Shown here: piece after piece, positions 1 through 33,086 of the stretch
Position numbering within the stretch: position 1 is the first letter of the stretch
How the letters are laid out: every line of letters begins with the position of its first letter
IMG/VR virus record: IMGVR_UViG_2541047931_000005
Span: 1 to 33,086 of that record
Length of the DNA stretch: 33,086 bases
Strand: one strand, 5' to 3'
From: a virus
Taxonomy: Duplodnaviria; Heunggongvirae; Uroviricota; Caudoviricetes
Notes under the pieces: model-generated
Seen by the model: only the letters and a program-made list of their open reading frames with translations
The model's database searches: none
What the model was told of the DNA's origin: nothing
Program-made: the position numbers and the translations under genes

Positions 1-129
1 GGCTGCTACACCATGTTGCCGGGCAACGAGGGAGACCGTCATCCCCGGTTCAAAGCTCTGCTGAACAATTGCGATCTTTTCCTGTGTGGTACGCCGTCTG
101 CGTTTCTCCGGCCCTAAGACATCAATCAT
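1..129 (-). CDS. insC: IS2 transposase OrfA (InsC) N-terminal part, partial (runs off window)
   Basis: Minus-strand translation from ATG at 129-127: [43 protein letters not shown], the characteristic IS2 InsC N-terminus. Confidence 0.85.
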
Positions 130-220
130 CTGTTCTCCAATGACTAGTCTAAAAACTAGTATTAAGACTATCACTTATTTAAGTGATATTGGTTGTCTGG
201 AGATTCAGGGGGCCAGTCTA
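1..220 (-). mobile_element. IS2 (IS3 family) terminal segment, partial; element continues beyond window start
   Basis: Reverse complement of 1-220 matches the remembered IS2 left end (TAGACTGGCCCCCTGAATCTCCAGACAACC...) followed by the start of the IS2 orfA reading frame; boundary at 220. Confidence 0.85.
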
Positions 221-273
221 TGTTCCATTACATCCTGCGGATGCTCTTCGAACTCTTCAAATTCTTCTTCCAT
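221..273 (-). pseudogene. 5' fragment of an ORF (MEEEFEEFEEHPQDVMEH...) interrupted by the IS2 insertion
   Basis: ATG at 273 with upstream GGTGAG; the frame runs directly into the IS2 terminal repeat at 220. Confidence 0.4.
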
Positions 274-331
274 ATCTCACCTCAAATAAGTGGTTTGCTG
301 CCTAATTTCATTTTCTGGCGACCAACACAAG

Positions 332-715
332 TCACCTCGCCGTCAGTTGTTTTGATTTCCGGTAGCCTGCCGCGTAAATGGCTACGTTTGGAAGACATAC
401 ACCAGTTTCTGGTTGCTTATGTCCAAACTCATTCGCGTACACAATGGCCGCTCGCTCCAGATTGCGTCTGTATTCTTTCTGTTGCCAGATCACGTCCTGT
501 GCCATGAACTTAATTGGCTTAGCGTCTTCTATGCGCTCAGGCGTTTCGTGAGTACCTTTAGCCTGAATCTGTGCCCGACTGAGGGTAGGGCGATGAAGTT
601 TCTCTGAACTGATAACCTCTTCACGAGCTTCAACACCCTGTGCAATGGCTTGCGCCTTTAAACGTTCACGGCGACGAGCTGCTGATGAACCTTTGAAAGC
701 TGTTCTGCGTGTCAT
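332..715 (-). CDS. N: N-like transcription antiterminator (P22 gene 24 type)
   Basis: Arginine-rich motif SAARRRERLKAQ near the N-terminus and a C-terminus (YAAGYRKSKQLTAR) resembling P22 gp24; GGAGG RBS before ATG at 715; sits just downstream of pL/nutL. Confidence 0.75.
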   Translation of the reverse strand: MTRRTAFKGSSAARRRERLKAQAIAQGVEAREEVISSEKLHRPTLSRAQIQAKGTHETPERIEDAKPIKFMAQDVIWQQKEYRRNLERAAIVYANEFGHKQPETGVCLPNVAIYAAGYRKSKQLTAR

Positions 716-830
716 GGTGACCTCCTGATGAACTTTGGTGATGTGGGCGGTAACCAGCCGCACAAGTCAGGGCCATCTTCACGTTTTACCCTTTCTCGCT
801 TGCCACATCCCAAAGTTCACTTTGGTTATC

Positions 831-845
831 GCGCTTTGTCAGCGC
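831..845 (-). promoter_or_regulatory. nutL boxB hairpin (P22 type)
   Basis: Minus-strand RNA reads GCGCUGACAAAGCGC: 5-bp stem with a GACAA loop, between pL and N. Confidence 0.6.
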
Positions 846-915
846 CGTAGATTCATATTCGAATCGTTGTATATTCACCGACCTGGTGAGTAGTGCGTCC
901 TGCTGATGTGTTTAG

Positions 916-977
916 TATCACCGCTAGTGGTATTTATGTCAACACCGCTAGAGATAATTCATCACCGCAGATGGTTA
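916..977 (-). promoter_or_regulatory. OL operator triplet (OL1 916-932, OL2 941-957, OL3 961-977) overlapping the leftward promoter pL
   Basis: Three 17-bp sites TATCACCGCTAGTGGTA, CAACACCGCTAGAGATA, ATCACCGCAGATGGTTA matching the lambda cI operator consensus. Confidence 0.8.
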
Positions 978-1126
978 TCTGTATGTTTTTTATATGAATT
1001 TATTTTTTGCAGGGGTGCATTGTTTGGTAGGTGAGAGATCTGAATTGCTATGTTTAGTGAGTTGTATCTATTAATTTTCAAATAAATACAATTGGTTATG
1101 TGTTTTTTTGGGGGGGTTAGGCAAAG

Positions 1127-1153
1127 AAAACCCGGCGCTGAGGCCGGGTTCTT
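1127..1153 (-). terminator. Hairpin terminator downstream of the ParA-like gene
   Basis: CCCGGC-GCTGAG-GCCGGG stem-loop followed by a U-rich stretch on the minus strand, immediately after the stop at 1156. Confidence 0.55.
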
Positions 1154-1155
1154 GC

Positions 1156-2199
1156 TTAAAGAATACTTGCCAGATACTTAAGTTGTCTTTGATATCGAGT
1201 AACCGACTGGTTAACTTGTAACCTTTTCCCTTCACTTACTGTATGGAAGCGACCAACTTTTAGCTGTGATATTGGTATGCTTTCAGCCCCACTAATTTGC
1301 CCGCTTGATACAAAATCATCTGTAACCACAATTGCTTTGCTAACATCTTCATCGGCAAAGAGATGACTGTATTTTTCAGCGATTTTTACAGCTCTCTCTA
1401 TGTACATTTGAGATGCGCGACCTGGTGTTGATGATTTACGGCTTTTTGAACCAGCCATTGTCATTACGATCGCTGCTACTTTTGGAGCCCCAAGCCCACC
1501 CGCACGCTCATTCCATAATACAAAATCTTTTGATTTATTTGCCAGCATTTCCATTGTGAGATGAAGTGACTCAATTGAGTGTTCATCTACGCGTACAGGG
1601 ATAATCAATGCCTCAGACGCGCACCATGCTAGGTGTGTTCCTCCAGCATAGAAAGGGCTTGTATCCATCAATAAAATTTCGCATTTTTTGTCTTTCGCTT
1701 CATCGTTCATTATTGCGCGAAGAGAATTTAATAGTGTTGATACTGCTTTTGGTTCTCCGCGAGATAGCGCTACTTGTAGTTGTTGATACATGCTTGATGG
1801 GAAAGCGAATAGCTCAGGATCACCTGGAATCGCATAACATGCCTTACCACCTTTAAAATCTGGGCAGAAATTACTTACTCGATATGAAATATCTTCTGGC
1901 TGCTCACCAAAAGCTGGACCCAGCATTTTTGGTGTCAGTGCATTAGCTATTGTTACAACCGGTTTTTCACCACGCAATAGTGTCTCCGTTAAATTACATT
2001 GCGGGCATAAGTCAGCCACTAATACGGAGTTACGTCGTGACAGCTCATAGGCGAGGTTGAATGTCATCGTGGACTTACCAACACCACCGCGCAGATTGGA
2101 AACTGCATAACTTTTGAATTTTGGCCCGCCATCTACGACGTAACCTTCCTCAACAACTTGTGCATAGCGTGCCATTACTGACTCAACTACAGTGCTCAT
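1156..2199 (-). CDS. ParA/MinD/Soj-like P-loop ATPase with a C-terminal extension, function unknown (candidate accessory or exclusion gene)
   Basis: 347-aa ORF with deviant Walker A (LRGGVGKST), A'-like (VLVADLCPQCNLT) and Walker B-like (ILLMDTSP) motifs; AGGAGG RBS 7 nt before the ATG; AT-rich compared with its flanks. Confidence 0.85.
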   Translation of the reverse strand: MSTVVESVMARYAQVVEEGYVVDGGPKFKSYAVSNLRGGVGKSTMTFNLAYELSRRNSVLVADLCPQCNLTETLLRGEKPVVTIANALTPKMLGPAFGEQPEDISYRVSNFCPDFKGGKACYAIPGDPELFAFPSSMYQQLQVALSRGEPKAVSTLLNSLRAIMNDEAKDKKCEILLMDTSPFYAGGTHLAWCASEALIIPVRVDEHSIESLHLTMEMLANKSKDFVLWNERAGGLGAPKVAAIVMTMAGSKSRKSSTPGRASQMYIERAVKIAEKYSHLFADEDVSKAIVVTDDFVSSGQISGAESIPISQLKVGRFHTVSEGKRLQVNQSVTRYQRQLKYLASIL

Positions 2200-2225
2200 A
2201 TGAATTCCTCCTTTAAATTTTGAAT

Positions 2226-2254
2226 ATTAAAGCACCACAATGATGCAGGAGCAA
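2226..2254 (-). promoter_or_regulatory. Candidate sigma70 promoter for the ParA-like gene
   Basis: Minus strand: -35 TTGCTC, 17-bp spacer, TGn-extended -10 TTTAAT, about 25 nt upstream of the ATG at 2199. Sequence only. Confidence 0.35.
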
Positions 2255-2330
2255 TAAAAAAGCGCAGGAGAATGTAAAATTAGCAGGTGAATTAAAAATG
2301 CGCAGGAGATGTGATGTTTTGCAGGTTGAC
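2242..2330. repeat. Five phased direct repeats (core GCAGGAG/GCAGGTG/GCAGGTT, 18-20 bp period) each followed by an A/T tract
   Basis: GCAGG cores start at 2245, 2265, 2283, 2302 and 2321 on the plus strand, upstream of and overlapping the candidate promoter of the ParA-like gene. Confidence 0.6.
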
Positions 2331-2422
2331 TGAACAAATGCTGATGTATACCTCGTTTGTAGATAGGTATGTTAATTGCTATATAACATGCTTATGTTAT
2401 TGATATTTATATATATTAATCA

Positions 2423-2452
2423 TAAAAAAAGGCCGCACTTCTGTGCGACCTT
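2423..2452 (-). terminator. Intrinsic terminator immediately downstream of cI
   Basis: Minus strand GGUCGCAC-AGAA-GUGCGGCC hairpin followed by U7, beginning 5 nt after the cI stop codon. Confidence 0.65.
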
Positions 2453-2455
2453 TCA

Positions 2456-3172
<717 letters not shown>

Positions 3173-3179
3173 TTAAATC

Positions 3180-3245
3180 TATCACCGCAAGGGATAAACT
3201 TCTAACACCGTGCGTGTTGACTATTTTACCTCTAGCGGTGATAAT
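3180..3245. promoter_or_regulatory. OR3-OR2-OR1 operators with divergent pRM and pR
   Basis: OR3 TATCACCGCAAGGGATA (3180-3196), OR2 TAACACCGTGCGTGTTG (3203-3219), OR1 TACCTCTAGCGGTGATA (3227-3243); pR -35 TTGACT 3217-3222 and -10 GATAAT 3240-3245. Confidence 0.85.
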
Positions 3246-3269
3246 GATTACCTGTACTAAGGAGGTTGT

Positions 3270-3470
3270 ATGGAACAACGCATAACCCTGAAAGATTATG
3301 CAATACGCTTTGGGCAAACCAAGACGGCTAAAGATCTCGGCGTATATCAAAGCGCGATTAACAAGGCCATTCATGCAGGCCGAAAGATTTTTTTAACTAT
3401 AAACGCTGATGGAAGCGTTTATGCGGAAGAAATAAAGCCCTTCCCAAGTAACAAAAAAACAGCTGCATAA
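3270..3470 (+). CDS. cro: Cro repressor
   Basis: 66-aa [57 protein letters not shown]..., lambda Cro-like; AGGAGG RBS. Confidence 0.95.
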
Positions 3471-3508
3471 GTAACACCGTTCTTTTCACAATGGACATTC
3501 GTCCTACG

Positions 3509-3523
3509 TCGCTGACAAAGCGA
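3509..3523 (+). promoter_or_regulatory. nutR boxB hairpin
   Basis: UCGCUGACAAAGCGA stem-loop with the same GACAA loop as nutL, between cro and the cII-like gene. Confidence 0.5.
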
Positions 3524-3607
3524 GCCCCAAGATATCTGACCAACTAAGGCCATATGCGTTTCAACGCATACCTTTCAACTAACTATTCACTATTGGAAAA
3601 TTAACAA

Positions 3608-3904
3608 ATGACACAAGCAAGTTACAGCAAGCCAACACAGCGAGAAATTGATCGCGCAGAAACTGATTTACTCATCAACCTGTCAACGCTTACCCAGCGC
3701 GGTCTGGCAAAGATGATTGGCTGTCATGAATCGAAGATAAGCAGAACGGACTGGAGATTTATTGCTTCGGTCTTGTGTGCTTTCGGAATGGCATCAGACA
3801 TCAGTCCGATTAGCAGGGCTTTTAAGTATGCGCTTGATGAAATCACAAAGAAAAAATCCCCGGCCGCCACCGAGGATTTTAAGCAAATTGATATGCAATT
3901 CTGA
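3608..3904 (+). CDS. cII: CII-like transcriptional activator
   Basis: 98-aa ORF at the cII position; HTH-like core (SKISR) and a C-terminus [17 protein letters not shown] resembling lambda CII (KKRPAATERSEQIQMEF). Confidence 0.8.
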
Positions 3905-3936
3905 GGTCATTACTGGATCAATCCACAGGAGTAATT

Positions 3937-4083
3937 ATGACAAAACAACTCAGTCCTTACCAGGACAAAATTCACAAACACATACTACGTGATCGCTTCC
4001 TGTCCAGCTTCAAGCAGCCTGGTCGATTCCGGGCTGAGTTGGAAAAAGTGAAGCTGATGCAGAAGGAGAAAGGTCATGAGTAA
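3937..4083 (+). CDS. Small hypothetical protein (48 aa) between cII and the replication genes
   Basis: ATG at 3937 preceded by CAGGAG; stop overlaps the start of the O-like gene; below the 60-aa cutoff of the ORF track. Confidence 0.35.
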
Positions 4084-4936
4084 TCTTGCAACCGTAACAC
4101 ATTTAAGGCCTTCACAACGGCCTGTGGAGCGTCGTGTGGCAGAAGTTGAAGATGGTTATACCCGTCTTGCAAATGCCCTGTATGAAGAGCTTATCGGCGC
4201 AGATTTAACAAAAAATCAGAGTAAGGTTGCCCACGCCATATGCCGTAAAACATACGGATACGGTAAAAAGATGGATCGCATCTCTGATAGTCAGTTAGCT
4301 CAAATTACCAGGCTGCCAAGACAGAAGGTAAACAAGGCCAAGAATGAGCTTATCGCGATGAAGGTAATCCTTCGCGAAGGCCAGCAAATCGGGCCTAACA
4401 AGAACATCGAGGAATGGCAAATCGAAGGGTGTCACTACTCTGGTGATAATGTCACTGCATTGGTGACAAAAAGTGTCACCAAAACGGTGACAGCGCTGTC
4501 ACCAAAACAGGGACACACAAAAGAAACTATTACAAAAGAAAAAAGAAATAATAAAAACACTATGTCCGAAAGTGTTCGGACGGAGTGTGAAAAATCATCT
4601 GACCGTCACGAAGAAACCGACAAGGCATTCGAGGAAATATTCTGGTGTGCAGGCATGCGGAAAGCCGGGAAAAAAAACGCAGCTTCGGCATTCAGAACAC
4701 AGTTCAGGGAATGGCGTAAAACTACCAGGGGTACGGCAAGCGAGTTTGCCACGATGCTGGCAGAAGACATCGCATGCAGGAATGGTAAGCAGTTCGGATT
4801 CGACAGGTTGTTACCATCGAGCTACTTGAACGGTCAGCGCTGGAACGACGAAAAGCCAGAAACCATTCAACCACAATCCAAACCATCATCCGCAATCACC
4901 GTATCGAAAACTGGCTACGTGTTTTTCGACAGGTGA
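4076..4936 (+). CDS. Replication initiator with a lambda O-like N-terminal domain
   Basis: N-terminal similarity to lambda O ([26 protein letters not shown]...[15 protein letters not shown]...GPNKNI); ori-like iterons lie inside the gene. Confidence 0.85.
4451..4560. other. Putative replication origin: three 18-bp imperfect-palindrome iterons at a 23-bp period, then an A/T-rich tract
   Basis: GTCACTGCATTGGTGACA (4451), GTCACCAAAACGGTGACA (4474), GTCACCAAAACAGGGACA (4497), followed by an A-rich block 4515-4560, all inside the O-like gene as in lambda ori. Confidence 0.65.
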
Positions 4937-4939
4937 ACC

Positions 4940-5047
4940 ATGAAATCAAAAATCAAATCGCTACTGGTCGCTGGTTATAACCACGGCTGGTTAAGTATTT
5001 CGTTTGTCGATTTCTGGTTTAAAAATCTCAATCTGAGGGAATCATGA
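4940..5047 (+). CDS. Possible small ORF (35 aa) between the initiator and primase-helicase genes
   Basis: ATG at 4940 four nt after the O-like stop; its stop overlaps the primase-helicase start (ATGA). No recognisable family. Confidence 0.2.
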   Translation: MKSKIKSLLVAGYNHGWLSISFVDFWFKNLNLRES

Positions 5048-6924
5048 GGCCAAGTGAACTTAGCGACCTGCTTTGGGCGCAGGTTGACAGGGTGGCTCCG
5101 CACCTGTTGCCAAATGGCAAGAAAGAGGGGCATGAGTGGGTTGCCGGTAACGTCAACGGTGACAAGGGAAACAGCCTTAAGGTCAACCTTAGCGGCAAGA
5201 AAAAATGGGCTGATTTCGCTGAGGGAGACGGCGGTGACATGCTTGATTTGTGGATGGCATGTCGTGGAATTAACCTGCATCAGGCTATGCAGGAAGCGAA
5301 AGCATTTCTCGGTATCAAGGATGACGATCACCATTTCGATGCCAGACGTGAGAAGAAATTCTCCAGACCTGATCGCAAGAAAATCGCCCGCTACGTTACC
5401 AGAACAGAATCCCATCTTGAGTACCTGCAATCGCGTGGCATATCGCCAGAAGTCGTAAAGCGCTACGAGGTTGTCAGCGGCAAGGTGTGGAATGGAGAAC
5501 GAGAACTGGATGCTCTGGTGCTTCCGTACAAACGCGATGGTGAGTTGTTGCAGGTCAAGCGAATCAGCACTGAGCGCCCGGACGGGAAGAAAGTCATTAT
5601 GGCAGAAGGTGATTGCGAACCTTGTCTGTTCGGATGGCAGGCTCTGGACGCTGGCGTGAGGGCGGTTGTGCTTTGCGAAGGCGAAATTGATTGTATGAGC
5701 TATGCGCAATACGGCATCTCGGCATTATCCGTGCCGTTTGGTGGAGGGAAAGGCGCTAAGCAACAGTGGATTGAGTTTGAGTATCACAACCTCGACAGGT
5801 TTGAGGAAATATTCATCTCGATGGACGTTGATGATGTTGGTCGTGAAGCCGCAAGGGAAATCGCAAGCCGACTCGGTGAACATCGTTGCCGTCTTGTTAC
5901 TCTGCCGTACAAAGACATCAACGAATGCCTGATGAACGGTGTTACCGATGATGAAATCTGGCAGTACATCGGCACGGCATCCTACTTCGATCCTGAAGAA
6001 CTCTACAGCGCGCGAGAGTTTTACCAGGACACTATCAACGCTTTCTACGGCAAGCAGCAGTATCTGTTTAATCCACCGTGGGAATCTCTGGCAGATAAAT
6101 TCCAGTTCCGTGAGGCCGAGTTGACGCTGGTCAATGGTGTGAACGGTCACGGAAAAACGGAGGTTGTCGGGCATATGGCACTTGAGGCAATGCGTCAGGG
6201 TGTGAAGACGTGCATCGCGTCACTTGAGCTGAAGCCAGGCATTCTCCTTAAGCGACTTACCCGTCAGGCGACGTGCTGCAAGATGCCGCCAGTGCTGGAA
6301 ATTGACTCTGCATTTAAATTTTATGACGAAAGACTTTGGGTGTTTGGCCTGACCGGAACGGCGAAAGCCGACAGGCTGATCGAAATATTCGACTACGCTC
6401 GCCGCCGATACGGCATCCAGTTATTCATCATCGACAGCCTGATGAAATGTGGCATAGGCGACGATGACTATAACGGGCAGAAGGCGTTTGTTGACTCGAT
6501 TTGCGACTTCAAAAACAAAACAAACTCCCACGTCATTCTCGTTACTCACTCGCGAAAAGGAGACAGCGAAGAAAAACCAACCGGGAAAATGGACGTAAAA
6601 GGCTCTGGAGCGATAACAGACCTGACAGACAACCTTTTTATCATCTGGCGTAACAAGGCTCGCGAGAGAGCGTTACAGAGAGTTCAGAGTGGTGAAAAGA
6701 TGTCAGAGAAGGACGAACAGCTACTGGCGTCTCCTGCATCTGTTTTGATGCTTGAAAAACAACGTAACGGCGAAGGTTGGGAAGGTGGTGTCCCGTTGTT
6801 CCTTGACGAGCAATCGCACCAGTTCCTGCAACTTGAATCAGGATCGCCATATAGCTACATCGCCAATATGCCGAAATCGGAATATGACGAGGCGTGGCGA
6901 CAGGAAAACGTGACGGAGTATTAA
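5044..6924 (+). CDS. Bifunctional DNA primase (Toprim) / DnaB-like replicative helicase
   Basis: 626 aa; Toprim-like VVLCEGEIDCMSYAQYG in the N-terminal half; Walker A GVNGHGKTE and Walker B LFIIDSL in the C-terminal half. Confidence 0.85.
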   Translation: MRPSELSDLLWAQVDRVAPHLLPNGKKEGHEWVAGNVNGDKGNSLKVNLSGKKKWADFAEGDGGDMLDLWMACRGINLHQAMQEAKAFLGIKDDDHHFDARREKKFSRPDRKKIARYVTRTESHLEYLQSRGISPEVVKRYEVVSGKVWNGERELDALVLPYKRDGELLQVKRISTERPDGKKVIMAEGDCEPCLFGWQALDAGVRAVVLCEGEIDCMSYAQYGISALSVPFGGGKGAKQQWIEFEYHNLDRFEEIFISMDVDDVGREAAREIASRLGEHRCRLVTLPYKDINECLMNGVTDDEIWQYIGTASYFDPEELYSAREFYQDTINAFYGKQQYLFNPPWESLADKFQFREAELTLVNGVNGHGKTEVVGHMALEAMRQGVKTCIASLELKPGILLKRLTRQATCCKMPPVLEIDSAFKFYDERLWVFGLTGTAKADRLIEIFDYARRRYGIQLFIIDSLMKCGIGDDDYNGQKAFVDSICDFKNKTNSHVILVTHSRKGDSEEKPTGKMDVKGSGAITDLTDNLFIIWRNKARERALQRVQSGEKMSEKDEQLLASPASVLMLEKQRNGEGWEGGVPLFLDEQSHQFLQLESGSPYSYIANMPKSEYDEAWRQENVTEY

Positions 6925-7017
6925 ATGACCATCTACATCACTGAGTTAATAGCAGGCCTGCTGGTAATCGCAGGCCTTTTTATTTGGTGGAGAGTAATTG
7001 GAGGATTTAAGAAATGA
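6925..7017 (+). CDS. Possible small hydrophobic peptide (30 aa, single predicted TM helix)
   Basis: MTIYITELIAGLLVIAGLFIWWRVIGGFKK; its start abuts the helicase stop and its stop overlaps the next ATG. Confidence 0.3.
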   Translation: MTIYITELIAGLLVIAGLFIWWRVIGGFKK

Positions 7018-7229
7018 GTACGATAGCTGAGCTTGTCAGGGCTAATTTTCGTGAAGAGTTGGTGCGTTGGTATCGGTATCGTTCATCGTCAAGTTTGCCG
7101 CTTGATGAGTTGTATGAGCATTCACCAGCCGCACGACGCTATCCGCGTGACCGTGTTCTTCGGCGGTTGTTCAGACTCAACAATGAGTTTCAGCGCAACA
7201 GAATTATCCGGAGTCTGGATTTAAAGTGA
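7014..7229 (+). CDS. Hypothetical arginine-rich protein (71 aa), nin-region
   Basis: ORF with GGAGG RBS and tight coupling to neighbours; no family recognised. Confidence 0.5.
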   Translation: MSTIAELVRANFREELVRWYRYRSSSSLPLDELYEHSPAARRYPRDRVLRRLFRLNNEFQRNRIIRSLDLK

Positions 7230-7233
7230 AGGA

Positions 7234-7476
7234 GTGAGCATGAGCGACCTATCATTAACCCAGCCAAAGCTAAAAGAATGTCCGTTTTGCGGCGGTAATG
7301 CTCGTCTGTGGGTTGAGGCCGGAATAAATATTGATGTGTGGGGCTATGCAGAATGTGACCTCTGTGAAGCCAGGGGGGCATGGGCACCATCAGTTGCTGC
7401 GGCGGCTGAAAAATGGAACCGGAGAGCAGGAGATGAAGCAAACCTTTCTGCTTCGCAACGAAGCAATCAGAAATAA
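7234..7476 (+). CDS. Lar-family restriction-alleviation-like zinc-ribbon protein
   Basis: 80 aa with CPFCGG...ECDLCEARG...AAEKWNRR, the double CxxC arrangement and WNRR tail recalled for Lar-family proteins. Confidence 0.55.
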   Translation: MSMSDLSLTQPKLKECPFCGGNARLWVEAGINIDVWGYAECDLCEARGAWAPSVAAAAEKWNRRAGDEANLSASQRSNQK

Positions 7477-7753
7477 CGCCATAGACGCCATTCTCTCACT
7501 ACCCATCGACGACAAGTCACCCCACGAAGTCCACGTTAAAGAACCCAAGCGCAGCAAAGCGCAGAATGACCGTATGTGGCCGATGCTGAACGATGTTTCG
7601 CGTCAGGTGCTATGGCATGGTCAACGGCTGGCACCGGAAGACTGGAAAGACCTGTTCACTGCCTTGTGGCTTAAGACCAAAAAAATGGAGCAAAGAAGTG
7701 CGCGGCAGAGAATGCCAGGTACGTATTTACGGCGTATGCAATGGAAATCCTGA
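7433..7753 (+). CDS. ninB: NinB-like protein, apparently C-terminally truncated or altered
   Basis: MKQTF...QNDRMWPMLNDVSRQVLWHGQRLAPEDWKDLFTA resembles lambda NinB for about 80 residues, then diverges; overlaps the next ORF out of frame. Confidence 0.55.
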   Translation: MKQTFLLRNEAIRNNAIDAILSLPIDDKSPHEVHVKEPKRSKAQNDRMWPMLNDVSRQVLWHGQRLAPEDWKDLFTALWLKTKKMEQRSARQRMPGTYLRRMQWKS

Positions 7754-7967
7754 AACTACAGTTCTGGCACATTACCGGATGGCTGGAATTTGCGGAACTG
7801 GAATGAAGCCTGACGACCTGATCGGTGCATGGGCTTGTAGTGACTGCCACGCGGAGATCGACCGACGCACAAGGATTCTCGACAACAAAGACGCCAGACT
7901 TTACCACCTCGAAGGCGTGATCAGGACGCAGGCGATACTGCTGAAGGAGGGGAAGATTAAGTCATGA
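7593..7967 (+). CDS. DUF1364 / YbcO-like protein (putative nuclease); true start uncertain
   Basis: C-terminal about 95 residues (RECQVRIYGVCNGNPETTVLAHYRMAGICGTGMKPDDLIGAWACSDCHAEIDRRT...) resemble E. coli DLP12 YbcO; the upstream frame overlaps the NinB-like ORF. Confidence 0.6.
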   Translation: MFRVRCYGMVNGWHRKTGKTCSLPCGLRPKKWSKEVRGRECQVRIYGVCNGNPETTVLAHYRMAGICGTGMKPDDLIGAWACSDCHAEIDRRTRILDNKDARLYHLEGVIRTQAILLKEGKIKS

Positions 7968-8326
7968 ACGAATATCAGTTTGTGCTTCCATACCCGCCGT
8001 CGGTGAACACCTACTGGCGAAGACGGGGAAGCCAATACTACATCAGCGATAAAGGAGAGAAATACCGAAAAGACGTTCAGCAAATCATCCGCCAACTCAA
8101 GTTAGACATTTTCACTAAATCACGACTCCGCATCAAAGTCATCGCAGACGTTCCAGACTCCCGCCGCCGCGACCTCGATAACATCCTGAAAGGTTTACTC
8201 GACTCCCTTATCCACGCCGGATTTGCGGAAGACGACGAGCAATTCGATGACATTCGCGTAATTCGTGGTGTGAAAGTACCAGGCGGAAGGCTTGGAATAA
8301 AAATCACCAAACTGGAGAACGTATGA
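7964..8326 (+). CDS. rusA: RusA Holliday-junction resolvase
   Basis: 120 aa; VLPYPPSVNTYWRRRG...RRRDLDNILKGLLDSLIHAGF...GGRL, the RusA family pattern. Confidence 0.9.
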   Translation: MNEYQFVLPYPPSVNTYWRRRGSQYYISDKGEKYRKDVQQIIRQLKLDIFTKSRLRIKVIADVPDSRRRDLDNILKGLLDSLIHAGFAEDDEQFDDIRVIRGVKVPGGRLGIKITKLENV

Positions 8327-8511
8327 ACGCCACAATTCAAACGATACCAGAGCTTCTTATCCAGACACGAGGCAATCAGACCGAAGTGGCGAGGATGCTT
8401 TCCTGCGCAAGAGGAACGGTGCTCAAGTACAACCGAGACAGCAAAGGCGAACGTCACGTAATAGTTAACGGCGTCCTGATGGTCAAACAGGGCAAGAGGG
8501 GAAGACGATGA
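8323..8511 (+). CDS. ninH: NinH-like protein
   Basis: 62 aa; IQTIPELLIQTRGNQTEVARMLSCARGTVLKY resembles lambda NinH. Confidence 0.75.
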   Translation: MNATIQTIPELLIQTRGNQTEVARMLSCARGTVLKYNRDSKGERHVIVNGVLMVKQGKRGRR

Positions 8512-9131
8512 GACTCGAAAGCGTAGCTAAATTTCATTCGCCAAAAAGCCCGATGATGAGCGACTCACCACGGGCCACGGCTTCTGACTCTCTTTCCGGT
8601 ACTGATGTGATGGCTGCTATGGGGATGGCGCAATCACAAGCCGGATTCGGAATGGCTGCATTCTGCGGTAAGCATGAACTCAGCCAGAACGACAAACAAA
8701 AGGCTATCAACTATCTGATGCAATTTGCACACAAGGTATCGGGGAAATACCGTGGTGTGGCAAAGCTTGAAGGAAATACTAAGGCAAAGGTACTGCAAGT
8801 GCTCGCAACATTCGCTTATGCGGATTATTGCCGTAGTGCCGCGACGCCGGGCGCAAGATGCAGAGATTGCCACGGTACAGGCCGTGCGGTTGATATAGCC
8901 AAAACAGAGCTGTGGGGGAGAGTTGTTGAGAAAGAATGCGGAAGATGCAAAGGTGTCGGCTATTCAAGAATGCCAGCAAGTGCAGCATATCGCGCTGTGA
9001 CGATGCTAATCCCAAACCTTACCCAACCCACCTGGTCACGCACTGTTAAGCCGCTGCATGACGCTCTGGTGGTGCAATGCCACAAGGAAGAGTCAATCGC
9101 AGACAATATTTTGAATGCGGTCACACGTTAG
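8508..9131 (+). CDS. Q: Late-gene antiterminator Q (lambda type)
   Basis: 207 aa, essentially colinear with lambda Q as remembered (MRLESVAKFHSPKSPMMSDSPRATASDS ... CRDCHGTGRAVD ... CGRCKGVGY). Confidence 0.95.
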   Translation: MRLESVAKFHSPKSPMMSDSPRATASDSLSGTDVMAAMGMAQSQAGFGMAAFCGKHELSQNDKQKAINYLMQFAHKVSGKYRGVAKLEGNTKAKVLQVLATFAYADYCRSAATPGARCRDCHGTGRAVDIAKTELWGRVVEKECGRCKGVGYSRMPASAAYRAVTMLIPNLTQPTWSRTVKPLHDALVVQCHKEESIADNILNAVTR

Positions 9132-9173
9132 CAGCATGATTGCCACGGATGGCAACATATTAACGGCATGATA

Positions 9174-9203
9174 TTGACTTTTTGAATAAAATTGGGTAAA
9201 TTT
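9174..9203 (+). promoter_or_regulatory. Late promoter pR' (-35 TTGACT, -10 TAAATT), qut region
   Basis: TTGACT at 9174-9179 and TAAATT at 9198-9203, directly downstream of Q, matching the lambda pR' arrangement. Confidence 0.6.
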
Positions 9204-9237
9204 GACTCAACGATGGATAAATGCACTCGTTAAATAA

Positions 9238-9267
9238 AGCCCTGAGTTAATAGCTCGGGGCTTTTTG
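9238..9267 (+). terminator. tR'-like intrinsic terminator
   Basis: AGCCCUGAG...CUCGGGGCU hairpin followed by UUUUU, about 55 nt downstream of the predicted pR' start. Confidence 0.6.
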
Positions 9268-9687
9268 CGTTACAATCACAAAGGGAAGAGCGTTAGGTGA
9301 ATCGGCGATACTGCCCCATAAGCCCGTTAATCGATAGAGGTAGACTAGCGCTCTTCCTTTTGTGCTGAATTAAGCGAATGCCGGAAGCAGAACCGGATCA
9401 CCAAATGCGAACAGGCGTCATCGCCGCCCAGCAACAGCACAACCCAAACTGAGCCGTAGCCACTGGCTATCCTGAATTCATCAGTGATAGTTATGCTGCG
9501 GCCTTCTACACATGACCTTCGTGAAAGCGGGTGGCAAGAGGTTGCGCTAACAACCTCCTGCCGTTTTGCCCGTGCATATCGGTCACGAACAAATCTGATT
9601 ACTAAACACAGTAGCCTGGATTTGTTCTATCAGTAATCGACCTTATTCCTAATTAAATAGAGCAAATCCCCTTATTGGGGGTAAGAC

Positions 9688-10011
9688 ATGAAGATGCCAG
9701 AAAAACATGACCTGTTAGCCGCGATTCTCGCGGCAAAGGAACAAGGCATCGGGGCAATCCTTGCGTTTGCAATGGCGTACCTTCGCGGCAGATATAATGG
9801 CGGTGCGTTTACAAAAACAGTAATCGACGCAACGATGTGCGCCATTATCGCCTGGTTCATTCGTGACCTTCTCGACTTCGCCGGACTAAGTAGCAATCTC
9901 GCTTATATAACGAGCGTGTTCATCGGCTACATCGGTACTGACTCGATTGGTTCGCTTATCAAACGCTTCGCGGCTAAAAAAGCCGGAGTAGAAGATGGTG
10001 GAAATCAATAA
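9688..10011 (+). CDS. S: Holin S (class I, dual-start MKM motif)
   Basis: 107 aa, lambda S-like ([34 protein letters not shown]...). Confidence 0.95.
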
Positions 10012-10471
10012 TCAACGTAAGGCGTTCCTCGATATGCTGGCGTGGTCAGAGGGAACTGATAACGGACGTCAGAAAACCAGAAATCATGGTTATGACGTCA
10101 TTGTTGGCGGAGAGCTATTCACTGATTACTCCGATCACCCTCGCAAACTTGTCACGCTAAACCCCAAACTCAAATCAACAGCCGCCGGACGTTACCAGCT
10201 TCTTTCCCGTTGGTGGGATGCCTACCGTAAGCAGCTTGGCCTGAAAGATTTCTCTCCGAAAAGTCAGGACGCTGTGGCATTGCAGCAGATTAAAGAGCGT
10301 GGCGCTTTACCGATGATTGATCGCGGTGATATCCGTCAGGCAATCGACCGTTGCAGCAATATCTGGGCTTCGTTGCCGGGGGCTGGTTATGGCCAGTTCG
10401 AGCATAAGGCTGACAGCCTGATTGCAAAATTCAAAGAAGCTGGCGGAACAGTCAGAGAGATTGAGGTATGA
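9995..10471 (+). CDS. R: Endolysin R (lytic transglycosylase)
   Basis: 158 aa, lambda R-like ([39 protein letters not shown]...). Confidence 0.95.
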
Positions 10472-10935
10472 GCAGAGTAACCGCGATTATCTCCGCTCTG
10501 GTTATCTGCATCATCGTCTGCCTGTCATGGGCTGTTAATCATTACCGTGATAACGCCATCGCCTACAAAGAACAGCGCGATAAAAAAGTCAGTGAGCTGA
10601 AGCAGGCGACCGCCACCATTACTGACATGCAGCAGCGCCAGCGTGATGCTGATGCACTTGATGCTAAATACACGAAGGAGTTAGCTGATGCGAAAGCTGA
10701 AAATGATGCTCTTCGGCGGAAGCTTGATAATGGTGGCAGGGTGCTCGTCAAAGGAAAATGCCCTGTGCCATCCTCAGCCGAAACCTCCAGCGCCTCCGGC
10801 ATGGGCAATGATGCCACCGTCGAACTCTCTCCAGTTGCTGGACGAAACGTTCTCGGTGTCCGGGACGGAATTATCCGCGACCAAACAGCACTGAGAACGC
10901 TTCAGGAATACATCAGGACGCAATGCCTTCGATGA
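10468..10935 (+). CDS. Rz: Spanin inner-membrane subunit Rz
   Basis: 155 aa with N-terminal TM segment and coiled-coil region; N-terminal half lambda Rz-like, C-terminal part divergent. Confidence 0.85.
10688..10894 (+). CDS. Rz1: Spanin outer-membrane lipoprotein Rz1, embedded in Rz in the +1 frame
   Basis: [21 protein letters not shown]... with lipobox VAGC and a proline-rich segment, wholly inside Rz. Confidence 0.7.
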
Positions 10936-11109
10936 TAGCGATAATTTTACTCATCATCCTTCACATCTGGCTCTGTAGACAGGGTGGTGATCACTTCTGG
11001 AGTGAATCCAGATTAAACATCTCATTGCTGATGCTTGAAGTTGAGCATCTGGCGCGCAGTAAGGGGCTGCGTTGAGATAAGAGCCAGTTCATTACAAACA
11101 CCAGGATTT

Positions 11110-11136
11110 AGCCTCGCATTCGCGGGGCTTTTTTAT
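11110..11136 (+). terminator. Hairpin terminator downstream of the lysis cassette
   Basis: AGCCUCGC-AUUC-GCGGGGCU hairpin followed by UUUUUUAU. Confidence 0.5.
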
Positions 11137-11281
11137 ATCTGCAACAAACGCGCTTCACACGCGCGACTTCTGAACACAGAACCTTTCAGGATGACCCTTG
11201 AGGATGCCGGTTTGGTGATCGGTGCCTTTCTGTGGGCCGGAATCCTGTGTGACAAGGTTCATCACTAAAAGGTAACCACTG

Positions 11282-11812
11282 ATGAAGTACCCAACAGTTA
11301 TTGTCAATGGTGTGTCCGTTCGTGTTGATGAGGATGGACGCTACAACTTAAACGATCTCCATGCAGCAGCAGTTGCAAATGGAGAGGCTACAGAGCAACA
11401 GCGCCCAAGCCAGTTTTTGCGTAGCGCGCAGATAAAACGCTTCATAAAAGCACTGGAGGCCAAAGTGCAAAAAAGCACTTTGGAACAAATTCAACCACTT
11501 AAAATAATCAAAGGTGGTGCGGAACCAGGTGTGTGGGGTGTTGAACTTCTGGCAATCAGATATGCAGCATGGATTAAGCCGGAATTTGAAATCGAAGTTT
11601 ATGAAGTTTTCAAAACGGTTGTCCGTCTCGGCGTTGGCGCAATGTCCCGTCTGAATAGAATCGATCACATCATCAATACTGAAACCAAAGCGATAAGCCA
11701 GTGCGCAAGCCAAATGGCTAAGTGGGGCGTTGGTGGGCGAAAAAGATTGCTTCATGTTGCACGTGAGAGAGCGGCAAATGAAGTGCAAATGTATTTGCCC
11801 GGAATGGTGTGA
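11282..11812 (+). CDS. KilA-N domain protein
   Basis: 176 aa; N-terminus VIVNGVSVRVDEDGRYNLNDLHAAA typical of KilA-N/APSES-type domains. Confidence 0.7.
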   Translation: MKYPTVIVNGVSVRVDEDGRYNLNDLHAAAVANGEATEQQRPSQFLRSAQIKRFIKALEAKVQKSTLEQIQPLKIIKGGAEPGVWGVELLAIRYAAWIKPEFEIEVYEVFKTVVRLGVGAMSRLNRIDHIINTETKAISQCASQMAKWGVGGRKRLLHVARERAANEVQMYLPGMV

Positions 11813-12068
11813 TTTCGCAGGTTAATCCAGTTTGTACATTACGGCAGTACCACGAAGCGACCCAAGCCAGTAAGTGGGGAAATAACACTGGCAGCCACTG
11901 AAAGATGAACCTCCTGCCTTATGGCAAAAAAGATTCTTTGTGGTGGCGGACTGATGGAAAGACATCGGTTATTGCAGAGACCATTCAATGAGTGGTCTCG
12001 ACAATGGCTTATACCCTACACGGGATAACTTAACTGATATCCCTTTTAACGGATAAACGGAGCCAACA

Positions 12069-12311
12069 ATGGCAGAGATTATTCCCATGACTGAAGAACA
12101 GAAATTCCAGCTAGAGATTTACAAACTGGTCATGAACCAGAACGCAGCCGCAGAAGAAGCATTTCAGTTCATTGGCACTGACGAGCTGAAGCTTGAGCTA
12201 TTCAAAATTCACTTCCAGTCAGGCGGCGCTAATTCAGATATCACGACCCGCACAATCGAAGCGGTGCGTAAATCGAAGGAAGCGTTAGACCTGTTCACCA
12301 CCGGAGCATAA
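12069..12311 (+). CDS. Hypothetical protein (80 aa) upstream of terminase genes
   Basis: ORF with GGAG RBS, at the position where P22-like phages carry small ORFs before gene 3. Confidence 0.5.
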   Translation: MAEIIPMTEEQKFQLEIYKLVMNQNAAAEEAFQFIGTDELKLELFKIHFQSGGANSDITTRTIEAVRKSKEALDLFTTGA

Positions 12312-12390
12312 ACATGGCAACTCAAGGTTTCGACAACCCATCCAAATTCCGCGATGAATGGGATAAGCAAGCAGAAGGGAAATAATCAAT

Positions 12391-12879
12391 ATGGCAGCAC
12401 CAAAGGGCAACCGATTTTGGGAGGCCCGCAGTAGTCATGGGCGAAATCCTAAATTCGAATCGCCTGAGGCGCTGTGGGCTGCTTGTTGTGAATACTTCGA
12501 GTGGGCTGATGATAACCCGCTATGGGAGGGTAAGGTATTTTCATATCAGGGAGAAATAATTAAGGCTAATGTCCCTAAGATGCGAGCCATGACTATTTCA
12601 GGATTGTGTACCTTCCTTGATATCACCAGGCAAACATGGGGAACCTTCCGGTCAATGGAAGGTTTTTCTGACGTCACATCACGAGCGGAAGACATCATCT
12701 ACGACCAGAAATTCTCTGGCGCAGCCGCTGACCTTCTCAACGCTAACATCATCGCCCGTGATTTGGGCCTCAAAGAGCAGTCGCAAGTTGAAGACGTGAC
12801 ACCTGATAAGGGAGATCGCGATAAGCGGCGCTCTCGTATCAAGGAGCTATTCAACCGTGGAACTGGACGCGATTCTTGA
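12391..12879 (+). CDS. Terminase small subunit (P22 gp3-like)
   Basis: 162 aa; [38 protein letters not shown] motif; size and position match P22 gene 3. Confidence 0.85.
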
Positions 12880-14356
12880 TAACTTGAGCGACGAAGAGCA
12901 AATCGAATTGCTCGAGCTACTCGAAGAAGAAGAGAACTACCGGAACACACACCTGCTATATGAATTTACGCCATACAGCAAACAGCGTGAGTTCATCGAC
13001 GCCGGGCATGACTATCCAGAGCGCTGTTTTATGGCTGGTAACCAGCTTGGTAAGTCATTTACTGGTGCTGCTGAAGTCGCGTTTCACCTTACCGGGCGTT
13101 ATCCGGGCACAAAAGGCTATCCTGCTGATGGTAAATATGGCGGTGAGTGGAAAGGTAAGCGTTTCTATGAGCCTGTTGTCTTCTGGATTGGCGGCGAGAC
13201 AAACGAGACGGTAACCAAAACGACTCAACGCATCCTGTGCGGTCGTATTGAAGAGAATGATGAGCCGGGCTACGGTTCAATACCGAAAGAGGACATCATT
13301 AGCTGGAAGAAGTCTCCTTTCTTTCCGAACCTTGTTGATCATCTTCTGGTTAAGCATCACACGGCTGATGGCGTTGAAGATGGCATTTCAATCTGCTACT
13401 TCAAACCATACTCGCAAGGCCGCGCTCGCTGGCAGGGTGACACAATCCATGGCGTGTGGTTTGACGAAGAGCCGCCATACAGCATTTATGGCGAAGGGCT
13501 TACCCGTACCAACAAATACGGGCAATTCTCAATTCTGACGTTTACCCCGCTGATGGGGATGTCTGACGTTGTTACCAAGTTCCTGAAGAATCCCAGCAAG
13601 TCGCAGAAAGTGGTCAACATGACCATCTATGACGCTGAGCACTACACCGACGAGCAGAAAGAGCAAATCATCGCATCCTATCCTGAGCATGAGAGAGAGG
13701 CGCGTGCTCGCGGTATTCCTACGATGGGTAGTGGTCGAATCTTCCAGATACCGGAAGAGACGATTAAGTGTCAGCCGTTCGAGTGTCCTGATCACTTCTA
13801 CGTAATTGGCGGGATGGATTTCGGATGGGATCACCCACAGGCGCAGGTTCAGCTTTGGTGGGATAAGGACGCAGACATAATCTACCTTTCACGCGTTTGG
13901 AAGGCGAAAGAAAAGACAGCCGTTCAGGCGTGGGGAGCTGTTAAACCATGGGCGCATAAAGTGCCAACCGCATGGCCTCATGACGGAAACCAGCACGAGA
14001 AGGGCGGCGGTGAGCAGCTCAAAGGGCAGTATGCGGACGCTGGATTTATGATGTTGCAGGAGCATGCGACATGGCCTGATGGCGGTAACGCTGTTGAGCC
14101 TGGCATCACTGAATTGCGAGACATGATGCTCGACGGTCGCTTCAAAGTATTCAACACCTGTGAGCCATTCTTTGAGGAGTTCCGCCTCTATCACCGTGAT
14201 GAAAACGGGAAAATCGTCAAGCTTAACGATGACGTTCTCTCCGCCGTTCGCTATGCATACATGATGCGCCGCTTCGCAAAAATGATGCGCGACATCAAAA
14301 AACCAAAAGAGAAAAAGATACCAGCCCCAATCAGGCCAATCGCACGGAGAACTTAA
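12857..14356 (+). CDS. Terminase large subunit (P22 gp2-like)
   Basis: 499 aa, same length as P22 gp2; Walker A-like GNQLGKSF; overlaps the terS 3' end. Confidence 0.95.
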
Positions 14357-16522
14357 ATGGCCGACGAAAACAGACTCAATTCCATTCTGTGTAAGTTTGA
14401 CGCGGACTGGATGGCGAGCGATGAAGCCAGAACCGAGGCGACAAATGACCTGTATTTTAGCCGAGTGTCGCAATGGGATGACTGGCTATCAAACTACACC
14501 ACCCTGCAATATCGCGGACAATTCGATGTTGTTCGCCCGGTGGTCAGGAAACTGGTCGCAGAGATGCGCCGTAACCCTATCGATGTTCTCTTCAGACCAA
14601 AAGACGGAGCTAATCCTGATGCTGCCGATGTGCTGATGGGGATGTATCGTACTGATATGCGCCATAACACGGCAAAAATTGCCGTTAACGTTGGCGTTCG
14701 TGAGCAGATAGAGTCCGGCGTTGGTGCATGGCGTCTGGTCACGCAGTACGAAGACAACGACCCAACAAGCAACAATCAGGTAATCCGACGCCTTCCAATC
14801 CATGAAGCCTGCTCACACGTCATATGGGACGCCAACAGCAAGCAGATGGATAAGAGCGACGCTAAGCACTGCACGGTGATTAACGCTTTGTCACGCAATG
14901 GCTGGAAAGAGTTCGCAGAGGATTACGGTATTGATCCTGACACCCTGCCATCTTTCCAGAATCCGAACGATACATGGCTGTTTCCGTGGGTATCGAATGA
15001 TGTCGTCTACGTCGCTGAGTATTACGAGGTAGAAGAGAAGAAGGAGAAAGTCTTCATCTACCGCGACCCGCTGACAGGTGAGCCGGTCAGCTATTACCAG
15101 CAGGATATCAAAGACGTCATCGACGACCTGGCTAATCGTGGATTCATTAAGGTAGCAGAGCGTAAGGTCAAGCGTCGGCGTGTGTATAAGTCGATCATCA
15201 CCTGCACGCAGATACTGAAGGACCGAGAGAAGATAGCCGGAGAGCATATCCCAATCGTTCCTGTGTACGGCGAATGGTCATTCGCTGGTGACAAGGAGTG
15301 CTACGAAGGAGTGGTAAGGCTGACGAAAGACGGTCAGCGCCTTCGTAACATGATCATGTCATTCAACGCCGATATTGTTGCTCGTTCACCGAAGAAGAAA
15401 CCTACCTTCTTCCCTGAGCAAATAGAAGGCTACGAATACATGTACGGTGGAAATGATGACTATCCGTACTATCTCCAGAACAGGACTGATGAAAACGGTA
15501 ACGACCTGCCGATTGGTCCAATCTCCTACATGGAAAACCCTGAAGTGCCGCAAGCCAACGCTTACATGCTTGAGGCTGCCACCAACGCAGTGAAAGAAGT
15601 GGCTAGTCTTGGCGTGGATGCGCAGGCGGCAAATGGTCAGGTCGCTTTCGATACCGTCAATCAACTTAACATGCGGGCAGACCTTGAGACATACGTGTTT
15701 CAGGATAACCTGGCTACCGCAATGCGACGTGATGGCGAGATTTATGCCTCAATGGTCAACGATATTTATGACGTTCCTCGTCATGTAACGCTGACACTTG
15801 AAGATGGAAGCGAGAAAGACATTCAACTCTATGCGCAAGTTGTCGATTACCAGTCCGGCAATGTGGTCACACTCAACGACATTCGCGGTCGCTATGAGTG
15901 CTATACAGACGTAGGACCATCCTTCCAGAGTATGAAGGAACAGAACCGCGCAGAGATTCAGGAGTTGCTCACCAAGGTTCCGCAAGGTACTCCAGAGTTC
16001 CAGATGCTGATGCTGCAATACTTCACGCTGCTTGACGGTAAAGGCGTCGAGATGATGCGAGAGTACGCGAACAAGCAACTGGTGATGATGGGGCTGAAGA
16101 AGCCAGAAACACCTGAAGAGATGGAGATGGTACAGCAGGCTCAACAGCAGCCGCAGCAGCCATCAGCAGAGCAAATTCAGGCGCAGGGTATCCTTCTGCA
16201 AGGTCAGGCTGAATTGCTCAAGGCAGAGAACCAACAGGCGCAGATTCAGGTTGAAGCCGCCAAGGTTGAAGCCCAAAACCAACTCAACGCCGCGAAGATT
16301 GCAGAAATCTTCAACAATATGGACCTCGACAAGCAGGCAGAACTGCGTGAGTACCTCAAGCTCGTAGGTCAATTCCAGCAACAGCGCAGCAAAGATGCTC
16401 GTGCTAACGCTGAGCTGCTTCTTAAAGATGCAGACCAGACTCATTCACAACGCATGGATTTCGCGAATCTTATGCGTCAAGTTCAAATCCCCTCCGGCGG
16501 AGTAGCCGAGACACCTCAATAA
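14357..16522 (+). CDS. Portal protein (P22 gp1-like)
   Basis: 721 aa with a Q-rich coiled-coil C-terminal barrel region, immediately after terL. Confidence 0.95.
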
Positions 16523-16535
16523 GAGAGAGTTAATC

Positions 16536-17447
16536 ATGGACCAAACCACCGACATTCAGGCTTCTGAAGAATTAACCCTGCCCGGCAATCATGCAGCGGC
16601 ATCTGCTGATGGCTTAGTTGTCGATAATGCCAACGACAACGCAGGTCAGGAAGAAGGCTTCGAGATTGTCCTGAAAGACGATGAGAAACCAAAACAAGAC
16701 CCGGCAACTAATGCTGAATTTGCCCGTCGCCGCATCGAACGCAAACGCCAGCGTGAGCTTGAGCAACAGATGGAAGCGGTTAAGCGGGGAGAGTTGCCGG
16801 AGCACCTGCGGGTGAACCCTGAGTTACCAAAACAACCAGACCCTAACGATTATCTTTCCGAAGACGCACTGGCTAAGTACGACTATGACCAGAGCCGCGC
16901 ACTGGCTGCCTTCCAGCAGGCAAACAGTGAATGGCAGATCAAGGCTATGGACGCACGAAGCCAGGCTGTCGCCGAGCAGGGTCGCAAAACTCAGGAGTTC
17001 ACCCAGCAATCAGCGCAATACGTCGAGGCAGCCCGTAAGCACTACGACGCAGCGGAAAAGCTCAATATCCCTGACTATCAGGAGAAAGAGGATGTATTCA
17101 TGCAACTGGTGCCGCCAGCAGTCGGTGCCGACATCATGCGCCTCTTCCCGGAGAAATCCGCCGCTCTCATGTATCACCTTGGTGCTAATCCTGAGAAAAC
17201 ACGCCAGTTGCTGGCGATGGACGGGAAATCCGCGCTGATTGAACTCACTCTACTGTCAGAACGTTTAACTCTCAAGCCTCGAGCCAAACCTGTTTCAGAA
17301 GCCCCGCTACCTGATGAACCCATTCAGGGACACGCTGTTGCTGCAAATATATCTGCGATTGAAAAGCAGATGGAAGCGGCAGCAAACAAAGGGGATGTAG
17401 AGACATACCGCAAGCTTAAGGCGCAACTGAATAAAGGAATTCGATAA
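16536..17447 (+). CDS. Scaffolding protein (P22 gp8-like)
   Basis: 303 aa, acidic and helical, between portal and coat as in P22. Confidence 0.9.
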
Positions 17448-18742
17448 TGGCATTAAATGAAGGTCAACTAGTCACGTATGCTCTGGATGAAATCATCGAA
17501 ACCGTCCAGAACCTGACGCCAATGGCGTCCAAAGTGACAAAATACACCCCTCCGGCAGAATCCATGCAGCGTTCAAGCAACACCGTGTGGATGCCTGTTG
17601 AGCAGGAAGCGCCAACCCAGACTGGCTGGGATTTAACTGGCAACGCAACCGGGATTCTGGAACTCTCCGTGAAGTGCAACATGGGCGATCCGGATAACGA
17701 TTTCTTCGAGCTTCGTGCAGATGACCTGCGTGATGAGCGTTCTTACCGTCGCCGCATCCAGGCATCCGCCAAAAAACTGGCGAATAACATTGAGTCAGCG
17801 ATTGCCAAACAGGCAACTGAAATGGGCTCGCTTGTTGTTCACGATACCCGCGCAATTGGTCCATCTACTGGCCTGTCTGGCTGGGATTTTGTGTCTGATG
17901 CAGAGCGCCTGATGTTCTCCCGTGAGCTAAACCGCGATATGGGCATCAGTTACTTCCTGAACCCTGACGATTACCGTAAAGCAGGCCGCAACCTGGTAGA
18001 TGGTGACATCTTCGGGCGCGTTCCTGAAGAAGCGTATCGCAACGGTACTATTCAGCGTCAGATTGCTGGCTTTGATGAAATTCTTCGCTCACCGAAACTT
18101 CCGGCAGTTACCAAGTCAACCGCTACTGGTGTAACTGTGTCTGGTGCGCAGAAGTTTAAGCCGCAGGCATACACCCTTGATACCGATGGTAACAAAGAGA
18201 ACGTCGACAACCGTGTTGCAACGGTGACCGTATCCTCCACCACCGGATTTAAGCGCGGCGACAAAATCAGCTTCACTGGTGTGAAATTCCTGTCTCAGAT
18301 GGCGAAGAACGTGCTGACTGATGATGCAACTTTCTCAATCACCCGTGTGATCGATAGTACTCACATCGAAATCACGCCGAAACCGATTGCACTGGATGAC
18401 GCGTCACTGACAAAAGAAGAGAAGGCTTACGCTAACGTAAACACTTCTCTTGCTGATACCACTCCGGTAAACGTTCTGAACGTGGCAACAACCACCGCTA
18501 ACGTGTTCTGGGCTGATGACTCAATCCGCCTACTGTCTCAGCCGATCCCGGTAACCCATGAACTGTTTGCTGGCATGAAAACTTCTTCCTTCAGCATTCC
18601 TGGCATTGGTGTTAACGGCATCTTCGCAACGCAGGGTGATATCAACACTCTGTCTGGTAAGTGCCGTATTGCTGTGTGGTATTCAGCATGTGCTGTACGA
18701 CCAGAGGCAATTGGCGTTGGTCTGCCTAACCAGACTGCGTGA
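17447..18742 (+). CDS. Major coat protein (P22 gp5-like)
   Basis: 431 aa at the canonical position, followed by a strong terminator hairpin. Confidence 0.95.
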
Positions 18743-18750
18743 TAACCAGA

Positions 18751-18772
18751 GGGAGCTTCGGCTCCCTTTTTT
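18751..18772 (+). terminator. Intrinsic terminator after the coat gene
   Basis: GGGAGC-TTCG-GCTCCC hairpin followed by TTTTTT. Confidence 0.6.
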
Positions 18773-18786
18773 ATCTGGAGACAAAC

Positions 18787-19023
18787 ATGACACACATGAT
18801 CTTTCGTCATGGCGACATGAAGAAGTGGAAAGGCGTTGGCTACGACTTTGAAATCGTGAAAGCCGAAGAGATTCAGGAATATCTGGATGCTGGTTGGTTT
18901 GCACATCCCGATGACCTTCTTAAGGACGTTGCAGAGCCAGAGCCAGAGCCAGAAGAAAAACAGCGTAAAAAGCCTGGTCGAAAACCTAAGGCGGCAGCAG
19001 ATGAACCTGACAACGAAGGGTGA
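18787..19023 (+). CDS. Small hypothetical protein (78 aa) with EPEPEPEE low-complexity segment
   Basis: ATG at 18787 with GGAGA RBS; its 3' end overlaps the gp4 start. Confidence 0.4.
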
Positions 19024-19501
19024 TTTAGTTCTTGCGGCATTACGTAAGCTCGGTGTGGCATCAAATGCCACGTTAACCGATGTCGAACCTCAGTCCATGG
19101 AAGATGGCGTCAACGACCTTGAAATGATGATGGCTGAATGGCTTGGCGGTGATGTGTCACCTGGTATCAACGTTGGCTACATTTTTGCTGATGCAGATGT
19201 CGCTCCAGATCCGGGAGATGAGCACGGATTATCAAATAACGCTATAAATGCCGTCATTTTCAACCTTGCCTGCCGCATTGCTCCAGATTATGCGCTGGAA
19301 GCGTCTGCAAAACTTATAACCACTGCCAGATACGGGAAAGAGCGACTCGTCAAACTGTCTGCAATGGACAGAGCAAAAGCCGCTAAATGTAAGTCCGGTT
19401 ATCCAAACCGTATGCCTGTTGGTAGTGGTAACCAGTTGGCGAAGTGGAACGGTTGGAATTACTTCCACCGAAAGGAACCTTGCGATAACGGGAGCGAATA
19501 A
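19001..19501 (+). CDS. Head-completion / tail-accessory protein (P22 gp4-like)
   Basis: 166 aa from the internal ATG at 19001 ([32 protein letters not shown]...), matching P22 gp4 size and N-terminus. Confidence 0.85.
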
Positions 19502-20919
19502 TGCCGATTCAGCAACTTCCGCTTATGAAAGGTGTCGGCAAAGACTTTCGAAACGCCGACTATATCGACTATCTGCCAGTGAATATGTTGGCTACACCCA
19601 AAGAAATCCTGAACAGCAGCGGATATCTTCGCTCATTCCCGGGCATTGCCAAACGTTCTGATGTGAACGGCGTATCGCGGGGCGTCGAGTACAACATGGC
19701 GCAGAATGCTGTTTATCGCGTATGTGGTGGTAAGCTGTACAAAGGAGAAAGTGAAGTCGGTGACGTCGCCGGAAGTGGTCGCGTATCAATGGCGCATGGT
19801 CGAACATCTCAGGCTGTAGGCGTTAATGGTCAACTGGTCGAGTATCGCTATGATGGTACGGTTAAAACCGTCTCAAACTGGCCTACAGACAGCGGATTCA
19901 CGCAGTATGAGTTAGGCTCAGTCCGCGACATTACGCGATTACGTGGGCGTTATGCGTGGTCAAAAGACGGTACTGATTCATGGTTTATCACTGACCTTGA
20001 AGACGAATCTCATCCTGACCGCTACAGCGCACAATATCGCGCAGAATCGCAGCCTGACGGCATCATCGGCATCGGAACATGGCGAGACTTCATCGTATGC
20101 TTTGGTTCATCAACGATTGAATATTTCTCCCTGACAGGTGCAACCACTGTTGGTGCCGCTTTGTATGTCGCACAGCCATCGCTGATGGTGCAAAAAGGAA
20201 TCGCCGGAACCTACTGCAAAACGCCGTTTGCTGATTCGTATGCGTTCATCAGCAATCCGGCAACAGGTGCGCCGTCTGTGTATATCATCGGCTCCGGTCA
20301 GGTATCACCAATCGCCAGCGCGAGCATTGAGAAAATCCTTCGTTCCTACACTGCTGATGAACTGGCTGATGGCGTGATGGAATCGCTGCGATTTGATGCG
20401 CATGAGTTGCTGATTATCCACCTTCCGCGCCATGTTCTGGTGTACGACGCATCTTCAAGTGCCAATGGTCCGCAATGGTGTGTGCTGAAAACAGGCCTGT
20501 ATGACGATGTGTACCGCGCTATCGACTTCATTTACGAAGGCAATCAGATAACGTGCGGCGATAAGCTTGAATCGATGACAGGAAAATTGCAGTTCGATAT
20601 CAGCAGCCAGTACGACAAGCAACAGGAACACCTGCTGTTTACTCCGTTGTTCAAAGCGGATAACGCCAGAGTTTTCGACCTTGAAGTTGAATCGTCAACT
20701 GGAGTTGCGCAGTACGCCGACCGCCTGTTCCTCTCTGCAACCACTGACGGCATAAATTATGGTCGTGAGCAGATGATTGAGCAGAATGAACCGTTCGTTT
20801 ACGACAAACGCGTTTTGTGGAAGCGTGTCGGGCGAATCAGGAAAAATGTTGGCTTCAAATTGCGCGTTATCACGAAGTCACCTGTAACTCTTTCTGGCGC
20901 TCAGATAAGGATTGAGTAA
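19501..20919 (+). CDS. Tail-accessory protein (P22 gp10-like)
   Basis: 472 aa, same size and position as P22 gp10; start overlaps the gp4 stop (TAATG). Confidence 0.9.
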
Positions 20920-21620
20920 TGGCGGATTCGAATCTCAACACTCCTGTTATTGTGCAGGCGACGCGGCTCGATACATCAATCCTTCCACGCAATATCTTCA
21001 GCCAGTCTTACCTGTTGTATGTCATTAATCAGGGGGCTGATGTCGGCGCAATTGCCGGGAAGGCAAATCAGGCTGGTCAGGGCGCTTACGATGCACAGGT
21101 GAAAAACGATGAACAGGATGTCGAACTGGCTGATCACGACGCAAGAATCACCGCAAACACAAAAGCGATAAATCTACTTGAGGTCAGGTTAACAACTGCC
21201 GAAGGGAAGATAGTCGTACTGCGTAGCGATGTTGATTACTTGCTGGATGAGGTTATCGATATTCAGGCGCATCTGGTCACTGTTGACCAAAGACTGGATG
21301 ACGTAGAAAACGATGTCTCTGGCATTAAGAGTGATTACGTATCGAAAACCGTAACCGAATTGCAGTCTCTTGAGTCACCGCTGGATGTAAAAACATCATA
21401 TTCAGTTGATGGAATTCAGGTTGTTGGAGCAAGAAATACCGGATGGACTGCAGCCACAGGTACGCCACTTCTTGGCTCATTCAACGCTAACCAGTCATAC
21501 ACTGTCGGCACTACGTACACACAATCCGAAGTCGCAGCTCTCGCTACAGGTTTGCAGCAGGCGCGGCAGCGTATTCTGGCGCTTGAAACAGCACTTAGAT
21601 TACATGGGCTGATTGACTGA
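20919..21620 (+). CDS. Tail needle protein (P22 gp26-like)
   Basis: 233 aa with heptad-repeat coiled-coil character; size and position as P22 gp26. Confidence 0.85.
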
Positions 21621-22075
21621 TGATTACATTCAAACCAACGCGAAACATCGACCTGATAGAAGCAGTAGGAAATCACCCTGACATTATTGCTGGAAGCAAC
21701 AACGGTGATGGATACGACTACAAGCCTGAATGCCGTTACTTTGAGGTTAACGTGCACGGTCAGTTTGGCGGCATTGTTTACTACCAGGAGATTCAGCCGC
21801 TTACATTCGATTGCCACGCCATGTACCTGCCAGAGGTTCGCGGATTCAGCAAGGAAATCGGGCTGGCGTTCTGGCGATACATTCTGACTAACACCACCGT
21901 TCAGTGCGTCACATCGTTCGCTGCACGCAAATTCCGCCACGGGCAGATGTACTGCGCAATTATTGGCCTTAAGCGTGTAGGAACCATCAAGAAATACTTC
22001 AAAGGCGTGGATGACGTGACTTTTTACAGCGCCACACGCGAAGAACTAATCGACTTCCTGAATCACGGGAGATAG
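21620..22075 (+). CDS. Head assembly protein (P22 gp14-like)
   Basis: 151 aa, canonical position and size. Confidence 0.8.
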   Translation: MITFKPTRNIDLIEAVGNHPDIIAGSNNGDGYDYKPECRYFEVNVHGQFGGIVYYQEIQPLTFDCHAMYLPEVRGFSKEIGLAFWRYILTNTTVQCVTSFAARKFRHGQMYCAIIGLKRVGTIKKYFKGVDDVTFYSATREELIDFLNHGR

Positions 22076-22077
22076 CC

Positions 22078-22770
22078 ATGTTATATGCATTTAAGCTGGG
22101 CAGAAAACTGCGCGGCGAGGAACCTTATCACCCTGAAAAAGGCGGGAAGGGTGGCTCCGATAAAAGCGCAAAGTATGCAGCAGAAGCTCAGAAGTATGCC
22201 GCAGACCTGCAACATCAGCAGTGGCAGACGATCATGAAAAACCTTGCTCCGTTCACGCCTCTTGCGGAGCAGTATGTTAACCAGCTTCAGAACCTTTCCA
22301 GTTTAGAAGGTCAGGGGCAGGCACTTAACCAGTATTACAACTCTCAGCAGTACAAAGATCTTGCTGGTCAGGCTCGCTATCAGAGTCTGGCGGCAGCGGA
22401 AGCAACAGGTGGATTGGGTTCCACTGCAACCGGTAATCAGTTAGCAACAATCGCACCAACGCTTGGTCAGCAGTGGCTGTCTGGTCAGATGAACAACTAC
22501 AACAACCTGGCAAACATTGGCCTTGGTGCGCTGCAAGGTCAGGCAAACGCCGGGCAGACATATGCCAACAACATGAGTCAGATTTCGCAGCAAAGTGCGG
22601 CTCTTGCCGCTGCTAATGCCAATAAACCATCAGGCCTTCAGACAGCAATTAGCGGCGGAGCTTCAGGGGCTATGACTGGCGCTGCTCTTGGCTCTATTGT
22701 TCCAGGACTTGGCACTGGATTAGGTGCGGCAATTGGCGGCGGACTTGGCCTGCTTGGCTCGTTGTTTTAA
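22078..22770 (+). CDS. Ejection protein (P22 gp7-like)
   Basis: 230 aa, Q/G/A-rich, canonical position. Confidence 0.8.
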   Translation: MLYAFKLGRKLRGEEPYHPEKGGKGGSDKSAKYAAEAQKYAADLQHQQWQTIMKNLAPFTPLAEQYVNQLQNLSSLEGQGQALNQYYNSQQYKDLAGQARYQSLAAAEATGGLGSTATGNQLATIAPTLGQQWLSGQMNNYNNLANIGLGALQGQANAGQTYANNMSQISQQSAALAAANANKPSGLQTAISGGASGAMTGAALGSIVPGLGTGLGAAIGGGLGLLGSLF

Positions 22771-22779
22771 GGGGTAATC

Positions 22780-24246
22780 ATGGCTACTTGGCAAGGAACA
22801 AATGGCGGATTGTTGGCTGGTATCGGTGGTGTCAACTCAAACGCTCCGAGCGTAAATGACATCGGCAATACGCTTCAGCTTATCAGGCAGAACAATGATA
22901 TTGAGCGTTCAGGCGCTAACAATGTTGGGCTGACTGCTTTGCAAGGCCTTTCAGGTATTGCAGGGGTGTTTCAGCAGGAAAAGCAGGCTCAGCGGCAGAA
23001 AGAATTTCAGCAGGCGTACGCTAATGCTTATGCGTCTGGTGATCGCGGTGCTTTGCGTCAGTTGGCTACTCAATATCCAGACCAGATTGAATCTGTTCGC
23101 AAAGGCATGGGATTCATTGATGAAGACCAGCGCAATTCTATCGGCACCTTAGCGGCTGGCGCACGCCTTGCGGCCTCGTCTCCAGAAGCAATGCAATCAT
23201 GGCTGCAAAACAACGCCAAGGAACTGACTCGCGTCGGTGTTGACCCTAATAACGTTGCTCAGATGTATCAGCAGAATCCTTCAGGATTTGGTGAGTTTGT
23301 TGATCACCTTGGGATGGCTGCTCTTGGTCCGATTGATTACTTCAATGTTCAGGACAAGATGGCTGGTCGTGAGATTGACCGAGGCAGACTGGCAGAGACA
23401 ATCCGCAGCAATCAGGCTGGTGAAGCACTTCAGGCGAGAGGGCAGGATATTAGCCGAGCAAATGCGTTAACGTCAGCATATGCACCAACAGCCGCAATGC
23501 AGAATTACAATCAGTACGCGCAAATGTTAAAGGTAGATCCAGATGGTGCAGCGGCATTTGCGGCAGCGGCGGGAATTAATCCCAATGCTAAGAAATTACT
23601 TAAGGTTGAAACCAATCCTGATGGCTCGGTAACTAAGTATTACACCGATGGCAGCGAGGAAGCCGGAAAACTAAACCAACCTATATCTGGTGATGGCATT
23701 AAACCAATTAGCTTGCCACAAGCGCAAAGCATCATAGATAAGGCTAATGAGGGTTCCAAGAAGGCGGCGGGATTTGCTTTGCGATTAAAAGATTCAATGG
23801 ACTCAATGAATCAGCTTAGTAAAAGCATTGACCCTAAGCGAGTTGCATTAATAAATCGCTCTCTTGGTGATGGAACTATTGCAAATTTAAGCCTATCACC
23901 AGCGGAGCAGCAATATATGGTAAATGCGAGAGACGCCTTGTATGCAATTTTGCGCCCAGAAACAGGTGCAGCAATTACTCTGCCAGAGATGCAGGAGTAT
24001 TCCAAAATGTACCTCCCTCAGCCCGGTGATTCCAAGGCTGCTACTGAAACAAAAATGCGAAAAATGCAGGGCCAATATAACTCATTACGTGGTCAGTCTG
24101 GTCGCGTTTATGATGCTTTGGTGGTTTCAAGTGCTGCAAATAGTCAACAACAGAGCAATAGCCAACAACCGACAAATACCCAACAGCAGCAGAGTCAATC
24201 CGGATCATATACCTCAAAATCAGGCATTCAATTTACGGTGGAATGA
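22780..24246 (+). CDS. Ejection protein (P22 gp20-like)
   Basis: 488 aa, canonical position. Confidence 0.8.
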
Positions 24247-26084
24247 TGAAAGTAACTGCAAACGGTAAGACATTTACCTTTCCTGATGGTACGAGCACCG
24301 AAGATATTGGCACCGCCATTGATGAGTATTTTGCTGGTCAGGCTGTTCAGCAACAAACAGTTAATCAGGCCAATAATGCACCAACACGGGAAGAACCATC
24401 ATTGATGCAACAAGCTGGCGATTGGCTCACTGGTGGTCAAAGTGCAGAGCAAATTGCAGAACAGGCTGGTCGTGGTCTGGTAAACATACCATTTGACGTA
24501 TTGCAGGGTGGCGCAAGTCTGATTAATGCAATCAGTCAGGGGCTTGGTGGACCCAAGGTTTTGGATGATGTTTATCGTCCAGTAGACAGACCGACAGACC
24601 CCTACGCACAAGCCGGTGAAACAATTGGTGGGTATTTAGTTCCAGGAGTTGGAACGGCAGGAAGCATGGCTATTGGATCACTGGCAGAGGCCGCAAATCA
24701 GAAAGGCGATTTCGCACAAAATGCAGCTAAAAATGCCGGAGTTAACCTTGCCGCTCAGGGTGTTCTTTCCGCCGCAGCAAAGGGAATAGGGCGTGGAATA
24801 ACGGCTATAAAAGGTGATATTGCGCCAGAAGTGGCGAAGAAAATTGCCACATCAGAATCGATGGGCGTGACACCAATGACATCTGATGTTATCCCGCCGA
24901 AAAATGCTTTCACTCGCGGCCTTACTCAGGATGCCGAGGGGGCTTTGCTCGGGACAGGCTCAAAGCGAGCGGAGCAATATGCAACGCGTAGTAAGCTGGT
25001 AAGTAATTATTTTGACCGTTTTGGTGAGTACAACCCTGATGATGTGGTGAAATCTCTGACCACCACGTTAAGGGGGAGGAAGGATGCCGCTGGCGCTGTT
25101 ATCAATGACGTCACCAATAAAATGGGTAATGCCGCAGTTGATACCACAAATACCATGAATGCTCTGAATACAGCGATCGCAAGACAGGAACGACTTGGGA
25201 CGTCTGCCAATCAAAGCCTGCTTACATCCTTGCGTAACCTACGTGAAGAATTAGCAAACCCTGCAACTGATTTGGATGTTACGTTTGATCTCTTGCGTCA
25301 GCACAGAACAGCATTTAGATCTAATGTTCAGGGAGATGCTATGGTCTTCCCCAACCAGGCAAAAGCAGCTACCAATATGGTAGAGAATGCAATGTCAAAA
25401 GACCTTCGTAACGCAGTTGCTAAAAACCTCGGTGCATCAGACGCAGCAAAATACCTTAAAGCAAATTCCGATTATGCAAACGTTTATAATAAGGTGCTTA
25501 ATAAAAACATTGCTAACAAACTCAACAAGGCAAGCAGTGAAGCCAGTCCTGAACTTATAAATACCGTTGTATTAAGCAGAAAACCATCTGACGTGAAACG
25601 AATCTGGAGCGCACTGGATGATAAAGGGAAAGATGCTATGCGTGCAGCTTACGTCAGCAAAATAGCGGAAAAGGCCGGTGACTCTCCAGCCAAGTTCATC
25701 ACTGAAGTTAATAAGCTGAAATCTCAGTCAGGCGGTGAAATTTACAACACTATTTTTTCTGGAAAGCACATGAAAGAACTTGATGCTCTTCATGAAGTTC
25801 TGCAGCAAACAGCAAGGTCAGACACCGCAAATGTAGTAACTCAGACGGGGCAATCGCAAGCCAACAGGATAAGGACGATTGGCGCAACTGCGACTCTTGG
25901 CGTATCAATGGGGCTTGAGGCTGGTTTCGGTGCAATGATGCGCTTGTATGAGTCCAAAGCAGCAAGGAATGCGCTCTTACGTCTGGCAAACACCAAAGCA
26001 GGAACACCAGCCTATGAAAGAGCGTTGAGTAACGCTGCAAATGCCATCAGGCCGCTGCTTGCTACTGAGGCAACACAGCAGTAA
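24243..26084 (+). CDS. Ejection protein (P22 gp16-like)
   Basis: 613 aa, canonical position; last gene of the rightward virion block before the accessory region. Confidence 0.8.
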
Positions 26085-26108
26085 CGTATGGGGAATTGGA
26101 TTCAATCG

Positions 26109-26498
26109 TTAACATTTTCTTTTTACTTTTCCAACAAAAGCTTTGGTTGAATCCATATTCCCATAACCAGAAATGGTTTTTGACATTAAAACTGTTCCAG
26201 TAGGATGTATTACCCATGAGTCGATAACGCGTTGAGTTTCGCCATTCGCGCCGATTCCTATGATGGAGTTTTTAGACAATGCTTTGTAAGCCATGCCGCC
26301 CGCATCTGTCCCAGAATATGTGATGCTGGCATCTTCACCGCTTGTCTTAATGATGAATGTTCCACTAAAACCATCTTCTTCCGGATGGAAATTATTTCGT
26401 TCTGAATAGCTTATTCCGCGCATATCTCCAACGACCCAGCACTCTGCTGTAGCCCCAAAAGATATGAATAAGAACATAGCAGCAAGAAATTGCTTCAC
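26109..26498 (-). CDS. Small secreted (Sec signal peptide) protein of unknown function
   Basis: GTG start at 26498 preceded by AAGGAG; N-terminus KQFLAAMFLFISFGATA then ECWVV... (predicted cleavage after ATA); about 110-aa mature protein with Cys near both ends. Confidence 0.55.
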   Translation of the reverse strand: MKQFLAAMFLFISFGATAECWVVGDMRGISYSERNNFHPEEDGFSGTFIIKTSGEDASITYSGTDAGGMAYKALSKNSIIGIGANGETQRVIDSWVIHPTGTVLMSKTISGYGNMDSTKAFVGKVKRKC

Positions 26499-26528
26499 AC
26501 CAAGCTCCTTAGTTTTGAGCAGGATACC

Positions 26529-26894
26529 ATGAAAAAAGTTAACATTGGAAACGTACCAAAGATGCTCGTTCCGCTCTTTGAGAGCGGTACAATTGTGTTT
26601 TGTAGAGACTTTCCAGAATGGCAACGCCTGCATCAAAAACTTGGCGTTGACGTGCATGACTCGGACGCCAACGGAGCGTCTCATACAATGAGCAGCGAGA
26701 ATGGTGTTTTGCATGTGATAGGCGTGTTCAATGGCAAACTATCTACTATTGCCCATGAGTGCGCTCACATGGCATTCGATATCTGCTCAAGGGTCGGTGT
26801 TGATGTTGAACCAGGAAGAGCCAATGAGACTTACTGCTACTTAATGAGCAGGCTTGTTGAGTTCTGCGAGCGACATATCAAAAAGCCGGAGTGA
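26529..26894 (+). CDS. HExxH-motif protein (putative zinc-metallopeptidase-like), unknown family
   Basis: 121 aa from ATG 26529; HECAH at 26754-26768; divergently arranged with the secreted-protein gene. Confidence 0.6.
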   Translation: MKKVNIGNVPKMLVPLFESGTIVFCRDFPEWQRLHQKLGVDVHDSDANGASHTMSSENGVLHVIGVFNGKLSTIAHECAHMAFDICSRVGVDVEPGRANETYCYLMSRLVEFCERHIKKPE

Positions 26895-26901
26895 CCCGGC
26901 T
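26879..26901 (-). terminator. Hairpin terminator for the small minus-strand gene (overlaps the HExxH gene 3' end)
   Basis: Minus strand AGCCGG-GUCACU-CCGGCU followed by UUUUU. Confidence 0.5.
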
Positions 26902-26907
26902 TGAGTA

Positions 26908-27087
26908 TTACTTTTTGCTGTCTGGAGTTCGCTTATCCAATACCCAGCCATGACCTGGCTTTGTTGTTGGTGGAAGCCTTTCGTTGTCCTTGACGGTTGC
27001 AAAATTGTCTTTCTTACCGCCGCGTGGGCCAACTTCTTGGTATATTCCGCCGTTTTTTCCTGTGTTTTCACCTGGTTTTTTCGCCAT
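26908..27087 (-). CDS. Small basic glycine-rich protein (59 aa), unknown function
   Basis: MAKKPGENTGKNGGIYQEVGPRGGKKDNFATVKDNERLPPTTKPGHGWVLDKRTPDSKK; ATG at 27087 with GAGG RBS 6 nt upstream. Confidence 0.5.
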   Translation of the reverse strand: MAKKPGENTGKNGGIYQEVGPRGGKKDNFATVKDNERLPPTTKPGHGWVLDKRTPDSKK

Positions 27088-27177
27088 GATATACCTCAAC
27101 ATATACCCGTTATTGGGCGATTAAATATTGATCTCATTTTATAAGTAGTCAATATGGCCCAGGTAAATGCAAAAATT

Positions 27178-27203
27178 AACCCACCGTCAGGTGGGTTTTT
27201 TTA
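27178..27203. terminator. Hairpin with flanking A/T tracts (possible bidirectional terminator)
   Basis: AACCCACC-GTCAG-GTGGGTT followed by T7 on the plus strand and preceded by an A-tract. Confidence 0.5.
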
Positions 27204-27234
27204 TCTTCTCTACTTTAAAGATTAAGGAAATACC

Positions 27235-27420
27235 ATGACCATAGAAGAACGTCTGAACAACATTGAGTTGAATCAAACCCTGCTTGACCAGCGACTTTCA
27301 GATCTTGAGCTTAAAGATCTAGATGTGCAAATATCAGAAGCAGAAGCCAAGCTCTCCAGCTTAAACCACCGCAGGAAGCAAATCCGCGACAGAATTACTC
27401 GTGGACGCGGAGGCTGTTAA
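27235..27420 (+). CDS. Small coiled-coil protein (61 aa)
   Basis: MTIEERLNNIELNQTLLDQRLSDLELKDLDVQISEAEAKLSSLNHRRKQIRDRITRGRGGC; AAGGA RBS; heptad-like leucine spacing. Confidence 0.5.
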   Translation: MTIEERLNNIELNQTLLDQRLSDLELKDLDVQISEAEAKLSSLNHRRKQIRDRITRGRGGC

Positions 27421-27497
27421 GGTGTGATGGTAATCCTTGCTCACTAAATTTAAGGATGCGAATCTTTCCGGCCATAGGAGTAATCATGATTTACCCA

Positions 27498-28034
27498 TCA
27501 AACAACCCACCAGTTTGCCTGATTGGATACCAGCCTTGCAGTTTTTATGGAATTAATTATGCCATGCTCAAGAGCCTTGTTAGCATCCAAAATGGTCGAG
27601 TCTGCTATCAGGGATGCCCACCTAATATGGGTTCCGATGTCGATATTGAACGTCTCAACGAAGCGATCAAGATCGTTATCGAGGCATTTCCCGTACTCTC
27701 TCAATCTGGCATGGTCGGCGGCTGGGGAGGCAAAGCACCATAATAGAGGATGTAACAGGAATCTTGATAATGGGTTTGCGAAACGTTCTGAGCCAGCCAG
27801 GAAAACGATATTAGCTATGGATTCAACATTGCTTATGTTGTGAGTTCTAACGGTAACAGGGAGTGACTTAAGAAAGTTATACGCAGTAAAGCCAGCGGCA
27901 GTTTCCCCTCCCTGACTTGATATATGGATATTTAATTCAGTTGCGCCTTGAGATAATGCGGTGAGACAGTGGTTCTGAAGTTGCCCAACAGTGGCAGTGT
28001 TAACGGGGCATAAGAAATGAATTGTGTGCAGCAT
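27498..28034 (-). CDS. ClpP-like (S14 family) serine peptidase homolog
   Basis: 178 aa; ISSQGGETAAGFTAYNFL matches the ClpP xSPGGxxxAGxxIYD region; plausible Ser (ESIAN), His (LLHPL), Asp (ADSTILDA) triad positions; start overlaps the Mnt-like stop (TAATG). Confidence 0.7.
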   Translation of the reverse strand: MLHTIHFLCPVNTATVGQLQNHCLTALSQGATELNIHISSQGGETAAGFTAYNFLKSLPVTVRTHNISNVESIANIVFLAGSERFANPLSRFLLHPLLWCFASPAADHARLREYGKCLDNDLDRFVETFNIDIGTHIRWASLIADSTILDANKALEHGIINSIKTARLVSNQANWWVV

Positions 28035-28288
28035 TATTTATCATCCTTGCCATAAATCTTTTTAAGTGTCTCAAACACAACGGCCTTGAACTGCTCTGCT
28101 TGCTGATCAGCCAAGCGTTCAGCTTCGTCTCGATAGCCTGCAATCGGTGATGGCTTTGAGAGAGCATCCTGAACGATTTGTAATAACTCAGAGTTCATTG
28201 ACCTTCCGTTAGCCTCTGCTCTTAATTTCAATTTTTCTCTTACTTCCAAAGGCATACGGAAGTTAAAGTGCGGATCGTTTCTAGCCAT
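28034..28288 (-). CDS. mnt: Mnt-like ribbon-helix-helix repressor
   Basis: 84 aa; MARNDPHFNFRMPLEVREKLKLRAEANGRSMNSELLQIVQDALSKPSP... closely resembles P22 Mnt. Confidence 0.85.
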   Translation of the reverse strand: MARNDPHFNFRMPLEVREKLKLRAEANGRSMNSELLQIVQDALSKPSPIAGYRDEAERLADQQAEQFKAVVFETLKKIYGKDDK

Positions 28289-28311
28289 GCCATCACCCCA
28301 AGTTAGTATCT

Positions 28312-28569
28312 CTAACTTTCGTCTTTATTGTTGCCATACATGCATTTCAACTTCTCAACATCATGTTCAAGATCTATCAATCGTGATGCTATAGTTGCAA
28401 GGTCTAGTGCTTGAATGTGTTTATTTTTTTCTGTCCACGCTTCAAGTGCCGCGACCATCTCAGCATTTAATGAACGAGAATTAGCCTCAGCCAGTTCAAT
28501 AAGACGTTCCTTTATCTCTACAGGAAGCCTCAGATTCACTTGAGGGTTTTTGTACTTACGATCAGACAT
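28312..28569 (-). CDS. Arc/Mnt-family ribbon-helix-helix protein (paralog 2)
   Basis: VNLRLPVEIKERLIELAEANSRSLNAEMVAALEAW; ATG at 28569 with AGGA 7 nt upstream (alternative GTG at 28575). Confidence 0.7.
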   Translation of the reverse strand: MSDRKYKNPQVNLRLPVEIKERLIELAEANSRSLNAEMVAALEAWTEKNKHIQALDLATIASRLIDLEHDVEKLKCMYGNNKDES

Positions 28570-28586
28570 CGGCACATCCTGAATAA

Positions 28587-28826
28587 TTATTTACCATACA
28601 TGGTCTTTAGCGTCTCAAGTAGCGCCTCTTTGAATTTATCAGCTTCTTGGTTAGCGAATCCTTCAAGTGAGCGAGAGCCATCAAGATTATCAACATGTTT
28701 TTGAAGGATAAGCACGATCTCTGAGTTCATTGATCTGCCGTTTTTATCCGCTTCTTGCTGAATGCGTTTCTTTAAATAGTCTGGAATCCTAATCCCCAAT
28801 GGACTGATATCTCTTGCACCTTTCAT
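28587..28826 (-). CDS. Arc/Mnt-family ribbon-helix-helix protein (paralog 3)
   Basis: MKGARDISPLGIRIPDYLKKRIQQEADKNGRSMNSEIVLILQKH...; ATG at 28826 with GGAGGAG RBS; N-terminus paralogous to the divergent Arc-like ORF. Confidence 0.7.
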   Translation of the reverse strand: MKGARDISPLGIRIPDYLKKRIQQEADKNGRSMNSEIVLILQKHVDNLDGSRSLEGFANQEADKFKEALLETLKTMYGK

Positions 28827-28844
28827 TTCTCCTCCTGCACGCTG

Positions 28845-28920
28845 TGCATAGCTACACAGTGTAGGCAAAAAAATTTTGACTTTAAATAAACACGGTGTAG
28901 TATTTAGTTATCACGGTGTA
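28845..28920. promoter_or_regulatory. Divergent promoter/operator region between the RHH operon and arc-ant
   Basis: Perfect inverted repeat CTACAC-A-GTGTAG (28850-28862) plus two direct copies of CACGGTGTAG (28891-28900, 28912-28921), with TTGACT and TATTTAGTTA promoter-like elements. Confidence 0.5.
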
Positions 28921-28934
28921 GCAAGTGAGGGGAA

Positions 28935-29075
28935 ATGAAAGTTAGAGACATCGCTCCATTAGGGATTCGTATCCCGCCAGAGATTAAAGAAAAATTGAAG
29001 GAAAAGGCTAAGGAGGAGGGCAGGTCTTTAAATTCAGAAATAGTGCAGCGTCTTATTCGCAGCCTAAAAAGTTGA
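28935..29075 (+). CDS. arc: Arc-like ribbon-helix-helix repressor
   Basis: 46 aa; [46 protein letters not shown]; RBS GAGGGG; directly upstream of ant as in P22. Confidence 0.7.
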
Positions 29076-29137
29076 AGCCCCAACTGCGGGAACAGTCAGG
29101 GCTTCGGTTGTCAGTAAATCCGTGGAGAAAAACCAAC

Positions 29138-30040
29138 ATGAATAGTATAGCAATTTTAGAAGCGGTGAACACCTCTTACGTGCCATTCAACGGTCAGCAA
29201 ATTATCACCGCCATGGCTGCCGGAGTTGCATATGTTGCGATGAAGCCAATCGTTGAAAACCTCGGAATGAGCTGGTCAACGCAGCAAACAAAACTCATGA
29301 AGCAGATTAGCAAATTCAACTGTGTTCATATGAACATGGTTGCCGCTGATGGTAAGCTTCGTAAGCTACTCTGCCTTCCTTTGAAGAAGTTAAATGGATG
29401 GCTGTTCAGCATCAACCCTGAGAAAGTTCGTGCTGACATCCGCGATAAACTGATTCAGTACCAGGAAGAATGCTTTACTGTGCTGCATGACTACTGGACA
29501 AAGGGAGAGGCAGCAAATGCACGGAAGAAAACATCTGTTGATGACAGGACTCCGCTTCGTGATGCTGTAAATATGCTAGTCAGCAAAAAGCATCTAATGT
29601 ACCCAGAAGCTTATGCAATGATTCATCAGCGTTTCAATGTGGAAAGTATTGAAGAGCTTGATGCATCTCAGATACCGCAAGCCGTAGAGTACATCCACAG
29701 GGTAGTGCTTGAAGGTGAATTTATCGGCAAACAAGAGAGGAAAGTCAACGAGCTTTCTGCAAAAGAAGCAAACAGCCTTGTATGGTTATGGGATTATGCC
29801 AACCGCTCACAGGCATTATTCCGCGAATTGTATCCGGCGCTAAAACAAATTCAATCGAACTATTCAGGCAGATGTCATGACTGCGGTTATGAGTTCTCCC
29901 GTATTATCGATATGGCGAGAGATGTTTTAATCAACCATACACGAGATGTTGATATTAATGAGCCAGGCGGACCGACGAACCTTTCAGCATGGATAAGACT
30001 TAAGAATAAAGAATTACCTCCTTCAGTACATAACTACTGA
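29138..30040 (+). CDS. ant: Antirepressor Ant (P22 Ant-like)
   Basis: 300 aa from ATG 29138 ([21 protein letters not shown]...), same length and N-terminus as P22 Ant. Confidence 0.9.
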
Positions 30041-30055
30041 CAGATAACCAACGCA

Positions 30056-30083
30056 ACGACCCAGCTTCGGCTGGGTTTTTTTA
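30056..30083 (+). terminator. Intrinsic terminator after ant
   Basis: ACCCAGC-TTCG-GCTGGGT hairpin followed by T7. Confidence 0.7.
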
Positions 30084-30140
30084 TGCCCAAAATTCACCGT
30101 AGCCATGCTGCGGCGATTCCTTGTGTCTGGAGCAAATTAA

Positions 30141-33086
30141 ATGAGAGACATTACAGCCAATGTGATCGTATCGATGCCTTCGCAACTCTTCACTATGGCG
30201 CGTTCTTTTAAAGCCGTAGCCAATGGCAAAATTTATATCGGTAAAATTGACACTGACCCTGTAAATCCTGAAAACCAGATTCAGGTTTATGTGGAAAACG
30301 AAGACGGCTCTCACGTTCCTGTTTCGCAACCAATCATCATTAACGCTGCTGGATATCCTGTATATAACGGACAGATTGCCAAATTCGTAACTGTGCAAGG
30401 CCATTCTATGGCTGTTTATGATGCGTATGGTGCGCAGCAGTTCTATTTTCCGAATGTGCTGAAGTATGATCCTGATCAGTTACGGCGGCAATTAGAAGAC
30501 CCAGATGGAGCGAATAAATACCCAAAACTTCAGATAGCAAGATGGAGAGACAGTTATGATGTAAGAGGTTGGGGGGCTATTGGTGATGGTGTTCATGATG
30601 ATACATCAGCTCTATCAGAATTACTTTCTGTTGCAACAGGTGGTGAAAAGATAGATGGGCGAGGGCTTACTTTTAAAGTATCAAATCTTCCGGATGTCAG
30701 TCGATTTAAAAATGCTCGTTTTTTATTTGAGAGAATACCGGGTCAGCCTCTTTTTTATGCTTCTGAAGATTTTATCCAGGGAGAGTTATTTAAAATTACA
30801 GATACACCGTGGTACAACGCCTGGACGCAGGATAAAACGTTTGTATATGACAATGTCATCTATGCGCCTTTTATGGCTGGAGACCGCCATGGTGTAAATA
30901 ACCTCCATGTTGCATGGGTTCGCTCAGGAGATGACGGGAAGACCTGGACAACGCCGGAATGGCTTACAGATTTACATGAAAACTATCCCACAGTTAACTA
31001 TCACTGCATGAGTATGGGGGTTGTCAGAAATCGCCTTTTTGCTGTAATTGAGACGCGGACCGTGAGAGGAAATAAACTGCAGGTTGCAGAGTTGTGGGAT
31101 CGCCCAATGAGTCGCAGCCTTCGCGTTTATGGTGGTATAACGAAAGCAGCAAATCAGCAAGTCGCTTATATTCGCATTACTGATCACGGATTATTTGCTG
31201 GTGATTTTGTCAACTTCTCAAACTCTGGTGTTACAGGTGTTACCGGGAATATGACGGTGACTACTGTTATTGATAAAAATACTTTTACAGTTACGACGCA
31301 AAATACCCAGGATGTGGATCAGAATAACGAGGGTAGATACTGGAGTTTTGGTACATCATTTCACTCGTCACCATGGAGAAAAACCAGTCTTGGAACTATT
31401 CCTTCTTTTGTTGACGGAAGCACTCCTGTTACTGAGATTCACAGTTTTGCGACGATTAGCGATAACAGTTTTGCTGTTGGCTACCATAATGGTGATATTG
31501 GTCCACGCGAGCTTGGGATACTCTATTTCTCTGATGCTTTCGGTTCTCCTGGTAGCTTTGTTCGCAGACGCATACCTGCAGAATATGAGGCGAATGCATC
31601 TGAGCCATGTGTAAAATATTATGATGGCATTCTGTATCTGACGACCAGGGGGACATTAAGTACTCAACCCGGTAGTTCATTGCACAGAAGCTCTGATTTA
31701 GGTACATCATGGAATTCTCTTCGCTTCCCAAATAATGTTCATCACTCAAACCTTCCTTTTGCCAAAGTTGGCGATGAGCTGATTATTTTTGGCAGTGAGC
31801 GCGCATTTGGTGAGTGGGAAGGAGGAGAACCTGATAACCGTTATGCAGGAAATTATCCAAGAACATTTATGACCAGAGTTAACGTCAATGAGTGGAGTCT
31901 GGATAATGTAGAGTGGGTTAATGTTACTGATCAGATTTATCAGGGCGGAATAGTTAACTCTGCGGTTGGTGTTGGTTCAGTTTGTATCAAAGACAACTGG
32001 CTGTACTACATTTTCGGTGGGGAAGACTTTCTAAACCCATGGAGCATAGGGGATAACAACAGAAAATATCCTTATGTTCACGATGGTCACCCGGCTGATT
32101 TATATTGTTTCAGGGTGAAAATCAAACAGGAAGAATTTGTTTCAAGGGATTTTGTCTACGGAGCCACTCCTAACAGAACGCTTCCTACTTTGATGTCGAC
32201 GTCAGGCGTGAGGACGGTTCCTGTACCCGTTGATTTCACAGATGATGTTGCCGTCCAGTCACTGACTGTCCATGCAGGTACATCAGGACAAGTTCGCGCG
32301 GAAGTCAAACTTGAGGGTAATTACGCCATTATTGCGAAGAAAGTACCGTCTGATGATGTTACCGCTCAGAGATTAATCGTTAGCGGCGGTGAAACAACGT
32401 CTTCAGCAGATGGTGCAATGATAACGTTGCATGGTTCCAGAAGCAGTACTCCACGTCGCGCGGTATATAACGCACTCGAACATCTTTTTGAGAACGGAGA
32501 TGTTAAACCTTATCTTGATAATGTAAATGCTCTTGGTGGTCCGGGAAACAGGTTCTCGATAGTTTATCTTGGCTCCAATCCTGTGGTTACCAGTGACGGA
32601 ACATTAAAGACAGAGCCGGTCTCTCCTGACGAAGCATTGCTGGATGCCTGGGGTGACGTCAGGTATATCGCTTATAAATGGCTGAACGCTGTCGCTATAA
32701 AGGGGGAAGAAGGGGCGAGGATACATCATGGTGTAATCGCGCAGCAACTTCGTGATGTTCTTATTTCTCACGGACTCATGGAAGAAGAAAGCACAACATG
32801 CCGCTATGCCTTTCTTTGCTATGACGATTATCCCGCAGTATATGATGACGTCATTACTGGCCAAAGGGAAATGCCGCTGACTGATAATGACGGGAGCATC
32901 ATTGTTGATGAGGATGATAATCCAGTGATGGTAATGGAAGACATCATTGAGCGCGTTGAAATAACGCCAGCAGGATCTAGATGGGGGGTCAGACCTGATC
33001 TCTTATTCTATATCGAGGCGGCATGGCAGCGCAGAGAAATGGATAAGATAAAAGCTAGGTTAGACTTAATAGAAGGGAAGCACTAA
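30141..33086 (+). CDS. Tailspike: P22-type head-binding N-terminal domain fused to a sialidase-like (endosialidase-type) body and C-terminal chaperone-like domain
   Basis: N-terminal about 120 aa resemble P22 gp9 ([13 protein letters not shown]...[38 protein letters not shown]...[14 protein letters not shown]...VLKYDPDQ); two Asp-boxes SGDDGKTW (30924-30947) and SSDLGTSW (31689-31712). Confidence 0.85.

Follow-up and report, generated by a model that had tools for sequence, protein, structure and literature searches.

A phage-borne short ClpP-like gene overlapping mnt in a P22-type immI region is a mobile accessory gene of temperate phages

The window analysed here, a stretch of 33,086 nucleotides from the IMG/VR virus record IMGVR_UViG_2541047931_000005 (Caudoviricetes), derives from a P22-like E. 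coli prophage and contains on its minus strand a 178-aa ORF (27498..28034) that codes for a short, N-terminally truncated paralogue of ClpP, an assignment based on the ORF itself, Pfam, similarity to PDB entry 9UXT, an AF2 model and Foldseek. Directly 5' of this gene lies the 84-aa ORF of mnt1 (28034..28288, minus strand). Read directly from the sequence, positions 28032–28036 are CATTA on the plus strand and TAATG on the minus strand, where the TAA stop codon of mnt1 (28036–28034) and the ATG of the ClpP-like gene (28034–28032) have one base in common. The preliminary description had pointed to this overlap with a gene for an Mnt-like RHH protein, and the coupling holds well beyond the window: the junction ...AAGGATGA(A/T)AAATAATG is found again in 38 independent loci, and since the same junction recurs in this way, the stop/start overlap cannot be attributed to chance. 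In 36 loci, within a range of 79–100% protein identity, an Mnt-like ORF stops precisely at the ClpP start. A Shine-Dalgarno-like AAGGA (28044..28048, minus strand) is embedded in the last mnt codons (..YGKDDK and stop), 9 nt upstream of the ClpP-like ATG, and is present in every junction variant; it probably serves translation of the ClpP-like gene.

The coupled repressor gene is not alone, as had been assumed, but belongs to a set of three tandem Mnt-like genes on the minus strand. The mnt1 protein has the P22-type DNA-reading strand PHFNFRMP, matches Pfam Arc (E 3.4e-27) and Repressor_Mnt (E 3.8e-12), and is 77% identical to P22 Mnt. The second Arc/Mnt-like RHH gene, mnt2 (28312..28575; Pfam Arc E 3.4e-10 and alignment), has its likely ATG at 28569, and the third, mnt3 (28587..28826; Pfam Arc E 8.2e-8 and alignment), has the Arc-like reading strand SPLGIRIP and a product that in alignment is nearly identical to the ClpP-coupled Mnt of PhiR12 phages. 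Because the gaps are only 11 nt (mnt3–mnt2) and 23 nt (mnt2–mnt1), they leave no room for promoters between the mnt genes, and the four-gene mnt3-mnt2-mnt1-clpP block looks like one operon. The ClpP-like gene of the window, which is the last in this leftward mnt operon, has no promoter of its own. Some 300 nt beyond the stop codon of the ClpP-like gene, a terminator scan of both strands detected a bidirectional terminator-like hairpin (27178..27197), where the mnt-clpP transcript probably ends. No shift in base composition singles out the ClpP-like gene as foreign.

The surroundings are a true P22-type immI region in which mnt, arc, sar and ant are all found, in divergent arrangement. On the plus strand, an arc homologue of 46 aa (28935..29075; Pfam Arc E 5.2e-13) is followed by the ant antirepressor gene (29138..30040; Pfam P22_AR_N E 4.9e-45 and P22_AR_C E 4.7e-27; PHROG 245), for which the longest ORF starts at 29072 and the P22-like ATG is at 29138. 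The sar antisense RNA is encoded on the minus strand (29070..29137; Rfam RF00262, 95.6 bits against a gathering score of 43). Between mnt3 and arc is a divergent control region (28852..28921), recognised from a motif count and a promoter-like site, that contains two copies of CACGGTGTAG, the palindrome CTACACAGTGTAG and, on the plus strand, the −35/−10-like hexamers TTGACT/TAGTAT. The control-region motif has seven matches against 1.1 expected, four of the seven within 28852..28921. By analogy with Pant and Pmnt of P22, these elements are putative operators and promoters; the P22 Omnt operator itself does not occur anywhere in the window when up to three mismatches are allowed. The immI region has the tailspike gene on one side and an ejection protein gene similar to gene 16 on the other, and the head genes of the phage are P22-type portal, scaffold and coat genes.

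The order and orientation of arc, the sar RNA, ant and the gene for a P22-type Mnt agree with those in immI of P22, and here, too, these genes lie between a homologue of gene 16 and the gene for the tailspike. The window differs in having three tandem mnt alleles and a short ClpP gene fused behind mnt1. The P22 annotation assigns to Pmnt the expression of mnt and the maintenance of lysogeny, and in P22 itself mnt is followed by orf59a and sieA and a ClpP gene is absent; the layout is thus not the canonical one, as the preliminary description had noted. The window lacks sieA, even though the start of sieA is where its match to P22 begins.

As for the protein, the proposal that the 178-aa ORF encodes a serine peptidase of the ClpP fold is well supported by both profile and model. 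It matches Pfam CLP_protease (PF00574) with 44.4 bits against a cut-off of 20.2 (E 2.2e-11), over profile positions 37–180 of 182. The AF2 model of the monomer (pLDDT 92, pTM 0.88) has the ClpP alpha/beta fold with handle region, and Foldseek aligns it with E. coli, S. aureus and T. thermophilus ClpP at TM 0.81–0.83 (about 0.82 for E. coli ClpP). The closest relative is PpClpP1 from Pseudomonas plecoglossicida (9UXT), the type member of the short ClpP subfamily. With a profile of 27 homologues, 9UXT is the best solved structure (E 5.6e-51), and canonical ClpPs score about 1e-11 to 1e-13 or weaker; the full-length identity between the window protein and 9UXT is 40% (E 6e-45), and the model superimposes on 9uxt_A with TM 0.92 and an rmsd of 1.8 Å. 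An exhaustive search for short ClpPs at E ≤ 1e-30 yielded the representatives of 242 clusters (formed at 50% identity), most of them 180–200 aa long and matching from about residue 3; a threshold of 1e-10 reaches about 3,900 clusters. Short ClpP thus forms a family of considerable size that is separate from the larger set at 1e-10, and both the window protein and PpClpP1 belong to this one family of about 242 clusters. The window protein is neither a canonical ClpP nor a head protease; it represents a new branch, carried by phages, of a ClpP variant that was characterised recently.

In comparison with canonical E. coli ClpP (MEROPS S14; reference from MG1655, precursor numbering), the window protein shares, in addition to the fold and PF00574, the aligned catalytic Ser and His and the DH.R motif (D107/H108/R110), but the two are only 26% identical. 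Ser72 and His95 align with E. coli S111 and H136 and are, together with G42 and G43, invariant across the 27 homologues, down to 31% identity. The invariance of Ser72 and His95 implies selection for catalysis. The plausible Ser/His/Asp positions mentioned in the preliminary description can therefore be accepted for Ser and His, which are intact, but not for the canonical Asp: E. coli D185 aligns with Ser146, and Asp145 adjoins this position. Across the family, position 146 is Ser or Ala, and Pro in PpClpP1, and position 145 is variable, Asp145 not being conserved. The third residue was found to be dispensable in PpClpP1 (PMC12900304). At the N-terminus, the window protein begins opposite E. 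coli precursor residue 38 and so lacks the first 37 residues of the precursor. Helix A is largely absent, as are the propeptide and the axial N-terminal loops; the loops and helix A are the elements that gate the pore and dock ClpX and ClpA. At the other end, the protein has a C-terminal extension ending in NWWV.

PpClpP1 was shown by cryo-EM to be an N-terminally truncated homo-14-mer with a dilated axial pore (PDB 9UXT; PMC12900304). Its “triad” is Ser-His-Pro, and mutagenesis identified Ser and His as the essential residues (PMC12900304). The peptidase activity of PpClpP1 is about 13-fold below that of the canonical paralogue, and it does not bind ClpX (PMC12900304). Together with canonical ClpP it forms a stable hetero-14-mer in which ClpX docks on the canonical ring, and the PpClpP1/ClpP2 hybrid has higher peptidase and ClpX-dependent activity and degrades substrate faster (PMC12900304). 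PpClpP1 and the window protein are both about 180 aa long, begin at the first core beta-strand without axial loop or helix A, and have kept the catalytic Ser and His with a residue other than Asp in third position; this residue is Pro in PpClpP1 but Ser146, with Asp145 adjoining, in the window protein. They also differ in genetic setting, since PpClpP1 is encoded on the chromosome and the window gene on a phage, where it is coupled to mnt. The 2026 study makes no mention of phages and presents short ClpP as a paralogue encoded on the Pseudomonas chromosome (PMC12900304). PpClpP1 had been missed as the closest relative in the preliminary description, and it suggests a different mechanism from those proposed there, a hybrid ring with host ClpP.

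Six deposited phage genomes encode the same protein (98.9% identity). Its P22-like carriers are phiv205-1, E212 and EC.P3, and in the lambda-like PhiR12 phages the whole ant-arc/mnt-clpP cassette is located between the tail genes L and K. Among 5426 complete E. coli genomes, 128 (about 2.4%) carry the gene, in all cases on the chromosome and in all but one at ≥99% nucleotide identity (127 of 128); the type strain ATCC 11775 and APEC O1 are among the carriers. Similarity to the window in these genomes typically ends about 40 nt into the mnt 3' end, and the adjoining mnt allele differs from carrier to carrier. The ClpP-fused Mnt proteins accordingly come with four different reading strands (PHFNFRMP, SPTTVRIP, SPLGIRIP and PQFKLRLP) but have the C-terminal ...YGKD(D/E/N)K in common. 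Because the similarity ends within the mnt 3' end and the reading strands differ, the constant unit is the ClpP-like gene plus the mnt tail. The invariant catalytic residues and the near identity across 128 genomes with variable flanks indicate, at the sequence level, that the ClpP-like ORF is a functional, conserved and selected gene.

A scan of IMG/VR gave 114 viral contigs with relatives. Coupling to mnt is kept in P22-like and lambda-like phages as well as in Pectobacterium prophages (79% identity), and the uncoupled copies within the 79–100% identity clade are rearranged, as exemplified by E212, in which an IS-associated deletion removed ant, arc and mnt but left the ClpP-like gene in place. 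The co-occurrence with mnt that the preliminary description asked about is therefore genuine within this clade (36 loci) but does not extend further: in the 47 phage-borne loci of ≤74% identity, RHH genes are absent from the surrounding 2.5 kb in every case, and the Ant protein cluster has no member in the neighbourhoods of these copies. Chromosomal members from Pseudomonas and Azotobacter also lack the RHH association. A partnership with RHH proteins across the whole family was accordingly rejected. The tight mnt coupling of the one clade hints at a role specific to immI, which the general model presented below leaves unexplained.

The phage copies of ≤74% identity stand alone, each with a ribosome-binding site of its own, and they occur in at least 31 distinct flanking contexts. 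When neighbouring genes of at least 100 aa were counted in 31 contexts, both neighbours were antiparallel to the ClpP-like gene in 20 and both parallel in one. Insertion sites include the gap between Rz-like/endolysin genes and terminase, which is where lambda has bor, the interval between tape-measure and baseplate genes, that between N and erf/ssb in Proteus prophages, and the tail-fibre/lysis gap in Chromobacterium. Upstream of the lone copies is a conserved block with the palindrome ATGAAAATATTTCAT and −35/−10-like hexamers; promoter and terminator scans of the window gene and three lone copies gave counts not above those of shuffled sequences. In the 52% clade, a 182-aa gene lies upstream (PHROG 5483), for which no Pfam or PADLOC assignment was obtained. 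Unlike the phage-borne copies, the members of the Pseudomonas/Azotobacter clade, which includes PpClpP1, are found at ordinary chromosomal positions next to stress genes (KGG, CsbD and DUF6555). The idea that PpClpP1 is itself prophage-borne was considered and rejected, with P0070 and P0122 both in ordinary chromosomal contexts.

Variable presence, many contexts, an orientation independent of the flanking operons and the absence of the gene from P22 are the properties expected of a moron, and the gene is a highly mobile accessory gene of this type in temperate phages. We are highly confident both that the protein is a short ClpP and that its gene behaves as a moron. Lambda bor and P22 sieA/sieB are similar in being variably present, in occupying recognised moron positions and in running mostly antiparallel to the flanking operons, but the product considered here is a subunit of a self-compartmentalising protease and not a membrane or lipoprotein exclusion factor. 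A further difference from other phage morons is that one ClpP clade is promoterless and rides on the mnt transcript. Gene positions that are those of exclusion and conversion morons fit a role in exclusion or in some other benefit to the lysogen.

Taken as a whole, the observations are best explained by a moron expressed in the lysogen that supplies an alternative, short ClpP ring, an explanation that we consider about as likely to be right as wrong. The mnt promoter would be active in lysogens, if the biology of P22 is a guide, and the ClpP-like protein would then be made while the prophage is silent, presumably by translation coupled to that of mnt. By analogy with the 14-chain 9UXT structure, the window protein may assemble into 14-mers. 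Its heptameric rings, like those of PpClpP1, should be unable to dock ClpX or ClpA, and could either stack on each other, giving a weak peptidase with an open pore, or stack onto a host ClpP ring. The latter would be the main action, producing one-sided hybrid proteases with altered output in which the 14-mer is capped by an unfoldase on the host face only, and in the lysogen, proteolysis by ClpXP/ClpAP might change in rate or range as a result. This hybrid-ring mechanism is extrapolated from a chromosomal Pseudomonas homologue of 40% identity, and we regard its chances as slightly below even. Candidate benefits would be the stabilisation of lysogeny, the exclusion of other phages, or altered regulation of stress and virulence in the host.

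Precedents for an alternative ClpP that functions only as part of a mixed ring are the ClpP1/P2 pairs of Listeria, Mycobacterium and Chlamydia and ClpP2 of Pseudomonas aeruginosa. The latter modulates ClpXP assembly (PMC13056064), and the functional analogy is with a second paralogue that does not itself bind ClpX and stacks on the canonical ring (PMC13056064; PMC12900304). These alternative ClpPs are host-encoded and about 200 aa long, in contrast to the window protein, which is shorter, mobile and supplied by a prophage.

ClpXP is among the best-studied regulated proteases, and to our knowledge E. coli is treated as an organism with one ClpP. The present results show that in about one in forty complete E. 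coli genomes (the 2.4% given above) a second, truncated ClpP gene is supplied by a prophage, and that the sister clade to PpClpP1 is phage-borne and highly mobile, with one lineage tied to a lysogeny-maintenance repressor. If hybrids with host ClpP form, the prophage would have a direct handle on regulated proteolysis in its host, which would amount to a new kind of lysogenic conversion. It is a tentative proposal, and on present evidence a doubtful one, that temperate phages of Enterobacterales use a gate-less ClpP ring as a lysogenic-conversion gene, stacking it on the host heptamer and thereby reprogramming ClpXP/ClpAP proteolysis. Were it correct, the set of regulators degraded and the speed of their degradation would change in lysogens, and the prophage could be stabilised, rivals with ClpXP-sensitive replication proteins excluded, or stress and virulence programmes shifted. 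The copies in P22-like and some lambda-like phages would moreover be wired into the mnt maintenance operon, and be made exactly during prophage silence. Literature searches for short ClpP in phages or prophages, for a link between ClpP and Mnt, or for CUS-3 in connection with ClpP returned nothing relevant, and as far as these searches show, neither the mnt-clpP operon nor the moron behaviour has been described.

The ClpP-like protein may have a role in exclusion, which was one of the suggestions in the preliminary description, or in modifying the host. In its specific form, the peptidase would be expressed in the lysogen and destroy proteins of an incoming phage, alone or via host ClpXP, the gene replacing P22 sieA or lambda bor. 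Such a function would be the benefit conferred by the gene, and it could go together with the hybrid-ring mechanism. The positions are the classic ones for morons and exclusion genes (after mnt, as orf59a/sieA in P22; between Rz and terminase; between N and erf), and the gene is very widely mobile and antiparallel to its neighbours in most contexts. Against this, no partner sensor or effector gene is conserved, the chromosomal Pseudomonas members are in non-defence contexts, the literature searches found no report of such a role, and the protein does not match any PADLOC defence model. We consider superinfection exclusion or another anti-phage activity rather unlikely. Assignment to a known defence system was rejected on the PADLOC-DB v2 result, which gave no match for the ClpP-like protein at E ≤ 0.1; the RHH proteins and most neighbours had no PADLOC match either. 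Nothing was found that would speak for an anti-defence role.

The immediate neighbourhood could also be taken to mean that the short ClpP is a dedicated immunity-region protease, tuning the immI switch by degrading Ant, Arc, Mnt or c2/CI, as the preliminary description proposed. The overlap with mnt is kept in 36 loci, including Pectobacterium at 79% identity, and the ant-arc/mnt-clpP cassette has moved as a unit into lambda-like PhiR12 phages, both as expected for such a function. However, the confinement of the RHH association to the 79–100% identity clade argues against a protease dedicated to these repressors and the antirepressor. All 47 phage copies of ≤74% identity do without a nearby RHH gene and without Ant-cluster neighbours, the Pseudomonas and Azotobacter members are chromosomal and accompanied by stress genes, and E212 has retained the gene after loss of ant, arc and mnt. 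In addition, it is not obvious how a ClpP ring that lacks an unfoldase partner would choose a folded substrate. A protease dedicated to Ant, Arc or Mnt is unlikely, and the same judgement applies to the wider version that includes c2/CI, which we would give only a small chance.

A related possibility is that the protein is a catalytically weak decoy, which poisons or sequesters host ClpP rings and lowers ClpXP/ClpAP activity in the lysogen. The missing canonical Asp and the absence of the unfoldase-docking elements would agree with this, as would the roughly 13-fold lower activity of PpClpP1 alone relative to its canonical partner (PMC12900304), but Ser72 and His95 are invariant across the family, and hybrid formation between PpClpP1 and ClpP2 raises activity instead of lowering it (PMC12900304). 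We find a decoy function improbable.

Finally, a prohead (head-maturation) protease, suggested by the best PHROG match (PHROG 94, “head maturation protease”, E 7.4e-21) and by the annotation of the phiv205-1 GenBank record, is close to impossible and was rejected, in view of a score of 49.3 bits against a cut-off of 120 for NCBIfam Clp_rel_HeadMat (NF045542), a location in immI, outside the head module and opposite in direction to the late operon, the fact that portal, scaffold and coat genes of the window are of P22 type (P22-type heads assemble without a protease), the lambda-like carriers that possess head genes of their own, and the family members in non-phage chromosomal loci. The “head maturation protease” label in the deposited phiv205-1 record is corrected accordingly.

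Upstream of the ClpP-like gene (27498-28034, minus strand), three Mnt/Arc-like repressor genes lie in tandem on the minus strand of the window (28034-28868), each with a different DNA-reading β-strand. The strand is of the P22 type in mnt1 (PHFNFRMP), reads PQVNLRLP in mnt2, and in mnt3 (SPLGIRIP) is identical to that of the adjacent Arc. By comparison, two such copies are found in the L015 locus and one in the other carriers of the ClpP-like gene. Recombination at the conserved 3' end of mnt probably gave rise to the three-repressor array, which may confer broader immI cross-immunity against heteroimmune P22-like phages. Despite the P22 Mnt reading head of mnt1, no P22-type Omnt operator (AGGTCCACGGTGGACCT, allowing up to 3 mismatches) is present in the whole 33-kb window. 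The intergenic control region between arc and mnt3 (28852-28921) contains two copies of CACGGTGTAG and the palindrome CTACACAGTGTAG.

The tailspike encoded at 30141-33086 (plus strand) joins a P22 head-binding domain to endosialidase domains and also has an S74 chaperone, which makes the window phage, as judged from sequence, a K1-capsule-specific, CUS-3-like relative of P22. It differs from P22 at the sieA position, which is occupied by other small genes (26109-27420). These encode a protein of about 116 residues (PHROG 2651, inside the minus-strand ORF 26109-26714) and a 134-residue plus-strand ORF (PHROG 1365, within 26109-27420). An ORF of PHROG 3202 (26908-27102, minus strand) takes the place of P22 orf59a, and a convergent 61-residue ORF of PHROG 7586 is found at 27235-27420 (plus strand).

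In lambda-like phages, the whole immI cassette, comprising ant, arc, mnt and the ClpP-like gene, is inserted in the tail operon, where it separates gene L from gene K, as in PhiR12_5 (L002, 2525-4537) and likewise in loci L017, L020-L022 and L024-L028; in some of these phages a gene for an OmpC-like porin is close by. In phage E212 (L004), IS-related sequence (3668-3980) has replaced the 3' end of ant together with arc and mnt, leaving the last ~20 nt of mnt and an intact ClpP-like gene.

Lone ClpP-like genes share an upstream block, about 100 nt 5' of the gene, across different phage backbones. It is seen in L080 and L086-L089 (gene starts at 3611 or 4001), with variant forms in L050-L055 and L057-L069. 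A terminator-like hairpin is followed by the palindrome ATGAAAATATTTCAT (variants ATGAAATTATTTCAT and CTGATCAAATATCAG), placed directly against a -35-like hexamer, TTGAAT, and then by a -10-like ATATyA, a small hairpin and the ribosome-binding site. The block looks like a candidate portable regulated promoter.

In the 52%-identity clade (L072-L078), a 182-residue gene of PHROG 5483 is situated immediately 5' of the ClpP-like gene on the same strand (for example, L075 3374-3922, plus strand), and the two may constitute a two-gene cassette. Its product has no match in Pfam or PADLOC, and contains RNKRSH, an Rx4H HEPN-like motif. The chromosomal short-ClpP genes of Pseudomonas and Azotobacter (PpClpP1 clade, L092-L096) adjoin the small general-stress genes KGG, CsbD and DUF6555, which hints at regulation by stress or stationary phase, a point absent from the discussion in the PpClpP1 paper.

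In the deposited phiv205-1 record (MN340231, QGF19911.1; L001 4001-4537), the ClpP-like gene is labelled "head maturation protease" through similarity transfer, which appears to be a misannotation; the RefSeq/PGAP name is "ATP-dependent Clp protease proteolytic subunit". Unlike canonical ClpP, the short-ClpP family, including the window protein, has a conserved C-terminal extension ending in NWWV(xC) in the alignment of 27 homologues. Speculatively, this extension might sit on the unfoldase-docking surface; its residues 173-177 form a β-strand in the predicted model of the window protein.

Follow-up and report, generated by a model that had tools for sequence, protein, structure and literature searches.

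The 33,086-bp stretch of DNA analysed here, referred to as the window, spans immC to the tailspike gene, and the early-left arm of the prophage lies outside it. Judged by its gene content and order, the region described below is the immI (secondary immunity; mnt-arc-sar-ant), or "ant moron", module of a CUS-3-like, P22-family E. coli prophage. A gp20-like injection gene and then an unassigned 613-aa ORF lie upstream, and a tailspike gene with a P22 head-binding domain lies downstream. ORF mapping, Pfam searches and a promoter scan place the mnt-type and arc-ant units in divergent orientation on either side of a 108-bp spacer that holds a Pant-like promoter (Table 1). An earlier note on this DNA had described three tandem minus-strand RHH genes and a divergent Arc-like gene; all four are present as ORFs and pass the Pfam Arc (PF03869) cutoff with E values from 3e-27 to 6e-8. 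With these divergent units, an ant gene carrying both of its domains, and sar, the complement of a P22-type immI is complete at the locus and sits where one would expect it. A search of the PADLOC defence library returned zero matches for any of the RHH genes, the ClpP-like gene or ant.

Table 1. Features of the immI region, in window coordinates.
Feature	Position	Strand	Description
Bidirectional terminator-like hairpin	27178..27197	.	Candidate end of the leftward operon
ClpP-like gene	27498..28034	-	178 aa, last in the leftward operon
RHH-C	28034..28288	-	84 aa, P22-type Mnt, distal passenger
RHH-C leader and Shine-Dalgarno, B-to-C junction	28289..28311	-	Retains no promoter or operator
RHH-B	28312..28569	-	85 aa, CUS-3/B-type Mnt, middle passenger
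RHH-B leader, A-to-B junction	28570..28596	-	Overlaps the RHH-A stop codon
RHH-A	28587..28826	-	79 aa, promoter-proximal Mnt-like repressor
O1	28852..28864	.	Perfect palindrome CTACAC-A-GTGTAG, Omnt-like, upstream of the Pant -35
Candidate leftward promoter	28858..28886	-	TTTAAA-17-TACACT, 8/12, by eye; -10 inside O1
Pant-like promoter	28876..28903	+	TTGACT-16-TAGTAT; position equivalent to P22 Pant
O2	28890..28900	.	ACAC-G-GTGTAG; overlaps Pant spacer and -10 (P22 Oarc position)
O3	28911..28921	.	TCAC-G-GTGTAG; just downstream of the Pant -10 (P22 Omnt position)
arcA	28935..29075	+	46-aa Arc-like, first gene of the ant operon
sar antisense RNA	29070..29137	-	RF00262; 3' hairpin 29074-29105
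ant antirepressor	29138..30040	+	300 aa

The promoter-proximal protein, RHH-A, matches Pfam Arc (E 6e-8), and its best solved match is 1MNT (E 4.6e-5 over residues 4-74). Along its entire length, C-terminal helix included, it shares 36% identity with RHH-C, and the C-terminal segments of the two align well (ADxxAxxFKxxxxETLKxxYGK). Single-sequence models of RHH-A and RHH-B predict a C-terminal helix in both, at pLDDT 68-74; in RHH-A the predicted helix occupies residues 62-77. The recognition residues of P22 Mnt are Arg2, His6, Asn8 and Arg10, and RHH-A has Arg, Pro, Gly and Arg at these positions. The product of arcA is a 46-aa RHH protein that lacks a C-terminal extension and is encoded directly upstream of sar and ant (Pfam Arc, E 5e-13; NCBIfam YlcI_YnfO_N, 33.2 bits vs a cutoff of 30). 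It carries Pro/Gly/Arg where P22 Arc has its recognition residues Gln9/Asn11/Arg13. One recognition strand, RDI(S/A)PLGIRIP, is common to it and RHH-A, its form in RHH-A being RDISPLGIRIP. Knight and Sauer are said to have reported in 1989 that the N-terminal residues of P22 Arc and Mnt set operator specificity. The relationship between the two genes extends to 57% protein identity across 35 aa and to the DNA level, where the arcA ribosome-binding site and first ~17 codons form an inverted repeat with RHH-A.

Both the inverted repeat CTACAC-A-GTGTAG and the two direct copies previously pointed out in the spacer are there. Palindrome and direct repeats are one and the same motif in three copies, with the consensus ACAC-N-GTGTAG; the direct copies of CACGGTGTAG lie at 28891-28900 and 28912-28921, spaced by 21 bp. 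The pattern CACNGTGTAG has four matches in the window against 0.22 expected, all within one 70-bp stretch of the spacer, and a count of four was reached in none of 100 shuffles. O1 is kept in the A-type variants L026, L031 and L040 despite different flanks, and O2 in L040 keeps its arms while the centre base varies (G or C). A varying centre base between kept arms across diverged A-type variants is expected of a symmetric operator. O1 shares 10 of 17 bases with the 17-mer P22 Omnt and keeps the CAC-N-GTG core, so that RHH-C could possibly bind the local sites weakly. The Omnt-like site departs symmetrically from P22 Omnt at positions 3/15 and 5/13; together with the His6 to Pro and Asn8 to Gly changes in RHH-A, such a pattern would be expected if the specificity had changed and were not shared. 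P22 Omnt (GGTCCACGGTGGACC) and Oarc were not found in the 33-kb window at up to 4 mismatches (of 17 for Omnt), nor were B-type sites (ATGCGTACC) found in it. The replacement of the P22 operators by ACAC-N-GTGTAG sites thus points to the same kind of region with a different immunity specificity. These features suggest that the local operators have one specificity, common to RHH-A and the Arc-like protein.

The Pant-like promoter is the sole plus-strand promoter-like match of a consensus scan of positions 27400-29300. The same type of scan gave no match on the minus strand of the spacer, where TTTAAA-17-TACACT is a weak candidate picked by eye; its TACACT also occurs at the same position in the otherwise different D-type control region. 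Inside the mnt array, consensus and terminator scans found no promoter- or terminator-like sites.

To the right of arcA, sar is a full-length match to Rfam RF00262 (95.6 bits vs a gathering score of 43), and its fold comprises two hairpins (z = -5.15). The hairpin that the earlier note placed between arc and ant is real: it is the 3' terminator-like stem-loop of this RNA, a 14-pair stem with a T run after it on the minus strand, and the accompanying suggestion of an antisense sar in the arc-ant spacer, as in P22, is borne out. The RNA is antisense to both the arc-ant spacer and the ribosome-binding site of ant. Starting at the arc stop codon, the sequence is near-identical to that of P22 and epsilon34, and in epsilon34 the RNA is annotated as sar. 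The ant product contains both P22 antirepressor domains (P22_AR_N, E 4e-45; P22_AR_C, E 4e-27), and the gene is 96% identical in nucleotide sequence to epsilon34 ant and 84% to P22 ant. At the other end of the region, the ClpP-like protein matches Pfam CLP_protease (E 2e-11), and its closest solved relative is PpClpP1 (PDB 9UXT, E 1.8e-35; PMC12900304), with the catalytic Ser and His aligned. The start of its gene overlaps the RHH-C stop (TAATG), and in other loci the same gene trails whichever Mnt-type gene is last. Given the overlap of stop and start, and as scans for a terminator or promoter between the two genes were negative, it is plausible that the leftward repressor operon controls the ClpP-like gene.

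The two distal Mnt-type proteins have recognition strands of their own. RHH-B is identical to the CUS-3 "mnt" product ECRS218_0005 (Pfam Arc, E 3e-10; best solved match, 1MNT). Its strand, KNPQVNLRLP, is unlike that of RHH-A or RHH-C and presents Gln, Asn and Arg, the P22 Arc pattern, preceded by Tyr/Lys/Asn. The C-terminus is much more divergent than that of RHH-A; the alignment of RHH-B to RHH-C extends through it. In many other loci RHH-B is the sole or promoter-proximal Mnt beside an arcB-type gene and ATGCGTACC sites, and by this company it is elsewhere the cognate Mnt of the CUS-3-type region. Sites resembling ATGCGTACC are conserved across four different arc types, and the B-type operator is only loosely defined. 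In MS 196-1, a second gene first read as Mnt is actually RHH-B with a different tail.

RHH-C is 77% identical to P22 Mnt and matches both Pfam Arc and Repressor_Mnt (PF11423, E 4e-12), as well as 1MNT (E 3e-37) and 1QEY (E 4e-5). PF11423 is the C-terminal Mnt tetramerisation domain, to which RHH-A and RHH-B give no match; the Mnt tetramer forms via the C-terminal helix (PDB 1QEY). The RHH-C strand ARNDPHFNFRMP (RNDPHFNFRMP) retains Arg2, His6, Asn8 and Arg10. In L186-188 an identical protein serves as the only Mnt, next to an arc and an operator of the P22 type, and by this setting RHH-C is judged to be a working P22-type Mnt elsewhere. Ahead of the gene, the sequence is homologous to the P22 mnt leader from ACTAACTTGG on, a point that in P22 lies immediately past the Pmnt region. 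All three tandem genes encode intact RHH proteins; the absence of DNA-contact residues from the middle paralogs, which the earlier note had considered as grounds for rejecting its view, is not what we see. Its other such ground, operators bound by a single repressor only, comes close to what the sequence suggests, namely one specificity common to RHH-A and Arc. A third gene that seemed truncated (54 aa) in L011 and L013 owes its length to the gene caller's choice of start codon, and the full 84-aa ORF is intact.

A comparative survey of ~240 related loci, labelled L###, reveals discrete immI types, each with its own combination of promoter-proximal Mnt-like gene, arc gene and operators, which vary together. 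In the P22 type arcP|C goes with GGTCCACGGTGGACC, in the B type arcB|B with ATGCGTACC sites, in the A type arcA|A with CACNGTGTAG, and in the D type arcD|D with GATATC sites. Operator type tracks only the promoter-proximal Mnt gene and the arc gene; RHH-A, for its part, was always found with the arcA type and CACNGTGTAG sites. The control cassette in use at our locus is of one specificity, which we term A-type immI. Extra Mnt genes are always distal and heterotypic, in the arrangements B,C; A,B; A,B,C; B,F; and B,x. Of 5,426 complete E. coli genomes, 225 have a P22-type control region, 111 a B-type and 19 an A-type one, so that targets for RHH-C and RHH-B do exist. Chance recombination, too, would be expected to leave passengers of the commonest types. 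The full A,B,C trio was absent from isolated phages in the phage collection and from the complete RefSeq E. coli genomes; the larger assembly collection alone yielded it, and there it adjoins at least three different tailspike types. Stack-resident P22-type Mnt genes comprise 12 distinct alleles with an invariant recognition strand, and the stack-resident C alleles have a pN/pS of 0.05 in the RHH domain. We do not take this low value as proof of function in the stack, since the RHH parts of these alleles are 98.5-100% identical to sole-Mnt alleles elsewhere, and gene flow could therefore keep stacked copies intact.

The edges of the individual cassettes are visible in the array. At the A-to-B edge, BLAST matches to B,C genomes end at 28596 and those to A-type genomes start at 28591; homology of the RHH-B leader to B-type leaders begins at TGGTAAA. 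The 23-nt B-to-C junction of the window is also present in CUS-3, and spacers of 17 nt and 23 nt are the same at all stack junctions. On the left, the junctions coincide with the points at which the passengers' leaders begin; on the right, the edge is at the arc stop or the sar 3' end. Read from these boundaries, the array is a nested recombination product (A joined to B,C) that recurs in several prophage backgrounds, RHH-B and RHH-C apparently having been left promoterless behind RHH-A through successive cassette replacements.

Taken together, our results favour, with a probability of roughly 0.6, a joint explanation in which an A-type circuit operates locally and RHH-B and RHH-C are passengers acting in trans. 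RHH-A would be made from the prophage as a Mnt-like repressor with a C-terminal oligomerisation helix, and the 46-aa Arc-like protein would be made from the ant transcript. Since they have the same recognition strand, both should bind O1-O3. With O2 and O3 lying over the ant promoter, binding of RHH-A would hold ant off in the lysogen; during infection, Arc would shut ant off following a burst. Binding at O1, over the likely leftward promoter, would provide autoregulation, and sar would exert antisense control of ant translation, as in P22.

RHH-B and RHH-C would stand outside this local circuit as complete repressors of the CUS-3/B-type and P22-type immI, respectively. Gene spacing predicts that they share a transcript with RHH-A and the ClpP-like gene. 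Having no target in their own phage, they most likely act in trans, and repression of heterotypic ant genes is the function that we regard as most likely on the sequence evidence: their targets would be the ant promoters of phages with those immI types, whether co-resident or superinfecting. In this way the main repressor of the prophage would be shielded against a broad-spectrum antirepressor of foreign origin. P22 Ant inactivates the repressors of several other phages (L, lambda and 21), and such trans-acting antirepressors, including those of Gifsy and Fels, cross-induce heteroimmune prophages (Lemire et al. 2011, PMC3121763). A resident prophage, being open to induction by a foreign antirepressor, would gain from keeping foreign ant genes silent. 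A bolder and tentative form of this idea, possible though we would not count on it, is a "stacked immunity" in which a growing tandem array of promoterless Mnt repressors from other immI types is kept behind the phage's own. The array would be a functional record of past cassette swaps and would silence the antirepressor genes of the commonest competitors, blocking cross-induction.

It could also be that RHH-B and RHH-C are recombination leftovers with no role, old mnt genes that stayed in place whenever the arc/operator/proximal-mnt cassette was exchanged, and are intact through recency or through refreshment by functional alleles. Each junction type does resemble a single microhomology event that was later inherited, the spacers being the same everywhere, and the near-identity of stacked and sole-Mnt alleles noted above fits refreshment. 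The region is documented to be in rapid flux (PMC2629481), and the mnt-like gene of phage L, which has neither ant nor arc beside it, is a possible remnant according to its authors (PMC8022706). However, all 108 of 108 P22-type Mnt copies are full length, none being truncated or frameshifted. Moreover, only Mnt-type genes, the class expressed from the prophage, accumulate, and never a spare arc, operators or ant fragments; the passengers retain their own Shine-Dalgarno and leader in an operon free of internal terminators, and the stack recurs across several phage backgrounds. We therefore find it rather unlikely that the passengers are inert.

The earlier note went further and implied a more elaborate repressor circuit around ant and the ClpP-like gene. 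A P22-type immI with extra Mnt-like genes and operator-like repeats around Pant is indeed there, but joint action of the paralogs is not supported. Such a circuit would have three repressors and Arc acting on O1-O3, for example with graded affinities, and would draw on the equal number of sites and tandem genes (three each), the likeness of O1 to Omnt, and the Mnt-like C-terminal helices of three intact RHH proteins. However, O1-O3 are unchanged in loci where RHH-A stands alone or with RHH-B only, and the operator type follows the proximal gene and arc. RHH-B and RHH-C have other recognition strands, serve as sole Mnt beside their own operator sets elsewhere, and lack their cognate operators in the window, while the symmetric operator differences at 3/15 and 5/13 match the Pro/Gly of RHH-A in the manner of a changed specificity. 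Nested recombination explains the array, and a three-repressor circuit is in our estimate improbable. More improbable still are hetero-tetramers of A, B and C that tune or poison RHH-A, or whose hybrid specificities bridge unlike half-sites. The well-aligned C-terminal segments of RHH-A and RHH-C would allow them, but the RHH-B C-terminus is far more divergent, and the half-sites in the spacer are all A-type, with no hybrid arrangement.

P22 immI, Arc and Mnt are textbook models of repressor-operator recognition, and the A-type region is a natural specificity variant of them, in which a Mnt-like and an Arc-like protein share a strand and there is one Omnt-derived operator type. The changes at the His6 and Asn8 positions, paired with symmetric operator changes, offer a natural test of RHH recognition rules. 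The survey adds a recurrent ordering rule, with the cognate Mnt promoter-proximal and heterotypic Mnt genes stacked behind. If the passengers work in trans, as we favour, prophages would widen their immunity to foreign antirepressor switches by keeping old repressors, which bears on how the prophages of a polylysogen avoid mutual induction. Should they instead have no function, the locus would simply show with clarity how cassettes recombine within the "ant moron". In the searchable literature we found no description of a prophage with spare repressors for the ant promoters of other phages, and searches there for work on Mnt His6 specificity and for accounts of multiple mnt genes turned up only Villafane et al. 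2008 and the paper on phage L.

Gene order, orientation and position before the tailspike gene are all the same as in the immI of P22 and epsilon34. As in those phages, one operator lies in the Pant spacer and a second just past the -10, and sar and its terminator are nearly identical. P22, however, has one mnt and two different operators, for Mnt and Arc, whereas our locus has three mnt-type genes and three copies of one new motif. Also unlike P22, the best operator copy lies upstream of the -35, and the Arc strand is common with that of the proximal Mnt-like protein.

The "ant moron" of CUS-3, a member of the same prophage family with a K1 endosialidase tailspike, has two genes annotated mnt (Villafane et al. 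2008, PMC2629481; King et al. 2007). There an identical RHH-B precedes a P22-type Mnt, with the same 23-nt junction between the two, so that the B,C pair of the window is the CUS-3 pair. No P22 operator was found in the complete 40.2-kb CUS-3 genome. CUS-3 was reported in 2008 to lack an arc (PMC2629481); we find RHH-B promoter-proximal there, accompanied by operators of its own and by a 46-aa Arc that differs from the one in the window and lacks annotation in the record. Compared with CUS-3, the control cassette of the window is now RHH-A, O1-O3 and arcA, with B and C one place down and the ClpP-like gene in place of the CUS-3 downstream genes.

In the mosaic immunity cassettes of lambdoid phages, the repressor, its operators and cro are swapped as a unit between conserved flanks. 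The immI regions resemble these immC cassettes in that recognition surface and operators co-vary as types and exchange at conserved boundaries, which at this locus are the Mnt C-terminal/leader region (left) and sar/ant (right). Classical immC swaps lose the old repressor, whereas this locus retains its old maintenance repressors in tandem behind the new one.

The window covers the larger part of a P22-family (Lederbergvirus) prophage, kin to the K1 phage CUS-3; its products include an injection protein resembling P22 gp20, and a tailspike in which the P22 head-binding domain is fused to endosialidase domains. Between 27.4 and 30.1 kb lies a P22 immI locus with all of its parts present except P22's own operator sequences. 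Villafane et al. named this region the 'ant moron' and described it as in rapid flux (PMC2629481). The ORF map and Pfam bear out the earlier note's three tandem minus-strand ribbon-helix-helix (RHH) genes with a divergent Arc: RHH-A, RHH-B and RHH-C run head-to-tail, and the four small proteins all pass the Pfam Arc-domain cutoff. The arc-ant hairpin, noted before as lying where P22 has sar, proves to belong to a sar RNA that matches Rfam RF00262 over its full length (95.6 bits), and forms its terminator stem. Together with the 5' end of ant, sar is almost identical to P22 and epsilon34, beginning exactly at the arc stop codon.

Features of the immI locus and its surroundings (window positions)
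Feature	Position	Strand	Remarks
cI-like repressor	2456-3169
Terminator-like hairpin	27178-27197		bidirectional; 8-bp stem, T runs on both strands; separates ClpP-like gene region from upstream accessory genes
61-aa ORF	27235-27420	plus	weak XhlA-like match; between preceding hairpin and ClpP-like gene
ClpP-like gene	27498-28034	minus	178 aa; Pfam match
RHH-C	28034-28288	minus	Pfam Arc domain and Mnt C-terminal domain
RHH-B	28312-28569	minus	Pfam Arc domain
RHH-A	28587-28826	minus	Pfam Arc domain
O1	28852-28864		perfect palindrome CTACAC-A-GTGTAG; upstream of Pant -35
O2	28891-28900		CACGGTGTAG copy; in Pant spacer/-10; P22 Oarc position
O3	28912-28921		CACGGTGTAG copy; just downstream of Pant -10; P22 Omnt position
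arcA	28935-29075	plus	46-aa ORF; Pfam Arc domain
sar terminator stem	29074-29105
ant	29138-30040	plus	both P22 antirepressor domains (Pfam)

All RHH ORFs were called in ~240 related loci, drawn from exact-protein contexts, three viral-contig scans and annotated genomes. These sort into discrete types in which Arc, the proximal Mnt-like gene and the operator set go together: the P22 type (arcP, proximal Mnt C, operator ATAGGTCCAC-G-GTGGACCTAT plus Oarc), the B type of CUS-3 (arcB, Mnt-like B, ATGCGTACC-like putative sites), the D type (arcD, Mnt-like D, GATATC-type putative sites) and the A type (arcA, Mnt-like A, CACNGTGTAG putative sites). Where a locus has several Mnt genes, the proximal one is always of the cognate type and the extras are always distal and heterotypic, in the orders B,C (as in CUS-3), A,B, A,B,C, B,F and B,x. 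RHH-C shares 77% identity with P22 Mnt, whose strand ARNDPHFNFRMP it retains; three viral contigs encode an identical protein as their only Mnt, next to an arc and operator of P22 type. RHH-B and the product of the second CUS-3 gene annotated 'mnt' are identical, and some loci, such as that of E. coli O104:H4 C227-11, have RHH-B as their only Mnt. Judged from sequence, RHH-A is of a third kind, and each gene of the tandem belongs to an immI type of its own.

The ATGCGTACC-like sites are conserved in B-type control regions (L162-L185 and others in our survey) despite varied Arc partners; RHH-B pairs with at least four Arc-like N-termini (KVKTLRMP, KAQSPSSVRFP, KVAEPVSVRMP and KVSKPSSVRFP). Loci L182-184 have a third such copy in place of the usual upstream GTAGGTATC element. 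A 2008 comparison described CUS-3 as apparently without arc (PMC2629481). In the CUS-3 record (CP000711.1, L002 3581-3921, inside 'bsq2') two ORFs lie between the mnt genes and ant: first an Arc-family ORF of 46 aa that carries no annotation, then a Cys-rich one of 67 aa. PGAP now annotates the equivalent of the first in E. coli genomes.

The RHH-A/arcA spacer holds a Pant-like promoter (TTGACT-16-TAGTAT), and the inverted repeat and two direct repeats reported there earlier are real. All three, O1-O3, are copies of one motif; CACNGTGTAG has four matches in the 33-kb window, all within one 70-bp stretch, against 0.22 expected. The layout resembles that of P22, with a promoter, one site in its spacer/-10 and one just downstream. 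O1 and the P22 Omnt 17-mer agree at 10/17 positions, the central CAC-N-GTG being kept, and O1 is changed symmetrically at positions 3/15 and 5/13. These changes correspond to those of RHH-A at the Mnt His6 and Asn8 positions, where it has Pro and Gly; the Arg2 and Arg10 positions are kept. His6-to-Pro is reportedly the classical altered-specificity change in Mnt, from the 1983 work of Youderian et al. A-type sites are also kept in diverged variants with changed flanks, the centre base being A, G or C. The Arc-like protein has the same recognition strand as RHH-A (RDI(S/A)PLGIRIP, with S in RHH-A), and an inverted DNA repeat (28783-28834 vs 28927-28975; 15 nt at 93%, 32 nt at 78%) covers both genes from the ribosome-binding site through the start codon to about codon 17, which suggests that the recognition module was duplicated or underwent gene conversion. 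Because the strand is the same, and because N-terminal residues are said to set Arc and Mnt specificity (the 1989 work of Knight and Sauer), RHH-A and Arc would share O1-O3. A consensus scan found no leftward promoter; TTTAAA-17-TACACT, its -10 inside O1, is the best candidate, and TACACT also occurs in the D-type region. In one A-type variant (L028, IMGVR_UViG_2675903606_000016) mutations affect the Pant -35 (TTCGACT), O2 (CACGGTATAG) and the Arc recognition strand (Arg to His); this is possibly a decaying immI.

RHH-B and RHH-C, the passengers, appear to have no target in the window: neither P22 Omnt/Oarc (at ≤4 mismatches) nor B-type sites were found in it, though it runs from immC to tailspike. 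The P22 operator was also not found in the complete CUS-3 genome, which does carry a P22-type Mnt. Given that no promoter-like or terminator-like site was found within the array, that each passenger keeps its own Shine-Dalgarno sequence and leader, and that the ClpP-like gene start overlaps the RHH-C stop, the simplest reading would be one operon of array and ClpP-like gene. Such an overlap joins the ClpP-like gene to the last Mnt-type gene (A', B', C or D) in many immI regions, which argues that it is probably prophage-expressed. Its product is a close relative of PpClpP1 (PDB 9UXT, E 1.8e-35), a ClpP paralogue that is truncated at its N-terminus, has a Ser-His-Pro triad and assembles with host canonical ClpP into mixed tetradecamers (PMC12900304). 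The Ser and His are conserved here; PADLOC gave no match for this protein. The variable stretch between injection gene and immI carries a SocA_Panacea-domain gene (147-149 aa) in four loci (L007, L008, L011, L012), ~1.5 kb past the ClpP-like/Mnt genes, and a YafO_toxin-domain gene in CUS-3-type loci, and apparently gathers cargo of a toxin-antitoxin or defence-like kind.

B-type homology begins at TGGTAAA in the last RHH-A codons (~28591-28596), and the P22 homology of the RHH-C leader begins at ACTAACTTGG, shortly downstream of Pmnt in P22; the two junctions, 17 nt and 23 nt long, do not vary between occurrences. The trio would be the expected product of a crossover within RHH-B that joins an A,B array to a B,C array; cassettes are bounded by the conserved C-terminal codons (...TLKxMYGK...) and by the sar/ant region. 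The trio is absent from complete RefSeq E. coli genomes and from the isolated phages of a phage collection; in a larger assembly collection it occurs in at least six distinct contexts and adjoins three different tailspike types. In E. coli MS 196-1 (L003/L015, NZ_CP146681.1 3135376-3141735), a complete module of the A,B version (ClpP, RHH-B and RHH-A with divergent arcA and ant) lies in the tail gene cluster of a lambda-like siphovirus prophage, between genes L and K (C40 peptidase), indicating that the module moves outside P22-like phages.

We favour the reading that the passengers repress ant promoters of other immI types in trans. Across the surveyed loci only the prophage-expressed repressor class accumulates, never spare arc genes or operators, P22-type Mnt copies are full length (108/108), and the 12 distinct stack-resident alleles have an invariant recognition strand. 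The passenger types are common in E. coli (225/5,426 and 111/5,426 genomes, against 19/5,426 for the A type), and P22 Ant inactivates other phages' repressors, antirepressors cross-inducing heteroimmune prophages (PMC3121763). Two points weigh against this reading: common immI types are also the likeliest partners in chance recombination, and the low pN/pS of the stack-resident P22-type Mnt alleles (0.05 in the RHH domain) cannot be attributed to the stacked state, since their identity to alleles that serve as sole Mnt in other loci is 98.5-100%. Neutral carry-over of RHH-B and RHH-C is a serious rival. The elaborate circuit proposed in the earlier note, all three repressors acting jointly on the local repeats, is less likely, RHH-A, RHH-B and RHH-C being of three different types; mixed oligomers of the three are also less likely.

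In the papers searched we found no description of an A-type specificity with a strand common to Mnt-like and Arc-like proteins, of a rule placing the cognate gene proximally and heterotypic genes in a stack behind it, or of a Mnt stack widening immunity. Already known are the annotation of two mnt genes in CUS-3 and, from published work, the mosaicism of the region. In P22 the two repressors, Mnt and Arc, have separate operators, whereas here one motif would be common to both.

Follow-up and report, generated by a model that had tools for sequence, protein, structure and literature searches.

Endosialidases (endo-N-acetylneuraminidases) of bacteriophages that infect encapsulated Escherichia coli K1 have been well characterized, and the tailspike SiaK1 of CUS-3, a prophage of E. 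coli K1 RS218, is the member most relevant to this study (ABQ88383.1/CAJ29292.1; Stummeyer et al., 2006). In a review, CUS-3 is listed among the characterized K1-specific endosialidases, as an N-terminal domain of the P22/HK620/Sf6 type fused to a catalytic domain of the K1F type (PMC5380687). The GenBank record of CUS-3 carries the statement 'endo-alpha-sialidase activity [Evidence IDA] PMID 16689790'. The endosialidase of phage K1F (endoNF, gp17; PDB entries 1V0E, 3GVJ-L and 3GW6) provides the structural reference, with a GH58 propeller, a nested barrel, a stalk and a C-terminal chaperone. In deep mutational scanning of the K1F enzyme, the catalytic or substrate-binding residues H350, R549, E581, R596 and R647 were intolerant of substitution, as were Q330, K585 and N699, whereas K410 was important in vitro but dispensable for K1F infection (PMC12632334). 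The autocleavage dyad of endoNF is formed by S911 and K916 (PMC3742443; PMC8326128), and a stalk arginine, R897, takes part in the reaction (PMC8326128). The tailspikes of P22 (gp9), Sf6 (gp14) and HK620 (gp9) have a head-binding domain homologous to that of the protein described here, from residue 1 to about residue 118. The receptor-binding parts of these tailspikes are O-antigen endoglycosidases of the right-handed beta-helix type, without sequence similarity to the endosialidase part, and a cleavable Peptidase_S74 chaperone domain is absent from them.

Here, we describe a tailspike gene located at the end of a 33,086-nucleotide stretch of viral DNA, referred to as the window. Comparison with the systems above leaves us in very little doubt that the gene is an allele of CUS-3 siaK1 and that its product is the receptor-destroying tailspike of an E. 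coli K1 phage, temperate and P22-like.

Gene and domain architecture

In the ORF listing of the window, the gene starts with ATG and continues as a single intact frame of 981 codons, with no frameshift or premature stop. Its stop codon (TAA/TGA-type) forms the final three bases of the window, which ends there. An antisense ORF at 30081..30404 (107 aa) and other internal overlapping ORFs were rejected as spurious, since the plus-strand frame is fully explained by a conserved protein. All six expected Pfam domains were found in the protein in canonical order, with scores well over the gathering scores; the Peptidase_S74 model, for instance, scored 41.5 against a gathering score of 22. The features of the locus are collected in Table 1.

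Table 1. Features of the tailspike locus, with residues of the encoded protein and positions in the window
Feature	Residues	Position	Strand	Evidence
Complete endosialidase (endo-N-acetylneuraminidase) tailspike gene, CUS-3 siaK1 allele	1-981	30141..33086	+	ORF call, 981 aa + stop
P22-type head-binding (virion attachment) domain	1-113	30141..30479	+	Pfam PF09008 (Head_binding), E 2.4e-66, model 1-113 of 113
Junction/linker	114-145	30480..30575	+	tblastn match ranges and K1F alignment
Endosialidase N-terminal extension	146-212	30576..30776	+	Pfam PF12218 (End_N_terminal), E 1.5e-36
Catalytic six-bladed beta-propeller (GH58)	213-662	30777..32126	+	Pfam PF12217 (End_beta_propel), E 5.4e-233, model 1-367 of 367
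Asp-box 1, SGDDGKTW	262-269	30924..30947	+	Aligns with K1F SGDDGQTW
Beta-barrel (lectin-like, polysialic-acid-binding) nested in propeller	324-406	31110..31358	+	Pfam PF12195 (End_beta_barrel), E 1.2e-46
Asp-box 2, SSDLGTSW	517-524	31689..31712	+	Aligns with K1F SRDIGQTW
Stalk (triple beta-helix/beta-prism), including R804	663-817	32127..32591	+	Pfam PF12219 (End_tail_spike), E 3.3e-77
C-terminal intramolecular chaperone/autocleavage domain	818-981	32592..33083	+	Pfam PF13884 (Peptidase_S74), E 1.6e-10
Intergenic boundary sequence 'bsq1' between ant and tailspike gene		30041..30140	+	98/100 identical to CUS-3 bsq1 feature
Terminator-like hairpin GACCCAGC-TTCG-GCTGGGTT in bsq1, followed by T-run		30058-30077	+	Terminator scan
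Equivalent of K1F H350	H250			Conserved in alignment
Equivalent of K1F R549	R456			Conserved in alignment
Equivalent of K1F E581	E488			Conserved in alignment
Equivalent of K1F R596	R503			Conserved in alignment
Equivalent of K1F R647	R554			Conserved in alignment
Equivalent of K1F Q330	Q230			Conserved in alignment
Equivalent of K1F K585	K492			Conserved in alignment
Equivalent of K1F N699	N606			Conserved in alignment

The initial annotation had proposed an N-terminus like that of P22 gp9, and the searches bear this out: in addition to the Pfam match, head-binding domains in the PDB (P22, Sf6 gp14 and the HK620-/CUS-3-type) match residues 1-118 with E values from 1e-45 to 4e-64. Within this domain the protein is 92.6% identical to HK620 gp9 over residues 4-124 and about 62% identical to Sf6. 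The similarity to other P22-like tailspikes stops at about residues 118-124, and the similarity to K1F starts at about residue 114. Beyond the junction, a PDB search returned the catalytic part of K1F endoNF (1V0E, 3GVJ-L) with an E value of 0 over residues 145-817, the phi92 endosialidase (4HIZ) at 1.6e-271 and the endoNF chaperone domain (CIMCD; 3GW6) at 3.4e-93 over residues 698-979. The C-terminal chaperone-like domain proposed earlier is therefore real, although its length is 164 residues rather than the roughly 150 first estimated.

The two sialidase Asp-boxes that had been noticed in the sequence, both as SxDxGxTW, are present, but the second reads SxDxGxSW, with Ser and not Thr at position 7. 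Their origin by chance was rejected because, given the composition of the protein, 0.0006 (strict SxDxGxTW motif) or 0.003 (loose motif) such boxes are expected per protein, and because both boxes align column for column with those of K1F. Assignment to a generic BNR sialidase was likewise rejected: the Pfam BNR_2 model scored 17.3 bits against a threshold of 31.4, whereas the endosialidase models scored hundreds of bits. An alignment to the characterized endosialidases of K1F and CUS-3 had been suggested as a check, with a failure to align to endosialidase catalytic domains outside the Asp-boxes counting against the assignment. When run, the alignment extended far past the boxes and located both the catalytic residues and the predicted cleavage site.

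Overall, the protein is about 61-62% identical to K1F gp17, and the identity varies by region: 61% in the N-terminal extension, 70% in the propeller, 67.5% in the barrel and 55% in both the stalk and the chaperone domain. The head-binding part has no meaningful similarity to K1F in the alignment; at this end K1F has an adaptor of the T7 gp17 type, about 240 residues long, where the window protein has the 113-residue P22 domain. Two further differences from K1F are shared with CUS-3, namely seven additional residues, FVDGSTP (residues 423-429), and eight more inserted into the chaperone domain. In tblastn searches, the identity to the phi92-like and K1E/K1-5-like endosialidases is 55-59%.

Near-identity with CUS-3 SiaK1 and conservation of functional residues

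In the phage collection, CUS-3 siaK1 (CP000711, 'endosialidase tailspike protein') is 99.0% identical to the gene in nucleotide sequence over 100% of its length. The two proteins have the same length (981 residues) and the same domain order, and they are 98.8% identical, with 12 substitutions and no insertions or deletions. Given as window residue, position and CUS-3 residue, the substitutions are R2T, P43T, R116Q, P121T, N182T, A207V, R309S, L684F, A832T, M967I, D968E and K969R; none falls on a catalytic or autocleavage residue, and the propeller and barrel are those of CUS-3 apart from R309. The DNA differs at 29 nucleotides, by which the 12 codons are altered. Fifteen of these differences lie in the first ~360 nt and five in the last ~70 nt, and such clustering at the edges is the pattern that recombination at the borders of the catalytic cassette would be expected to produce. 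Judged by these comparisons, the gene encodes a nearly identical allelic form of a protein already known and characterized by experiment, and it offers no novelty at the protein level.

For comparison of individual residues, we used four close relatives: CUS-3, the blood isolate 372_BP0083, phage 720R6 and phage ZX5. Residues N182, L684 and M967-D968-K969 are private to the window, the last three lying in the helix that ends the chaperone domain, the part predicted to be cleaved off. By contrast, R309 is common to the remaining relatives and is Ser in CUS-3 and 720R6; it adjoins the position of K1F K410, which is Gly310 in the window protein and also Gly in the active CUS-3 enzyme.

The window protein was aligned with CUS-3 SiaK1 and with full-length K1F gp17 in order to map the functional residues. 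All eight substitution-intolerant positions of K1F are conserved (Table 1). The numbering was checked against the PDB mutant 3GVJ, which departs from the wild type at the Arg aligned with R554, and this fits K1F residue 647. The autocleavage residues R897, S911 and K916 of K1F are kept as R804, S818 and K823. From the conservation of these three residues, cleavage is predicted between T817 and S818 (GSNPVVT/SDGTLK), which would free a fragment of 164 residues.

Phage backbone and distribution of the gene

The window is a segment of a P22-like temperate phage, with genes for a cI-type repressor, cII, O, a primase-helicase, RusA, Q, a KilA-N protein, the large terminase, a P22 portal and injectosome proteins, followed by an immI region and the tailspike. 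Upstream of the tailspike gene are ant (P22_AR_N/C), Arc/Mnt genes, a P22 injectosome protein and the P22 portal. The tailspike gene thus lies last in the late region, behind immI (mnt/arc/ant), in the order found in CUS-3, and both this location and the head-binding domain place the protein among the P22-like (Lederbergvirus) tailspikes. In the intergenic bsq1 sequence, the hairpin listed in Table 1 may act as a terminator, judging from its agreement with the consensus. For the neighbouring ClpP-like and ParA-like ORFs, a PADLOC scan found nothing.

Outside the tailspike region, the relation to CUS-3 is looser. A block at 29708-33086, from within ant (its 3' third) through bsq1 to the end of the tailspike gene, is 98.2% identical to CUS-3. 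However, the alignment to CUS-3 DNA covers 11.2 of 33.1 kb (34% of the window), with no alignment in the region of the terminase, portal and coat genes. The nearest relatives of the morphogenetic genes are phages APC_JM3.2 and IME10, at about 96%. We therefore rejected the possibility that the window is CUS-3 itself. It is mildly notable that the P22-like backbone around the tailspike cassette is for the most part not that of CUS-3.

At least 80% of the tailspike gene was found in 181 of 5,426 complete E. coli genomes, the best copy being 99.6% identical. The carriers include the K1/ExPEC strains UTI89, IHE3034, CE10 (O7:K1), APEC O18, RS218 and NU14, and the closest genomic copies come from human blood, CSF and UTI isolates and from avian ExPEC. 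In the genome of one close relative, the tailspike gene is followed by a neuO-type acyltransferase gene, intS and a tRNA-Arg gene. For the last 11 kb of the window, no complete E. coli genome covers 80% or more. Near-identical genes are also present in the isolated plaque-forming phages vB_EcoP-720R6, phiv205-1 and ZX5. The endosialidase tailspike gene of vB_EcoP_ZX5, a Uetakevirus (epsilon15-like), is 99.6% identical in nucleotide sequence over nt 522-2914 of the gene (residues ~174-971), but in the ZX5 protein (1039 residues) the extreme C-terminus differs, and so does the N-terminal attachment region, which is longer. Thus, the same catalytic cassette is mounted on another type of virion.

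Predicted mode of action and alternative readings

The mechanism that we propose is drawn from homology to experimentally characterized proteins. The protein would fold as a homotrimer, and the folding of its triple-beta-helix stalk would be assisted by the C-terminal domain, an intramolecular chaperone. This domain would then remove itself by autoproteolysis between Thr817 and Ser818, carried out by Ser818 and Lys823 with the assistance of Arg804, and the head-binding domain (residues 1-113) would dock the mature spike on the P22-type tail machine. Sites in the barrel and the stalk would hold the polysialic acid chain; the binding-site residues of the endosialidase stalk are presumably R837, S848 and Q853. 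Meanwhile, the propeller would cut alpha-2,8 linkages endolytically, so that the virion could tunnel across the K1 capsule and reach the outer membrane.

The initial annotation had also predicted specificity for polysialic acid and the K1 capsule. This prediction is supported by the full-length identity to CUS-3 SiaK1, the canonical endosialidase domains and the conserved catalytic and autocleavage residues. Endolytic cleavage of alpha-2,8-polysialic acid is inferred from the 98.8% identity to CUS-3 SiaK1, for which the GenBank record gives direct assay evidence (IDA; PMID 16689790). More generally, the assignments of enzymatic activity, autocleavage and host rest on this identity together with the conservation of every known functional residue. 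An endosialidase spike that opens the K1 capsule would give a host range of K1-encapsulated E. coli. Such a host is likewise suggested by the tailspike and its relatives, in a phage whose backbone is only about one-third CUS-3-like.

Two other readings of the locus were weighed. The gene might be a remnant in a decaying prophage, its frame intact and hitch-hiking in a degrading CUS-3-like element with no role in infection, and in many NMEC isolates CUS-3-like prophages do tend to decay (PMC9659370). We regard this as very improbable. The ORF is full-length with all functional residues intact, only 12 codons are altered by the 29 nucleotide differences from CUS-3, and near-identical genes are carried by the plaque-forming phages vB_EcoP-720R6, phiv205-1 and ZX5. 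In addition, the upstream region holds long intact ORFs and an apparently complete P22-like set of early and late genes (terminase, portal, injection proteins, Q, O and cI-type repressor).

A functional spike could still differ from the CUS-3 and K1F enzymes in its substrate preference, if private substitutions had shifted it towards better tolerance of O-acetylated polysialic acid, or towards the alpha-2,9 or alternating alpha-2,8/2,9 (K92) polymer. The window-private residues N182, L684 and M967-D968-K969 (against the four close relatives) could be cited for such a shift, as could R309, which adjoins the K410 'gateway' position of K1F, and mutations in the stalk and barrel of K1F are known to tune discrimination among K1 strains (PMC12632334). 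Nevertheless, the 12 changes in 981 residues spare all known catalytic residues, three of the private changes lie in the chaperone domain, which is predicted to be cleaved off, and the propeller and barrel are identical to those of CUS-3 but for R309. Nothing points to an altered linkage specificity. A shifted preference is thus, in our estimate, marginally less probable even than decay. Equally slim is the chance of the narrower effect, that, compared with CUS-3 SiaK1, processivity or the tolerance of O-acetylated polysialic acid is measurably altered by N182, L684 and R309, the last beside the K1F K410 position. If this were true, the altered enzyme together with the non-CUS-3 P22-like backbone would define a lineage of K1 phages whose host range among K1 strains is somewhat different.

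Read as an allele of CUS-3 SiaK1, the gene brings no new biology, since the family, structure, catalytic mechanism and self-cleaving chaperone are all well characterized. Its value lies in annotation: by this gene the window can be recognized as a temperate phage or prophage of the P22-like kind whose hosts are E. coli with a K1 capsule, typically extraintestinal pathogens, and polysialic acid is the predicted primary receptor. Furthermore, the occurrence of one catalytic module behind P22-type, epsilon15-type and T7-type adaptors is a further case of the textbook modular exchange of tailspike cassettes.

Genome background of the tailspike cassette

Across the tailspike cassette, which comprises the 3' third of ant, the intergenic boundary sequence bsq1 and the tailspike gene, identity to E. 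coli K1 prophage CUS-3 is 98.2%. Over the whole window, only 11.2 of the 33.1 kb can be aligned to CUS-3; its genes for terminase, portal and coat resemble those of IME10/APC_JM3.2 instead. Of the complete E. coli genomes, none covers 80% or more of the final 11 kb. These results make the window a P22-like mosaic distinct from CUS-3 that bears the K1 tailspike.

Accessory genes and the immI region

The ParA/MinD-like ATPase gene lies directly downstream of the repressor gene on the same strand. In lambdoid prophages, exclusion or defence genes expressed in the lysogen often occupy this site; a PADLOC scan of the ATPase gene gave no match. Near the injection genes, the 201-aa ORF matched neither Pfam nor PADLOC entries, and a Pfam search with the gp16-position protein gave no match. 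The Clp-domain ORF, which had no match in the PADLOC defence-system scan, may be a moron. At immI, the P22-type regulatory region, the window carries three minus-strand Arc/Mnt-type genes, whereas two mnt genes are annotated in CUS-3; with the plus-strand arc-like ORF, they form an expanded version of the region. The ant gene starts with the ATG at 29138, the mechanical start being a TTG at 29072.

Features of the window and of the ZX5 record
Feature	Position	Strand	Remark
ParA/MinD-like P-loop ATPase	1156-2199	-	AAA_31/CbiA
cI-type repressor	2456-3169	-	S24-peptidase/HTH
gp16-position protein	24243-26084	+	613 aa
201-aa ORF	26109-26714	-	after last injection-protein gene
178-aa ORF	27498-28034	-	Clp protease domain (PF00574, E 2e-11); between injection genes and immI
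Arc/Mnt-type ribbon-helix-helix genes (tandem)	28034-28288, 28312-28575, 28587-28868	-	
arc-like ORF	28935-29075	+	46 aa; just upstream of ant
Tailspike cassette	29708-33086		
Gene with the endosialidase module, Escherichia phage vB_EcoP_ZX5	2303-5422 (MW722083)		

Endosialidase insertions and module sharing

Compared with endoNF, the endosialidase of coliphage K1F, the CUS-3-type enzymes carry seven extra propeller residues (FVDGSTP, aa 423-429, window 31407-31427), placed five positions ahead of the conserved pair H434/S435 (K1F H527/S528), and eight more in the chaperone domain (tailspike aa ~925-932). The epsilon15-like phage ZX5 (Uetakevirus) shares its endosialidase module with nt 522-2914 of the window gene at 99.6% nucleotide identity, but its N-terminal adaptor is longer than and different from that of the window protein. 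Such sharing looks as if two lineages of temperate podoviruses had recently exchanged the cassette.
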